From IMG/VR virus record IMGVR_UViG_3300022468_000344: a DNA stretch of 41,352 nt, one strand, 5' to 3'. The stretch is from a virus. The notes beneath the pieces were generated by a model. It saw only the letters and a list, made by a program, of their open reading frames with translations, ran no database searches and was not told the DNA's origin. Shown piece after piece: positions 1 to 41,352 of this stretch (positions are counted from its first letter, which is position 1; each line of letters begins with the position of its first letter). Made by a program: the position numbers and the translations under genes.

Positions 1-55
1 TGGCCAAGCAAATTGGCCAAATCATTACCGGCTACAAACCAACGGACTTAAACGA
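1..55. repeat. Terminal overlap copy 1 (identical to 41298-41352); circularisation signature
   Basis: 55/55 nt identical to the last 55 nt of the window. Confidence 0.95.
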
Positions 56-650
56 GGCCAGCACGCTTAACGACATGCTCAGGCGCTACGCTGACGCGCT
101 GACGCCGTGGGCAACCAAGGTTGCAAGTGACATGCTAACCGAGGTTAACGCGCGCGACATAGGCGCATGGCGTGCGCTTGGTAGCGAGATAAGCAAAGGC
201 GTGATGCGTGACATTATGCTGGCACCGGCTGGCGAGGCTATGCGCGAGTTGTTAGGCGAGCAAGTAACGCTTATTAAAAGCATACCGCTTGACGCCGCCC
301 AGCGCGTGCATGAGTTGACGCTGAAAGGTTTGGAGGACAGCACCCGCGCAAATCAGATTGCAAAAGAGATTATGCGGAGCGGCGAAGTTAGCAAAAGCAA
401 GGCAATGCTGATTGCCCGCACCGAGGTTGCACGCACTGGCTCAATACTCACCGAAACGCGCGCCAAGCACGTTGGCAGTGACGGCTATATTTGGCAGACC
501 AGCCGCGACGGCGACGTGCGACAAAGCCACAAAGAAATGCAAGGCAAGCTCGTTAAATGGAGCGACCCGCCGACACTTGACGGCATGACCGGGCACGCTG
601 GTTGTTTTCCAAACTGCCGTTGCTGGGCTGAGGTTTTATTGCCTGATTAA
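3..650 (+). CDS. Head morphogenesis protein, Mu gpF / SPP1 gp7-like (3' part; true start is ATG 41228 across the circular junction)
   Basis: The frame is open from nt 3, matches listed ORF 75..650, and is continuous with ATG 41228 through the overlap. The C-terminal GHAGCFPNCRCW resembles the NCRC motif of Mu F-like proteins. The gene follows portal. Confidence 0.85.
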   Translation, partial: AKQIGQIITGYKPTDLNEASTLNDMLRRYADALTPWATKVASDMLTEVNARDIGAWRALGSEISKGVMRDIMLAPAGEAMRELLGEQVTLIKSIPLDAAQRVHELTLKGLEDSTRANQIAKEIMRSGEVSKSKAMLIARTEVARTGSILTETRAKHVGSDGYIWQTSRDGDVRQSHKEMQGKLVKWSDPPTLDGMTGHAGCFPNCRCWAEVLLPD

Positions 651-676
651 ACAACATGCATTACGCAAAACACACA

Positions 677-697
677 ACCCGCTCCGGCGGGTTTTTT
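677..697 (+). terminator. Intrinsic terminator after the Mu F-like gene
   Basis: Hairpin ACCCGC-tccg-GCGGGT followed by T6, 27 nt after the stop at 650. Confidence 0.6.
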
Positions 698-710
698 ATT
701 GGACAAGACC

Positions 711-2006
711 ATGAAAACCAAAACAAACGACCGCATGGGCTTTTTGACGGTTGAGCAACTAGGCCCCAAGCAAAGCATGACGCCTGAGGGCTTTTTGCTA
801 TGCGAGAGCGTGCCCATTGCCCGCATTGGCAACCAAATGTATAGCGATAAAGAAATACCGCTTGAGGGCGACGCTGACGGGCTTTTGCAGATTGAGCGCG
901 CACCGGACGAGGTATTTAAAGACGAAACACTGGCAAGCTTTGAGGGCAAGCCGGTAACGATTGACCACCCCGACACATTTGTTAACCCGGAAAACTGGAA
1001 AGAGTTAGCCGTTGGGGTAACTCAAAACGTGCGCCGCGGCGCCGGTATTGAGGACGACCTTTTGCTTGCTGATTTGTTAGTTACTGACCAGCAAGCGATT
1101 GAGGCAGTACGCGCGGGGCTTAGAGAGGTTTCGTGCGGCTATGAGGCTGATTATGAGCAAGTGGCACCCGGCAAAGGGCGCCAGTTAAACATCATTGGCA
1201 ATCATGTGGCGCTTGTAGAGCGTGGCCGCGCTGGCCCGCGTTGTTCAATTCAAGATAAGGATTTAAACATGAAACAGAAACCAAAAGGAAAGTTGAGCTT
1301 TATTGACAAGCTCAAAAAGTTTTTAGACAGCGAGGTTGAGGCTGAAAAACTGGAAAACCAAACCGCCGACGAGGGCGAGGAGGAAAGCCAAATGCCAATC
1401 GGCAAAAAAGAGCTTGAGGCTGAGGAAAAAACCACAGATGAGGGCGACATTGGCGAGCGCTTAGCACGCATTGAGGCAGTGCTGGCCAAGTTGGTCCCAA
1501 TGGAGGAGGAGGAGCACGAAACGAACCTTGACGCTGAAAACGAGGAGGCCGAGGCTGAGGAGGAGGAAACCACCGACGACGTGCTAGAGGCTGAAACCGC
1601 CGAAACCAACGGCGAGGCAAAGGGCACAGTGCTGACAGGCGACAGTTTGAAAGCAGTGATTGCACGCGCTGAGATTTTGGCGCCGGGCATCCAAGTGCCA
1701 ACAGGCGACGCGGCAGGCGCAAGCAAAACCATTGCAACATTGCAACGCAAGGCGCTGGCCACAGCATACGCGACAGCAGACGGCAAAAAAGCAATTGAGC
1801 CGTTTTTGATGAAACGCGAGATTAAAAAATTAACCGGCGACGCTTTAAGCGCGGTGTTTACTGGCGCGGCTGAGTTAATGCGCGTTAACAACAACACACG
1901 CGGCATGCGCATGAGCGCCGCTACAACGGATTTCGGTAAAGCGACAAGCCCAGCCGATATTAACGCCCGTAACCGGGAACATTGGGCCAAGCAAACCGGC
2001 CGCTAA
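711..2006 (+). CDS. Putative prohead scaffold / protease-like protein (DUF2213-like N-domain, acidic middle)
   Basis: Listed ORF 699..2006. ATG 711 is preferred because TTG 699 lies in the terminator T-tract. It has an acidic segment (EEEEHETNLDAENEEAEAEEEE) typical of scaffolds and sits between the Mu F-like and capsid genes. Confidence 0.65.
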   Translation: MKTKTNDRMGFLTVEQLGPKQSMTPEGFLLCESVPIARIGNQMYSDKEIPLEGDADGLLQIERAPDEVFKDETLASFEGKPVTIDHPDTFVNPENWKELAVGVTQNVRRGAGIEDDLLLADLLVTDQQAIEAVRAGLREVSCGYEADYEQVAPGKGRQLNIIGNHVALVERGRAGPRCSIQDKDLNMKQKPKGKLSFIDKLKKFLDSEVEAEKLENQTADEGEEESQMPIGKKELEAEEKTTDEGDIGERLARIEAVLAKLVPMEEEEHETNLDAENEEAEAEEEETTDDVLEAETAETNGEAKGTVLTGDSLKAVIARAEILAPGIQVPTGDAAGASKTIATLQRKALATAYATADGKKAIEPFLMKREIKKLTGDALSAVFTGAAELMRVNNNTRGMRMSAATTDFGKATSPADINARNREHWAKQTGR

Positions 2007-2024
2007 CATAAAGGAAAAAACATC

Positions 2025-2516
2025 ATGGTAGCTTTTCTAACACGCATGCCTTACGGCATCCCCGGCGATATTACCCGCCAATCTCAGGCAAAGATTGAGG
2101 CGCAAGTTTTAAACGCCTCTTTGCCATTCTCAGCGTTTGGCCTAGTTGGCAAAATTGCATCCGGCAAGTTTGTGCCATTTGCAGGCGCGGAAACTGACGC
2201 GGACGACTACGGCATTTTAGTGCGCCCTTATCCAGTTACAGGCGCCAACGCAAGTGACCCGCTGGGCACCTCAGTGCCACAAACCAGCGGCATTGCAAAC
2301 GTTTTGCGCTCCGGTTACATCAACGTTAAAAACAATGCTGGCACGCCAGGCGTTGGCGGTGCGGTGTATGTGCGCGTTGCTAATGCGGCGGCAGGCAAGC
2401 CAATTGGCGGCTTTGAGGCGGTTGCTGACAGCACCAATACAATTGTGCTGACAGGTGCAACTTTCGCCGGTGCCGCAGACGCTAACGGCAACGTTGAAAT
2501 TGCTTACAACATTTAA
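2025..2516 (+). CDS. Head decoration / cement-like protein (function by position only)
   Basis: AAGGA SD. 163 aa, Gly/Ala-rich, immediately upstream of the major capsid gene. Confidence 0.5.
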   Translation: MVAFLTRMPYGIPGDITRQSQAKIEAQVLNASLPFSAFGLVGKIASGKFVPFAGAETDADDYGILVRPYPVTGANASDPLGTSVPQTSGIANVLRSGYINVKNNAGTPGVGGAVYVRVANAAAGKPIGGFEAVADSTNTIVLTGATFAGAADANGNVEIAYNI

Positions 2517-2529
2517 TAAGGGGTAGAAC

Positions 2530-3513
2530 ATGAACCGCAATTTAATTCGTGTCGCAACACGCGACGCGCTTATGACTTTTGACGCTCGCACTATTGACAG
2601 CGCGGGCGTTTTCTTAATTGGCGAGCTTGAACGCTTAGACCAAAAACTACACATGCCGCTTGCGACCGTTACTTGGTCGCGCGACATTATGCTACGCGAG
2701 GACGTAAGCATTGCTGACGAGTTTAGCTCATTTACAAACTCAAGCTTTGCGGCCGCTCCGGGCGTGCAAGGCTCAGGCAAAGCATGGGTTGGTAAAGACT
2801 CCAACGCAATTACTGGCATTTCGCTGGACATTGGCAAGACTTCAAACCCGTTGCCTTTGTGGGCAATGCAATTGGGCTGGACTTTGCCGGAGTTGGAAAG
2901 TGCGCAAAAACTTGGCCGTCCAGTTGACCAGCAAAAATTCAGCGGTATGCAATTAAAATACCAAATGGATATTGACGAGCAGGTTTACATTGGCGATACA
3001 GCGCTCGGCTTCACTGGCTTGGTTAACAGTGCATTGGTTACTAACGTTGCCAACGCAACAACCGGCGGCTGGGGCAGTGCTACCGCTGACCAAATCTTGG
3101 CAGACGTTAACGAGTTGCTTAACTCAGTTTGGACAGCCTCAGCTTACGCAGTATGCCCAAGCAAATTGCTGATTGACCCGGTAAATTACAGCCGCTTAGT
3201 AAGCAAGCTGGTTTCAACCGCTGGCAATATCTCAATCCTTGAGTTTTTGAAACAAAACAGCTTGTCAAACTCAATCAACGGCAAACCGCTTGATATTCAA
3301 CCGGTTAAATGGTTAACTAGCCGTGGCACAAGCAACACAAACCGCATGGTTGCTTACACGCCGGACGACGACAAAGTGCGTTTCCCATTGGTGCCGTTAC
3401 AACGCACACCGCTGGAATACCGCGACTTGCGCCAGTTGACAACATACTTTGGCCGCTTGGGTGTGGTTGAGTTTGTTTACCCTGAAACACTCGGCTACCG
3501 CGACAACATTTAA
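2530..3513 (+). CDS. Major capsid protein (DUF2184-like, HK97-fold class)
   Basis: AAGGGG SD. 327 aa. Its position after scaffold and decoration genes and its sequence resemble DUF2184-type capsid proteins. Confidence 0.75.
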   Translation: MNRNLIRVATRDALMTFDARTIDSAGVFLIGELERLDQKLHMPLATVTWSRDIMLREDVSIADEFSSFTNSSFAAAPGVQGSGKAWVGKDSNAITGISLDIGKTSNPLPLWAMQLGWTLPELESAQKLGRPVDQQKFSGMQLKYQMDIDEQVYIGDTALGFTGLVNSALVTNVANATTGGWGSATADQILADVNELLNSVWTASAYAVCPSKLLIDPVNYSRLVSKLVSTAGNISILEFLKQNSLSNSINGKPLDIQPVKWLTSRGTSNTNRMVAYTPDDDKVRFPLVPLQRTPLEYRDLRQLTTYFGRLGVVEFVYPETLGYRDNI

Positions 3514-3524
3514 GGAGAAACGGC

Positions 3525-3848
3525 ATGGCTACAATTCAAGTTACAAAAGCGTTTAACCTTAACATTGATGCGGTAATTACGCATTACCCGGTTGGCAAGC
3601 ACGAAGTTGCCGACGACGTGGCAAACCACCCTTGGGTGCAACATTTCATTGAGGCAGACGAAAAGCCGGCCGCAGATGAAAAAACAGCCGAGCAAGTGGC
3701 CGCGGAAACTGAGGCGATTGTTAAGGGATTGGTAACGGACGATAAACCGGTGCCAATCATGGACACAATCAACGCCGCATTAAAAGAGGCAGGCTTGCCA
3801 GCAATTAAAGCCGCTGACCGCGACGCGATTTTAACCGTAACAGAGTAA
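3525..3848 (+). CDS. Hypothetical head-associated protein
   Basis: AAGGAG SD. 107 aa, acidic, with no recognised motif. Confidence 0.6.
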   Translation: MATIQVTKAFNLNIDAVITHYPVGKHEVADDVANHPWVQHFIEADEKPAADEKTAEQVAAETEAIVKGLVTDDKPVPIMDTINAALKEAGLPAIKAADRDAILTVTE

Positions 3849-3858
3849 GGTAATAAAA

Positions 3859-4242
3859 ATGGATATAACCACCTTTCGGCAGGATTTCCCGGAGTTTGCC
3901 AGCACAACCGATTACCCCGACGCACAAGTGCAGTTTTGGCTCGGCGTGGGCGGCAAGCTTTTGCGTGCTGACAGGTGGTTTGACCTTTTAGACCAAGGGC
4001 TTGAGCTTTTCACAGCGCACCATTTGGCAATACAAGCAAAAGACAAAAAGACCTCCGCGGCCGGCGGCATACCCGGAGCGGTGCAAGGTCAACAAACATC
4101 AAAATCCGTGGACAAAGTAAGCGTAAGTTACGACACAAGCAAAGTATCGTATGAGGACGCAGGCTTTTGGAATATGACGAGTTACGGTATTCAATACTGG
4201 AATTTATTAATGATGGTTGGCGCCGGCGGCGTGCAACTATAA
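3859..4242 (+). CDS. Head-tail connector/adaptor (DUF4054-like)
   Basis: The N-terminus MDITTFRQDFPEF...FWLG resembles DUF4054 proteins. The gene sits after the capsid genes. Confidence 0.55.
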   Translation: MDITTFRQDFPEFASTTDYPDAQVQFWLGVGGKLLRADRWFDLLDQGLELFTAHHLAIQAKDKKTSAAGGIPGAVQGQQTSKSVDKVSVSYDTSKVSYEDAGFWNMTSYGIQYWNLLMMVGAGGVQL

Positions 4243-4252
4243 GGACAACAAC

Positions 4253-4483
4253 ATGCTTACAGTGTTATTGACAGCACTATGCTTGGCCGGCGTACTGGTT
4301 ACGCTTTTTGGCGCATGGGTGCTTGTAATGCTGGGCAAAGGTTTGCGGGCGCCGGCAGATACCAGCAACCGCATTAACCGCGTGCGCTTGCTTTGGTTTG
4401 TGCTGACGCGGCCGGAGCTTTTTGTTGACGCTTTCCCGTGGCTTAAACACGACGAGCTAGACAACATACAGGGCGCGCCATGA
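4253..4483 (+). CDS. Small single-pass membrane protein (76 aa) inside the head-neck module
   Basis: AAGGA lies 7 nt before ATG 4253 (listed ORF 4217..4483). Hydrophobic helix LLTALCLAGVLVTLFGAWVLVML. The stop overlaps the next start (ATGA). Confidence 0.55.
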   Translation: MLTVLLTALCLAGVLVTLFGAWVLVMLGKGLRAPADTSNRINRVRLLWFVLTRPELFVDAFPWLKHDELDNIQGAP

Positions 4484-5016
4484 AAGGCGTGCGCGTTACC
4501 AAGGACATATTGGCCGAGGTTGTACGGAGCATTAACAACTTGGTTAAAAAGGACGTGTTTGTGGGCATACCTGATACCACAACCGAGCGCGACGACAGCG
4601 AGCCGGTAAACAATGCAACGCTGGGCTATATACATGAGAACGGTAGCCCGGTGCGCAATATACCAGCGCGGCCGTTTTTGGTGCCGGGCGTTGAGGATGC
4701 GCAAGAGCGCATAGGGCAAAGGCTTAACAAGGCCGCAAAAGCCGCGCTAAACAGCCAGCGCCGCAAAAGCGACGACGAGCTAGAGGCGGCCGGCATGATT
4801 GCCCGCGACAGCGTAAAGCGCAAGATTAACAGCGGCGACTTTGAACCGTTGGCCGCGGCAACATTGCGCGCACGGGCGGCAAAAGGCCGCAAAGGTGCAC
4901 AAGCCGAGCTTGCCAGCCGAGCCGCAGGCAATGCGCCAAACAACGACAACGCAAGGCCGCTGATTGACACCGGCCAGCTACGCAACAGCATTAACTATGT
5001 TGTACGCAATAAATAG
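4480..5016 (+). CDS. Neck / head-tail joining protein (HK97 gp10-like)
   Basis: ATGA coupling to the previous gene. NIPARPFLVPG resembles the gp10-like family motif. Confidence 0.55.
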   Translation: MKGVRVTKDILAEVVRSINNLVKKDVFVGIPDTTTERDDSEPVNNATLGYIHENGSPVRNIPARPFLVPGVEDAQERIGQRLNKAAKAALNSQRRKSDDELEAAGMIARDSVKRKINSGDFEPLAAATLRARAAKGRKGAQAELASRAAGNAPNNDNARPLIDTGQLRNSINYVVRNK

Positions 5017-5044
5017 TTAACCTATAAGTTAACAAACGCACACA

Positions 5045-5067
5045 AAGCCCCTTTACGGGGCTTTTTT
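5045..5067 (+). terminator. Intrinsic terminator inside the late operon
   Basis: AAGCCCC-tttac-GGGGCTT followed by a T-run, 29 nt after the stop at 5016. Confidence 0.7.
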
Positions 5068-5082
5068 CATTTGGGGCATGCA

Positions 5083-5454
5083 ATGGCATTACTTGACGTT
5101 AGCGACGTGCTGACAGACCCGGACTTTGTGGACGGCGGGCTTGTTTGTTACCGCCGGGAGCAAATAATCGGCACTAACGGCATGGCAACCAATACCGAAA
5201 CGCAATTTACCTTTAGCGCCGTAGTAACCAGCGCCAGCGGCTTTGAATTGAACCGCGAGCCGGACGGTGAATTTATCAAGGGCTTAATTACGGTACACAC
5301 AAAATTTGCTTTGCAGGACGGCGCGGCGGGCTTGACCGCTGACGAGATACTTTGGCAGGGCAAGCGCTATACCGTTGAAAAAATAGACAATTACACACAC
5401 TTCGGCCGCGGCTTCATTGCGGCGGTTTGTGCATTAAAACCATTAGCGGGGTAA
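5083..5454 (+). CDS. Hypothetical virion (neck/tail) protein
   Basis: Listed ORF 5071..5454 starts at TTG; the first ATG is 5083. It lies between the neck and sheath genes. Confidence 0.6.
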   Translation: MALLDVSDVLTDPDFVDGGLVCYRREQIIGTNGMATNTETQFTFSAVVTSASGFELNREPDGEFIKGLITVHTKFALQDGAAGLTADEILWQGKRYTVEKIDNYTHFGRGFIAAVCALKPLAG

Positions 5455-5457
5455 TAC

Positions 5458-6033
5458 ATGGCAAACACTAGCGCAACAGGCGGTTATTTATCGCCAAGCG
5501 TAACCACGCCGCCGCTTGAGGATGACGCACTAGACGCCGAGTTTCAAAAGGCCGTTGCTGGCATTACCGGGCTTGCGGGGGAAATGGTGCGGCCACGCTG
5601 GCAACCGGGAAACCCTAAGCAACCGGAGCCAACGACGGATTGGTGCGCAATCGGTATTGCAACGCAGACGCCCGACGCGACGCCGCACATACAGCACACC
5701 GGCACCGGCGACGGTAAAGACACGCTAAAACGCCATGAGGCAATCAAGTTGCTTTGCACGTTTTACGGGCCTAACAGCAAGCGCAATGCGGCAACCATGC
5801 GCGACGGCATACAAATGCCGCAAAACTTGGAGTTGCTGGCGCTGGCCAGTATTGGCCTAACTAACGTGGGCGAAATTCAAGCAGTGCCGGAATTGGTCAA
5901 CCAGCAATGGATTAAGCGCTATGACCTGCCGCTATTTTTCAGCCGGCAAATTGTGCGCGATTACAGCGTGCTTAACATTCTTTCAGCAGACCCAATTCTT
6001 ATCTCCGACGAGATTGGAATTATTACAAACTAA
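5458..6033 (+). CDS. Putative tail terminator / sheath-proximal protein
   Basis: 191 aa, directly upstream of the sheath gene. Function is inferred from position only. Confidence 0.45.
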   Translation: MANTSATGGYLSPSVTTPPLEDDALDAEFQKAVAGITGLAGEMVRPRWQPGNPKQPEPTTDWCAIGIATQTPDATPHIQHTGTGDGKDTLKRHEAIKLLCTFYGPNSKRNAATMRDGIQMPQNLELLALASIGLTNVGEIQAVPELVNQQWIKRYDLPLFFSRQIVRDYSVLNILSADPILISDEIGIITN

Positions 6034-6049
6034 TCATTGGAGTTAAGAA

Positions 6050-7540
6050 ATGACAACACTAGGCTTACCAATAAGCGATATTGTTAACGTGCAAGTGGTG
6101 CTTACACCATTGGCCGCGCAAACCCGCAACTTTGGCTCGTTGCTGATTTTGGGCGACAGCGACGTTATAGACACCACCGAGCGCTTGCGCTTATACACAA
6201 CCCTTGACGCAATTGCTGAGGACTTCGGCACCAACGCACCTGAGTACAAAGCGGCCTCGCTTTACTACGGCCAAACCCCACAGCCAAGCGTTTGCTACGT
6301 GGGCAAATGGGCGCAATCAGCAACGGCCGGCTTGTTACGCGGCGGCGTGCTATCAACAGCGCAACAAGCGCTTGCCAACTTTACGGCAATTACTGCCGGC
6401 GGCGCAAAAATTACCGTTGACGGTGGCGCTGAGCAAGTTCTTAGCGGCTTAAATTTCAGCGGCGCGGCAAACCTTAATGCAGTTGCGGCAATCCTTGACG
6501 CGGCTATTACTGGCGCAACCGTAGTTTGGGATAGCAACAACGCGCGCTTTGTGATTACCAGCGCAACCACCGGCGCAACTTCAACCGTTAGCTTTGCCAG
6601 CGCACCAGCAAGCGGCACCGACATTACAAACGCTTTCCGCATTGGCTCAGATGACGAGGGTTACATTGTGGCAGGCGTTGCGGCTGAGGCGTTGGTTGAC
6701 GCAGTGCAAACGCTTACAAACATGAGTTCTGATTGGTACGGCCTTTATGTGGCCAGCAATCCAGTGCCGACAAACGACGAGATTTTGGCCGTTGCGGCAT
6801 ATATTGAGGGCTCCGGCTTATCGCGCATTTACGGCGTTACTACACAAGCAACCGCCGTGCTGGACAGCGTTGTTACAAACGACATTGCCAGCCAATTAAA
6901 AGCTGTGGGCTACAAACGCACCTTTGTGCAATATTCAAGCTCAAACGCACACGCCGCCGCCTCAATCTTTGGCCGCGCGTTTACGGTTAACTTTGACGGT
7001 AGCAACACAACGCTAACAATCAAATTCAAGCAAGAGCCTGGCGTTGCCGCTGAAACACTGACCTCAAGCCAAGCCGCAACGTTGCGCGATAAGAATTGCA
7101 ACGTATTCGTGCGCTATAACAACGACACCTCAATTATTCAAGAGGGCGTCATGGTTAACGGCTATTTCTTTGACGAGGTACACGGCACCGATTGGTTGCA
7201 AAACGACGTGCAAACCGCGGTTTGGAATTTGTTATATACAAGCCCAACCAAAGTGCCGCAAACCGACGCAGGCGTTAACCAAATCTTAACCACAATCAAC
7301 CAGCGCTTAGAGCAAGCGGTTGTTAACGGCTTAGTTGCGCCGGGTGTTTGGAACGCTCCGGGCTTTGGCGCGCTTAACCAAGGCGATACGCTGAGCACTG
7401 GTTATTACACTTATGCGCCGGCGGTTGCAACGCAATCACAAGCAGACCGCGAGGCACGCAAGGCGCCGGTAATTCAATGCGCAATCAAGTTAGCGGGTGC
7501 GGTGCACTTTGTTGATTGCATTATTAACGTTAACCGCTAA
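6050..7540 (+). CDS. Tail sheath protein (DUF3383-like)
   Basis: GGAG SD. 496 aa. The N-terminus [15 protein letters not shown]...FGSLLILG resembles DUF3383 sheath proteins. It is followed by tube, chaperone and tape measure genes. Confidence 0.8.
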
Positions 7541-7550
7541 GGATTAGAAA

Positions 7551-7991
7551 ATGGCTACATATTCATTTATAGACGTACAGGCAACGCTAGTTGGCCCAAC
7601 CGGCGTAATTAACCTCGGCTATGGCGCGGCCAACAGCGAGGAGGGCATTAGCATTGCCGCCGGCGGTGACAAAAACACCATGATGATTGGCGCGGACGGC
7701 GAGGGCATGCATAGCTTGCACGCTGACAAATCCGGGCAACTCACAGTACGCTTGCTTAAAACTTCGCCGCAAAATGCGAAGTTGCAAGCCATGTATGACG
7801 CGCAAACCATTGCCAGCCAGTTACACGGCCAAAACGTTATTACGGTAACAAACAGCAAAAGCGGCGACGTAACAGTTGCACGCGAGTGCGCGTTTAAGAA
7901 AAAGCCCGACCTAAATTACCGCAAAGACGGCGACATTGTTGAGTGGGTTTGGGATGCAATCAAGATTGACACAATTTTGGGCACGTTTTAA
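7551..7991 (+). CDS. Tail tube protein (DUF3277-like)
   Basis: AAGGA SD. 146 aa. SFIDVQATLVGP...LLKTSPQN resembles DUF3277. It sits after the sheath gene. Confidence 0.75.
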   Translation: MATYSFIDVQATLVGPTGVINLGYGAANSEEGISIAAGGDKNTMMIGADGEGMHSLHADKSGQLTVRLLKTSPQNAKLQAMYDAQTIASQLHGQNVITVTNSKSGDVTVARECAFKKKPDLNYRKDGDIVEWVWDAIKIDTILGTF

Positions 7992-8002
7992 GGGAGTAAG
8001 GC

Positions 8003-8440
8003 ATGGTTGAATTTGAGTTAAGCGGTAACACTTACCGCGCTGGCAAAATGGATGCTTTCAAGCAGTTTCACGTAAGTCGCAAGATTGCGCCCATTGTGCC
8101 AACGCTGATACCGGTTTTTGTGCGCTTATCGCAGGACAAAAAGCTTACCGAGGACTTGGGCGCATTTAGCGAATTGCTAGGCCCATTTGCCGAGGGATTG
8201 GCCGGCATGAGCGACGCAGACAGTGAGTACATTATTGCAACCTGCTTGGCGGTTGTTAGCCGCGAAAGCAACGGCAATTGGTCGGCAGTTTGGAATAAGG
8301 GCGCCAACGCTTGCATGTTTGACGACATGGACTTGGGCGTAATGATGCAAATAGTTATCAAGGTTGTGCAGGATAGCCTAGGCCCTTTTATTCAAGGCCT
8401 GCTTATGAGCCAAGCGGGCACAGCGAATTTGGAGGCATAA
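8003..8440 (+). CDS. Tail assembly chaperone (gpG-like, zero-frame product)
   Basis: AAGGGAG SD. 145 aa, acidic, immediately upstream of the tape measure gene. Confidence 0.7.
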   Translation: MVEFELSGNTYRAGKMDAFKQFHVSRKIAPIVPTLIPVFVRLSQDKKLTEDLGAFSELLGPFAEGLAGMSDADSEYIIATCLAVVSRESNGNWSAVWNKGANACMFDDMDLGVMMQIVIKVVQDSLGPFIQGLLMSQAGTANLEA

Positions 8441-8634
8441 CGTGGCAATCCTTGCCCAGCGGCGAGGATTGGTTACTGGCTCCCGTCATTGCAGGGCTTT
8501 GCAAGTATGAAAGCCTTAAAGACGGCACGCTTGACCTTTGCGACATTGGCTTAATGAACGACGCTTTAGCCGTCAAGGCCGACAATGAAACAATCGCAAG
8601 GCAATATATAGAACGGAAAAATAGCAATGGCTGA
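8003..8634 (+). CDS. Tail assembly chaperone -1 frameshift fusion (gpGT-like), slip at 8383-8389
   Basis: Slippery heptamer C_CCT_TTT in the zero frame. The -1 frame is open from 8377 to 8634 and ends within the tape measure start. The predicted fusion is 210 aa. Confidence 0.55.
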
Positions 8635-10237
8635 TACCGCAATCATTAAAGAATTTTTAGTTAGCTTGGGCTTTCAGCAGGACGAGCGCGGCTTAAAAAA
8701 ATTCACTGACGGCGTAACCGGCGCAACCAAAAACGTTTTTAAATTGGTGGCCGCAATACAGGGCGCCGCGCTGACTATTGGCGCCGGCGTGGCGGCTTTT
8801 GCCAGCAACCTTGAGCGCATGTATTTTGCCGCAATCAAAACCGGCTCAAGCGCTAAAAATCTGCAAGCTTTTGGTAATGCCGCGGCCAACTTTGGCGCGC
8901 AAAGCGAGGAGGCGTTGCAAAGCGTACAAAGCCTTGCGCGTTTCATGCGCGAAACGCCCGGCAGTGAGGGCTTTTTAAAGGCGCTGGGTGTTGATACCCG
9001 CGACGTAAACGGCAAGCTACGAGATACAACCGACATTATGGTTGACTTGGGCAAGGCCATGCAAAATAAGCCTTATTACATGGCCAAACAGTATGGCGAC
9101 ATGCTGGGCATTAGTGAGGATATGTTGCGCGCCATGTTAAACGGCGACTTTGCGCGCGAGGTTGAAAAGCAACGTGCACTATTAAAAGACAGCGGCTTTG
9201 ACAAGGCCGCCGAGGCCAGCCATAAATTTATGATTGGCTTGCGCGAGCTAAAAACGCAACTCATGATTTTTGCGGTAGAGGTGCAAAAGGCGCTTGTTGA
9301 AAAGCTCGGCATGAGTTTGGAGCAAATCAACAATTGGACGCGCGAAAACATGCCGACCATTGCCAAGCGCGTTGCGGACGTTTTAATTACCGTGCTTAAC
9401 GTAGCCGAAACACTGGCGCCGGCTATTGGCTGGCTTGTTGATAAATTCATGCAAATGGATAAGGCAACCGACGGTTGGAGCACCAAGTTAATTGTGCTGG
9501 CCGGTGCGTTTGCCATGCTGGGCGGCCCTGCAATTGTTGCCGGTATTTGGGCGCTTGCCACCGCTTTTGGCGCATTATCCTTGCCAATTTTGGCTATTGC
9601 TGGCGCGGGTATTGCTGGCTGGAAAATTGGCCAATGGATTAACAGCAAGATTTACGGCGACGCAGAAACCGGCGGCACAACAGGCGGCGGGCAAAGCCAA
9701 AGCGGCAAAATCCGCAAACAAGGCAATACGCTTGACCCGGTTAAGTTTTTCATGGGCATGGGCTGGACAAAAGAGCAAGCGGCCGGAATTGTGGCCAACT
9801 TGCAACACGAAAGCGCGCTTGACCCTAACGCAACTGGCGACGGCGGCAAAGCTTACGGCATTGCACAATGGCACCCTGACCGCCAAGCCAACTTTAAAAA
9901 GTGGGCAGGTAAAGACATTCGCGGCTCAAGCGTGCAAGAGCAAATGGCTTTTGTTAACTATGAGCTAACGCAAGGCGCTGAGCAAAAAGCCGGTAACTTG
10001 TTGCGCGCGTCAACCAACGCCCAGCAAGCCGGTGCGATTGTATCAAGGCATTACGAGCGCCCAGCGGCCGAGCAAGCCGAGGCGCTAAAACGTGCCAATA
10101 CAGCGGTGCAAATTGCCCAAACAACCAACATTAACGTTGCTGGCGGCGACGCTATGGCAACCGGCCGCGCAGTGGCCAGCGAGCAAGAGCGCGTCAATGC
10201 ATCATTAACCCGTAACTTACAAGTGGCGTACAACTAA
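8627..10237 (+). CDS. Tape measure protein with C-terminal phage tail lysozyme-like domain
   Basis: 536 aa, with a helical Ala-rich N-part and a hydrophobic Gly-rich segment. GMGWTKEQAAGIVANLQHESALDPNATGDGGKAYGIAQW resembles the tail lysozyme domain. Confidence 0.85.
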   Translation: MADTAIIKEFLVSLGFQQDERGLKKFTDGVTGATKNVFKLVAAIQGAALTIGAGVAAFASNLERMYFAAIKTGSSAKNLQAFGNAAANFGAQSEEALQSVQSLARFMRETPGSEGFLKALGVDTRDVNGKLRDTTDIMVDLGKAMQNKPYYMAKQYGDMLGISEDMLRAMLNGDFAREVEKQRALLKDSGFDKAAEASHKFMIGLRELKTQLMIFAVEVQKALVEKLGMSLEQINNWTRENMPTIAKRVADVLITVLNVAETLAPAIGWLVDKFMQMDKATDGWSTKLIVLAGAFAMLGGPAIVAGIWALATAFGALSLPILAIAGAGIAGWKIGQWINSKIYGDAETGGTTGGGQSQSGKIRKQGNTLDPVKFFMGMGWTKEQAAGIVANLQHESALDPNATGDGGKAYGIAQWHPDRQANFKKWAGKDIRGSSVQEQMAFVNYELTQGAEQKAGNLLRASTNAQQAGAIVSRHYERPAAEQAEALKRANTAVQIAQTTNINVAGGDAMATGRAVASEQERVNASLTRNLQVAYN

Positions 10238-10239
10238 AC

Positions 10240-10863
10240 ATGGCACTCTTAGACTTTTTGCAAATATCGCCCAAGAGCGCCATTGGTGACGTTGAGATTA
10301 TGGCCAGCCTTGAGGAAGTTTACACCGACGCCTTGCAGACGACCGACCACCCGGTTGAGCAAGGGGCCGACATTACCGACCACAGCTTTAAGCGGCCGAG
10401 CGAGGTAGTGATACGGTGCGGCTGGTCAAATAGTAGCTTTACGGCGTTAAGCGGTGCGGTTGAGGCTTTGTTTTCCGGCGGCGGCTTGAGTGCCGCGGAT
10501 TATGTAAGCGGTGTTTACAGTCAATTACTGGCATTACAGCAAAGCCGCGTGCCGTTTGATGTTTTGACCAATAAGCGCCAATACACAAACATGCTTATCC
10601 AAAGCTTGGCCGTTGAAACTGACAACAAAACCAGCAACGCGCTAATGGTAACGGCAACCTGCAAGCAAATAATTATCGTAAACACGCAAGCAACAACATT
10701 GCCGCCGCGCGAGCAACAGGCCGAGCCGGCCAAAACCGCTGAGGTGCAAAAAACGGGCGTTAAGCAAACCAAAACGCGCACCCCGTCGCCCGGCGGTGCC
10801 GTGCCTCCAGTTAAAGGCGGCGGCGGTACTTTCAACGGCAACGGCGCAACAGGGGGTTGGTAA
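10240..10863 (+). CDS. Distal tail / baseplate protein (hypothetical)
   Basis: First gene after the tape measure. 207 aa with a Gly/Pro-rich C-terminal tail. Confidence 0.5.
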   Translation: MALLDFLQISPKSAIGDVEIMASLEEVYTDALQTTDHPVEQGADITDHSFKRPSEVVIRCGWSNSSFTALSGAVEALFSGGGLSAADYVSGVYSQLLALQQSRVPFDVLTNKRQYTNMLIQSLAVETDNKTSNALMVTATCKQIIIVNTQATTLPPREQQAEPAKTAEVQKTGVKQTKTRTPSPGGAVPPVKGGGGTFNGNGATGGW

Positions 10864-11178
10864 ATGGCAAATTTCTTTGAGATACCTTTAACGCCAACGC
10901 CCCAGCTTTTCACGGTGCAATTGAGCGGCATTGATTACAACATATTGCTGGCATACCGCGACGTTACCGAGGGCGGGTGGTTTATTGATATTGCCGACAT
11001 TAACAGCACGCCAATTATTAACGGCATCCCGCTTGTTACCGGCACCAACCTGCTTGAGCAATACGCGCACTTAGGTTTTGCCGGGCGCATGTGGGTACAA
11101 ACGGCAAACGACCCGGACGCACCGCCGACTTTCTTAAACTTAGGCACTGAGGCCTTTTTGTATTGGGTAACTGACTAA
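10864..11178 (+). CDS. Hypothetical baseplate-module protein
   Basis: TAAATG junction with the previous gene. 104 aa. Confidence 0.5.
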   Translation: MANFFEIPLTPTPQLFTVQLSGIDYNILLAYRDVTEGGWFIDIADINSTPIINGIPLVTGTNLLEQYAHLGFAGRMWVQTANDPDAPPTFLNLGTEAFLYWVTD

Positions 11179-12156
11179 ATGAGCGTAGCGCAATATATCC
11201 GCAAGGCAAGCTTAATTGTTGGCCAAAACGAGGCCAGCCGGGGCGCCCTTGATTTATCAGAATTACGCTTTAAATTCTCAGTGCGCCGAGGTGACATACA
11301 AACACCAAACAGCGCCGACATTCGCGTTTACAACGTAAGCGACCAAACGGCGCAAGCGATACAAAAAGAATTTACCCGCGTTGTTTTGCAAGCTGGTTAC
11401 GACGGCAACTTTGGCGTGATTTTTGACGGCCAAATTAAACAGGTGCGCCGCGGCCGTGAAACGCAGACGGACACTTACATTGACATTACCGCGGCAGACG
11501 GCGACAGCGCATACAACTACGCAATGAGCGTGTTTTCATTGGCGGCCGGCTCAACTCCAAAAAATGCGGTTGAGGCAGTATTGCAGGACATGGGCAATTA
11601 CAGCGTAAGTGGCGGTTATATCCCAGCCTTGCCCGGTGCACCTTTGCCGCGAGGTAAAGCGGTTTATGGCATGAGCCGCGACAAAATGCGCGATATTGCC
11701 AAAAACACGCAAAGCAGTTGGAGCATACAAGACGGCAAGCTAAACATGATACCGATTACCGCTTATGTGCCCGGCGAAATTCCGGTTATTACAGCGGCCA
11801 CCGGCATGATTGGATTACCTGAGCAAACACAAAACGGCATTAAGTTAAAAACCCTGCTAAACCCAAATATAAAAATTGGCCAAGCGGTAAAGCTTGATAA
11901 CGACAGCATTAACCGATTGCGTTATGACTTGGCACTTGGGCAAGGCGCGGTAAACGAAAGCATAGCGATACAGGCAAAGACCAACAACGACGGGCTTTAT
12001 TACGTCATGATTGCCGACCATAGCGGCGACACCCGCGGCAATGAGTGGTATTCAAGCCTGATTTGCTTAGCGATTGACGCAACAGTGACGCCCCTATTTG
12101 CGCCGCAATTCCCGATTGGCCAAGAGTACGTCAACAGCATTAAAAAATACGGTTAA
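11179..12156 (+). CDS. Baseplate hub protein (gpD / XkdQ / gp27-like)
   Basis: 325 aa. Size, position and N-terminal sequence resemble late-control-D / hub proteins. Confidence 0.6.
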   Translation: MSVAQYIRKASLIVGQNEASRGALDLSELRFKFSVRRGDIQTPNSADIRVYNVSDQTAQAIQKEFTRVVLQAGYDGNFGVIFDGQIKQVRRGRETQTDTYIDITAADGDSAYNYAMSVFSLAAGSTPKNAVEAVLQDMGNYSVSGGYIPALPGAPLPRGKAVYGMSRDKMRDIAKNTQSSWSIQDGKLNMIPITAYVPGEIPVITAATGMIGLPEQTQNGIKLKTLLNPNIKIGQAVKLDNDSINRLRYDLALGQGAVNESIAIQAKTNNDGLYYVMIADHSGDTRGNEWYSSLICLAIDATVTPLFAPQFPIGQEYVNSIKKYG

Positions 12157-12548
12157 CGCAACGGCTCTATATATTCAACGGCGCCCTCAGCATTAACCTT
12201 GCCGCGAAAAAATGCGGATTTTGGCCAAACTTGCCAATCCTCAAACTCACCGCGGATTACCAGCGTTTTAACTTTCCCCGTAGCGGTTAACCCGGCGCAA
12301 CCCTCTAAGCGGCTGACGTTTGCACTTGGGCGCTCAACAAAGTGCCGCATGTGCTCAGCGCCGACGATTGGCAACTTGCAAGGCTTGTTGTAATAAACCA
12401 GCCGGTCAATGCCAGTTTCCAAAACCTCGTCGCCGGGCTTCATGCGGTTGCCGTACCCGGACATGACGTAAGCAAGGTTTTCATCGTTGCTTTTGGCGTT
12501 TGCCAGCATTGGCGTGGCTAAACACATTATCAATATTATTTTTTTCAT
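12153..12548 (-). CDS. Secreted (signal-peptide) protein, opposite-strand moron in the baseplate operon
   Basis: AGGAG SD 6 nt before ATG 12548. Signal peptide MKKIILIMCLATPMLANA|KS. 131 aa. Its stop overlaps the hub gene stop in the palindrome TTAA. Confidence 0.75.
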   Translation of the reverse strand: MKKIILIMCLATPMLANAKSNDENLAYVMSGYGNRMKPGDEVLETGIDRLVYYNKPCKLPIVGAEHMRHFVERPSANVSRLEGCAGLTATGKVKTLVIRGEFEDWQVWPKSAFFRGKVNAEGAVEYIEPLR

Positions 12549-12564
12549 GATTGGCTCCTAAACA

Positions 12565-13287
12565 ATGGATAGACGCGAGCGCTATTACGACCCTGAGGAA
12601 ATGTTGCGGCTTGCTATGGATGGCAAGCAAGCACAGATTTGGACGGCATTACCTTGCATTATCCAAAGCTTTAACCCCGTGGCCATGACTTGCGAGGCAC
12701 AGCCTACCGTTAACGGCATAGTACGCCAACAAGACGGCACAAGTAAAGAAATAAAAATGCCATTGTTATTAGATTGCCCGGTGTTTTTCCCCGGCGGCGG
12801 TGGCGTAACTTTGACCTTTCCCATTAAACCCGGCGACGAGTGCTTGGTGATATTTGCCAGCCGTTGCATTGATGCATGGTGGCAACAGGGCGGCATTAAA
12901 GGGCAGGCTGAGCTACGCATGCACGACTTGAGCGACGGCTTTATTTTTGCCGGCGTGCGCTCCCAGCCGCGGGCATTTGCAGTTAACACTACAAGCGCGC
13001 AACTACGCACGGACGACGGCGCGGCATACGTTGAGCTAAACCCGACCAGCAAAAACATAAACGTTTTAACGCCGGCCAACGTAAACGTAACGGCAGGCGG
13101 CAACGCAAATGTAACGACAAGCGGCGAGGCAGTAGTTACCGCCCCAACAATCAAGCTAGTTGGCAACGTTGAAGTAACCGGCAACCTGAGCGTAAGTGGC
13201 ACAACCATTGGCAACGGCGTAAACCTTAACACTCACGTACACACTGGCGTACAGCCGGGCGGCGGCAATACAGGGGCACCAATTTAA
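12565..13287 (+). CDS. Baseplate central spike (gpV / Gp138-like)
   Basis: N-terminal OB-type domain, then beta-helix repeats NVNVTAGGNANVTTSGEAVVTAPTIKLVGNVEVTGNLSVSG and HVHTG. Confidence 0.75.
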   Translation: MDRRERYYDPEEMLRLAMDGKQAQIWTALPCIIQSFNPVAMTCEAQPTVNGIVRQQDGTSKEIKMPLLLDCPVFFPGGGGVTLTFPIKPGDECLVIFASRCIDAWWQQGGIKGQAELRMHDLSDGFIFAGVRSQPRAFAVNTTSAQLRTDDGAAYVELNPTSKNINVLTPANVNVTAGGNANVTTSGEAVVTAPTIKLVGNVEVTGNLSVSGTTIGNGVNLNTHVHTGVQPGGGNTGAPI

Positions 13288-13640
13288 TGAGATACCGCAA
13301 ACTTGATGAAAACGACGATTACACCATAGGCACCGGCGCTGACTTTCATGTGAATACGCCGGACACAGTGGCGCAAGCAATCCTTACCCGCTTGCGCTTG
13401 TGGCGCGGCGAGTGGTTTTTGGACACGGCCGACGGTACACCTTGGAGCACTGACATTTTAGGAAAGCGCCAGCGGGGCAGAAACCCGGATGCGGCCATTA
13501 AGCAACGCATACTCGGCACGCAGGGCGTTAATGAGATTTTGAGCTACAACAGCACATTTGACGGCAACACGCGGCGCCTTTCCGTTAACGCGACCGTCGG
13601 CACTATTTACGGGCAAGCAACAATAAGCGAGGTACTATAA
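13287..13640 (+). CDS. Small baseplate wedge protein (gpW/gp25- or DUF2634-like)
   Basis: Overlapping TAATGA junction. LRLWRGEWFLDTADGTPW motif. 117 aa. Confidence 0.55.
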   Translation: MRYRKLDENDDYTIGTGADFHVNTPDTVAQAILTRLRLWRGEWFLDTADGTPWSTDILGKRQRGRNPDAAIKQRILGTQGVNEILSYNSTFDGNTRRLSVNATVGTIYGQATISEVL

Positions 13641-13642
13641 AA

Positions 13643-14821
13643 ATGGCATTAACCGCCCCAACCATTGACGCAAACGGCATAAGCGCACCAAGTTACGCCG
13701 AGGTTTTGGATTACCTGCAAACGCAATACCGCGCGATTTTTGGCGCTGACATTTACTTAGGCAATGACAGCCAAGACGGCCAGTTTTTGGCAATCCTTGC
13801 CAGCGCGATTAACGACAGCAACGCCGCGGCGGTTGCGGTTTACAACGCATTTAGCCCGGCCACAGCACAAGGCAACGGCCTAAGCTCCAACGTTAAGATT
13901 AACGGCATTAGCCGCTTGGTGGCCAGCGCGTCAACCGTTGACTTGCTGATTGTTGGCCAAGTTGGCACGGTAATTACCAACGGCATTGCTACCGACCAAA
14001 ACGATACAAATAACTGGCTATTGCCGGCTACCGTAACAATCCCGCTTGCGGGTGAAATTACCGTTACGGCCACATGCTCGGACGTGGGCGCAACGATTGC
14101 ACAAAGCAACACGCTAACCAAAATCAAAACCCCAACGTTTGGCTGGCAGACAGTCAACAACCCAAGCGACGCCGTGCCGGGCAACCCGGTTGAAAGCGAC
14201 GCCGAGCTAAGGGTGCGACAAGCGCTAAGCGTTGCCGTGCCGTCGCAAACAATCTTTGAGGGCATTGTTGGCTCAGTGGCAAACGTTACCGGCGTTACAC
14301 GCATTAAGGGTTACGAAAACGACACCGACGCCACAGACGCAAACGGCATACCGTCGCACAGCATTGCCATTATTGCCGAGGGCGGCGACGCGCAAACAAT
14401 CTTTGAAACCATAGCGGATAAGAAAACGCCGGGCACCGGCACATTTGGCACGCTAAGCACCACAATTATTGACGCAGTTAATAGCGTGCACATTGTTAAG
14501 TTTTCACGGCCAACAATTTTGGACATTAAGGTGGCCATGACAATTGAGGCGGCGCCCGGTTACTCGGCCAGCGTTTTGCCATTCATTAAAACCGCCGTGC
14601 TGGACTTTATCAACGCGCTTGAGATTGGCGAAAGCCTGATTTATTCCAAGCTTTACGTGCCGGCAAACTTGAGCAATAGCGCGCTCGGTGAAACTTACAA
14701 CATTACGGCATTGACCATAGCCGTTGGCGTTGGCGCACCGGGCACCTCAAACATTGCGGTTGCCTACAACGAGGCCGCGCAAATAATTGACACTGATATT
14801 GTTATTACGGTGGCGCCATGA
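13643..14821 (+). CDS. Baseplate J-like protein
   Basis: 392 aa. Sequence and position are typical of the Baseplate_J family. Confidence 0.8.
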   Translation: MALTAPTIDANGISAPSYAEVLDYLQTQYRAIFGADIYLGNDSQDGQFLAILASAINDSNAAAVAVYNAFSPATAQGNGLSSNVKINGISRLVASASTVDLLIVGQVGTVITNGIATDQNDTNNWLLPATVTIPLAGEITVTATCSDVGATIAQSNTLTKIKTPTFGWQTVNNPSDAVPGNPVESDAELRVRQALSVAVPSQTIFEGIVGSVANVTGVTRIKGYENDTDATDANGIPSHSIAIIAEGGDAQTIFETIADKKTPGTGTFGTLSTTIIDAVNSVHIVKFSRPTILDIKVAMTIEAAPGYSASVLPFIKTAVLDFINALEIGESLIYSKLYVPANLSNSALGETYNITALTIAVGVGAPGTSNIAVAYNEAAQIIDTDIVITVAP

Positions 14822-15501
14822 TTGACTATACCCAGCTAATTACAAACGAGCACAACCAGCGCCCAAAATTCACGGCAATGGTTGCGGCGGTTTCAAACGC
14901 ATGGGGCGCCGTTTACGACTTCACGCAAACACTACCGGCCGAGTTTGATTTGGACGCGGCAATAGGTGCGCAACTTGACGTTATCGGCCTATGGGTTGGC
15001 CAAAGCCGATTAATCCCCAATGTTTTGTTGGTGCAATATTTTGGCTTTGAGGCTAACCCTGCCGCGCTCAATTTTGGCGAGGAGGGCAACGCCTCAGTGG
15101 GCGGCCGATTTTACGGCGAGGGCGACCCAATAGACGGCTCAACCTTACTGGCCGACCCGGAATACCGCACTATTATTCGCGCGCGTATTGTGCGCAATAC
15201 AGCCAAGGGATTGACAGCCGACTTTATTAAATCACTGCAATTTATCTTTAATGCGCCGGCGATTATTGACGACCAAGGCGACATGGCCGTGAGTATTTAC
15301 ATTGGCCGATATTTAAGCCTTACAGAATTGGCAATTATTACCGGGCTGGACATTTTGCCGCGGCCGGCTGGCGTGCGCATTAGAACGCGCGGATATTACG
15401 ACAGCAACGGATATTTAGGCTTTGACGGCCAAACCAATGCTAACCCTTTTGCTGAGGAGGGTTATGTTGGCCCTCTCGGTCAACTCATGGAGGAATTTTA
15501 A
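14818..15501 (+). CDS. Baseplate wedge / fibre-attachment protein (DUF2612-like)
   Basis: ATGA overlap. 227 aa. It follows baseplate J, as DUF2612 proteins do. Confidence 0.65.
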   Translation: MIDYTQLITNEHNQRPKFTAMVAAVSNAWGAVYDFTQTLPAEFDLDAAIGAQLDVIGLWVGQSRLIPNVLLVQYFGFEANPAALNFGEEGNASVGGRFYGEGDPIDGSTLLADPEYRTIIRARIVRNTAKGLTADFIKSLQFIFNAPAIIDDQGDMAVSIYIGRYLSLTELAIITGLDILPRPAGVRIRTRGYYDSNGYLGFDGQTNANPFAEEGYVGPLGQLMEEF

Positions 15502-15504
15502 AAA

Positions 15505-16953
15505 ATGACGATTTATAACAAACCAAGCGATTTACCTGCATGGGCTGAAAGTGGCGACAAAGTACAGCCAACTGACCCGGAAATTCAAACCGGCTGGCCG
15601 CTTTCCACGGTGCCTCCAAGCCGCCAGCGTTTTAACTGGATATTAAATTGGCTGGCCACCGGCTTGCGCTATTTTATGCAACGCGGCATACCGGAGTGGG
15701 ATGCAACAGAAGATTACCCTTTGGGTGCTCGCGTGCAATACAACAATGTTACTTATGTTGCATTAAGCGGCACAAGCAACGTAGGGCAACAGCCAAACAC
15801 AGCAACAACATTTTGGGAGCAATGGGCTTATACAGACACAGGCTTTCAGCCTCGCGTTGACCAAATAACCGCGTTTACCGTAACAACGGCTGACGTAACG
15901 CTGACAGCCGCACAAGCCAAAGCGGGCATTTTGAACGTTACCGGCACATTGACCGGTAACCGCAATATCATTATCCCAAACGCGGCACGCCGTTTAATTG
16001 TGATTAACGGCACTAGCGGAGCATTTACGCTAAGCGTTAAAACTTCCAGCGGCGTAGCGGTTGCCGTAGGGCAAGGGAGTGCAAGCTCAATTGTTTGCGA
16101 CGGCAACAACAACATTAAGTTAGCCTCGGCTGACTTGACCGCTTACGCACCGATTGCAAGCCCAACATTTACCGGGAACCCAGCCGCACCAACCGCGGCT
16201 CAGTTTGACAACGACACCAGCTTGGCAACAACGGCTTTTGTGCAACGCGCGCTTGGTAATTTTCAAGAAACAATAGATTTAAGCGCAAACACAACCCTAA
16301 CGGCGGTTGATGCTGGCGCGGTGGTTGTTTACTCAGGTGTGACGGCAAGCCAAACATTAACTTTGCCGCTTATATCGGCAATGCCAACCGGAGGCGCATT
16401 TTTATTTGAAAATCACTCAAGCGTTAACGTAACTATTGCCCGGCAAGGCGCGGACATTATCCGTTTAAAAAATGGGGTTGTTCCAACGTCCGTTGTGCTT
16501 GGGCCGGGTGATAGCTTAAAAGTTGCGTTTTATAAAGCTGGCGAGTGGGCGGCCGTTGGTGGTAGTGCTCAACTACCTTATGCCCCCGGTTTTAAAACTG
16601 CATTAAACGCCAGTGGTGACGCGCCAGTTTACGCTTGCCGAGCATGGGTAAATTTTAACGGCACTGGCACAGTTGCTATTCGCGCCAGTGGGAACGTTAC
16701 GAGCATTACAGATAACGGCGTGGGAGATTTCACAATAAACTTTACGACCGCAATGCCTGACATAAATTACGCCGTTATTGGCATGCCGTCTTATGCCGCA
16801 ATATCTAGCGCGTCAGGTGTAAAAACTATGATGCGTAGGGAAGATATTGCCCAAACCGTTTCAGCAACGAGAATTTCTACTGCGCTTGTAAACTCAGGTT
16901 TGGCCTCTGCTTACTCAGACTGCATTGATACAAACGTTTCAATTTTCAGATAA
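15505..16953 (+). CDS. Tail fibre protein
   Basis: 482 aa, with an N-terminal attachment region and a Thr/Ala/Gly/Asn-rich C-part. It sits after the baseplate genes. Confidence 0.75.
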   Translation: MTIYNKPSDLPAWAESGDKVQPTDPEIQTGWPLSTVPPSRQRFNWILNWLATGLRYFMQRGIPEWDATEDYPLGARVQYNNVTYVALSGTSNVGQQPNTATTFWEQWAYTDTGFQPRVDQITAFTVTTADVTLTAAQAKAGILNVTGTLTGNRNIIIPNAARRLIVINGTSGAFTLSVKTSSGVAVAVGQGSASSIVCDGNNNIKLASADLTAYAPIASPTFTGNPAAPTAAQFDNDTSLATTAFVQRALGNFQETIDLSANTTLTAVDAGAVVVYSGVTASQTLTLPLISAMPTGGAFLFENHSSVNVTIARQGADIIRLKNGVVPTSVVLGPGDSLKVAFYKAGEWAAVGGSAQLPYAPGFKTALNASGDAPVYACRAWVNFNGTGTVAIRASGNVTSITDNGVGDFTINFTTAMPDINYAVIGMPSYAAISSASGVKTMMRREDIAQTVSATRISTALVNSGLASAYSDCIDTNVSIFR

Positions 16954-16962
16954 GGATTTAGC

Positions 16963-17214
16963 ATGACACAAGTAATTATTTTTAAAGACGACGCTGGCGG
17001 CGTTTCAGTCATTTACCCAACCCCGGAGGCATTAGCAATTTACGGAATTGAAGCAATTGCACAAAAAGACGTGCCAGCGGGCAAGCCTTACAAGATTGTT
17101 GATGCCGCGGACGTTCCAACAGACCGCTCACAGCGCCAGTATTGGACGGTAAACGAGGCCGACTTAACCGACGGCGTGGGCGCGGATTACAACACTTTTG
17201 AGGTGCAACCATGA
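16963..17214 (+). CDS. Hypothetical protein (fibre-associated by position)
   Basis: AAGGA SD. 83 aa. Confidence 0.6.
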   Translation: MTQVIIFKDDAGGVSVIYPTPEALAIYGIEAIAQKDVPAGKPYKIVDAADVPTDRSQRQYWTVNEADLTDGVGADYNTFEVQP

Positions 17215-17636
17215 GCATAATTAACATTGTAGTAAATTTGGAAAAGGTAAAAGCCGACAAGTGGGATGCTATCAAAGCTAAGCGCGAGCATGTTAAAGCT
17301 GGCGGCGTCAAGGTCGGCACTAAATGGTTTCACAGCGACATTGAAAGCCGTGTGCAACACTTGGGCTTAAAAGACAAAGCGCGCGACTTGCTGGCCGCTG
17401 GGGGTGCCTTAACCGACCGCCTGCAAGTTGGCGGCGCTGATATTCAATGGAAAACGCAAAATGGCACGCTGATTTACATTACCGCGCAAATGGCCTTTGA
17501 CATTGTGGCGGCGGTTGGCGTACTGGACGCGCAAGCGCACCTTGCCGCAGAAACTCACAAAGCAACAATGGAGGCAAGCGCTGAGCCTGCCGCTTATGAC
17601 TTCTCAACCGGTTGGCCTATTACTTACGCGGGGTAA
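17211..17636 (+). CDS. Hypothetical protein, DUF4376-like
   Basis: ATGA overlap. KADKWDAIKAKRE...WFHSD resembles DUF4376, which is found near fibre genes. Confidence 0.5.
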   Translation: MSIINIVVNLEKVKADKWDAIKAKREHVKAGGVKVGTKWFHSDIESRVQHLGLKDKARDLLAAGGALTDRLQVGGADIQWKTQNGTLIYITAQMAFDIVAAVGVLDAQAHLAAETHKATMEASAEPAAYDFSTGWPITYAG

Positions 17637-17639
17637 CGC

Positions 17640-18119
17640 ATGAAAATTGCAATAATCTTTAACGCTGAAAAGTTGAGCGGCAAGTTAACCAAGTTTTGGA
17701 CAGGTTGCTACGCTTACCACGTTGCTTTTGTTGACGAGGAAAGCGGGCGCATGTACGACATGAACCTTTTGCGCCGGCGCCGTTTATGGCCGGCTTACAA
17801 GCCTGAGAATTATGTGCTTTTTGAGGCGCCGGGTAATGTAACGCGCGAGTATTTGGAGCACATGCTGGACACTGACAAAAACCGCTATGGTGTGTTTGAT
17901 TATTGCTTATTTGCGTTGCGCCCGTTGTTTCACTTGTTTGGCAAAAGCACGGTTAACGCCGGCGGCGTCATTTGCTCAGAAATGATAAACATTGACGTGC
18001 GAGCGTGCCAAGGTTTTACGCCGTGGCCTTTGGATGCCCCGCCGCCAAGCCCGTGCGATTGGCACCGATACTTAGTAAATGCAACACCAACAAAAAGCCG
18101 CCGCAAGGCGGTTTTTTAA
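17640..18119 (+). CDS. Permuted papain-fold (NlpC/P60 superfamily, YiiX/C92-like) amidase candidate
   Basis: A His motif (GCYAYHVAF) precedes a Cys motif (GGVICSEMI), as in permuted C92 enzymes. It is the last gene before a terminator. Confidence 0.5.
   Translation: MKIAIIFNAEKLSGKLTKFWTGCYAYHVAFVDEESGRMYDMNLLRRRRLWPAYKPENYVLFEAPGNVTREYLEHMLDTDKNRYGVFDYCLFALRPLFHLFGKSTVNAGGVICSEMINIDVRACQGFTPWPLDAPPPSPCDWHRYLVNATPTKSRRKAVF
18096..18117 (+). terminator. Intrinsic terminator between tail and lysis genes
   Basis: AGCCGCC-gcaa-GGCGGTT followed by a T-run, overlapping the stop at 18117-18119. Confidence 0.7.
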
Positions 18120-18155
18120 TGCCCAAAAAAAATAAAAATCAGAAAGGTTACAAAC

Positions 18156-18554
18156 ATGCCTGAACCAACTAGCCACACGGCCATTGCGGCCGGAGCGGGC
18201 GCAAATAGCGCGGCCGTTATCGGCGCCAGCACCTTTTTAGGTGTGGAGTATGTAGTTATTGCACTAGCGTTGCTCGGAGGTGCAACAGCGCTCGTTTACT
18301 TAACGCGCATGACTTTTGGCGCAATGATTGCCAGCGTTTTTGGCAGTACGGTGCTAGGCGTTATTGCCGCGGTTTTAAGCACCAACATTGTGATTGATAC
18401 CGCGGTGCATTTTGCGCCGTGGCTTACAAAAACACTTTCAAACTCACACCTAGCCGGCCAAATGCTTGTTGCCTTTTTGGTTGGATTTTTAGCGCAAAAA
18501 GGCGTGCCCGCGTTATTTCGGTGGATTGACGGCAGGGGAGGCCAGCAACCATGA
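18156..18554 (+). CDS. Holin candidate (multi-TM membrane protein)
   Basis: AAAGG SD. 132 aa with 3-4 hydrophobic helices. It is upstream of the endolysin. Confidence 0.6.
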   Translation: MPEPTSHTAIAAGAGANSAAVIGASTFLGVEYVVIALALLGGATALVYLTRMTFGAMIASVFGSTVLGVIAAVLSTNIVIDTAVHFAPWLTKTLSNSHLAGQMLVAFLVGFLAQKGVPALFRWIDGRGGQQP

Positions 18555-18835
18555 AAATTATATTTTTATTAAGTGCCGCGTTTGCTTTTTCCGGTTGTAT
18601 GCATCAAGCCAACTTAATGGAAAATTGCAAAATAAGGGCGCAAGCCGCAATTATTGGTTTAATGGTTTTTGATGTTATTGCGGCGTTAAACGCTATTTAC
18701 ATGGCGCTACCAACGCACTGCATGCTTACCGGCACAATTGTTTTGGCGTTTGCGGGCACTTGGTTGTTTTTAAGGCCTGAGTGCGGACACGACCGCAAAG
18801 AGTTTAAGCATGAGGTGCAACATGCTAAGCGTTGA
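18551..18835 (+). CDS. Lipobox-bearing membrane protein (possible antiholin / lysis regulator)
   Basis: ATGA overlap. N-terminal LSAAFAFSG|C lipobox plus two further hydrophobic helices. 94 aa. Confidence 0.55.
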   Translation: MKIIFLLSAAFAFSGCMHQANLMENCKIRAQAAIIGLMVFDVIAALNAIYMALPTHCMLTGTIVLAFAGTWLFLRPECGHDRKEFKHEVQHAKR

Positions 18836-19463
18836 CCAATTAGCAAAAGCCGCCGGTTGCACCCGCGACCGCGCGGCAAAATGGCACCCGCACATTGTTG
18901 AGGCAATGCAACGCTTTGACATTAACACGCCAAACGAAATGGCCAGCTTTATTGCCCAGCTTGCGCACGAAAGCGCGCACCTATCCAAGCTTGAGGAAAG
19001 CTTGAATTACAGCGCCGACGGGTTGGCCGCAACATGGCCGGCACGCTACCGCGACAAGGCAACCGGCAAGCCAAACCAATTGGCGCTATTGCTACACCGC
19101 CGCCCGGCCGCAATTGCAAATAACTGTTACGCCGGCCGCATGGGTAACGGTGACATTGCCAGCGGTGACGGCTGGCGATACCGCGGGCGCGGGCCAATAC
19201 AAATAACCGGGCGCGCAAATTACCAGCGTTGCGGCAAAGACATTGGCCTTGATTTGATAAGCAACCCGGACTTGCTACTTGAGCCGCGCGCGGGTGCTTT
19301 AAGCGCCGGGTGGTTTTGGCACATTAGCGGGCTGGACAAGCACGACGACGACGCCAGCGTTTACGCGGAAACAAAGATTATCAACGGCGGCACCAACGGA
19401 CTTGCCGAGCGCCAAAAGTTTTTTAACATTGCATTAAAAGCAATTAGCGAGGTAACGGCATGA
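18822..19463 (+). CDS. Endolysin, glycoside hydrolase family 19-like
   Basis: QLAHESAHLSKLEESLNYS and YRGRGPIQITGRANY motifs. GAGG SD before ATG 18822; an alternative in-frame ATG is at 18810. Confidence 0.85.
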   Translation: MLSVDQLAKAAGCTRDRAAKWHPHIVEAMQRFDINTPNEMASFIAQLAHESAHLSKLEESLNYSADGLAATWPARYRDKATGKPNQLALLLHRRPAAIANNCYAGRMGNGDIASGDGWRYRGRGPIQITGRANYQRCGKDIGLDLISNPDLLLEPRAGALSAGWFWHISGLDKHDDDASVYAETKIINGGTNGLAERQKFFNIALKAISEVTA

Positions 19464-19774
19464 GTGACGCAATAAAAGGAAAGTTAAACCTTGGTGCCGA
19501 CGGCTCAACATTTTTTTACTGCCAAGCATGCAATCAGGTGCACGGCATTAAAACAGGCCAAGGCGCCGGGCCACGCTGGGGTTGGAATGGCGACCATGAA
19601 AAACCAACATTTACGCCGTCGGTTTTAGTAAATCAAGGAATGGCCAACCCAGCGGTGCCGATTTGCCATTCATTCGTAACCGACGGACGCATACAGTATT
19701 TATCAGATTGCACTCACTCAATGGCTGGCCAAACAGTTGAGTTGCAAAATTTTACTTGGGGGCATGATGATTAG
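19460..19774 (+). CDS. Cys/His-rich small protein (DUF6527-like) within the lysis cassette
   Basis: ATGA overlap. 104 aa. CQAC...ICH...DCTH arrangement and WGWNGDHEKPTFTPSVLV. Confidence 0.6.
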   Translation: MSDAIKGKLNLGADGSTFFYCQACNQVHGIKTGQGAGPRWGWNGDHEKPTFTPSVLVNQGMANPAVPICHSFVTDGRIQYLSDCTHSMAGQTVELQNFTWGHDD

Positions 19775-20336
19775 CTTTTTACTTAAACTTGTGCCGGCGC
19801 AGTATCAAATATTAGCCAAAATCATTGCGCTGGCCGTGCTGGCTGGCATTATTTTTGCCGCGGCTATATCAGCATATAACTGGGCTTATAAAAACGGCGT
19901 ACAGGCCGAGCGCGTGACTTGGCAACAAAGCGAAAATGCAAAACTGCAAGAGGCAATCACTCACATTAACGGATTAAACAAAAAAATCCGTGAGGCTGAG
20001 CGCGCGCATGCGGTTGAGTTGCAAACCGTTTCAAACAATTACCAACAAGGGCTTAAACATGAAAAACAGAAATTTAATGATGTTGTTGCTAGTTACCGCG
20101 CTGGCACTATCAGCTTGCGCGACAAACACGCGGCCGGTAGCCCCGCCGCTTGTGTCGGTTTCGCCGCAGACCTTAGCGCCGGCGCCAGCGGACGTGATGC
20201 AACCGAGGGCGCCAAACTTTCTCAGCCGCTTGCTGAATTTCTTATCGGATTAGCCAGCGAGGCCGACGAGGTGGTGCAACAATTGACCGCTTGCCAAGAA
20301 ATCGTTAACGCTGACCGGGCGGCCTTAGTGCAATAA
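19764..20336 (+). CDS. i-spanin (Rz-like)
   Basis: ATG 19764 within listed ORF 19737..20336. N-terminal TM helix and a coiled-coil periplasmic part. It contains the embedded o-spanin. Confidence 0.75.
   Translation: MMISFLLKLVPAQYQILAKIIALAVLAGIIFAAAISAYNWAYKNGVQAERVTWQQSENAKLQEAITHINGLNKKIREAERAHAVELQTVSNNYQQGLKHEKQKFNDVVASYRAGTISLRDKHAAGSPAACVGFAADLSAGASGRDATEGAKLSQPLAEFLIGLASEADEVVQQLTACQEIVNADRAALVQ
20059..20253 (+). CDS. o-spanin (Rz1-like lipoprotein), fully embedded in the i-spanin in the +1 frame
   Basis: AAGGG SD. MKNRNLMMLLLVTALALSA|C lipobox. Pro-rich, 64 aa. Confidence 0.8.
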   Translation: MKNRNLMMLLLVTALALSACATNTRPVAPPLVSVSPQTLAPAPADVMQPRAPNFLSRLLNFLSD

Positions 20337-20359
20337 AAAAGCCCGCATGGCGCGGGCTT
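20335..20359 (-). terminator. Terminator hairpin between the convergent lysis and ssb operons
   Basis: AAGCCCGC-atggc-GCGGGCTT. The A6 upstream on the plus strand gives a T-tract on the minus strand. Confidence 0.65.
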
Positions 20360-20393
20360 AATCATGTTGGTGGCGTCAACATTATGATAGACC

Positions 20394-20867
20394 TCAAAAC
20401 GGTATATCGTCCTCAAAATCATCAAAGCCTGAGCCAGCCGCGGCCGGCGCACGTTGTTGCGTTGCCGCCGGTTTGGCATAGGCTGGATTGTCTGCCGCTC
20501 CGTTACGCTCCGGGCGGTCGTCATTGCCGCCGCTATCTCGGCTCCCTAGCATTTGCATGCTATCCGCGATAATCTCAGTTGTATAGCGGTCGTTACCGTC
20601 TTTATCCTGCCATTTGCGCGTTTGTAAGCGCCCCTCAATATAAACCGGACGGCCTTTTTTAAGGTACTCGCCGGCAATCTCAGCAAGCTTGCGATACATG
20701 ACAATATTGTGCCATTCGGTGCGCTCCTGCTTTGCGCCGCTTTTATCTTTCCAGCTATCCGTTGTTGCAATGCTGAAATTACACACCGCCTCGCCGTTTG
20801 GCATATATTTAACCTCAGGGTCGCGTCCTAAATTGCCCACCAAAATAACCTTGTTTACACTCGCCAT
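20394..20867 (-). CDS. ssb: Single-stranded DNA-binding protein
   Basis: Canonical OB-fold sequence ([13 protein letters not shown]...[23 protein letters not shown]) and an acidic C-terminal tip DDIPF. Confidence 0.95.
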
Positions 20868-21092
20868 TTAATTATCCTTTACAAATTCAATTTTGCCGGA
20901 GCGCTCACGCCCTGCAATGCTCACCTTTGGCGCACTAGGCAACACCCAAGTGCCGCCGACTTTTTTAGCGCCTGCAATCCGGTTTTGCTCACATAATGCG
21001 CGCACTCGGCGCTCAGATACGCCAAGCAATGCCGCCGCCTCTTTTGCTGAAATCATTTGTTTAACTATTCCGTTGGTGGTATTAACCGCCAT
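20868..21092 (-). CDS. Helix-turn-helix DNA-binding protein (excisionase/MerR-type HTH_17-like)
   Basis: ISAKEAAALLGVSERRVRALCEQNRI HTH. GAGG lies 6 nt before ATG 21092; the listed ORF extends to 21128. Confidence 0.7.
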   Translation of the reverse strand: MAVNTTNGIVKQMISAKEAAALLGVSERRVRALCEQNRIAGAKKVGGTWVLPSAPKVSIAGRERSGKIEFVKDN

Positions 21093-21117
21093 TATATACC
21101 TCGCTTTCTTTTTTAAT

Positions 21118-21540
21118 TTAATCCTCAACCCATTTGCCCAGCACCTCGCACTTTCTCGTTAAATAAGAAGTGCCCAAGTCAAACGTGCACTCGTAAAATA
21201 CCGTGTCGGTTTTAAACGGTTTATGCGTGTCATACCAATTGCCCAAAATAAACACCAAGGCCATGCATGCCAGCGCCGTAACAATCACGTTAAACAGCGC
21301 CATAATTGCCGGCTCGGTTATTTGAGGCTCCAAAGGTTTACCGGCGGCACCGTTAGCGCCGGCCAAACTATTGCTTTTTTTCTGCATGCTCATGTTTACA
21401 ACCTCCGCACCGTTTATCAGTTTCGCGCTGGTCGTACTGGCAAGCGCGGGTAAATACATAAGGCCAAGTAACCAGGCCGCCTGAGTGCTCAACAAATAAC
21501 GCTTTGCACCTATCCGGCGCCTTGTCGCTATGGCACCCAT
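21118..21540 (-). CDS. Hypothetical membrane protein (internal start 21393 plausible)
   Basis: One TM helix (AIMALFNVIVTALACMALVFIL). GGAGG SD precedes the internal ATG 21393, and there is no SD before 21540. Confidence 0.55.
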   Translation of the reverse strand: MGAIATRRRIGAKRYLLSTQAAWLLGLMYLPALASTTSAKLINGAEVVNMSMQKKSNSLAGANGAAGKPLEPQITEPAIMALFNVIVTALACMALVFILGNWYDTHKPFKTDTVFYECTFDLGTSYLTRKCEVLGKWVED

Positions 21541-21553
21541 AAACGTTAGCCAT
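21368..21553 (-). CDS. Alternative Cys/His-rich 61-aa ORF
   Basis: GGAG SD 8 nt before ATG 21553. It overlaps the upstream stop and is mutually exclusive with the 5' third of ORF 21118..21540. Confidence 0.3.
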   Translation of the reverse strand: MANVYGCHSDKAPDRCKALFVEHSGGLVTWPYVFTRACQYDQRETDKRCGGCKHEHAEKKQ

Positions 21554-21824
21554 TTAGTTGCTCCAATTCATTCAAAGCCGCCTCGGCGCCGCGGATAACA
21601 TCAAGCAACTTAATGCGTTGCTTGCGGCCGTCAATATCCCGCACAATGGTTGTTGTAACCGGGCTTATGCGCTGGCTTTCCAAAATCATGCCCAGCGTGT
21701 AAATAAGCGCGCGGCTTTTGTGTATGACTTTCTCGGCGGCTTGCTTGCGCTCGGCCTCGGTGCGGCCGCGTTTAAAGCGCGCCATAACGGCTTTGTGAAA
21801 TTCTGCAATGTTGGCCATGCTCAA
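21546..21824 (-). CDS. Hypothetical protein
   Basis: 92 aa, helical and basic, in the operon with neighbouring genes. Confidence 0.65.
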   Translation of the reverse strand: MSMANIAEFHKAVMARFKRGRTEAERKQAAEKVIHKSRALIYTLGMILESQRISPVTTTIVRDIDGRKQRIKLLDVIRGAEAALNELEQLNG

Positions 21825-21848
21825 ATCCTTTTTGTTGTTAATTGTTTT

Positions 21849-22667
21849 TTATTTTGGCGCCGGTAATGCGCCGGGGTAATGCTTGGCAATAATCCGGTTT
21901 AATTGCTCAACCAAATCAAGCCTTGAGAAAGTAATGTGCGCGTTGTTATTCTTAAACCAACGGGCTTTAAAATAAGTAAATTCATGCTCGCCGCTAAACT
22001 TAGCGCGCGCCATGCGGGCAAGCTCGCCGCCGTCGGCTTTTCTATGGTCGGCAACCGTGCCGCCGTCCAGTATTGAAAACACCCGGCATAAATCATCTAT
22101 CTTGTCGCATGCCGAGTGATTGCCGCTATACGAACGCACCCAGCCAAGCACAATGCGCTTGCCAAACTTCTGCGGCATGTTGGTTTTGTATTCCCAGCTA
22201 AGGCCTTTAAACACATCAATAACGCCTTGCTCAAATATGTTTTGGCTATCGGCATGCAATTGGCCAAACGTGGCCTCAATCGTGCCACGCGATAAAACCG
22301 GCACTTTTTCATTGTCGTTATATAGCAAACCATCCCATTGGTTACGCATGGCGTTATTCATTAAGGTGCGCATGCCGCTTTCGTGCAATAGGTGTTTCCA
22401 GCCTGCTTTATCCACGCGCTGGGTTGCGCTTTCCAATCCAATATTTTTGCCGTTGTGCTTATCAAATAGCTTGTGCGAACCGTGGCGCCCATTAAGCCCA
22501 TTTACAAAATAATCAGCACAGCCATAAACTTTGTTGTCGTTAAAGTATTGCTGGCTTAACTCGTTAATTTCATCCCAAAGGTTTTGCATACTAGCTAGGC
22601 GCTCAATGATTGCCTCGCGTTTGTTTAGCAAATCGTCAACGCTTACGCTTTTTACTAACTGGCTCAA
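21849..22667 (-). CDS. DUF4942-like protein
   Basis: TTG start with AGGAGC SD 6 nt upstream. 272 aa. The C-terminal FKARWFKNNNAHITF...LNRII resembles DUF4942. Confidence 0.6.
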   Translation of the reverse strand: MSQLVKSVSVDDLLNKREAIIERLASMQNLWDEINELSQQYFNDNKVYGCADYFVNGLNGRHGSHKLFDKHNGKNIGLESATQRVDKAGWKHLLHESGMRTLMNNAMRNQWDGLLYNDNEKVPVLSRGTIEATFGQLHADSQNIFEQGVIDVFKGLSWEYKTNMPQKFGKRIVLGWVRSYSGNHSACDKIDDLCRVFSILDGGTVADHRKADGGELARMARAKFSGEHEFTYFKARWFKNNNAHITFSRLDLVEQLNRIIAKHYPGALPAPK

Positions 22668-22724
22668 TTTTTAGCTCCTAAGCTTTACTTGCTACCCCTT
22701 GCACGGTTGGCAAGTGGTAGTTGG

Positions 22725-22958
22725 TTAAAATCCAATTTCTGCCAAGTTGGTTGGCGCGCCAACGTCACGCTGATAGCTTTCAATCTCAAAACAATCTAAA
22801 CCCGCGCGAGTTGCAAACTTTTGTGCGTCGTCGGCGCTGACGTACTGGTTAAAGTATTTGTCGTCGGCGGTTGCTTGCCACACTTTAGTTTTGCTATTCA
22901 GATAAAACCTTAGCGGTTGGCCGTTTATGTTTTTTACCTTGTAGTAAGTTTTTTGCAT
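22725..22958 (-). CDS. Hypothetical 77-aa protein with its own promoter
   Basis: CTTAGGAGC-type SD. A promoter-like element lies at 23003-23031. Confidence 0.65.
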   Translation of the reverse strand: MQKTYYKVKNINGQPLRFYLNSKTKVWQATADDKYFNQYVSADDAQKFATRAGLDCFEIESYQRDVGAPTNLAEIGF

Positions 22959-23002
22959 TTCAAGCTCCTAAGTTGTTGTTTATTCCCTTACTGCTATTTA
23001 TA

Positions 23003-23031
23003 ACTATACCGCCAACGGTACAGCATAGCAA
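23003..23031 (-). promoter_or_regulatory. Sigma70-like promoter (TTGCTA-N17-TATAGT) abutted by an ATGCAT operator
   Basis: -10 at 23003-23008 and -35 at 23026-23031 (minus strand). It shares CGGTATAGT with two other promoters. Confidence 0.45.
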
Positions 23032-23102
23032 GCATTTATGCATAATTTATGTGAAAAAACGTGCTAATACTGCGGAATACATCAAGGGGTTAAGTGCTGG
23101 AT

Positions 23103-23116
23103 ATGCATAAATGCAT
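23103..23116. promoter_or_regulatory. Operator-like 14-mer ATGCATAAATGCAT (perfect)
   Basis: Exact copy of a motif recurring at regulatory sites. Confidence 0.6.
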
Positions 23117-23310
23117 TGAGTTTTGTATTATACGCCCGCACTGTTTTTTGCTTTATAATCGGCACTTTGGTACAGTTTGGGGGCTTGCATGGGGTGCAAG
23201 TAACCTAAATTATAAATATATAATAAAATCATGCACTTAACCTCACAAAATGCCCATTTGTATAATTTGAGTATTAGCATAAACCTCTAATACTATTCAC
23301 TGCTTTAAAT

Positions 23311-23387
<77 letters not shown>

Positions 23388-23406
23388 ATCACTTTTTACT
23401 CATAAG

Positions 23407-23434
23407 CGGGGCTTTCGCCCCGGTGTTTATTTTT
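23407..23434 (+). terminator. Terminator after the tRNA
   Basis: CGGGGC-tttc-GCCCCG followed by a T-rich tract (gtgtttattttt). Confidence 0.55.
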
Positions 23435-24026
23435 CTGTTTTTTCTGCTTTGGCGTCCATAACTGCCAGTATCACATTTAGCGGCGTCATTACCCCGCCCA
23501 TAAAGTAAAACGCCCTTAAAAACTCGGTGCCGTGCTGGTTGACTACAAGGTGCACATTAACGCTAACTGGCAGGCCTTTAAACATATCGTGCAACTCCAA
23601 ACCGCGGGCATATTGTGCTTTGCGTTGCTCCATAATATCGCGGATTGATTTAACGATTGCCGTGGCGCGCTCATTCTCTTTGCGCTCAGCCTTAACAACT
23701 TCAGCGCATTTAATTGCCGCTCTCAGGTTAACCAAATCCTCAATTTGATTTACTGCCTCGGCTGACTGAGGAAACACGGTTGTTGCTAATTCGGCATGTT
23801 TGGCTTTCCAGTTGTGCAAATCAGGCATACCCCAATAAACGTTTTCTTGAGCCTCGGTGCGCTCAGCATGCGGAATTTCCAAATACATATTTTGAATTTG
23901 GCCTTTTAAAATTTCATAAGCGCGGCTAACGTCGCTCAAAGCCTCTTTTTGTCCAGCCTGAGAAGTAAATCCAGCCTCAAAGGCTTTGGTTGCTCGCTCT
24001 ATGTAAAACCCAATCGTTTTTGCCAT
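23427..24026 (-). CDS. Hypothetical 199-aa protein between integrase and tRNA (moron position)
   Basis: GGGAG SD and its own promoter-like element at 24059-24087. No recognised motif. Confidence 0.7.
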   Translation of the reverse strand: MAKTIGFYIERATKAFEAGFTSQAGQKEALSDVSRAYEILKGQIQNMYLEIPHAERTEAQENVYWGMPDLHNWKAKHAELATTVFPQSAEAVNQIEDLVNLRAAIKCAEVVKAERKENERATAIVKSIRDIMEQRKAQYARGLELHDMFKGLPVSVNVHLVVNQHGTEFLRAFYFMGGVMTPLNVILAVMDAKAEKTEK

Positions 24027-24058
24027 TTTAAAACTCCCGTTGCGTTGTTGATGTTGTT

Positions 24059-24087
24059 ACTATACCGACAACGGAATAGTAAAACAA
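24059..24087 (-). promoter_or_regulatory. Sigma70-like promoter (TTGTTT-N17-TATAGT)
   Basis: Shares CCGTTGNCGGTATAGT with the promoter at 23003. An A/T-rich tract lies upstream. Confidence 0.4.
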
Positions 24088-24111
24088 GGGGGTTAAGCAA
24101 TTATTTTTAAA

Positions 24112-25230
24112 TTATTTTTCAGGTGGCAACGCCATAAGCACCTCACTACTTGCCACCTCCCGGCGCTTGATATAGGTTTCAGTCATGCCCGCGTCGGTAT
24201 GCGCGGCCGCAACACTTAATTGCTCCATTGTATAGCCGGCCTTTTTGGCGTCCGTTAGCGACTTGGCGCGCAAATCCCTAAGCGTCGCGTTTACTATCCC
24301 GGCACGCTCGCACGCGCGCACCCATGCCGTGCCCACGCCGCGGGTGGCGTATGGCTTGCCGTCTAGCGAGTGGATAACGTACATGCTCTTAATCCGGCCA
24401 ATCGCCTTGGCGCGCTCCAAAACAGCTTGCACGGCCGGGCTTATTGGCACGTTGACATTGGCGCCGCTGGATTTTTCGGTTTTGGTTGGCTTAAATTTAA
24501 TAAAGCCGTCGCCAATATCCGACCATTTAAGCAACCGCACCTCGGTTGTGCGCTGATAAAGCAGGTAACACAAATCAACATAGCATTGCATCATTTCGCC
24601 GCTGGGCGTGCGCTTGCCGTCTTTGCCGATTAACAGGGCGTTGCGTATGGCGTGAAACTCCGCATGCTCAATGTAGCGGCTACGGCTGGCCGGCTTGTCA
24701 ACCTTTACCTCGCGGCAAGGGTTATCATTGCGCAAGCCCTTGCGGCATGCCCACGCGAAAAAATCAGATAAGCGCGAGCGGTAAACCTGAGCCGAGCGTT
24801 GCCCCTCCCATTGGTCAAGGAATTTGGCCACGTCCACGGGCATGATTTGCACAACATCAAAGTCACCGAAAGCCTCAGCCAGTATTTTGCATTTTCGGGT
24901 TATCTCTTTGCTTGCCTCGGCAAACATTTTGAGCCGGGCGGCGTCGGTTGGTTTTTCTTTGTCGCGTTTTTTGAGCACGCTGAGCCGGTAGGTTTCAATA
25001 TACGTTGTAAAATCGCCTCGGCCTGAGCCTTGCAAGTTGAGTTTGGTTATCTCGTTGACTAGCTCCCGCGCCTTAATCTCGCCCTCAGCAACCGCGCAAA
25101 GGGAGTGCCATTTTTGGCACTTTCCCGTCGCTGGGTTTTGTATCGCGTCGGCGCTGAAAAAGTAAAAGCGCTTTCCGCGTATGTAAATGCGCGAGTGCGT
25201 TAGCGTCTTATTATTGTGGCGTTTTCTCAT
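24112..25230 (-). CDS. int: Tyrosine integrase
   Basis: 372 aa. The C-terminal catalytic region has conserved R, H-x-x-R-like and terminal Y context (AAAHTDAGMTETYIKR). CTTAGGAGC SD. Confidence 0.9.
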   Translation of the reverse strand: MRKRHNNKTLTHSRIYIRGKRFYFFSADAIQNPATGKCQKWHSLCAVAEGEIKARELVNEITKLNLQGSGRGDFTTYIETYRLSVLKKRDKEKPTDAARLKMFAEASKEITRKCKILAEAFGDFDVVQIMPVDVAKFLDQWEGQRSAQVYRSRLSDFFAWACRKGLRNDNPCREVKVDKPASRSRYIEHAEFHAIRNALLIGKDGKRTPSGEMMQCYVDLCYLLYQRTTEVRLLKWSDIGDGFIKFKPTKTEKSSGANVNVPISPAVQAVLERAKAIGRIKSMYVIHSLDGKPYATRGVGTAWVRACERAGIVNATLRDLRAKSLTDAKKAGYTMEQLSVAAAHTDAGMTETYIKRREVASSEVLMALPPEK

Positions 25231-25257
25231 TTTGTGCTCCTAAGACTTTATGAGGTA

Positions 25258-25503
25258 TTACTGGCTTACAGACTTAATCATTTTAACTTCCGGCCGCTCG
25301 CAATTTACTACGTCCAGCGCGCTACCTTTGGCGCTAGTGCCGCATTTGTGTGCAACCAAGGCCTCCCATGCTTGCGCCGTGATAATAACGCCCTTGGTGT
25401 CGTGCGGGATTGTTTGGCCATAATGGCGCTCAAACCAACGGGCTTGCGCCGCGGGCACCGTCCTGCCGGTAATGGCTTGTAATTCGTTAGGCGTTAATCG
25501 CAT
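25258..25503 (-). CDS. DUF4224-like protein (possible excisionase/recombination directionality factor)
   Basis: LTPNELQAITGRTVPAAQARWFERHYG resembles DUF4224. It is adjacent to int. Confidence 0.6.
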   Translation of the reverse strand: MRLTPNELQAITGRTVPAAQARWFERHYGQTIPHDTKGVIITAQAWEALVAHKCGTSAKGSALDVVNCERPEVKMIKSVSQ

Positions 25504-25660
25504 TTTTTGCTCCTTTTTGTTTTGCTTGTTTCATGTGTGCTTGGCGGCTTGCGTGGCATGCCTCGCAATAGCGGCGGCCTCGCCCCATATTGTCTTTAAT
25601 CACTTTCACCGACGGCCGGCGCTGGCAACTTTGGCAAATCTTTGGCGCTGGGGTTGTCAT
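25487..25660 (-). CDS. Unlisted 57-aa zinc-ribbon protein
   Basis: GGAGG 7 nt before ATG 25660. MTTPAPKICQSCQRRPSV...RRYCEACHASRQ (CxxC...CxxC). ATGA coupling with the upstream ORF. It overlaps the DUF4224 gene start. Confidence 0.5.
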   Translation of the reverse strand: MTTPAPKICQSCQRRPSVKVIKDNMGRGRRYCEACHASRQAHMKQAKQKGAKNAINA

Positions 25661-25821
25661 TTCTTAGCCTCCGTGCCCTTAACTTGTTGGTATTGGTCGC
25701 ACAGTGCCACGGCCTCGCGCTTGTGCACGCCGCAAATAACAACGTGGCGGTGTGCATTTGTGGGTGCGCGCTCAACGAATACGTGGCGACATGTTTTGCA
25801 TGATTTCTCAACCGCCGCCAT
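25657..25821 (-). CDS. Unlisted 54-aa Cys/His protein
   Basis: GGAGG 8 nt before ATG 25821. TAAATG junction with the ATPase gene. MAAVEKSCKTCRHVF...VICGVHKRE. Confidence 0.5.
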   Translation of the reverse strand: MAAVEKSCKTCRHVFVERAPTNAHRHVVICGVHKREAVALCDQYQQVKGTEAKK

Positions 25822-27579
25822 TTACGCCGCCTCCGCTAGTGACTTAACAACGCCAGCCTCAACCCAAGCCGCTTGCACGTTGCCCGGCAATTGCGCTGGT
25901 ATTGCTTTAAGCGTGCCAGCCAGCACAACGGTTTCAACGTCGCCGTTTTCTGCCAACTCGTCCAGCAAGTAAAGCGCGTCGGCACGGCCTTGCAAGTCCA
26001 AAACATCAAACCTATCAAGCAACACAACTTTGGCGCCGCTAATGCGTGCAATAGCAAGCGCAAGCAACGTATCGGCGCGCCACCTTTCGCTTTCACTGCG
26101 TAGCGCATAAGGGCGGCCACCAACCGAAAGCTCCATGTTTTCGTCAATCATTACCGCCGGCCAATCAGCAAGGTTGTAATACCCGTCAAGCACAATGTTG
26201 AAAGGGTGCAAGGCCTCGCTTAATAACTCAGCCGGGATGCCTCCGGGCGCTAGTTGGTCGGCCATTAAATCCCATGCCACAACGTCGTCATGGTGCATTT
26301 TTGCTTGCGTTGTTTTTTGCGCCGCGGCTTTGCTTTCGCGCTCTACTTGCTGAAAGTGTGCCAGTTGGTCGGCAACCTCTTGGCGCTTAACTTTTGCCGT
26401 GGCCAATTCTGTTTTAACCTCACTAATTTTTATAGTGATAGCGTCCGCGCTTACAACCTCTTGCGCCGGCTCTTTTTCCAACTCGTCAAGGGTGCGCGCG
26501 GCATTTTCAGCGGCCACAAGGTCGCGCTGGCCATTGGCAACGGCACTGCGCAACAGGTCGCGTGCTTTGGTGTACTCCGGCAATCTATCCGCGGCTCCGG
26601 TATTCGGCACTTGCGTGTTTTCGTATGGCACCAATACGCTTGCTTTTTCACTCCACAAAACAAGCCCAGCACAATGCGGGCATGCAATAGGGTCGTGCTG
26701 ATTGTGAAAGCTTGCGTCTGCCTCGGCGTCTTTAACCTTAGCCTCCCAAACAGCCAAGTCGTCGCTATCGCGGTTAAGCTTGTCTTGTATGCGTGCAAAC
26801 TTGCCGGCGTGCTCACGCAATGCGGCCAGCTTTTCCTCATGCTTATGCATATTTGCATTGGCTTGGCCAACATTTTTGGCTTGCTCGTTGAGTGCACCTA
26901 GTTGGCCGTTAAGCTCGGCAATAATGCCGTCTGCCGCTTCAATTTGCGCGCTGGTTTCAGCCAATAGCGCGCCGTCAACCTCAACCGCTGGCGCCGTCCA
27001 ATCAGCCGCCTTAACAGCGCCGTAAGTTTCGCCGGTAATGGCACGCCATGCGGCCTTAGCGTCGCGGGCTTTGCTTTGCGCCTCTTTGTGTGCGGCTTCA
27101 AATCCGCTGGCTAAATGCGGGCTGATTGCGTCAATATCAGCGGCAGAAATGCCACGGCTGGCCAGCTTGGCAATAATGGCTTGGCTGGTTACTTTTACGC
27201 CCATGAGCTTAAACAGAAAGGCGCGTTTTTCTGCCGCCGTCAATGCGGCAAAGCGGGCAGGGCTTAAACAATACTCAAGGCCAAACGGCAAGCCCTCGGC
27301 GCCGGTTTGTTTGCCCTCAGGTAACAGCACCGCATAATCGCCAAGGCTTGTGCCAATGATTGCGTGGCCAGCGTCGGCTCCGTTGTGTAACAGCTTGTTA
27401 AATTCTTTTTTCAGCGCTACGCGGTCGCACTCAGCAACTAGCGCGTGCTTAATAGCCTCGGCAATGCTTGACTTGCCAGCGCCGTTGGCACCCGCCAGCA
27501 TTAACACTGGCTTGTTTACTGCTATGTTTGCCGAGCTAATGCCCAGCATGTTTGTGATTGCTATGTTTGTGATTTTCAT
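25822..27579 (-). CDS. SMC/Rad50/SbcC-like ATPase with central CxxC hook
   Basis: Walker A GANGAGKS near the N-terminus and Walker B VVLLDRFD near the C-terminus. A long helical middle carries ACPHC at aa 300-303 (nt 26671-26682). Confidence 0.8.
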   Translation of the reverse strand: MKITNIAITNMLGISSANIAVNKPVLMLAGANGAGKSSIAEAIKHALVAECDRVALKKEFNKLLHNGADAGHAIIGTSLGDYAVLLPEGKQTGAEGLPFGLEYCLSPARFAALTAAEKRAFLFKLMGVKVTSQAIIAKLASRGISAADIDAISPHLASGFEAAHKEAQSKARDAKAAWRAITGETYGAVKAADWTAPAVEVDGALLAETSAQIEAADGIIAELNGQLGALNEQAKNVGQANANMHKHEEKLAALREHAGKFARIQDKLNRDSDDLAVWEAKVKDAEADASFHNQHDPIACPHCAGLVLWSEKASVLVPYENTQVPNTGAADRLPEYTKARDLLRSAVANGQRDLVAAENAARTLDELEKEPAQEVVSADAITIKISEVKTELATAKVKRQEVADQLAHFQQVERESKAAAQKTTQAKMHHDDVVAWDLMADQLAPGGIPAELLSEALHPFNIVLDGYYNLADWPAVMIDENMELSVGGRPYALRSESERWRADTLLALAIARISGAKVVLLDRFDVLDLQGRADALYLLDELAENGDVETVVLAGTLKAIPAQLPGNVQAAWVEAGVVKSLAEAA

Positions 27580-27618
27580 TATTGGCTCCTAAGTTTTATG
27601 CCTTGCTGGCATTGCTTA

Positions 27619-27647
27619 ACTATACCGAGCGCGGCATGGTTAAGCAA
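27619..27647 (-). promoter_or_regulatory. Sigma70-like promoter (TTGCTT-N17-TATAGT) for the ATPase operon
   Basis: -10 at 27619-27624 and -35 at 27642-27647 (minus strand). An operator variant lies 7 nt upstream. Confidence 0.5.
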
Positions 27648-27654
27648 GTGTAAA

Positions 27655-27668
27655 ATGCAATTATGCAT
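27655..27668. promoter_or_regulatory. Operator-like 14-mer variant ATGCAATTATGCAT
   Basis: One mismatch to the consensus, just upstream of the -35. Confidence 0.5.
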
Positions 27669-27676
27669 AAAATAAT

Positions 27677-28423
27677 TTATATAAATAACGGTTGTTGCAC
27701 TTCGGTTTTTGTCCAAAAAACCGGGGCTTGGTGTTGCTCTATCCTTTCGCGCATAACCAGCGCTCGCACCTCTTTGCTAGCTGGCGTATAAGTGCCACGC
27801 CAAGCGCTATCAATCCCAACGTTTTGAGCAATGTTAGTGCTATCAACGCTGGAAAACGGGAACCGGGTAAAAACATCAGGGTTTAACATTCTAAGCCCGT
27901 GCAATTTTGTTAATGGCCGGCCGTCGCGGCCGCATACAATATTCATAACCTCTGCCATGCGTGCCCACCAACGAGCGTCGCCAATAGTTGCATAATCGCC
28001 GCTTGAGCCTATACAAATGCGTGGATATTCATACGCCAGCCTTTCCGCGCGCCCTAAGCTTTCATGTAAATGGTAAACCGGAGCGCCAACCCATTTATTT
28101 TTTGGCTCGCCCCAACTCCACTCAGCAAGCAAGGCGTCGTTGTCCTCCTCGGAGCCGTCTATAACGTCAGGTATCACGGCAAAATCAAAAGAGGGGTAAC
28201 GGTGCAACTCGGCAACCCATGCGTAATATTCCGACCAATCCGTTACAGGCTCGCCGCTTTTCCAAGAACTAAATGCGCCGTTATCAACGGCAAAGCTTTG
28301 GGCAACCTCCAAAACAACGCCAAGTTGGCACGGCGACCTAAAAGAAACAAACGCATGCCCTGCGCTTAATACTTTTGAGGCCGCACTTCCGGGCGTTATT
28401 GGCAAGCCGTGATAATGTATCAT
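27677..28423 (-). CDS. TGT-superfamily (DpdA-like DNA/tRNA-guanine transglycosylase) candidate
   Basis: 248 aa. AVDNGAFS (compare TGT DSGGFQ) and KLHGLRM...FSSVDSTNIAQNVG (compare TGT GxG...FDCVxPTRxARxG), with about 150 aa between the two Asp residues. Confidence 0.45.
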   Translation of the reverse strand: MIHYHGLPITPGSAASKVLSAGHAFVSFRSPCQLGVVLEVAQSFAVDNGAFSSWKSGEPVTDWSEYYAWVAELHRYPSFDFAVIPDVIDGSEEDNDALLAEWSWGEPKNKWVGAPVYHLHESLGRAERLAYEYPRICIGSSGDYATIGDARWWARMAEVMNIVCGRDGRPLTKLHGLRMLNPDVFTRFPFSSVDSTNIAQNVGIDSAWRGTYTPASKEVRALVMRERIEQHQAPVFWTKTEVQQPLFI

Positions 28424-28869
28424 TACGCCGCCTCGCCAAACTCAAGCTCGCGGTCGGCTGGCGCTAAGCTCACGTCTATCATTTCGTCTAAAAACTCGGC
28501 CAGCGTCGCAACAATTGCGCTTGTCGGTTTAAAGCTAATGCTAAATGTAAGGTCAACCATGCCGCCAGCCACCGCGGACGCCTTAAACTTCTTAACCGTT
28601 ACTCCGTAATACTCTTGCTCCATTAAAGTTAAAACGTAGCTTTTAAGCTCATAGCTAAAGCCCACGTCGTCCATTAACTTGTAACGCGGCTCGCCGTCCG
28701 GCAAAAACAAAAACTCACCCAGCCCGTCGCCAAAAAAAGTCAATATTTCCGAATTTACGCGCGACGTAAATTTGAGGTCAAGCGCAAGCTCCTTGTTGTT
28801 TTCGTCGCCCTCTTTGCGCGTATTGATATGCGCCAGCGTTGCTTTATTGTTAAATCTGAATTTCATCAT
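28423..28869 (-). CDS. Hypothetical 148-aa protein
   Basis: GAGGAGC SD. ATGA-type coupling to the downstream gene. No recognised motif. Confidence 0.7.
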   Translation of the reverse strand: MMKFRFNNKATLAHINTRKEGDENNKELALDLKFTSRVNSEILTFFGDGLGEFLFLPDGEPRYKLMDDVGFSYELKSYVLTLMEQEYYGVTVKKFKASAVAGGMVDLTFSISFKPTSAIVATLAEFLDEMIDVSLAPADRELEFGEAA

Positions 28870-28906
28870 TTGCTCCTCATGCCGGGGCTTGCGCCCCGGT
28901 TGTTAC

Positions 28907-29911
28907 TTATTCAATATTCATTGCAGGGCGCGCGCGTGGTGCACGTTGCGCTTGCGTTACTGGCGCCGCCTCGGCTTGCTCCATTTCGCCTAAAAAGTCG
29001 CTATTGTCTTGCATTTGATTGGTCGTTAAAACTTCCGAGTCAGGCTCAGGCATTACCTCCGGCGCGTCGGCCTCTTTAACCTCACGCTCGGCCGCTTTTG
29101 GCATTGCCGCTTCGGTAGCTGATTGCACGCGGCTGGCCTTGGCTGGCTTGGTAGGCTCGGCCGTGGCCACAAAGGCGCCGTCGTCGTCGCGCTCGGTTTC
29201 AATAATATCGTGCAACTCCTCAGCGGTTTGTAAGCCCATGAGCAAATCAGGCGCATGTAACTTGCCAAAAAAGCTTGTTGCGCGGTAATGCAACATAACC
29301 TCCGGCATGGTTTGCCATTTACTGCCGTTTTTGGTCAACCAGCCCTCGTCAATTGCCATTTGCATGCTGACAACCGGCCCGGTGATTTTCTCGCCGGTGG
29401 CCTTATCAAGCGCCCAAGCGTAGCAAGTGCGGTGCGTTACCTTAACCGTTTTGGTTTGCGTTTCCTTTTTACCGCTAACCCAAACAACGGCGTTATATGT
29501 TACGTCCTCAGTTTGCCCCGGCTCGCTAAGCTCAAAACGTAGCGGGGTAAAGCGGCCGCTCGCGTTGATACTGGCCGCAACAAACTGAGCGCTCCAAGCC
29601 GGGCGCCCCTCAACGATATAGAGGTTTTGCATAACCATGAGCACGTCGGCGCCTAGGCGTTGGCTCATGTTTAAGGCAATCACGCAATTTGGTATTGCGC
29701 TTGGGTTATCCTCGTAACCGGTAACTTTGCCATGGTCTTTAATCTCTTTTTGAGCGCGGTATTGCACCGGCACCAATGTGCTACTTGATAGCATTTTGGC
29801 CGCGCGTTGCATAAGCTCAAAGCTTTGCAGGCTACCAAAGCCGGGTTGTATAACTGGCATGTGCTCCTCGCGTGCGGGGATTTTTTCTCTTAATGTTTCA
29901 ATTGCTGACAT
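28907..29911 (-). CDS. recT: RecT-family single-strand annealing protein
   Basis: 334 aa. The core resembles RecT (NCVIALNMSQRLGADVLMVMQNLYIVEGRPAWSAQF). It is paired with an exonuclease gene. Confidence 0.8.
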   Translation of the reverse strand: MSAIETLREKIPAREEHMPVIQPGFGSLQSFELMQRAAKMLSSSTLVPVQYRAQKEIKDHGKVTGYEDNPSAIPNCVIALNMSQRLGADVLMVMQNLYIVEGRPAWSAQFVAASINASGRFTPLRFELSEPGQTEDVTYNAVVWVSGKKETQTKTVKVTHRTCYAWALDKATGEKITGPVVSMQMAIDEGWLTKNGSKWQTMPEVMLHYRATSFFGKLHAPDLLMGLQTAEELHDIIETERDDDGAFVATAEPTKPAKASRVQSATEAAMPKAAEREVKEADAPEVMPEPDSEVLTTNQMQDNSDFLGEMEQAEAAPVTQAQRAPRARPAMNIE

Positions 29912-29920
29912 GATTAGCTC

Positions 29921-30862
29921 CTAAGCTTTAATTAAAAACGGACGGGCGCCCGCTTTGTGTTTTGTGAATTGTTGATAAATTGCAGGGTGTGCGGCTTTAA
30001 ATGCGTCCTTATCAAACGCCTCGCCGTCTTTGTTGTTTTTCCATGTGGCCAACAACTTGCCGCCAAAGTAAAGCTCCTCAGCGTCGGCCATGATTGCTTT
30101 AAGCTGGCTTTCGGCGGTTGCCTTGGCATCCTCGGCGGCCTTTAACGTCAAGCGGCAATTAACAAGCTGGCTATACAGCGCCAAGGTTGTATCGTCGGCC
30201 TCAATCGCTTTGCCCTTGGTAGCGCGGCGGTAAATAAGCTCGGCGTCGCCCACGTTTACAGGTGCCGGCAATTCCTTGTTTGCTACGCTTTGCCAAACCT
30301 TGCCGCACTCATAAACCATGTACTCTATTAACTCCTCGTTGCGAGGGATAACGTAAATATCAATCGGCACCGTGCCCTTGGTTAAGAATTGCACCAAGGC
30401 GGCCTCGTTAACAAAGCAAATTGGTATATCGGCTTGTTGCGCGCCAGTGATTGCCATTTGCGCCATGCATTGCCATAAGCGCTCAACCGGCACTTGGTCG
30501 GTGCCCGGCTCACCCCAGCGGCTACGGTCAAACACGCTAAACGCTTTTGCCTCAACAACGCGCGGGGCGTCAAATTGCGCCAGCCCGTCAAGGTGGCAAC
30601 CCAACCAAGGTAAAGCCGGGTGCAACATAGTATCGGGCGAGCGGATAAGCGATTGTGGCTTGGTTTCGCGCTCGTATGCGTCCAGTATCGGCGCCTCAAG
30701 TATGTTGCCAAGTTGCACACTGGGCACGTCGTCAAGGTTTGGCGCCTCAATCTCGCCCAGCTTTTGCAAGGCAACCTCAACACCTTTGCCCGTCATAATG
30801 TATGCGGCGTCGCTGGCAAATATGCCGGCATTGCGGCGTTGCTTTTGTTGTTCGGTAATCAT
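29921..30862 (-). CDS. YqaJ-like (lambda Exo-type PD-(D/E)xK) recombination exonuclease
   Basis: 313 aa. GNILEAPILDAYE...HLDGL...VVEAKA motif order is typical of YqaJ. It lies upstream of recT. Confidence 0.8.
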   Translation of the reverse strand: MITEQQKQRRNAGIFASDAAYIMTGKGVEVALQKLGEIEAPNLDDVPSVQLGNILEAPILDAYERETKPQSLIRSPDTMLHPALPWLGCHLDGLAQFDAPRVVEAKAFSVFDRSRWGEPGTDQVPVERLWQCMAQMAITGAQQADIPICFVNEAALVQFLTKGTVPIDIYVIPRNEELIEYMVYECGKVWQSVANKELPAPVNVGDAELIYRRATKGKAIEADDTTLALYSQLVNCRLTLKAAEDAKATAESQLKAIMADAEELYFGGKLLATWKNNKDGEAFDKDAFKAAHPAIYQQFTKHKAGARPFLIKA

Positions 30863-31098
30863 AGCGGCTGGCCTCCGTCGTAACGGTTAAGGCCTTGCTC
30901 AAACCAGTTGTTGCAAAGGTTTTTGCGATTGTTTGAGCGCAATAGCGCATTGACGCGGGCGCGCTGGCGAGCTAATGAGCCGCCGCGGATTGAGCGCAAA
31001 AACTTGATAAGGCGCTTTTTAAAACTTCTATCAACACCAACGATAAGATTGCGGCGAGTTCCGGCCGCGTAATCTTTCATAATGCAAACAGCTTTCAT
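30859..31098 (-). CDS. Arg-rich basic 79-aa protein, first gene of the leftward early operon
   Basis: CTTAGGAGC SD. RSFKKRLIKFLRSIRGGSLARQRARVNALLRSNNRKN. Confidence 0.65.
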   Translation of the reverse strand: MKAVCIMKDYAAGTRRNLIVGVDRSFKKRLIKFLRSIRGGSLARQRARVNALLRSNNRKNLCNNWFEQGLNRYDGGQPL

Positions 31099-31115
31099 GA
31101 CTTGCTCCTAAGTTA

Positions 31116-31129
31116 ATGCAAAAATGCAT
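31116..31129. promoter_or_regulatory. Operator-like 14-mer variant ATGCAAAAATGCAT over the predicted PL start site
   Basis: One mismatch. Extra ATGCAT hexamers lie at 31141 and 31172, and ATGCAA at 31194. Confidence 0.55.
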
Positions 31130-31135
31130 AACTGG

Positions 31136-31164
31136 ATATTATGCATATTTGCTTAGGCTTGCAA
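31136..31164 (-). promoter_or_regulatory. PL-like promoter (TTGCAA-N17-TAATAT)
   Basis: -10 at 31136-31141 and -35 at 31159-31164 (minus strand), flanked and overlapped by ATGCAT sites. Confidence 0.5.
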
Positions 31165-31226
31165 GTCTTTTATGCATAAAAAGTTAAATAAATATGCAAA
31201 AAAACCTAAATAATGCGAAAAATTAG

Positions 31227-31580
31227 CTAATCGGTGGCGCGCACTTTCTTTTTCAAATAGTGAACGGTTGCGCCATTGGTGCGAACGTCTTTAAAAAATT
31301 CAAGCATTTTTTGCCGTGCCTTGTCGTTGGCGTCAATGACAATGGGTACATGCTCCGGCTCAATGTTGATTAGCAGGGTATCGGTGCGCCCGTCCGGCTT
31401 TACAGCAATACAAGCCAAAGCAACGGGTGCATCGTCGCTATGGTTGTATGATTGCATGCTGAAAATTTGCCGGACTATGGCTTGGCGCTGAGCAATGTTT
31501 AAGTCGTCAGCTTTTTTGTTGCGGTTATTGCTTTGGTTGAAATGATTTACGTTTGTCGGTGGCGCCTGCTTTTTTCTCAT
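31227..31580 (-). CDS. Hypothetical 117-aa protein in the cI position (no obvious HTH)
   Basis: Transcribed divergently from the Cro-like gene. Weak SD and a long leader. Confidence 0.65.
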   Translation of the reverse strand: MRKKQAPPTNVNHFNQSNNRNKKADDLNIAQRQAIVRQIFSMQSYNHSDDAPVALACIAVKPDGRTDTLLINIEPEHVPIVIDANDKARQKMLEFFKDVRTNGATVHYLKKKVRATD

Positions 31581-31744
31581 AACTTAATGATTTTCCCCGG
31601 TTTTTCGTCACCGAGCGCTTGGCCGCCATTAAGGCCGAGCCTTCAATTGCAGGCGGCAAAGGCTCGGAGGTTGTTGTTGATGATAGCGTTTGGTTTTTTA
31701 ATGCCAGTTGACTTTGGTCAATGGTAAATCGTATAAACTGAATA

Positions 31745-31772
31745 ATTCTATATTACTCCAACTTTTAAGCAA
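31745..31772 (-). promoter_or_regulatory. PRM-like promoter candidate (TTGCTT-N16-TAGAAT)
   Basis: Sits back-to-back with the PR candidate, 26 bp between the two -35 hexamers. Confidence 0.35.
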
Positions 31773-31798
31773 GTGTGAATATTTTTTGTAACAAGCTA

Positions 31799-31827
31799 TT
31801 GCTACCCTTATGCATCTATGCTTAAAT
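31799..31827 (+). promoter_or_regulatory. PR-like promoter candidate (TTGCTA-N17-TTAAAT)
   Basis: Three hexamers (ATGCAT 31810, ATGCTT 31818, ATGCAT 31826) at 8-bp phase occupy the spacer and -10. Confidence 0.45.
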
Positions 31828-31831
31828 GCAT
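31810..31831. promoter_or_regulatory. Triple hexamer operator ATGCATctATGCTTaaATGCAT
   Basis: Three hexamers at exact 8-bp spacing inside the PR candidate. Confidence 0.55.
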
Positions 31832-31861
31832 ACCAATTCATGTGTTTTTTTACGAAAGGTT

Positions 31862-31875
31862 ATGCATAAATGCAT
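31862..31875. promoter_or_regulatory. Operator 14-mer ATGCATAAATGCAT (perfect) covering the Cro-like start codon
   Basis: The second hexamer contains ATG 31870. Confidence 0.6.
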
Positions 31876-32112
31876 ATTTCTACACCGACCGGCGAGCCGA
31901 TTATCAATTATTTACAAAGAAAACTTAACACCGAATACAAACGCAAACATTTATCAATTGCAAAAGAAATAAAAACAGTTAGTCAATCAACCATTAGCCG
32001 CATTGCGCGAGGCACAGTTGACCCGACACTTGGCGCTAGTCAAGCGCTTTTAAATTACTTCATTGAAAACGAAACAAAACAAAAGCCGGCCGCTAAGAAA
32101 GCGCGGGCTTAA
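31870..32112 (+). CDS. Cro/CI-type (XRE) helix-turn-helix regulator
   Basis: 80 aa. HTH LSIAKEIKTVSQSTISRIARG. AAAGG SD. First gene of the rightward operon. Confidence 0.75.
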   Translation: MHISTPTGEPIINYLQRKLNTEYKRKHLSIAKEIKTVSQSTISRIARGTVDPTLGASQALLNYFIENETKQKPAAKKARA

Positions 32113-32121
32113 TGAGCAGTA

Positions 32122-32187
32122 CCCCGGCAGGTGTGTGCATACACCGGGGCGGTGACACTACCCGCCGCCCCATGCCGGGTTTTTTTA
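32122..32187 (+). terminator. Compound terminator (outer stem + two internal hairpins + T7)
   Basis: CCCGGCA 32123-29 pairs with TGCCGGG 32173-79. Inner hairpins lie at 32130-45 and at 32146-52/32165-71. The T-run is 32180-86. Confidence 0.55.
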
Positions 32188-32211
32188 ACGTGGTAGGTGA
32201 AAGGTAGCGAC

Positions 32212-32970
32212 GTGCATTATTACAACTTCAATATTGCTGATTATCGGAAAGACACAACGCATTTGTTGCCGATAGAGCATTATATTTATAGAACCCTTAT
32301 AGATTGGTATTACTTAGACGAAATGCCAATACCGAAAGAAACCCAAGTGGTTTTGCGTCGGTTAAGGCTCGGTTGCGAAAACGAACCCAACCTTAACTTT
32401 GTGCTTGAGGATTTCTTTAAATTGCAATCCGACGGCTGGCACCATTTAAGAATTGACGCCGAGATTGAGGCTTACCATGTGCTTGTTGAAAAAAATCAGG
32501 CCAACGGAAAGCTAGGCGGGAGGCCGAGAAAAACCCAAGTGGTTAACGACGGCTTAGCGACCGATAACCCAAAAGAAAGCGAAACGAACCCTAACCATAA
32601 ACCAATAACCAATAACCATAAACCAATAACCAATATTAAAAACACTACGGCCGAAAAAGACCTCGGCCTTGATGTGTTTGAGCAATTTTGGCATGCATAC
32701 CCTAAAAAAGTGGGCAAGGATGCGGCAATCAAAGCTTGGGCGAAGTTGAAAGCTAAAAGCAAAACATTGGAGTTGATTGTTGACGCATTGGCTTGGCAGG
32801 TTGAAAGCGACCAATGGCAAAAAGACGGTGGCCAGTTTATACCAAACCCCAGCACGTATTTAAACCAAGCGCGCTGGCTTGACCAACCGCTTGCTAAGCA
32901 AAGCAATGTTTTGGGTAAAGCAGGCATGGCCACCCGCGAGGCGGCAACAAGATTTTTGGAAAGGGGCTAG
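32212..32970 (+). CDS. Replication initiation-type protein (DUF1376/YdaU-like N-domain)
   Basis: GTG 32212 with an AAAGG SD (listed ORF starts at GTG 32197). HYYNFNIADYRKDTTHL resembles DUF1376. The C-terminal FWHAYPKKVGKDAAIKAW motif is seen in phage replication proteins. Confidence 0.7.
   Translation: MHYYNFNIADYRKDTTHLLPIEHYIYRTLIDWYYLDEMPIPKETQVVLRRLRLGCENEPNLNFVLEDFFKLQSDGWHHLRIDAEIEAYHVLVEKNQANGKLGGRPRKTQVVNDGLATDNPKESETNPNHKPITNNHKPITNIKNTTAEKDLGLDVFEQFWHAYPKKVGKDAAIKAWAKLKAKSKTLELIVDALAWQVESDQWQKDGGQFIPNPSTYLNQARWLDQPLAKQSNVLGKAGMATREAATRFLERG
32593..32634 (+). repeat. Perfect 2 x 21-bp tandem repeat (AACCATAAACCAATAACCAAT), iteron candidate
   Basis: Direct reading. Each unit contains three AACCA(A)T sub-repeats. 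It encodes NHKPITN twice in an interdomain linker. Confidence 0.9.
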
Positions 32971-32973
32971 GGT

Positions 32974-33633
32974 ATGTTAGACGACGACAAAAAACGCTTT
33001 ATTGAGGTTTTAATTGGCTTAGCTGATTACTACGAAAAAAACTTATCCGAAACAACAATAGCGCTTTACTGGCACGGCTTGCGTAAGTACGACCTCAAGG
33101 CAGTTGAGCGCGCGCTATTTAACCACACGCAAAAGCCTGAGAATGGCCAATTTATGCCTAAGGTGGCCGACATTGTTTTGATGCTTGAGGGCACTAGCTC
33201 CGACGGCGCATACATTGCTTGGTCAAAAGTTGACAACGCGGTTAAGCGCGCTGGCATTTATGCGGACGTTGCCTTTGATGATTGGATTATCCACAGGGTA
33301 ATTTTAGACATGGGCGGGTGGATTTTGCTATGCGGAAAAACTGAGCACGAATGGCCGTTTATTGCCAAAGAGTTTGAGAACCGTTACCGCGGTTATCACA
33401 TTAAGCGCGATGCTCAGGAATACCCGCCGCTTTTGATTGGCATAGCTGGCGCAGAAAACCGCAAGGGCGGCTTTAAGGTTGACCCGCCTCTTTTGATTGG
33501 CGACACGGTGAAAGCTCAGGCGGTTATTGCAGGCGGCACCAATACCCCGTTAATTGGCATGACACAGGCAAGCAACCTGCTTGGCGAAGTTGCGCCCTCG
33601 GTTATGCATAAATGCCTTAGAGCCGTAGCATGA
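32974..33633 (+). CDS. Replication-associated protein (possible helicase-loader-like)
   Basis: 219 aa, the second gene of the replication pair. Function is by position only. Confidence 0.5.
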   Translation: MLDDDKKRFIEVLIGLADYYEKNLSETTIALYWHGLRKYDLKAVERALFNHTQKPENGQFMPKVADIVLMLEGTSSDGAYIAWSKVDNAVKRAGIYADVAFDDWIIHRVILDMGGWILLCGKTEHEWPFIAKEFENRYRGYHIKRDAQEYPPLLIGIAGAENRKGGFKVDPPLLIGDTVKAQAVIAGGTNTPLIGMTQASNLLGEVAPSVMHKCLRAVA

Positions 33634-33842
33634 GCGTGCAATGCGTAACTTGCAAAAGCTTTTCGCTGAAAAACAAACAAAGCGGCACCTCGCCAATGGC
33701 CGTGCATGGTTTTGGGTATTGCGAGCATGAGGCAACCGGCACATACACAAGCGCACGCTACCAGCGCAATTGCGCCAAACACAAAGAGGCCGCACCCGCG
33801 ACGGTTGAGGCAAGGATTGAATTTTTAACAAAGGGAAAATGA
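33630..33842 (+). CDS. Hypothetical Cys-containing 70-aa protein
   Basis: ATGA overlap. CVTC...C..H pattern. Confidence 0.6.
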   Translation: MSVQCVTCKSFSLKNKQSGTSPMAVHGFGYCEHEATGTYTSARYQRNCAKHKEAAPATVEARIEFLTKGK

Positions 33843-34210
33843 AAATGGAAAACACAATACAGTTACTTGAAAAACACAAAACAGAATTTAGGCCCGGCTT
33901 CACAACTTGGGTAATGCAAAACTGGACGCTTTACTTGGCTTTTGAGGCTGAGGCTTTACACATAGCGCACTCAGGCCGCACGCATTACAGCGCCCGCACC
34001 ATTGGCGAGTATTTGCGCCACCAAACAACGCACCGCGAGATTAACAGCCCGTTTAAGTTAAACGACCACACTATCCCGGACATGGCACGCTTGTTTGCAC
34101 TACGCAACCCGGCACATGCAAGTTTGTTTGCTTACCGAGCCTCACCAAACCGGCCAGCGCCTAAGCATGCCCGCGTTAATGCATTTATGCATGAAAGGGC
34201 GGCGGCATGA
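33839..34210 (+). CDS. Hypothetical 123-aa protein
   Basis: ATGA overlap at both ends. Confidence 0.65.
   Translation: MKMENTIQLLEKHKTEFRPGFTTWVMQNWTLYLAFEAEALHIAHSGRTHYSARTIGEYLRHQTTHREINSPFKLNDHTIPDMARLFALRNPAHASLFAYRASPNRPAPKHARVNAFMHERAAA
34179..34192. promoter_or_regulatory. Operator 14-mer ATGCATTTATGCAT (perfect), intragenic just upstream of rusA
   Basis: Exact reverse-orientation copy of the motif. Confidence 0.5.
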
Positions 34211-34749
34211 ATAAAATTGTTTTTCACATACCCGGCACACCAGTTGGCAAAGGTCGCCCAAAGTTTGCGCGCCGCGGCAATTTTGTAACAGCTTACACAC
34301 CTGAGGAAACCGCCAGTTATGAAAATTTAGTAAAGGTTAAGGCAATGGATGCAATGCGCGGGTGCAAGCCGCTTGAGGGCGCATTGTCGGCGCATATTTA
34401 TTTAATCGTAACCCCGCCGGAAAGTTGGAGCAAAAAGAAAAAAGCCCAGGCACTAAATGGCGAGATTTACCCGACCAGCAAGCCGGACTTGGATAACGTG
34501 ATTAAGGGCATTTTTGACGCCATGAATGAGATTGTTTACAAGGACGACAAGCAAATTATTTCATTGCTATGCATTAAGCGCTACGGCGACACCGCGCATG
34601 CGCAAGTGCAAATCAGTGAATTTGTGGAGGCCGCGCATGACAGCTTACCCAGCACAATTTTACCGCGACCCCAGCGAGATTGTGGATGCAATACGCCGCC
34701 AGCAATGCGACGGGTGCGAGAGCGAGGACGTGATAATGCTGGCCGGTGA
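34207..34749 (+). CDS. rusA: RusA-family Holliday junction resolvase with ~40-aa C-terminal extension
   Basis: GTPVGKGRPKF...KPDLDNVIKGIFDAMNEIVYKDDKQI motifs. The tail overlaps the next gene in another frame. Confidence 0.85.
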   Translation: MNKIVFHIPGTPVGKGRPKFARRGNFVTAYTPEETASYENLVKVKAMDAMRGCKPLEGALSAHIYLIVTPPESWSKKKKAQALNGEIYPTSKPDLDNVIKGIFDAMNEIVYKDDKQIISLLCIKRYGDTAHAQVQISEFVEAAHDSLPSTILPRPQRDCGCNTPPAMRRVRERGRDNAGR

Positions 34750-34849
34750 AAAGGTGCGCTCATGTTCAAAGGGTAAAAAGCACAGCGACAACAGCGGCCA
34801 ACGTTGCAACAATTTTAAGCGTAAAGGGGCAGGCAATGCAGTTAAGTAA
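34637..34849 (+). CDS. Hypothetical Cys-rich 70-aa protein
   Basis: GGAGG 6 nt before ATG 34637 (within listed ORF 34526..34849). CDGC...C...C pattern. Confidence 0.5.
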   Translation: MTAYPAQFYRDPSEIVDAIRRQQCDGCESEDVIMLAGEKVRSCSKGKKHSDNSGQRCNNFKRKGAGNAVK

Positions 34850-34973
34850 TTGGCAGATTTTTGGCTTGGGTATTGTGATTGGCATGTATTTGCTTGCCTC
34901 GCTAGTTGGCGTTGTGCTGGTACTTACAAAGAAAGCCGAGCGCGCAATTGAGGAGGTTTTTAGCAATGAATAA
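34836..34973 (+). CDS. Small membrane protein (45 aa)
   Basis: ATG 34836 within listed ORF 34746..34973. TM helix IFGLGIVIGMYLLASLVGVVLVL. Confidence 0.5.
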   Translation: MQLSNWQIFGLGIVIGMYLLASLVGVVLVLTKKAERAIEEVFSNE

Positions 34974-35580
34974 TCCGATATTCCAAAGCACAAGCCAAGC
35001 AATCCATTTTAGTTTTTTAATTGAGGCATACGAACCCGGCGCCGAAAGTGCAATGGGCAAGATATTGCGCCGGCACTTGGAGGAGCTAGGCATGAGCACT
35101 GGCGAGCGCGAGCCAAGCAGTATTGACTTTGGCGGCCTCAGTGCAATGGAGGTGCGCGGACAAGCGGCCATGATACGCTCAGCAATCAACACGCATTTAA
35201 CGGCGTGCGAGGCGTGGGCAATCAAAGCCAAGTATGGCCAAACCAAAACCATTGAGCGCCACGGCAAGCCCAAGTCTTACGTTTTTACCCCGGAGCGGGT
35301 GCACGCTATGCGCCAGCTTGCACATAACTTGGCGCCGAATTATTCAAGCATACCCAGCAATGCGGTTGTTTGGCTAATTGCAAGGGCATGCGGCGAGCTT
35401 GAGCATGTGCGGCCAACATTTAGGGATATTGAGGAGCAAGCCGGCGGCAGTAAAAGCGAATTGTGCCGGGTGTTTCCTCAGATTAAACACGCATTGCGTG
35501 GCTTGGAAAACCGCGGCATTGATAAGCTAACGCCGATATTTCAACGCGAGGGCATAGTGCCGGATTATGCCCATGCATAA
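34966..35580 (+). CDS. Putative late-gene regulator (Q-position; sigma70 region-4-like C-terminal HTH)
   Basis: GAGGAGG SD before ATG 34966 (listed ORF 34906..35580). C-terminal FRDIEEQAGGSKSELCRVFPQIKHALRGL. It is the last gene before the late promoter and terminator. Confidence 0.5.
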   Translation: MNNPIFQSTSQAIHFSFLIEAYEPGAESAMGKILRRHLEELGMSTGEREPSSIDFGGLSAMEVRGQAAMIRSAINTHLTACEAWAIKAKYGQTKTIERHGKPKSYVFTPERVHAMRQLAHNLAPNYSSIPSNAVVWLIARACGELEHVRPTFRDIEEQAGGSKSELCRVFPQIKHALRGLENRGIDKLTPIFQREGIVPDYAHA

Positions 35581-35594
35581 ATTTATGATGTTTA

Positions 35595-35608
35595 ATGCAT
35601 TTATGCAT
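35595..35608. promoter_or_regulatory. Operator 14-mer ATGCATTTATGCAT (perfect) abutting the late promoter -35
   Basis: Overlaps TTGACA by 1 nt. Confidence 0.6.
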
Positions 35609-35636
35609 TGACACGCTCAGGACAAAAGGGTTAAAT
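35608..35636 (+). promoter_or_regulatory. Late promoter candidate (TTGACA-N17-TTAAAT)
   Basis: Perfect -35 hexamer, 17-nt spacer and a 5/6 match at -10. Confidence 0.55.
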
Positions 35637-35666
35637 AAAACTTACTCTTGCAATAACTCACTCCAA

Positions 35667-35691
35667 AGCCCGCTTAACCGCGGGCTTTTTT
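35667..35691 (+). terminator. Intrinsic terminator ~50 nt downstream of the late promoter (tR'-like)
   Basis: AGCCCGC-ttaacc-GCGGGCT followed by a T-run. Confidence 0.75.
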
Positions 35692-35967
35692 GTATTCTAC
35701 TGACGCCGCGCGGCTAAATTGCAGATGACTGCTAGGAAAGACTAGCGCTTATACGCATGGTTATTAGACCGCAGGGAGCGCCCAGCGGACGCGCACCTAG
35801 TAACCAGCCGTATAAGTTTTTGCACGCGCCAATTAACTGCTTGTATAGAGGAAAGCGCGCGCAACCGTTTTGGGCACCGCTCGGTTATCCATGCCGACCC
35901 TCCCTTTGCTCCTAAGCAATGCGGTGCCCTCCCTAGCATATAGCGCCCTGACATGCGCGTTTCCTCA
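35692..35967 (+). other. ~270-nt noncoding, structure-rich leader segment (candidate cis-RNA or packaging site)
   Basis: No credible plus-strand ORF. 9-bp long-range pairing GGGCACCGC 35872-80 / GCGGTGCCC 35921-29. Duplicated CCCTCCCT. Palindrome GCCGCGCGGC at 35704-13. Confidence 0.3.
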
Positions 35968-35993
35968 CCCCGGCTTAGGCTGGGGATTTTTTT
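35968..35993 (+). terminator. Second intrinsic terminator just before terS
   Basis: CCCCGGC-ttag-GCTGGGG, then A and T7. Confidence 0.7.
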
Positions 35994-36005
35994 ATAAGGC
36001 TGATT

Positions 36006-36530
36006 ATGACGACCGTAAAAAAGCCGTCAAAAGACGGCAAAAAAAAACTAACACCAAAACAAACTCTTTTTGTAAAAGAGTATTTGATTGACTTAAACGC
36101 TACGCAAGCCGCTATACGTGCTGGTTACAGCGAAAAAACGGCCAAAGAAATTGCGGCCGAAAACCTCACAAAACCTAACATTGCCGAGGCAATACAAGCC
36201 GGCATGGCTGAGCGCTCAAAACGCACCGAGATAACCGCAGATTATGTGCTTAACACAATCGTTGAAACGATAGAGCGTTGCAAGCAAGAGATTGAGCCGG
36301 TTTATGAGGGGCGCGGCGACGACCGGCGCTTTACTGGCGAGTTTACGTTTGACAGTGGTGCCGTGCTTAAAGGGTGCGAGTTGCTAGGCAAACATTTGAA
36401 ATTATTTACCGACAAGTTAGAGCTTGGCGGCAAAAACGGCGGGCCAATACAAACCGTTAGCGCGGTTACAAACGACCCCATAGAGGCCGCAAAAGTTTAT
36501 CAAAAGCTTATGGGCGGCGGTAAAGCTTAA
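36006..36530 (+). CDS. terS: Terminase small subunit
   Basis: [45 protein letters not shown] is the classic Terminase_2-type N-terminus. Confidence 0.9.
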
Positions 36531-36532
36531 CA

Positions 36533-38122
36533 ATGCCAATTCCATTTAAGTTTGATTTTAAAAACCCTGACTATGTGCAGGTTTTTGAGTGGCGCATTTC
36601 CAAGCTACAAGAGATTAGACAAAACCCCGAAGTTTTGCCGTTTTTGTTTCAGTATTACAAGGCCAATCCAGCCCAATTTATTATTGATTGGGGCATGACG
36701 TTTGACCCTCGCAACGTTGAGCGCAAGTTGCCGGCAAGTATTCCATTTCTGCTTTTCCCAAAACAGGAGGAGTGGATTATTTGGTTTATGGAGCGCTGGC
36801 AAACCCAAGAGCCGGGCATTACCGAGAAAACCCGCGACATGGGCATGAGTTGGCTAACGGTTGCGTTAGCAAGCACGGTTTGCCTTTTCAACGAGGGCGT
36901 GGCCGTAGGCTTTGGCTCCCGCAAAGAGGAGTACGTGGACAAGATAGGCTCGCCAAAATCGTTATTTTGGAAAGCCCGCATGTTTGTTGATTTGCTCCCG
37001 CCTGAGTTTAAGGGTGATTGGGATATTAACAAGCACGCCCCGCACATGCGGATTGTTTTCCCCGGCACTGGCTCAGTGATTACCGGCGAAAGCGGCGACG
37101 GCATAGGCCGCGGCGACCGGGCCAGCTTTTACATTGTTGACGAAAGCGCATTTTTGGAGCGCCCGCAATTAGTGGACGCCTCCCTATCCGCAACAACCAA
37201 TTGCCGCCAAGACATAAGCACGCCAAACGGCATGGGCAACCCATTTGCCCAAAGGCGCCACAGCGGCAAGGTTAAGGTTTTTACATTCCATTGGCGTGAC
37301 GACCCGCGCAAAGATGATGCTTGGTACAACAAGCAAGTCAACGAGCTTGACCCGGTAACAGTAGCCCAAGAGATTGATATTAACTACTCGGCCTCGGTTG
37401 AGGGCGTATTGATACCGTCCGCTTGGGTGCAATCTGCAATCGGCGCGCATACCAAGCTAGGTATTGAGCCAACAGGCAAACGACGCGGCGCTTTGGACGT
37501 TGCCGACGAGGGCGTTGATAAAAACGCATTTGCTGGCCGTCATGGCATTTTGCTGGACTTCTTACAGTCATGGTCGGGCAAAGGTGGCGACATTTACAGC
37601 ACCGTTGTTAAGACTTTTAACATTTGCGACGAGCGCAATTATGCAACGTTTGACTATGACGCTGACGGACTAGGCGCCGGTGTACGTGGCGACGCTAGGG
37701 TGATAAGTGAAGCGCGACAAGATGCAGGTAAAAGCCGCATTTATGACGCACCGTTTAGAGGCTCCGGCCCCGTGCACGACCCCGACGGCGAAATGGTCAA
37801 GGAGCGGAAAAACAAAGATTACTTTGCTAACGCCAAGGCTCAGGCATGGTGGGCGCTACGCATGCGCTTTCAAGCGACGCACCGGGCAGTTGTTGAGGGC
37901 ATGGACGTTGACCCTGACACAATTATTTCAATCGCCCCGGATTTGCCGGAGTTGTCATTGCTGATTATGGAGTTGTCGCAACCAACTTACGCAATCAATC
38001 AAGTTGGCAAAATTGTGGTTGATAAAGCGCCGGACGGCACCAAATCGCCAAACCTAGCCGACGCCGTAATGATTTGTTACCAGCCGGCCTCAAACTCAAT
38101 TGACGTTTGGGAGCATTTGTAA
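36533..38122 (+). CDS. terL: Terminase large subunit
   Basis: 529 aa, directly after terS. It has ATPase-like and nuclease-like halves, including the acidic motif FYIVDESAF. Confidence 0.85.
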
Positions 38123-38136
38123 ACTAGGACTTTTTA

Positions 38137-38277
38137 ATGAGCAAGTTAATGTATAAGCGCGTTGTTGGCGACGTAGGATTTAAAGACGCCGAGCACTGGA
38201 TTACATTACACCCAAATGGTAAAGGCAACGGCAAGGGAACGCCGGCACGGGTGGCAAGCTCAACGGTAAAGTTGTAA
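38137..38277 (+). CDS. 5' fragment (46 aa) of a split gene
   Basis: AGGAC SD 8 nt before ATG 38137. MSKLMYKRVVGDVGFKDAEHWITLHPNGKGNGKG..., stopping at 38275-77. Confidence 0.45.
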   Translation: MSKLMYKRVVGDVGFKDAEHWITLHPNGKGNGKGTPARVASSTVKL

Positions 38278-39629
38278 GCCCTAAAAGCAAAAGCGGTGAA
38301 CGTCGCGGCACTGAAAGCCAGCACGCCCCGGCAATATGGCTTGGCCCTGCTAAGCCTGAGCCAAAAACAAGCGCCTCAGCAGGTGCCGGAGCTACCGCAC
38401 CCGCGACAGCGCCAAAGCCAGTCACGGCACCGACGCCAGCACCAACGGCGCCAACAGTAGCGCCAGCAACCGCACCGGCACCAAGCGACGTTAACCCATA
38501 CGTTAAAGGCTCAAAGGAAAGTTACGAATTTGAGCGAGCAAAAAAGCTTGAGTTGACCAAAAAGGCCAACGAGCTAAGCGAAACAGCAAACACGCTTGAG
38601 GAGCACAAAGCCGCAATGGCGGCGCACCTTGCCGCCCATATCTCATGGAGCGCGTGGAAACAAGCGAGGCCAAAAGAGTTAACCAATCATGCCGCTGGTT
38701 ATCATGCGCATAAAAACATAATTGCAAAGCTTGAGAAAGCGGCCAAAAAAAGCCAGCCACGTAAGAAAAAAGAGGCGCCGGCCGGCCGCTCATTTGCTGA
38801 CGATACACCGGACAGCATACATGCCAAACTCAGTGAAAGCTGGGGGCTTGGATTTGCTAACGGAGTAAAGCAGGGCAAGGCAACCGAGTATTACCGCCAG
38901 CAAATACTGAGAGAGAAAAGCTCAGACCCCGCGGAAATGAAAAAGCGGCTTGAGGAGTATAACCGCCTGCAAGAGCTTGAGAGGAAAGACCCCGGCCACC
39001 GGTTGCGCGGCCATACCTCAATTGATATTACGCAAAAAACTGCCTCAGCAAAAGCAATGCGCGAAATGGTAACGCACGTTGATAACGCAATGGCAACGCT
39101 TCAAGCCTCCGGGTTTGATGTTAAAAAAGCATTAAGCAAGGCAAACGTTAAGCTTGTTGCTGGCTCAACCGGCGCGGCCAACGGCCATGCTTGGGGCGGC
39201 AATGCACTTGGCGGTAGAGGAAACGACGGTTACTTTTCTATAAGCCCGTCAAAGCGCGGCTCGTTTAACGATGAGCAATCGCAACGCCATGAGGCAAGAA
39301 TTGCCGCCGGGCAATCTCGCTGGTCGGTTTCATCCTCAGCCAAAGACCAAACAAGGGCAACCATTGTGCACGAATTAGCGCACGCGCTTGGTTTACGTGA
39401 AAACGTCAAGTCAACCGAGCGGTTGGTTAAGGTAATGGACGAGGTTTTGCCGGACAAAAGCAAGCGCCGTGAGTGGATAAGGCAAAACATAAGCGAGTAC
39501 GCGACAACCAACATAAATGAATTTGATGCGGAGTTAGCCGCAATGGTGACAGACCCGGATTACAAGCGCGGTACGTTGCCGGAGCAATTGGAGGCTCATG
39601 TTGACTGGCTTTTTGAGAAAGTAAAGTAA
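38223..39629 (+). CDS. HExxH (ImmA/IrrE-like zincin) protein; frame open from 38223 with no start before TTG 38553
   Basis: The -1 frame relative to 38137..38277 is open for 330 nt upstream of the listed start. That stretch encodes GGKLNGKVV and an Ala/Pro/Thr linker. HELAH lies at 39369-83, with a downstream NEFDAELAA. Confidence 0.6.
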   Translation, partial: RQRQGNAGTGGKLNGKVVSPKSKSGERRGTESQHAPAIWLGPAKPEPKTSASAGAGATAPATAPKPVTAPTPAPTAPTVAPATAPAPSDVNPYVKGSKESYEFERAKKLELTKKANELSETANTLEEHKAAMAAHLAAHISWSAWKQARPKELTNHAAGYHAHKNIIAKLEKAAKKSQPRKKKEAPAGRSFADDTPDSIHAKLSESWGLGFANGVKQGKATEYYRQQILREKSSDPAEMKKRLEEYNRLQELERKDPGHRLRGHTSIDITQKTASAKAMREMVTHVDNAMATLQASGFDVKKALSKANVKLVAGSTGAANGHAWGGNALGGRGNDGYFSISPSKRGSFNDEQSQRHEARIAAGQSRWSVSSSAKDQTRATIVHELAHALGLRENVKSTERLVKVMDEVLPDKSKRREWIRQNISEYATTNINEFDAELAAMVTDPDYKRGTLPEQLEAHVDWLFEKVK

Positions 39630-39823
39630 TGTTACCTATTCCAAAAGACCCAAATTTTAGAACGCCGGAAGTTAGCGACGAGGAGTTTTACAACCCCGCA
39701 CGCGAGGAGGACGAAACCCTTATCGCTACGGGGGCGTTTGACGACGACATGAGCAAAGGCGAGTTATTGCAAACAGCTTTAAACGACGTGAGGGCTTTAA
39801 CAGAAAAGCTCAAAAACAGATAA
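39629..39823 (+). CDS. Hypothetical acidic 64-aa protein
   Basis: TAATG coupling to the upstream gene. Confidence 0.65.
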   Translation: MLPIPKDPNFRTPEVSDEEFYNPAREEDETLIATGAFDDDMSKGELLQTALNDVRALTEKLKNR

Positions 39824-39837
39824 ACAAGGATTTTTAA

Positions 39838-41292
39838 ATGAGCACTCAGACAACCGACGCAGGCGGCAAAACTATTGTGGCCAAGGTGGCCGATAGTTTC
39901 CAAAACCTGCTTGCGCGGGTGGGCTTGGGTACGCAAAACCAAAACAGCGCCAGCCAATACGGCTTTTCGCCAATCAGCCGCAACCGCATACAACTTGAGT
40001 TTGCTTACCGCTCAAGCTGGATTGCCGGCAAAAGCGTTGACGCTTTCGCGGACGATATGACGCGCGAGGGCGTAACCGTCCAGTGCGACATTGAGCCTGA
40101 CCAATTGGAGCAACTGGAAAAGGCCGCGGGCAAGCTCAAGCTATGGGATGCGGTCAACGATACCGTTAAATGGTCGCGCTTGTATGGCGGCGCTATTGCG
40201 GTAATGCTGATTGACGGCCAAAACCCTAGCACCCCGCTACGCAAAGACACGATACAAAAAGACCAATTCAAGGGCTTGCTAGTGCTTGACCGCTGGATGA
40301 TACAACCCAGCCTTGAGGACTTGGTGACAGACTACGGCCCCGACTTGGGCATGCCTAAGTTTTACACAATACTGGCCGACGCTAAGGCGCTGGTTAACCA
40401 AAAGATACATTACAGCCGCGTACTACGCCTTGACGGCGTGGAGTTGCCTTACTGGCAACGTATTGCTGAGAACGGCTGGGGGCAATCAGTGCTTGAGCGC
40501 TTGTGGGATAGGCTGGTTGCATTTGACAGCACCACCGACGGCGCGGCGCAATTGGTTTACAAAGCGCACTTACGCACTTACAAGGTAAAAGGCTTGCGCC
40601 AAATTATCGGCGCGGGTGGCAAAGCGTTTGACGGCTTGATTGCACAAATTGACGCTATCCGGCAATTCCAAAGCAACGAGGGCTTAACCCTCATGGACGC
40701 CGAGGACGATTTCCAAACGCACCAATACAGTTTCACCGGCCTAAACGACGTGCTTTTACAGTTTGGCCAGCAACTAAGCGGTGCAATTGACATTCCCTTG
40801 GTGCGCTTGTTTGGGCAAAGCCCGGCTGGTTTAAATGCTACCGGTGAAAGCGACTTGCGCAATTACTACGACAGCATTAAGCAACAGCAAGAGCGTAAAT
40901 TGCGCACCGCGGTTGAAACCATTTACGGCGTGTTATACCGCTCAACGTTTGGCGACGCACCGCCTGACAACATGGCGATTATGTTTAACCCGTTATGGCA
41001 AGTTAGCGACACAGAAAAAGCAACCATTGCCAACTCGGTAACGGACGCGGTGACCAAGGCCAGCGATAGTGGATTGATTGACAGACACACAGCGCTTAAA
41101 GAGTTGCGCCAATCCAGCGGCGTAACCGGTGTGTTTAGCAACATTACCGACGAGGATATTAAAGAGGCCGAAAACGAGCCGCCGCCCGACTTTAACGAGG
41201 TAGGCAATGAGGGCGAGGACTTAGACAATGAAACGAACCCGCAACCCGGTACAGGCGAGGCGAGCCGAGAGGATTTACAGCCAGCAACTTAG
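39838..41292 (+). CDS. Portal protein (DUF1073-like)
   Basis: 484 aa, with an AAGGA SD. SWIAGKSVDAFADDMTREG...WSRLYGGAIAVMLIDG resembles DUF1073 portals. It lies between the terminase and Mu F-like genes. Confidence 0.85.
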   Translation: MSTQTTDAGGKTIVAKVADSFQNLLARVGLGTQNQNSASQYGFSPISRNRIQLEFAYRSSWIAGKSVDAFADDMTREGVTVQCDIEPDQLEQLEKAAGKLKLWDAVNDTVKWSRLYGGAIAVMLIDGQNPSTPLRKDTIQKDQFKGLLVLDRWMIQPSLEDLVTDYGPDLGMPKFYTILADAKALVNQKIHYSRVLRLDGVELPYWQRIAENGWGQSVLERLWDRLVAFDSTTDGAAQLVYKAHLRTYKVKGLRQIIGAGGKAFDGLIAQIDAIRQFQSNEGLTLMDAEDDFQTHQYSFTGLNDVLLQFGQQLSGAIDIPLVRLFGQSPAGLNATGESDLRNYYDSIKQQQERKLRTAVETIYGVLYRSTFGDAPPDNMAIMFNPLWQVSDTEKATIANSVTDAVTKASDSGLIDRHTALKELRQSSGVTGVFSNITDEDIKEAENEPPPDFNEVGNEGEDLDNETNPQPGTGEASREDLQPAT

Positions 41293-41352
41293 CCGGCTGG
41301 CCAAGCAAATTGGCCAAATCATTACCGGCTACAAACCAACGGACTTAAACGA
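41228..41352 (+). CDS. 5' part of the Mu F-like head morphogenesis gene (continues at nt 56 via the junction)
   Basis: GAGGA SD 8 nt before ATG 41228. MKRTRNPVQARRAERIYSQQLSRLAKQIGQIITGYKPTDLN, with no stop to the window end, in frame with 3..650. Confidence 0.8.
   Translation, partial: MKRTRNPVQARRAERIYSQQLSRLAKQIGQIITGYKPTDLN
41298..41352. repeat. Terminal overlap copy 2 (identical to 1-55)
   Basis: 55/55 identity. Confidence 0.95.

Follow-up and report, generated by a model that had tools for sequence, protein, structure and literature searches.

A solitary DpdA homologue as a candidate DNA-guanine transglycosylase of an uncultured temperate phage

The dpdA-like gene and its genomic setting

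The window, i.e. the whole stretch of DNA analysed (41,352 nucleotides), has an exact 55-bp terminal overlap and therefore represents a complete circular assembly of ~41.3 kb. It is the genome of a temperate phage. A plus-strand block (36006-41292 and 75-20336) encodes the small terminase, the portal, a Mu-F-like protein and the major capsid protein, as well as the components of the baseplate and of a contractile tail, plus lysis functions. The early block is located on the minus strand (Table 1) and also encodes a DUF4942 methyltransferase-like protein and an SSB. Pfam searches with 51 ORFs of the genome revealed virion, lysis, recombination, replication and integration functions only, and a Megablast search with 15 kb of the window retrieved no close relative among GenBank phages.

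The gene in focus resides in a variable accessory (ea-like) region near the integrase gene. The ORF for a 248-aa protein that a first-pass annotation had delineated here is real; it runs from an ATG to a stop codon on the minus strand, a detail that the annotation had not given. The G+C contents of the gene (50.1%) and the genome (50.9%) can be regarded as equal. At its 5' end, the stop codon of an upstream 148-aa ORF (orf148) shares one base with the dpdA start codon, and a GAGG motif can be read ~9-12 nt upstream of that start. The TAATG overlap suggests co-transcription and translational coupling of dpdA inside a leftward early operon.

None of the neighbours in the window proved to be a conserved partner when compared with 35 related loci. 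We considered the SbcC/SMC-like ATPase as a DpdB-like partner, but it occurs in only one of the 35 loci and belongs to the RecT/exonuclease recombination module. The coupled orf148 was likewise dismissed, as it has a homologue in none of the 35 loci and matches no family. No ParB-like gene was found alongside dpdA.

Table 1. Coordinates of the dpdA-like gene, its predicted functional motifs and selected genes of the early block
Feature	Position	Strand	Remarks
Tyrosine integrase	24112-25230	-	Early block
SbcC/SMC-like ATPase	25822-27579	-	Early block, downstream of dpdA
dpdA-like CDS	27677..28423	-	248 aa plus stop, ATG start; homologue of compact (beta/alpha)8 DNA-guanine transglycosylases
D194-S195	27839..27844	-	Predicted nucleophile Asp, strand 192-195; aligns with CAjan SCDSSS
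H175-G-L177 (KLHGLRM)	27893..27901	-	Strand 173-176; aligns with CAjan KLHAFGI
G139-S140-S141-G142	27998..28009	-	Loop past strand 135-139; predicted contact to the 7-substituent; aligns with CAjan G-G-M-V
H118	28070..28072	-	Conserved His ending strand 116-118; aligned CAjan residue is the His in PCFHFGED
D86-V-I-D89	28157..28168	-	Candidate base-recognition Asp, just past strand 79-83
D47-N-G-A-F51	28271..28285	-	Predicted general acid/base Asp and base-stacking aromatic; D47 ends strand 43-47
TAATG junction	28421..28425	-	Stop of upstream ORF overlapping the dpdA start
orf148 (148 aa)	directly upstream of dpdA	-	Early block
RecT	28907-29911	-	Early block
YqaJ/RecE-like exonuclease	29921-30862	-	Early block

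Family assignment and fold model

The 248-aa protein matches PHROG 887, which carries the name "queuine tRNA-ribosyltransferase" (E=2e-67). The DpdA proteins of the Escherichia phage CAjan (DpdA1; Queuovirinae; 8e-96) and of the Salmonella phages 7-11 (7e-74) and BTP1 (1.7e-102) match the same family, and E. coli TGT matches neither PHROG 887 nor any other PHROG. Since the family holds phage DpdAs but not E. coli TGT, its name denotes a phage DNA transglycosylase family rather than a tRNA TGT. BLASTP against CAjan DpdA gave E=8e-10 and paired up the two Asp motifs, and an hhalign comparison of a profile of 53 diverse representatives with the same protein reached a probability of 98.9% (E=2e-17) over residues 23-206. 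Identity to the phage 7-11 DpdA is 34% (E=2e-34). The homologous family is large: clustering at 90% identity leaves 5,104 groups and clustering at 50% identity 836, and its members are typically ~250 aa long. The protein is very probably a member of the phage DpdA family, whose enzymes exchange guanine in DNA for a 7-deazaguanine, and the DpdA-like identity proposed in the first-pass annotation is borne out by its homology to an experimentally validated phage DpdA: in CAjan, deletion of dpdA abolishes dPreQ0 in the phage DNA (PMC6884629). The two proteins have the D..GAFS, H, KLH and DSS motifs in common. However, CAjan DpdA is longer (306 aa, with N- and C-terminal extensions) and only 26% identical, and its gene lies beside genes for FolE, QueD, QueC and QueE and a YhhQ-like gene in a phage that modifies ~32% of its G with dPreQ0.

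Pfam yielded no family at E<=10 for the 248-aa protein, PF01702 included; as a control, E. coli TGT scores 2.8e-168 with the Pfam TGT model. NCBIfam gave no match, and the bacterial DpdA models are thus unmatched, nor did any PADLOC defence-system model fit. Sequence searches of the PDB, started from the protein itself or from either of two profiles of the family, returned only spurious GCN4 coiled coils (E~0.3). The zinc site of the CxCxxC...H type is absent; Cys residues are found only at positions 32, 137 and 164, and just 54 residues follow D194. The DpdAs of CAjan, 7-11, BTP1 and AB3P2 are also without a Pfam match, and that of CAjan likewise has neither a PDB sequence match nor the zinc motif. 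Because the validated CAjan enzyme equally lacks both a Pfam match and a zinc site, their absence is not evidence against membership in the DpdA family. The protein is not a member of the canonical TGT family (PF01702). The check that had been proposed, an HMM or structure comparison with TGT and DpdA, succeeded for DpdA and failed for TGT, be it by PF01702 or by hhalign, where the family profile aligned with the single E. coli TGT sequence at a probability of 0.4%. As direct comparison failed, the link to tRNA TGTs derives from the homology to DpdA and the published DpdA-TGT relationship.

The AlphaFold (AF2) model that we retained was built from an alignment of the 53 diverse representatives; a shallow input of 45 sequences with ~70% identity led to a poor model (pLDDT 63), which was discarded. 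The retained model (pLDDT 94.9, pTM 0.91) has eight strands alternating with helices, i.e. a complete TIM barrel within 248 residues, in agreement with the earlier description of a shortened, TIM-barrel-sized protein. Foldseek against the PDB retrieved TIM barrels only, with tryptophan synthase alpha in first place (E=2.5e-4). The archaeosine TGT 1j2b_A and the Z. mobilis TGT 4hvx ranked 9th-10th (E~1.3-1.6e-3, TMq 0.48-0.53), and the bacterial DpdA structure 7UI4 was absent from the top 50 matches. Judging from the model, the fold by itself does not set TGT apart among the TIM barrels. Among the viral models of BFVD, the top matches were mostly phage proteins annotated as queuine tRNA-ribosyltransferase, plus uncharacterized proteins, and they included singleton DpdAs of mycobacteriophage and rudivirus origin.

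The presence of TGTs among the best PDB fold matches, together with the queuine tRNA-ribosyltransferase name that PHROG 887 and GenBank entries for phages carry, could point to a miniature tRNA-guanine transglycosylase that acts on tRNA and changes the queuosine status of host or phage tRNA. TGTs are, after all, TIM-barrel base-exchange enzymes. We regard such a role as very improbable, as PF01702 is unmatched, E. coli TGT falls outside all PHROGs, and the protein, with its three Cys, has no zinc-binding subdomain and is ~130 residues shorter than TGT. Moreover, validated PHROG 887 members act on DNA (CAjan deletion and 9g expression; PMC6884629), and 9g DpdA is active without a host TGT. The expected substrate would be DNA, not tRNA.

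Catalytic motifs and the substrate loop

Conservation was counted over the 53 representatives, which are 32-68% identical to the query. D47, H175, D194 and S195 are invariant (53/53), D86 and H118 are conserved in 52 sequences each, and position 51 is aromatic (F/Y/W) in 52; G176 and L177 both occur in 47. The first-pass annotation had pointed to AVDNGAFS with D47 (codon 28283-28285), KLHGLRM (residues 173-179) and FSSVDSTNIAQNVG with D194 (codon 27842-27844). All three stretches are present, and the reading of the two Asp residues as catalytic motifs gains from their alignment with the DpdA motifs and their invariance in the family. The third conserved Asp, D86, and H118 come in addition to these. 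In view of the large homologous family and the invariant residues, sequence comparison places the occurrence of the motifs beyond chance. The invariance of the predicted catalytic residues at 32-68% identity indicates purifying selection on catalysis.

The D47 region aligns with LDSGAFS of CAjan DpdA. At the second Asp the register is ambiguous: MAFFT and BLAST place the CAjan residue opposite D89, which is found in 31/53 sequences and replaced by G in the phage 7-11 DpdA, yet D86 is the conserved one. [quoted passage not shown] By analogy we infer D47 as general acid/base, D194 as nucleophile, D86 or D89 together with H118 as recognition residues, and F51 and L177 as stacking residues, with H118 as the putative counterpart of His181. 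The predicted chemistry (TIM barrel, three Asp, His, stacking aromatic) would thereby resemble that of the DpdA of S. Montevideo (PDB 7UI4; PMC10164549). The bacterial enzyme differs in being larger, contains a structural zinc site as well as insertions specific to DpdA, and needs the ParB-like ATPase DpdB, whereas the window protein has neither a zinc site nor a conserved ATPase partner, nor a match in NCBIfam or PADLOC.

A notable deviation concerns the predicted substrate loop, which reads G139-S140-S141-G142 in the window protein and G-G-M-V in CAjan DpdA. Across the representatives, G139 is found in 51/53, S140 in 43/53, S141 in 42/53 and G142 in 38/53. In bacterial DpdA the preQ0-selective loop G206-G207-M208-V209 binds the cyano group and excludes preQ1 (PMC10164549). 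The pocket of TGT and of bacterial DpdA is narrowed by the fourth residue, Val; eukaryotic TGT lacks this Val, which leaves space for queuine (PMC10164549). The protein could thus be an active DpdA-family enzyme whose substrate is not preQ0, the open, polar GSSG pocket admitting ADG, CDG, preQ1 or a bulkier derivative for insertion into DNA. Phage 7-11, the sole assayed relative, has dADG (50 per 10^6 nt, ~0.02% of G) and does not carry dPreQ0 (PMC6884629), and a clade substrate other than preQ0, which may be the case, would fit this result. Besides, the VH7D DpdA2 is promiscuous for preQ1, preQ0 and CDG. However, the equivalence with positions 206-209 of bacterial DpdA was derived from the CAjan alignment and motif identity, not from a structural superposition, the dADG of 7-11 could be preQ0 hydrated after insertion, as by DpdC in bacteria, and every DpdA1-type enzyme tested so far uses preQ0. 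On balance, we consider a shift of substrate unlikely. A broader version of this idea, likewise tentative and if anything a shade less probable, is that the GSSG clade, spread over temperate phages and prophages, inserts a non-preQ0 7-deazaguanine (e.g. ADG directly, CDG, preQ1 or some larger base obtained by salvage) sparsely and at specific sites, which would constitute a widespread epigenetic mark dependent on host metabolites rather than bulk anti-restriction armour.

Source of the base and the place among DpdA-only phages

The first-pass annotation had noted the absence of queC, queD, queE and folE, and this holds across the complete genome. With the CAjan proteins as queries, phmmer --max against all six-frame ORFs detected no homologue of FolE, QueD, QueC, QueE or YhhQ (best E>0.3), and closer QueD and Vut_1 queries searched in the same way gave nothing below E=0.3. 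Pfam scans of the 51 ORFs found no pathway genes, and a QueF homologue is also missing from the complete genome. Therefore, any 7-deazaguanine must come from the host, as had been supposed, and the phage falls in group 3, "DpdA only", of Hutinet et al. 2019, set apart from groups 1-2, where DpdA is accompanied by FolE, QueD, QueE and QueC. Host supply of preQ0 is feasible, because enzymes of this kind, when expressed alone, modify plasmid DNA in E. coli: 9g DpdA alone leads to dPreQ0 in 0.03-0.3% of plasmid G, and nt-1 DpdA2 alone to ~900-1,600 dPreQ0 per 10^6 nt, with none in a queD mutant (PMC6884629, PMC10516641). The nearest homologues of the window protein (60-75% identity) reside in prophage regions of Cupriavidus, Burkholderia, Paraburkholderia, Janthinobacterium, Dechloromonas and a Nitrosomonas MAG. 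The host is probably a betaproteobacterium, which we assume to possess the preQ0 pathway.

The related loci provide a further connection. In eight of the 35, a 7-deazaguanine-pathway gene (QueD-like or YhhQ-type) directly adjoins the homologue. The neighbour is QueD-like in L022, L025, L030 and L041, with PF01242 confirmed for L022 and L041, and a transporter of the Vut_1/YhhQ family in L012 (Acinetobacter phage AB3P2), L029, L031 and L036, with PF02592 confirmed for L012, L029 and L036. The recurrent adjacency of QueD- and YhhQ-type genes therefore ties the short clade, independently, to 7-deazaguanine metabolism. In L030 the QueD-like gene is located at 10732-11103; the ORF at 11093-11575, which had also been taken for it, is the wrong one.

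Two group 3 phages only have been assayed, namely 7-11 and the Mycobacterium phage Orion, and Orion showed no modification in a host without preQ0 (PMC6884629). Hutinet et al. 2019 also noted that singleton DpdAs from phages of gamma-proteobacteria group by themselves in sequence similarity and have possibly diverged in function. In the literature later than that study we found no paper testing the short DpdA clade. The unmodified DNA of Orion and the mere 0.02% in 7-11 could indicate a diverged, largely inactive relic, or a protein repurposed, e.g. as a DNA-binding or glycosylase-like accessory protein, so that the phage DNA would not be detectably modified. The location of the gene in a variable accessory region beside the integrase, in the company of no conserved partner, would fit such a fate, and some family members are degenerate, e.g. 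P0206, which lacks several motif residues. Yet the purifying selection on the predicted catalytic residues speaks against decay, the Orion result is explained by its host, and the neighbouring QueD- and YhhQ-type genes argue that the clade uses 7-deazaguanine bases. Loss or change of function is accordingly a doubtful explanation.

Taken together, the gene is best explained as encoding a phage DpdA of the solitary ("DpdA-only") type, i.e. a DNA-guanine transglycosylase in the form of a compact TIM barrel that uses host-derived 7-deazaguanine, to which we assign a probability of about 0.6. Insertion of such a base into DNA in vivo is likewise rather likely; that it is preQ0 specifically we hold with less confidence. 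Counted against this explanation are the GSSG loop, the missing direct sequence link to TGT, the 7-11 and Orion assays and the possible divergence of singletons. The identity of the base is uncertain, since the substrate loop reads GSSG where CAjan has GGMV, and dense, restriction-blocking modification is not assured, because 7-11 contains only ~0.02% dADG and Orion none.

How the operon is expressed, which roles the catalytic residues play, how DNA serves as substrate, which base is inserted and what this does for the phage can tentatively be envisaged as follows. After infection or induction, dpdA would be transcribed with the other leftward early genes (exonuclease, RecT, orf148, dpdA, SbcC-like ATPase, integrase). 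The enzyme would flip a guanine out of double-stranded DNA and, with D47 as general acid/base, the guanine would depart and a free 7-deazaguanine base would take its place. This base, preQ0 or a close derivative, would be drawn from the queuosine pathway of the host. The presumed outcome is a low-level or motif-specific modification of the phage DNA of the dPreQ0/dADG type, which would blunt restriction.

DpdA counts as the hallmark of DNA modification with 7-deazaguanines. In DNA, 7-deazaguanine protects phages against restriction enzymes as well as Cas9, and at the same time exposes them to modification-dependent defences, e.g. GrwAB and Dag1. The solitary form of DpdA far outnumbers all others, and almost no measurements exist for it. 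If enzymes like the one studied here indeed use host queuosine precursors, a large fraction of the temperate phages of Proteobacteria would bear a host-dependent DNA mark. To this the window copy adds a betaproteobacterial example, the adjacency of QueD- and YhhQ-type genes in its relatives, and a divergent substrate loop. The overall picture is unchanged, and for experiments, cultured relatives, e.g. BTP1, SfI and HK106, are more suitable than a metagenomic phage.

The DpdA-only reading as such is not new. BTP1, SPN3UB, SfI, HK106 and Athena1 are listed in group 3 of Hutinet et al. 2019, so that the homologues of BTP1, SPN3UB, SfI and Athena1 were already catalogued in that year; what is added here is one more member, of betaproteobacterial type, to a group already described, and no novel type of system. 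The window protein shares with the group its length (~235-250 aa), PHROG 887 and the absence of a preQ0 pathway from the phage. Beyond the value for 7-11 given above, its identities amount to ~53% (BTP1 and the Salmonella phage SPN3UB), ~51% (Shigella phage SfI) and 47% (Vibrio phage Athena1). It differs from the group in that it belongs to an uncultured contractile-tail temperate phage, has its nearest relatives in betaproteobacterial prophages instead of enterobacterial or vibrio phages, and is flanked by orf148 and the SbcC-like ATPase. The genomic position is shared at least in part: homologues are found among the variable early genes of prophages that carry an integrase, several of them beside a DNA methyltransferase gene, and that of the temperate phage BTP1 has the ead/Ea22-like gene and eaA on its two sides, upstream of xis-int, so that it shares with the window gene a place in the early accessory region close to int/xis.

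Pathway genes beside the dpdA homologues

Among 35 related loci that encode short-DpdA homologues, eight have, immediately adjacent to the homologue, a gene for either a QueD-like protein or a transporter of the Vut_1/YhhQ family (table), and in some loci the start and stop codons of the homologue and the abutting pathway gene overlap. Each such pair forms a minimal two-gene module of DpdA plus one pathway gene. Neither a QueD-like nor a Vut_1/YhhQ-family gene is present in the window.

Features of the window and pathway genes in related loci (L)
Feature	Location	Strand	Evidence
Structural module	window 75-20336 and 36006-41292	+	Baseplate_J, E217_GP41, Pam3_gp18, Phage_cement, KPP10_Orf10
DUF4942 protein	window 21849-22667	-	Pfam E=2.4e-47; PHROG 6263 "DNA methyltransferase" E=4.5e-18
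SbcC/SMC-like ATPase, 585 aa	window 25822-27579	-	PHROG 77, AAA_23/SMC_N
148-aa ORF	window 28423-28869	-	TAATG overlap with dpdA
QueD-like	L022:9675-10004		PF01242 confirmed
QueD-like	L041:225-689		PF01242 confirmed
QueD-like	L030:10732-11103		abuts DpdA homologue
QueD-like	L025:1332-1745		abuts DpdA homologue
Vut_1/YhhQ	L012 (Acinetobacter phage AB3P2):6720-7193		PF02592 confirmed
Vut_1/YhhQ	L036:9361-9849		PF02592 confirmed
Vut_1/YhhQ	L029:1078-1545		PF02592 confirmed
Vut_1/YhhQ	L031:2151-2630		abuts DpdA homologue

Family name and a divergent member

The name of PHROG 887, "queuine tRNA-ribosyltransferase", which GenBank phage annotations carry, is misleading. The family includes validated DNA-modifying DpdAs, and E. 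coli TGT did not match it. An alignment of representatives (A4) revealed that one homologue, P0206, retains D47, H175 and D194 while several other motif residues are gone: LDGDLS replaces LDNGAF, PDVIDG is absent, N occupies the H118 position and IATVSS stands in place of IGSSG. P0206 may be in decay or may have been repurposed.

Neighbours of dpdA in the window

Judging from its TAATG overlap, the upstream 148-aa ORF is predicted to be translationally coupled to dpdA. Since Pfam and PHROG searches gave no match and no homologue was found among the 35 related loci, it is an orphan. The SbcC/SMC-like ATPase encoded downstream of dpdA is shared only with a Paraburkholderia tuberum prophage locus (L021), and is probably part of a recombination module. 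It is probably not a DpdB-like partner, as only this one of the 35 related loci has a counterpart. The L021 locus also has RecT and RusA in common with the window.

Genome architecture

Positions 1-55 and 41298-41352 are identical, and this exact 55-bp terminal overlap shows that the contig represents an entire phage genome, circular (or circularly permuted) and ~41.3 kb long. A contractile-tail structural module, similar to that of E217/Pam3/KPP10-type phages, is paired with a lambdoid-style early region (RecT, exonuclease, RusA, integrase). Alongside dpdA, the early region holds a second DNA-modification candidate, the DUF4942 gene; DNA methylases often adjoin dpdA relatives (L004, L006/L007, L041).
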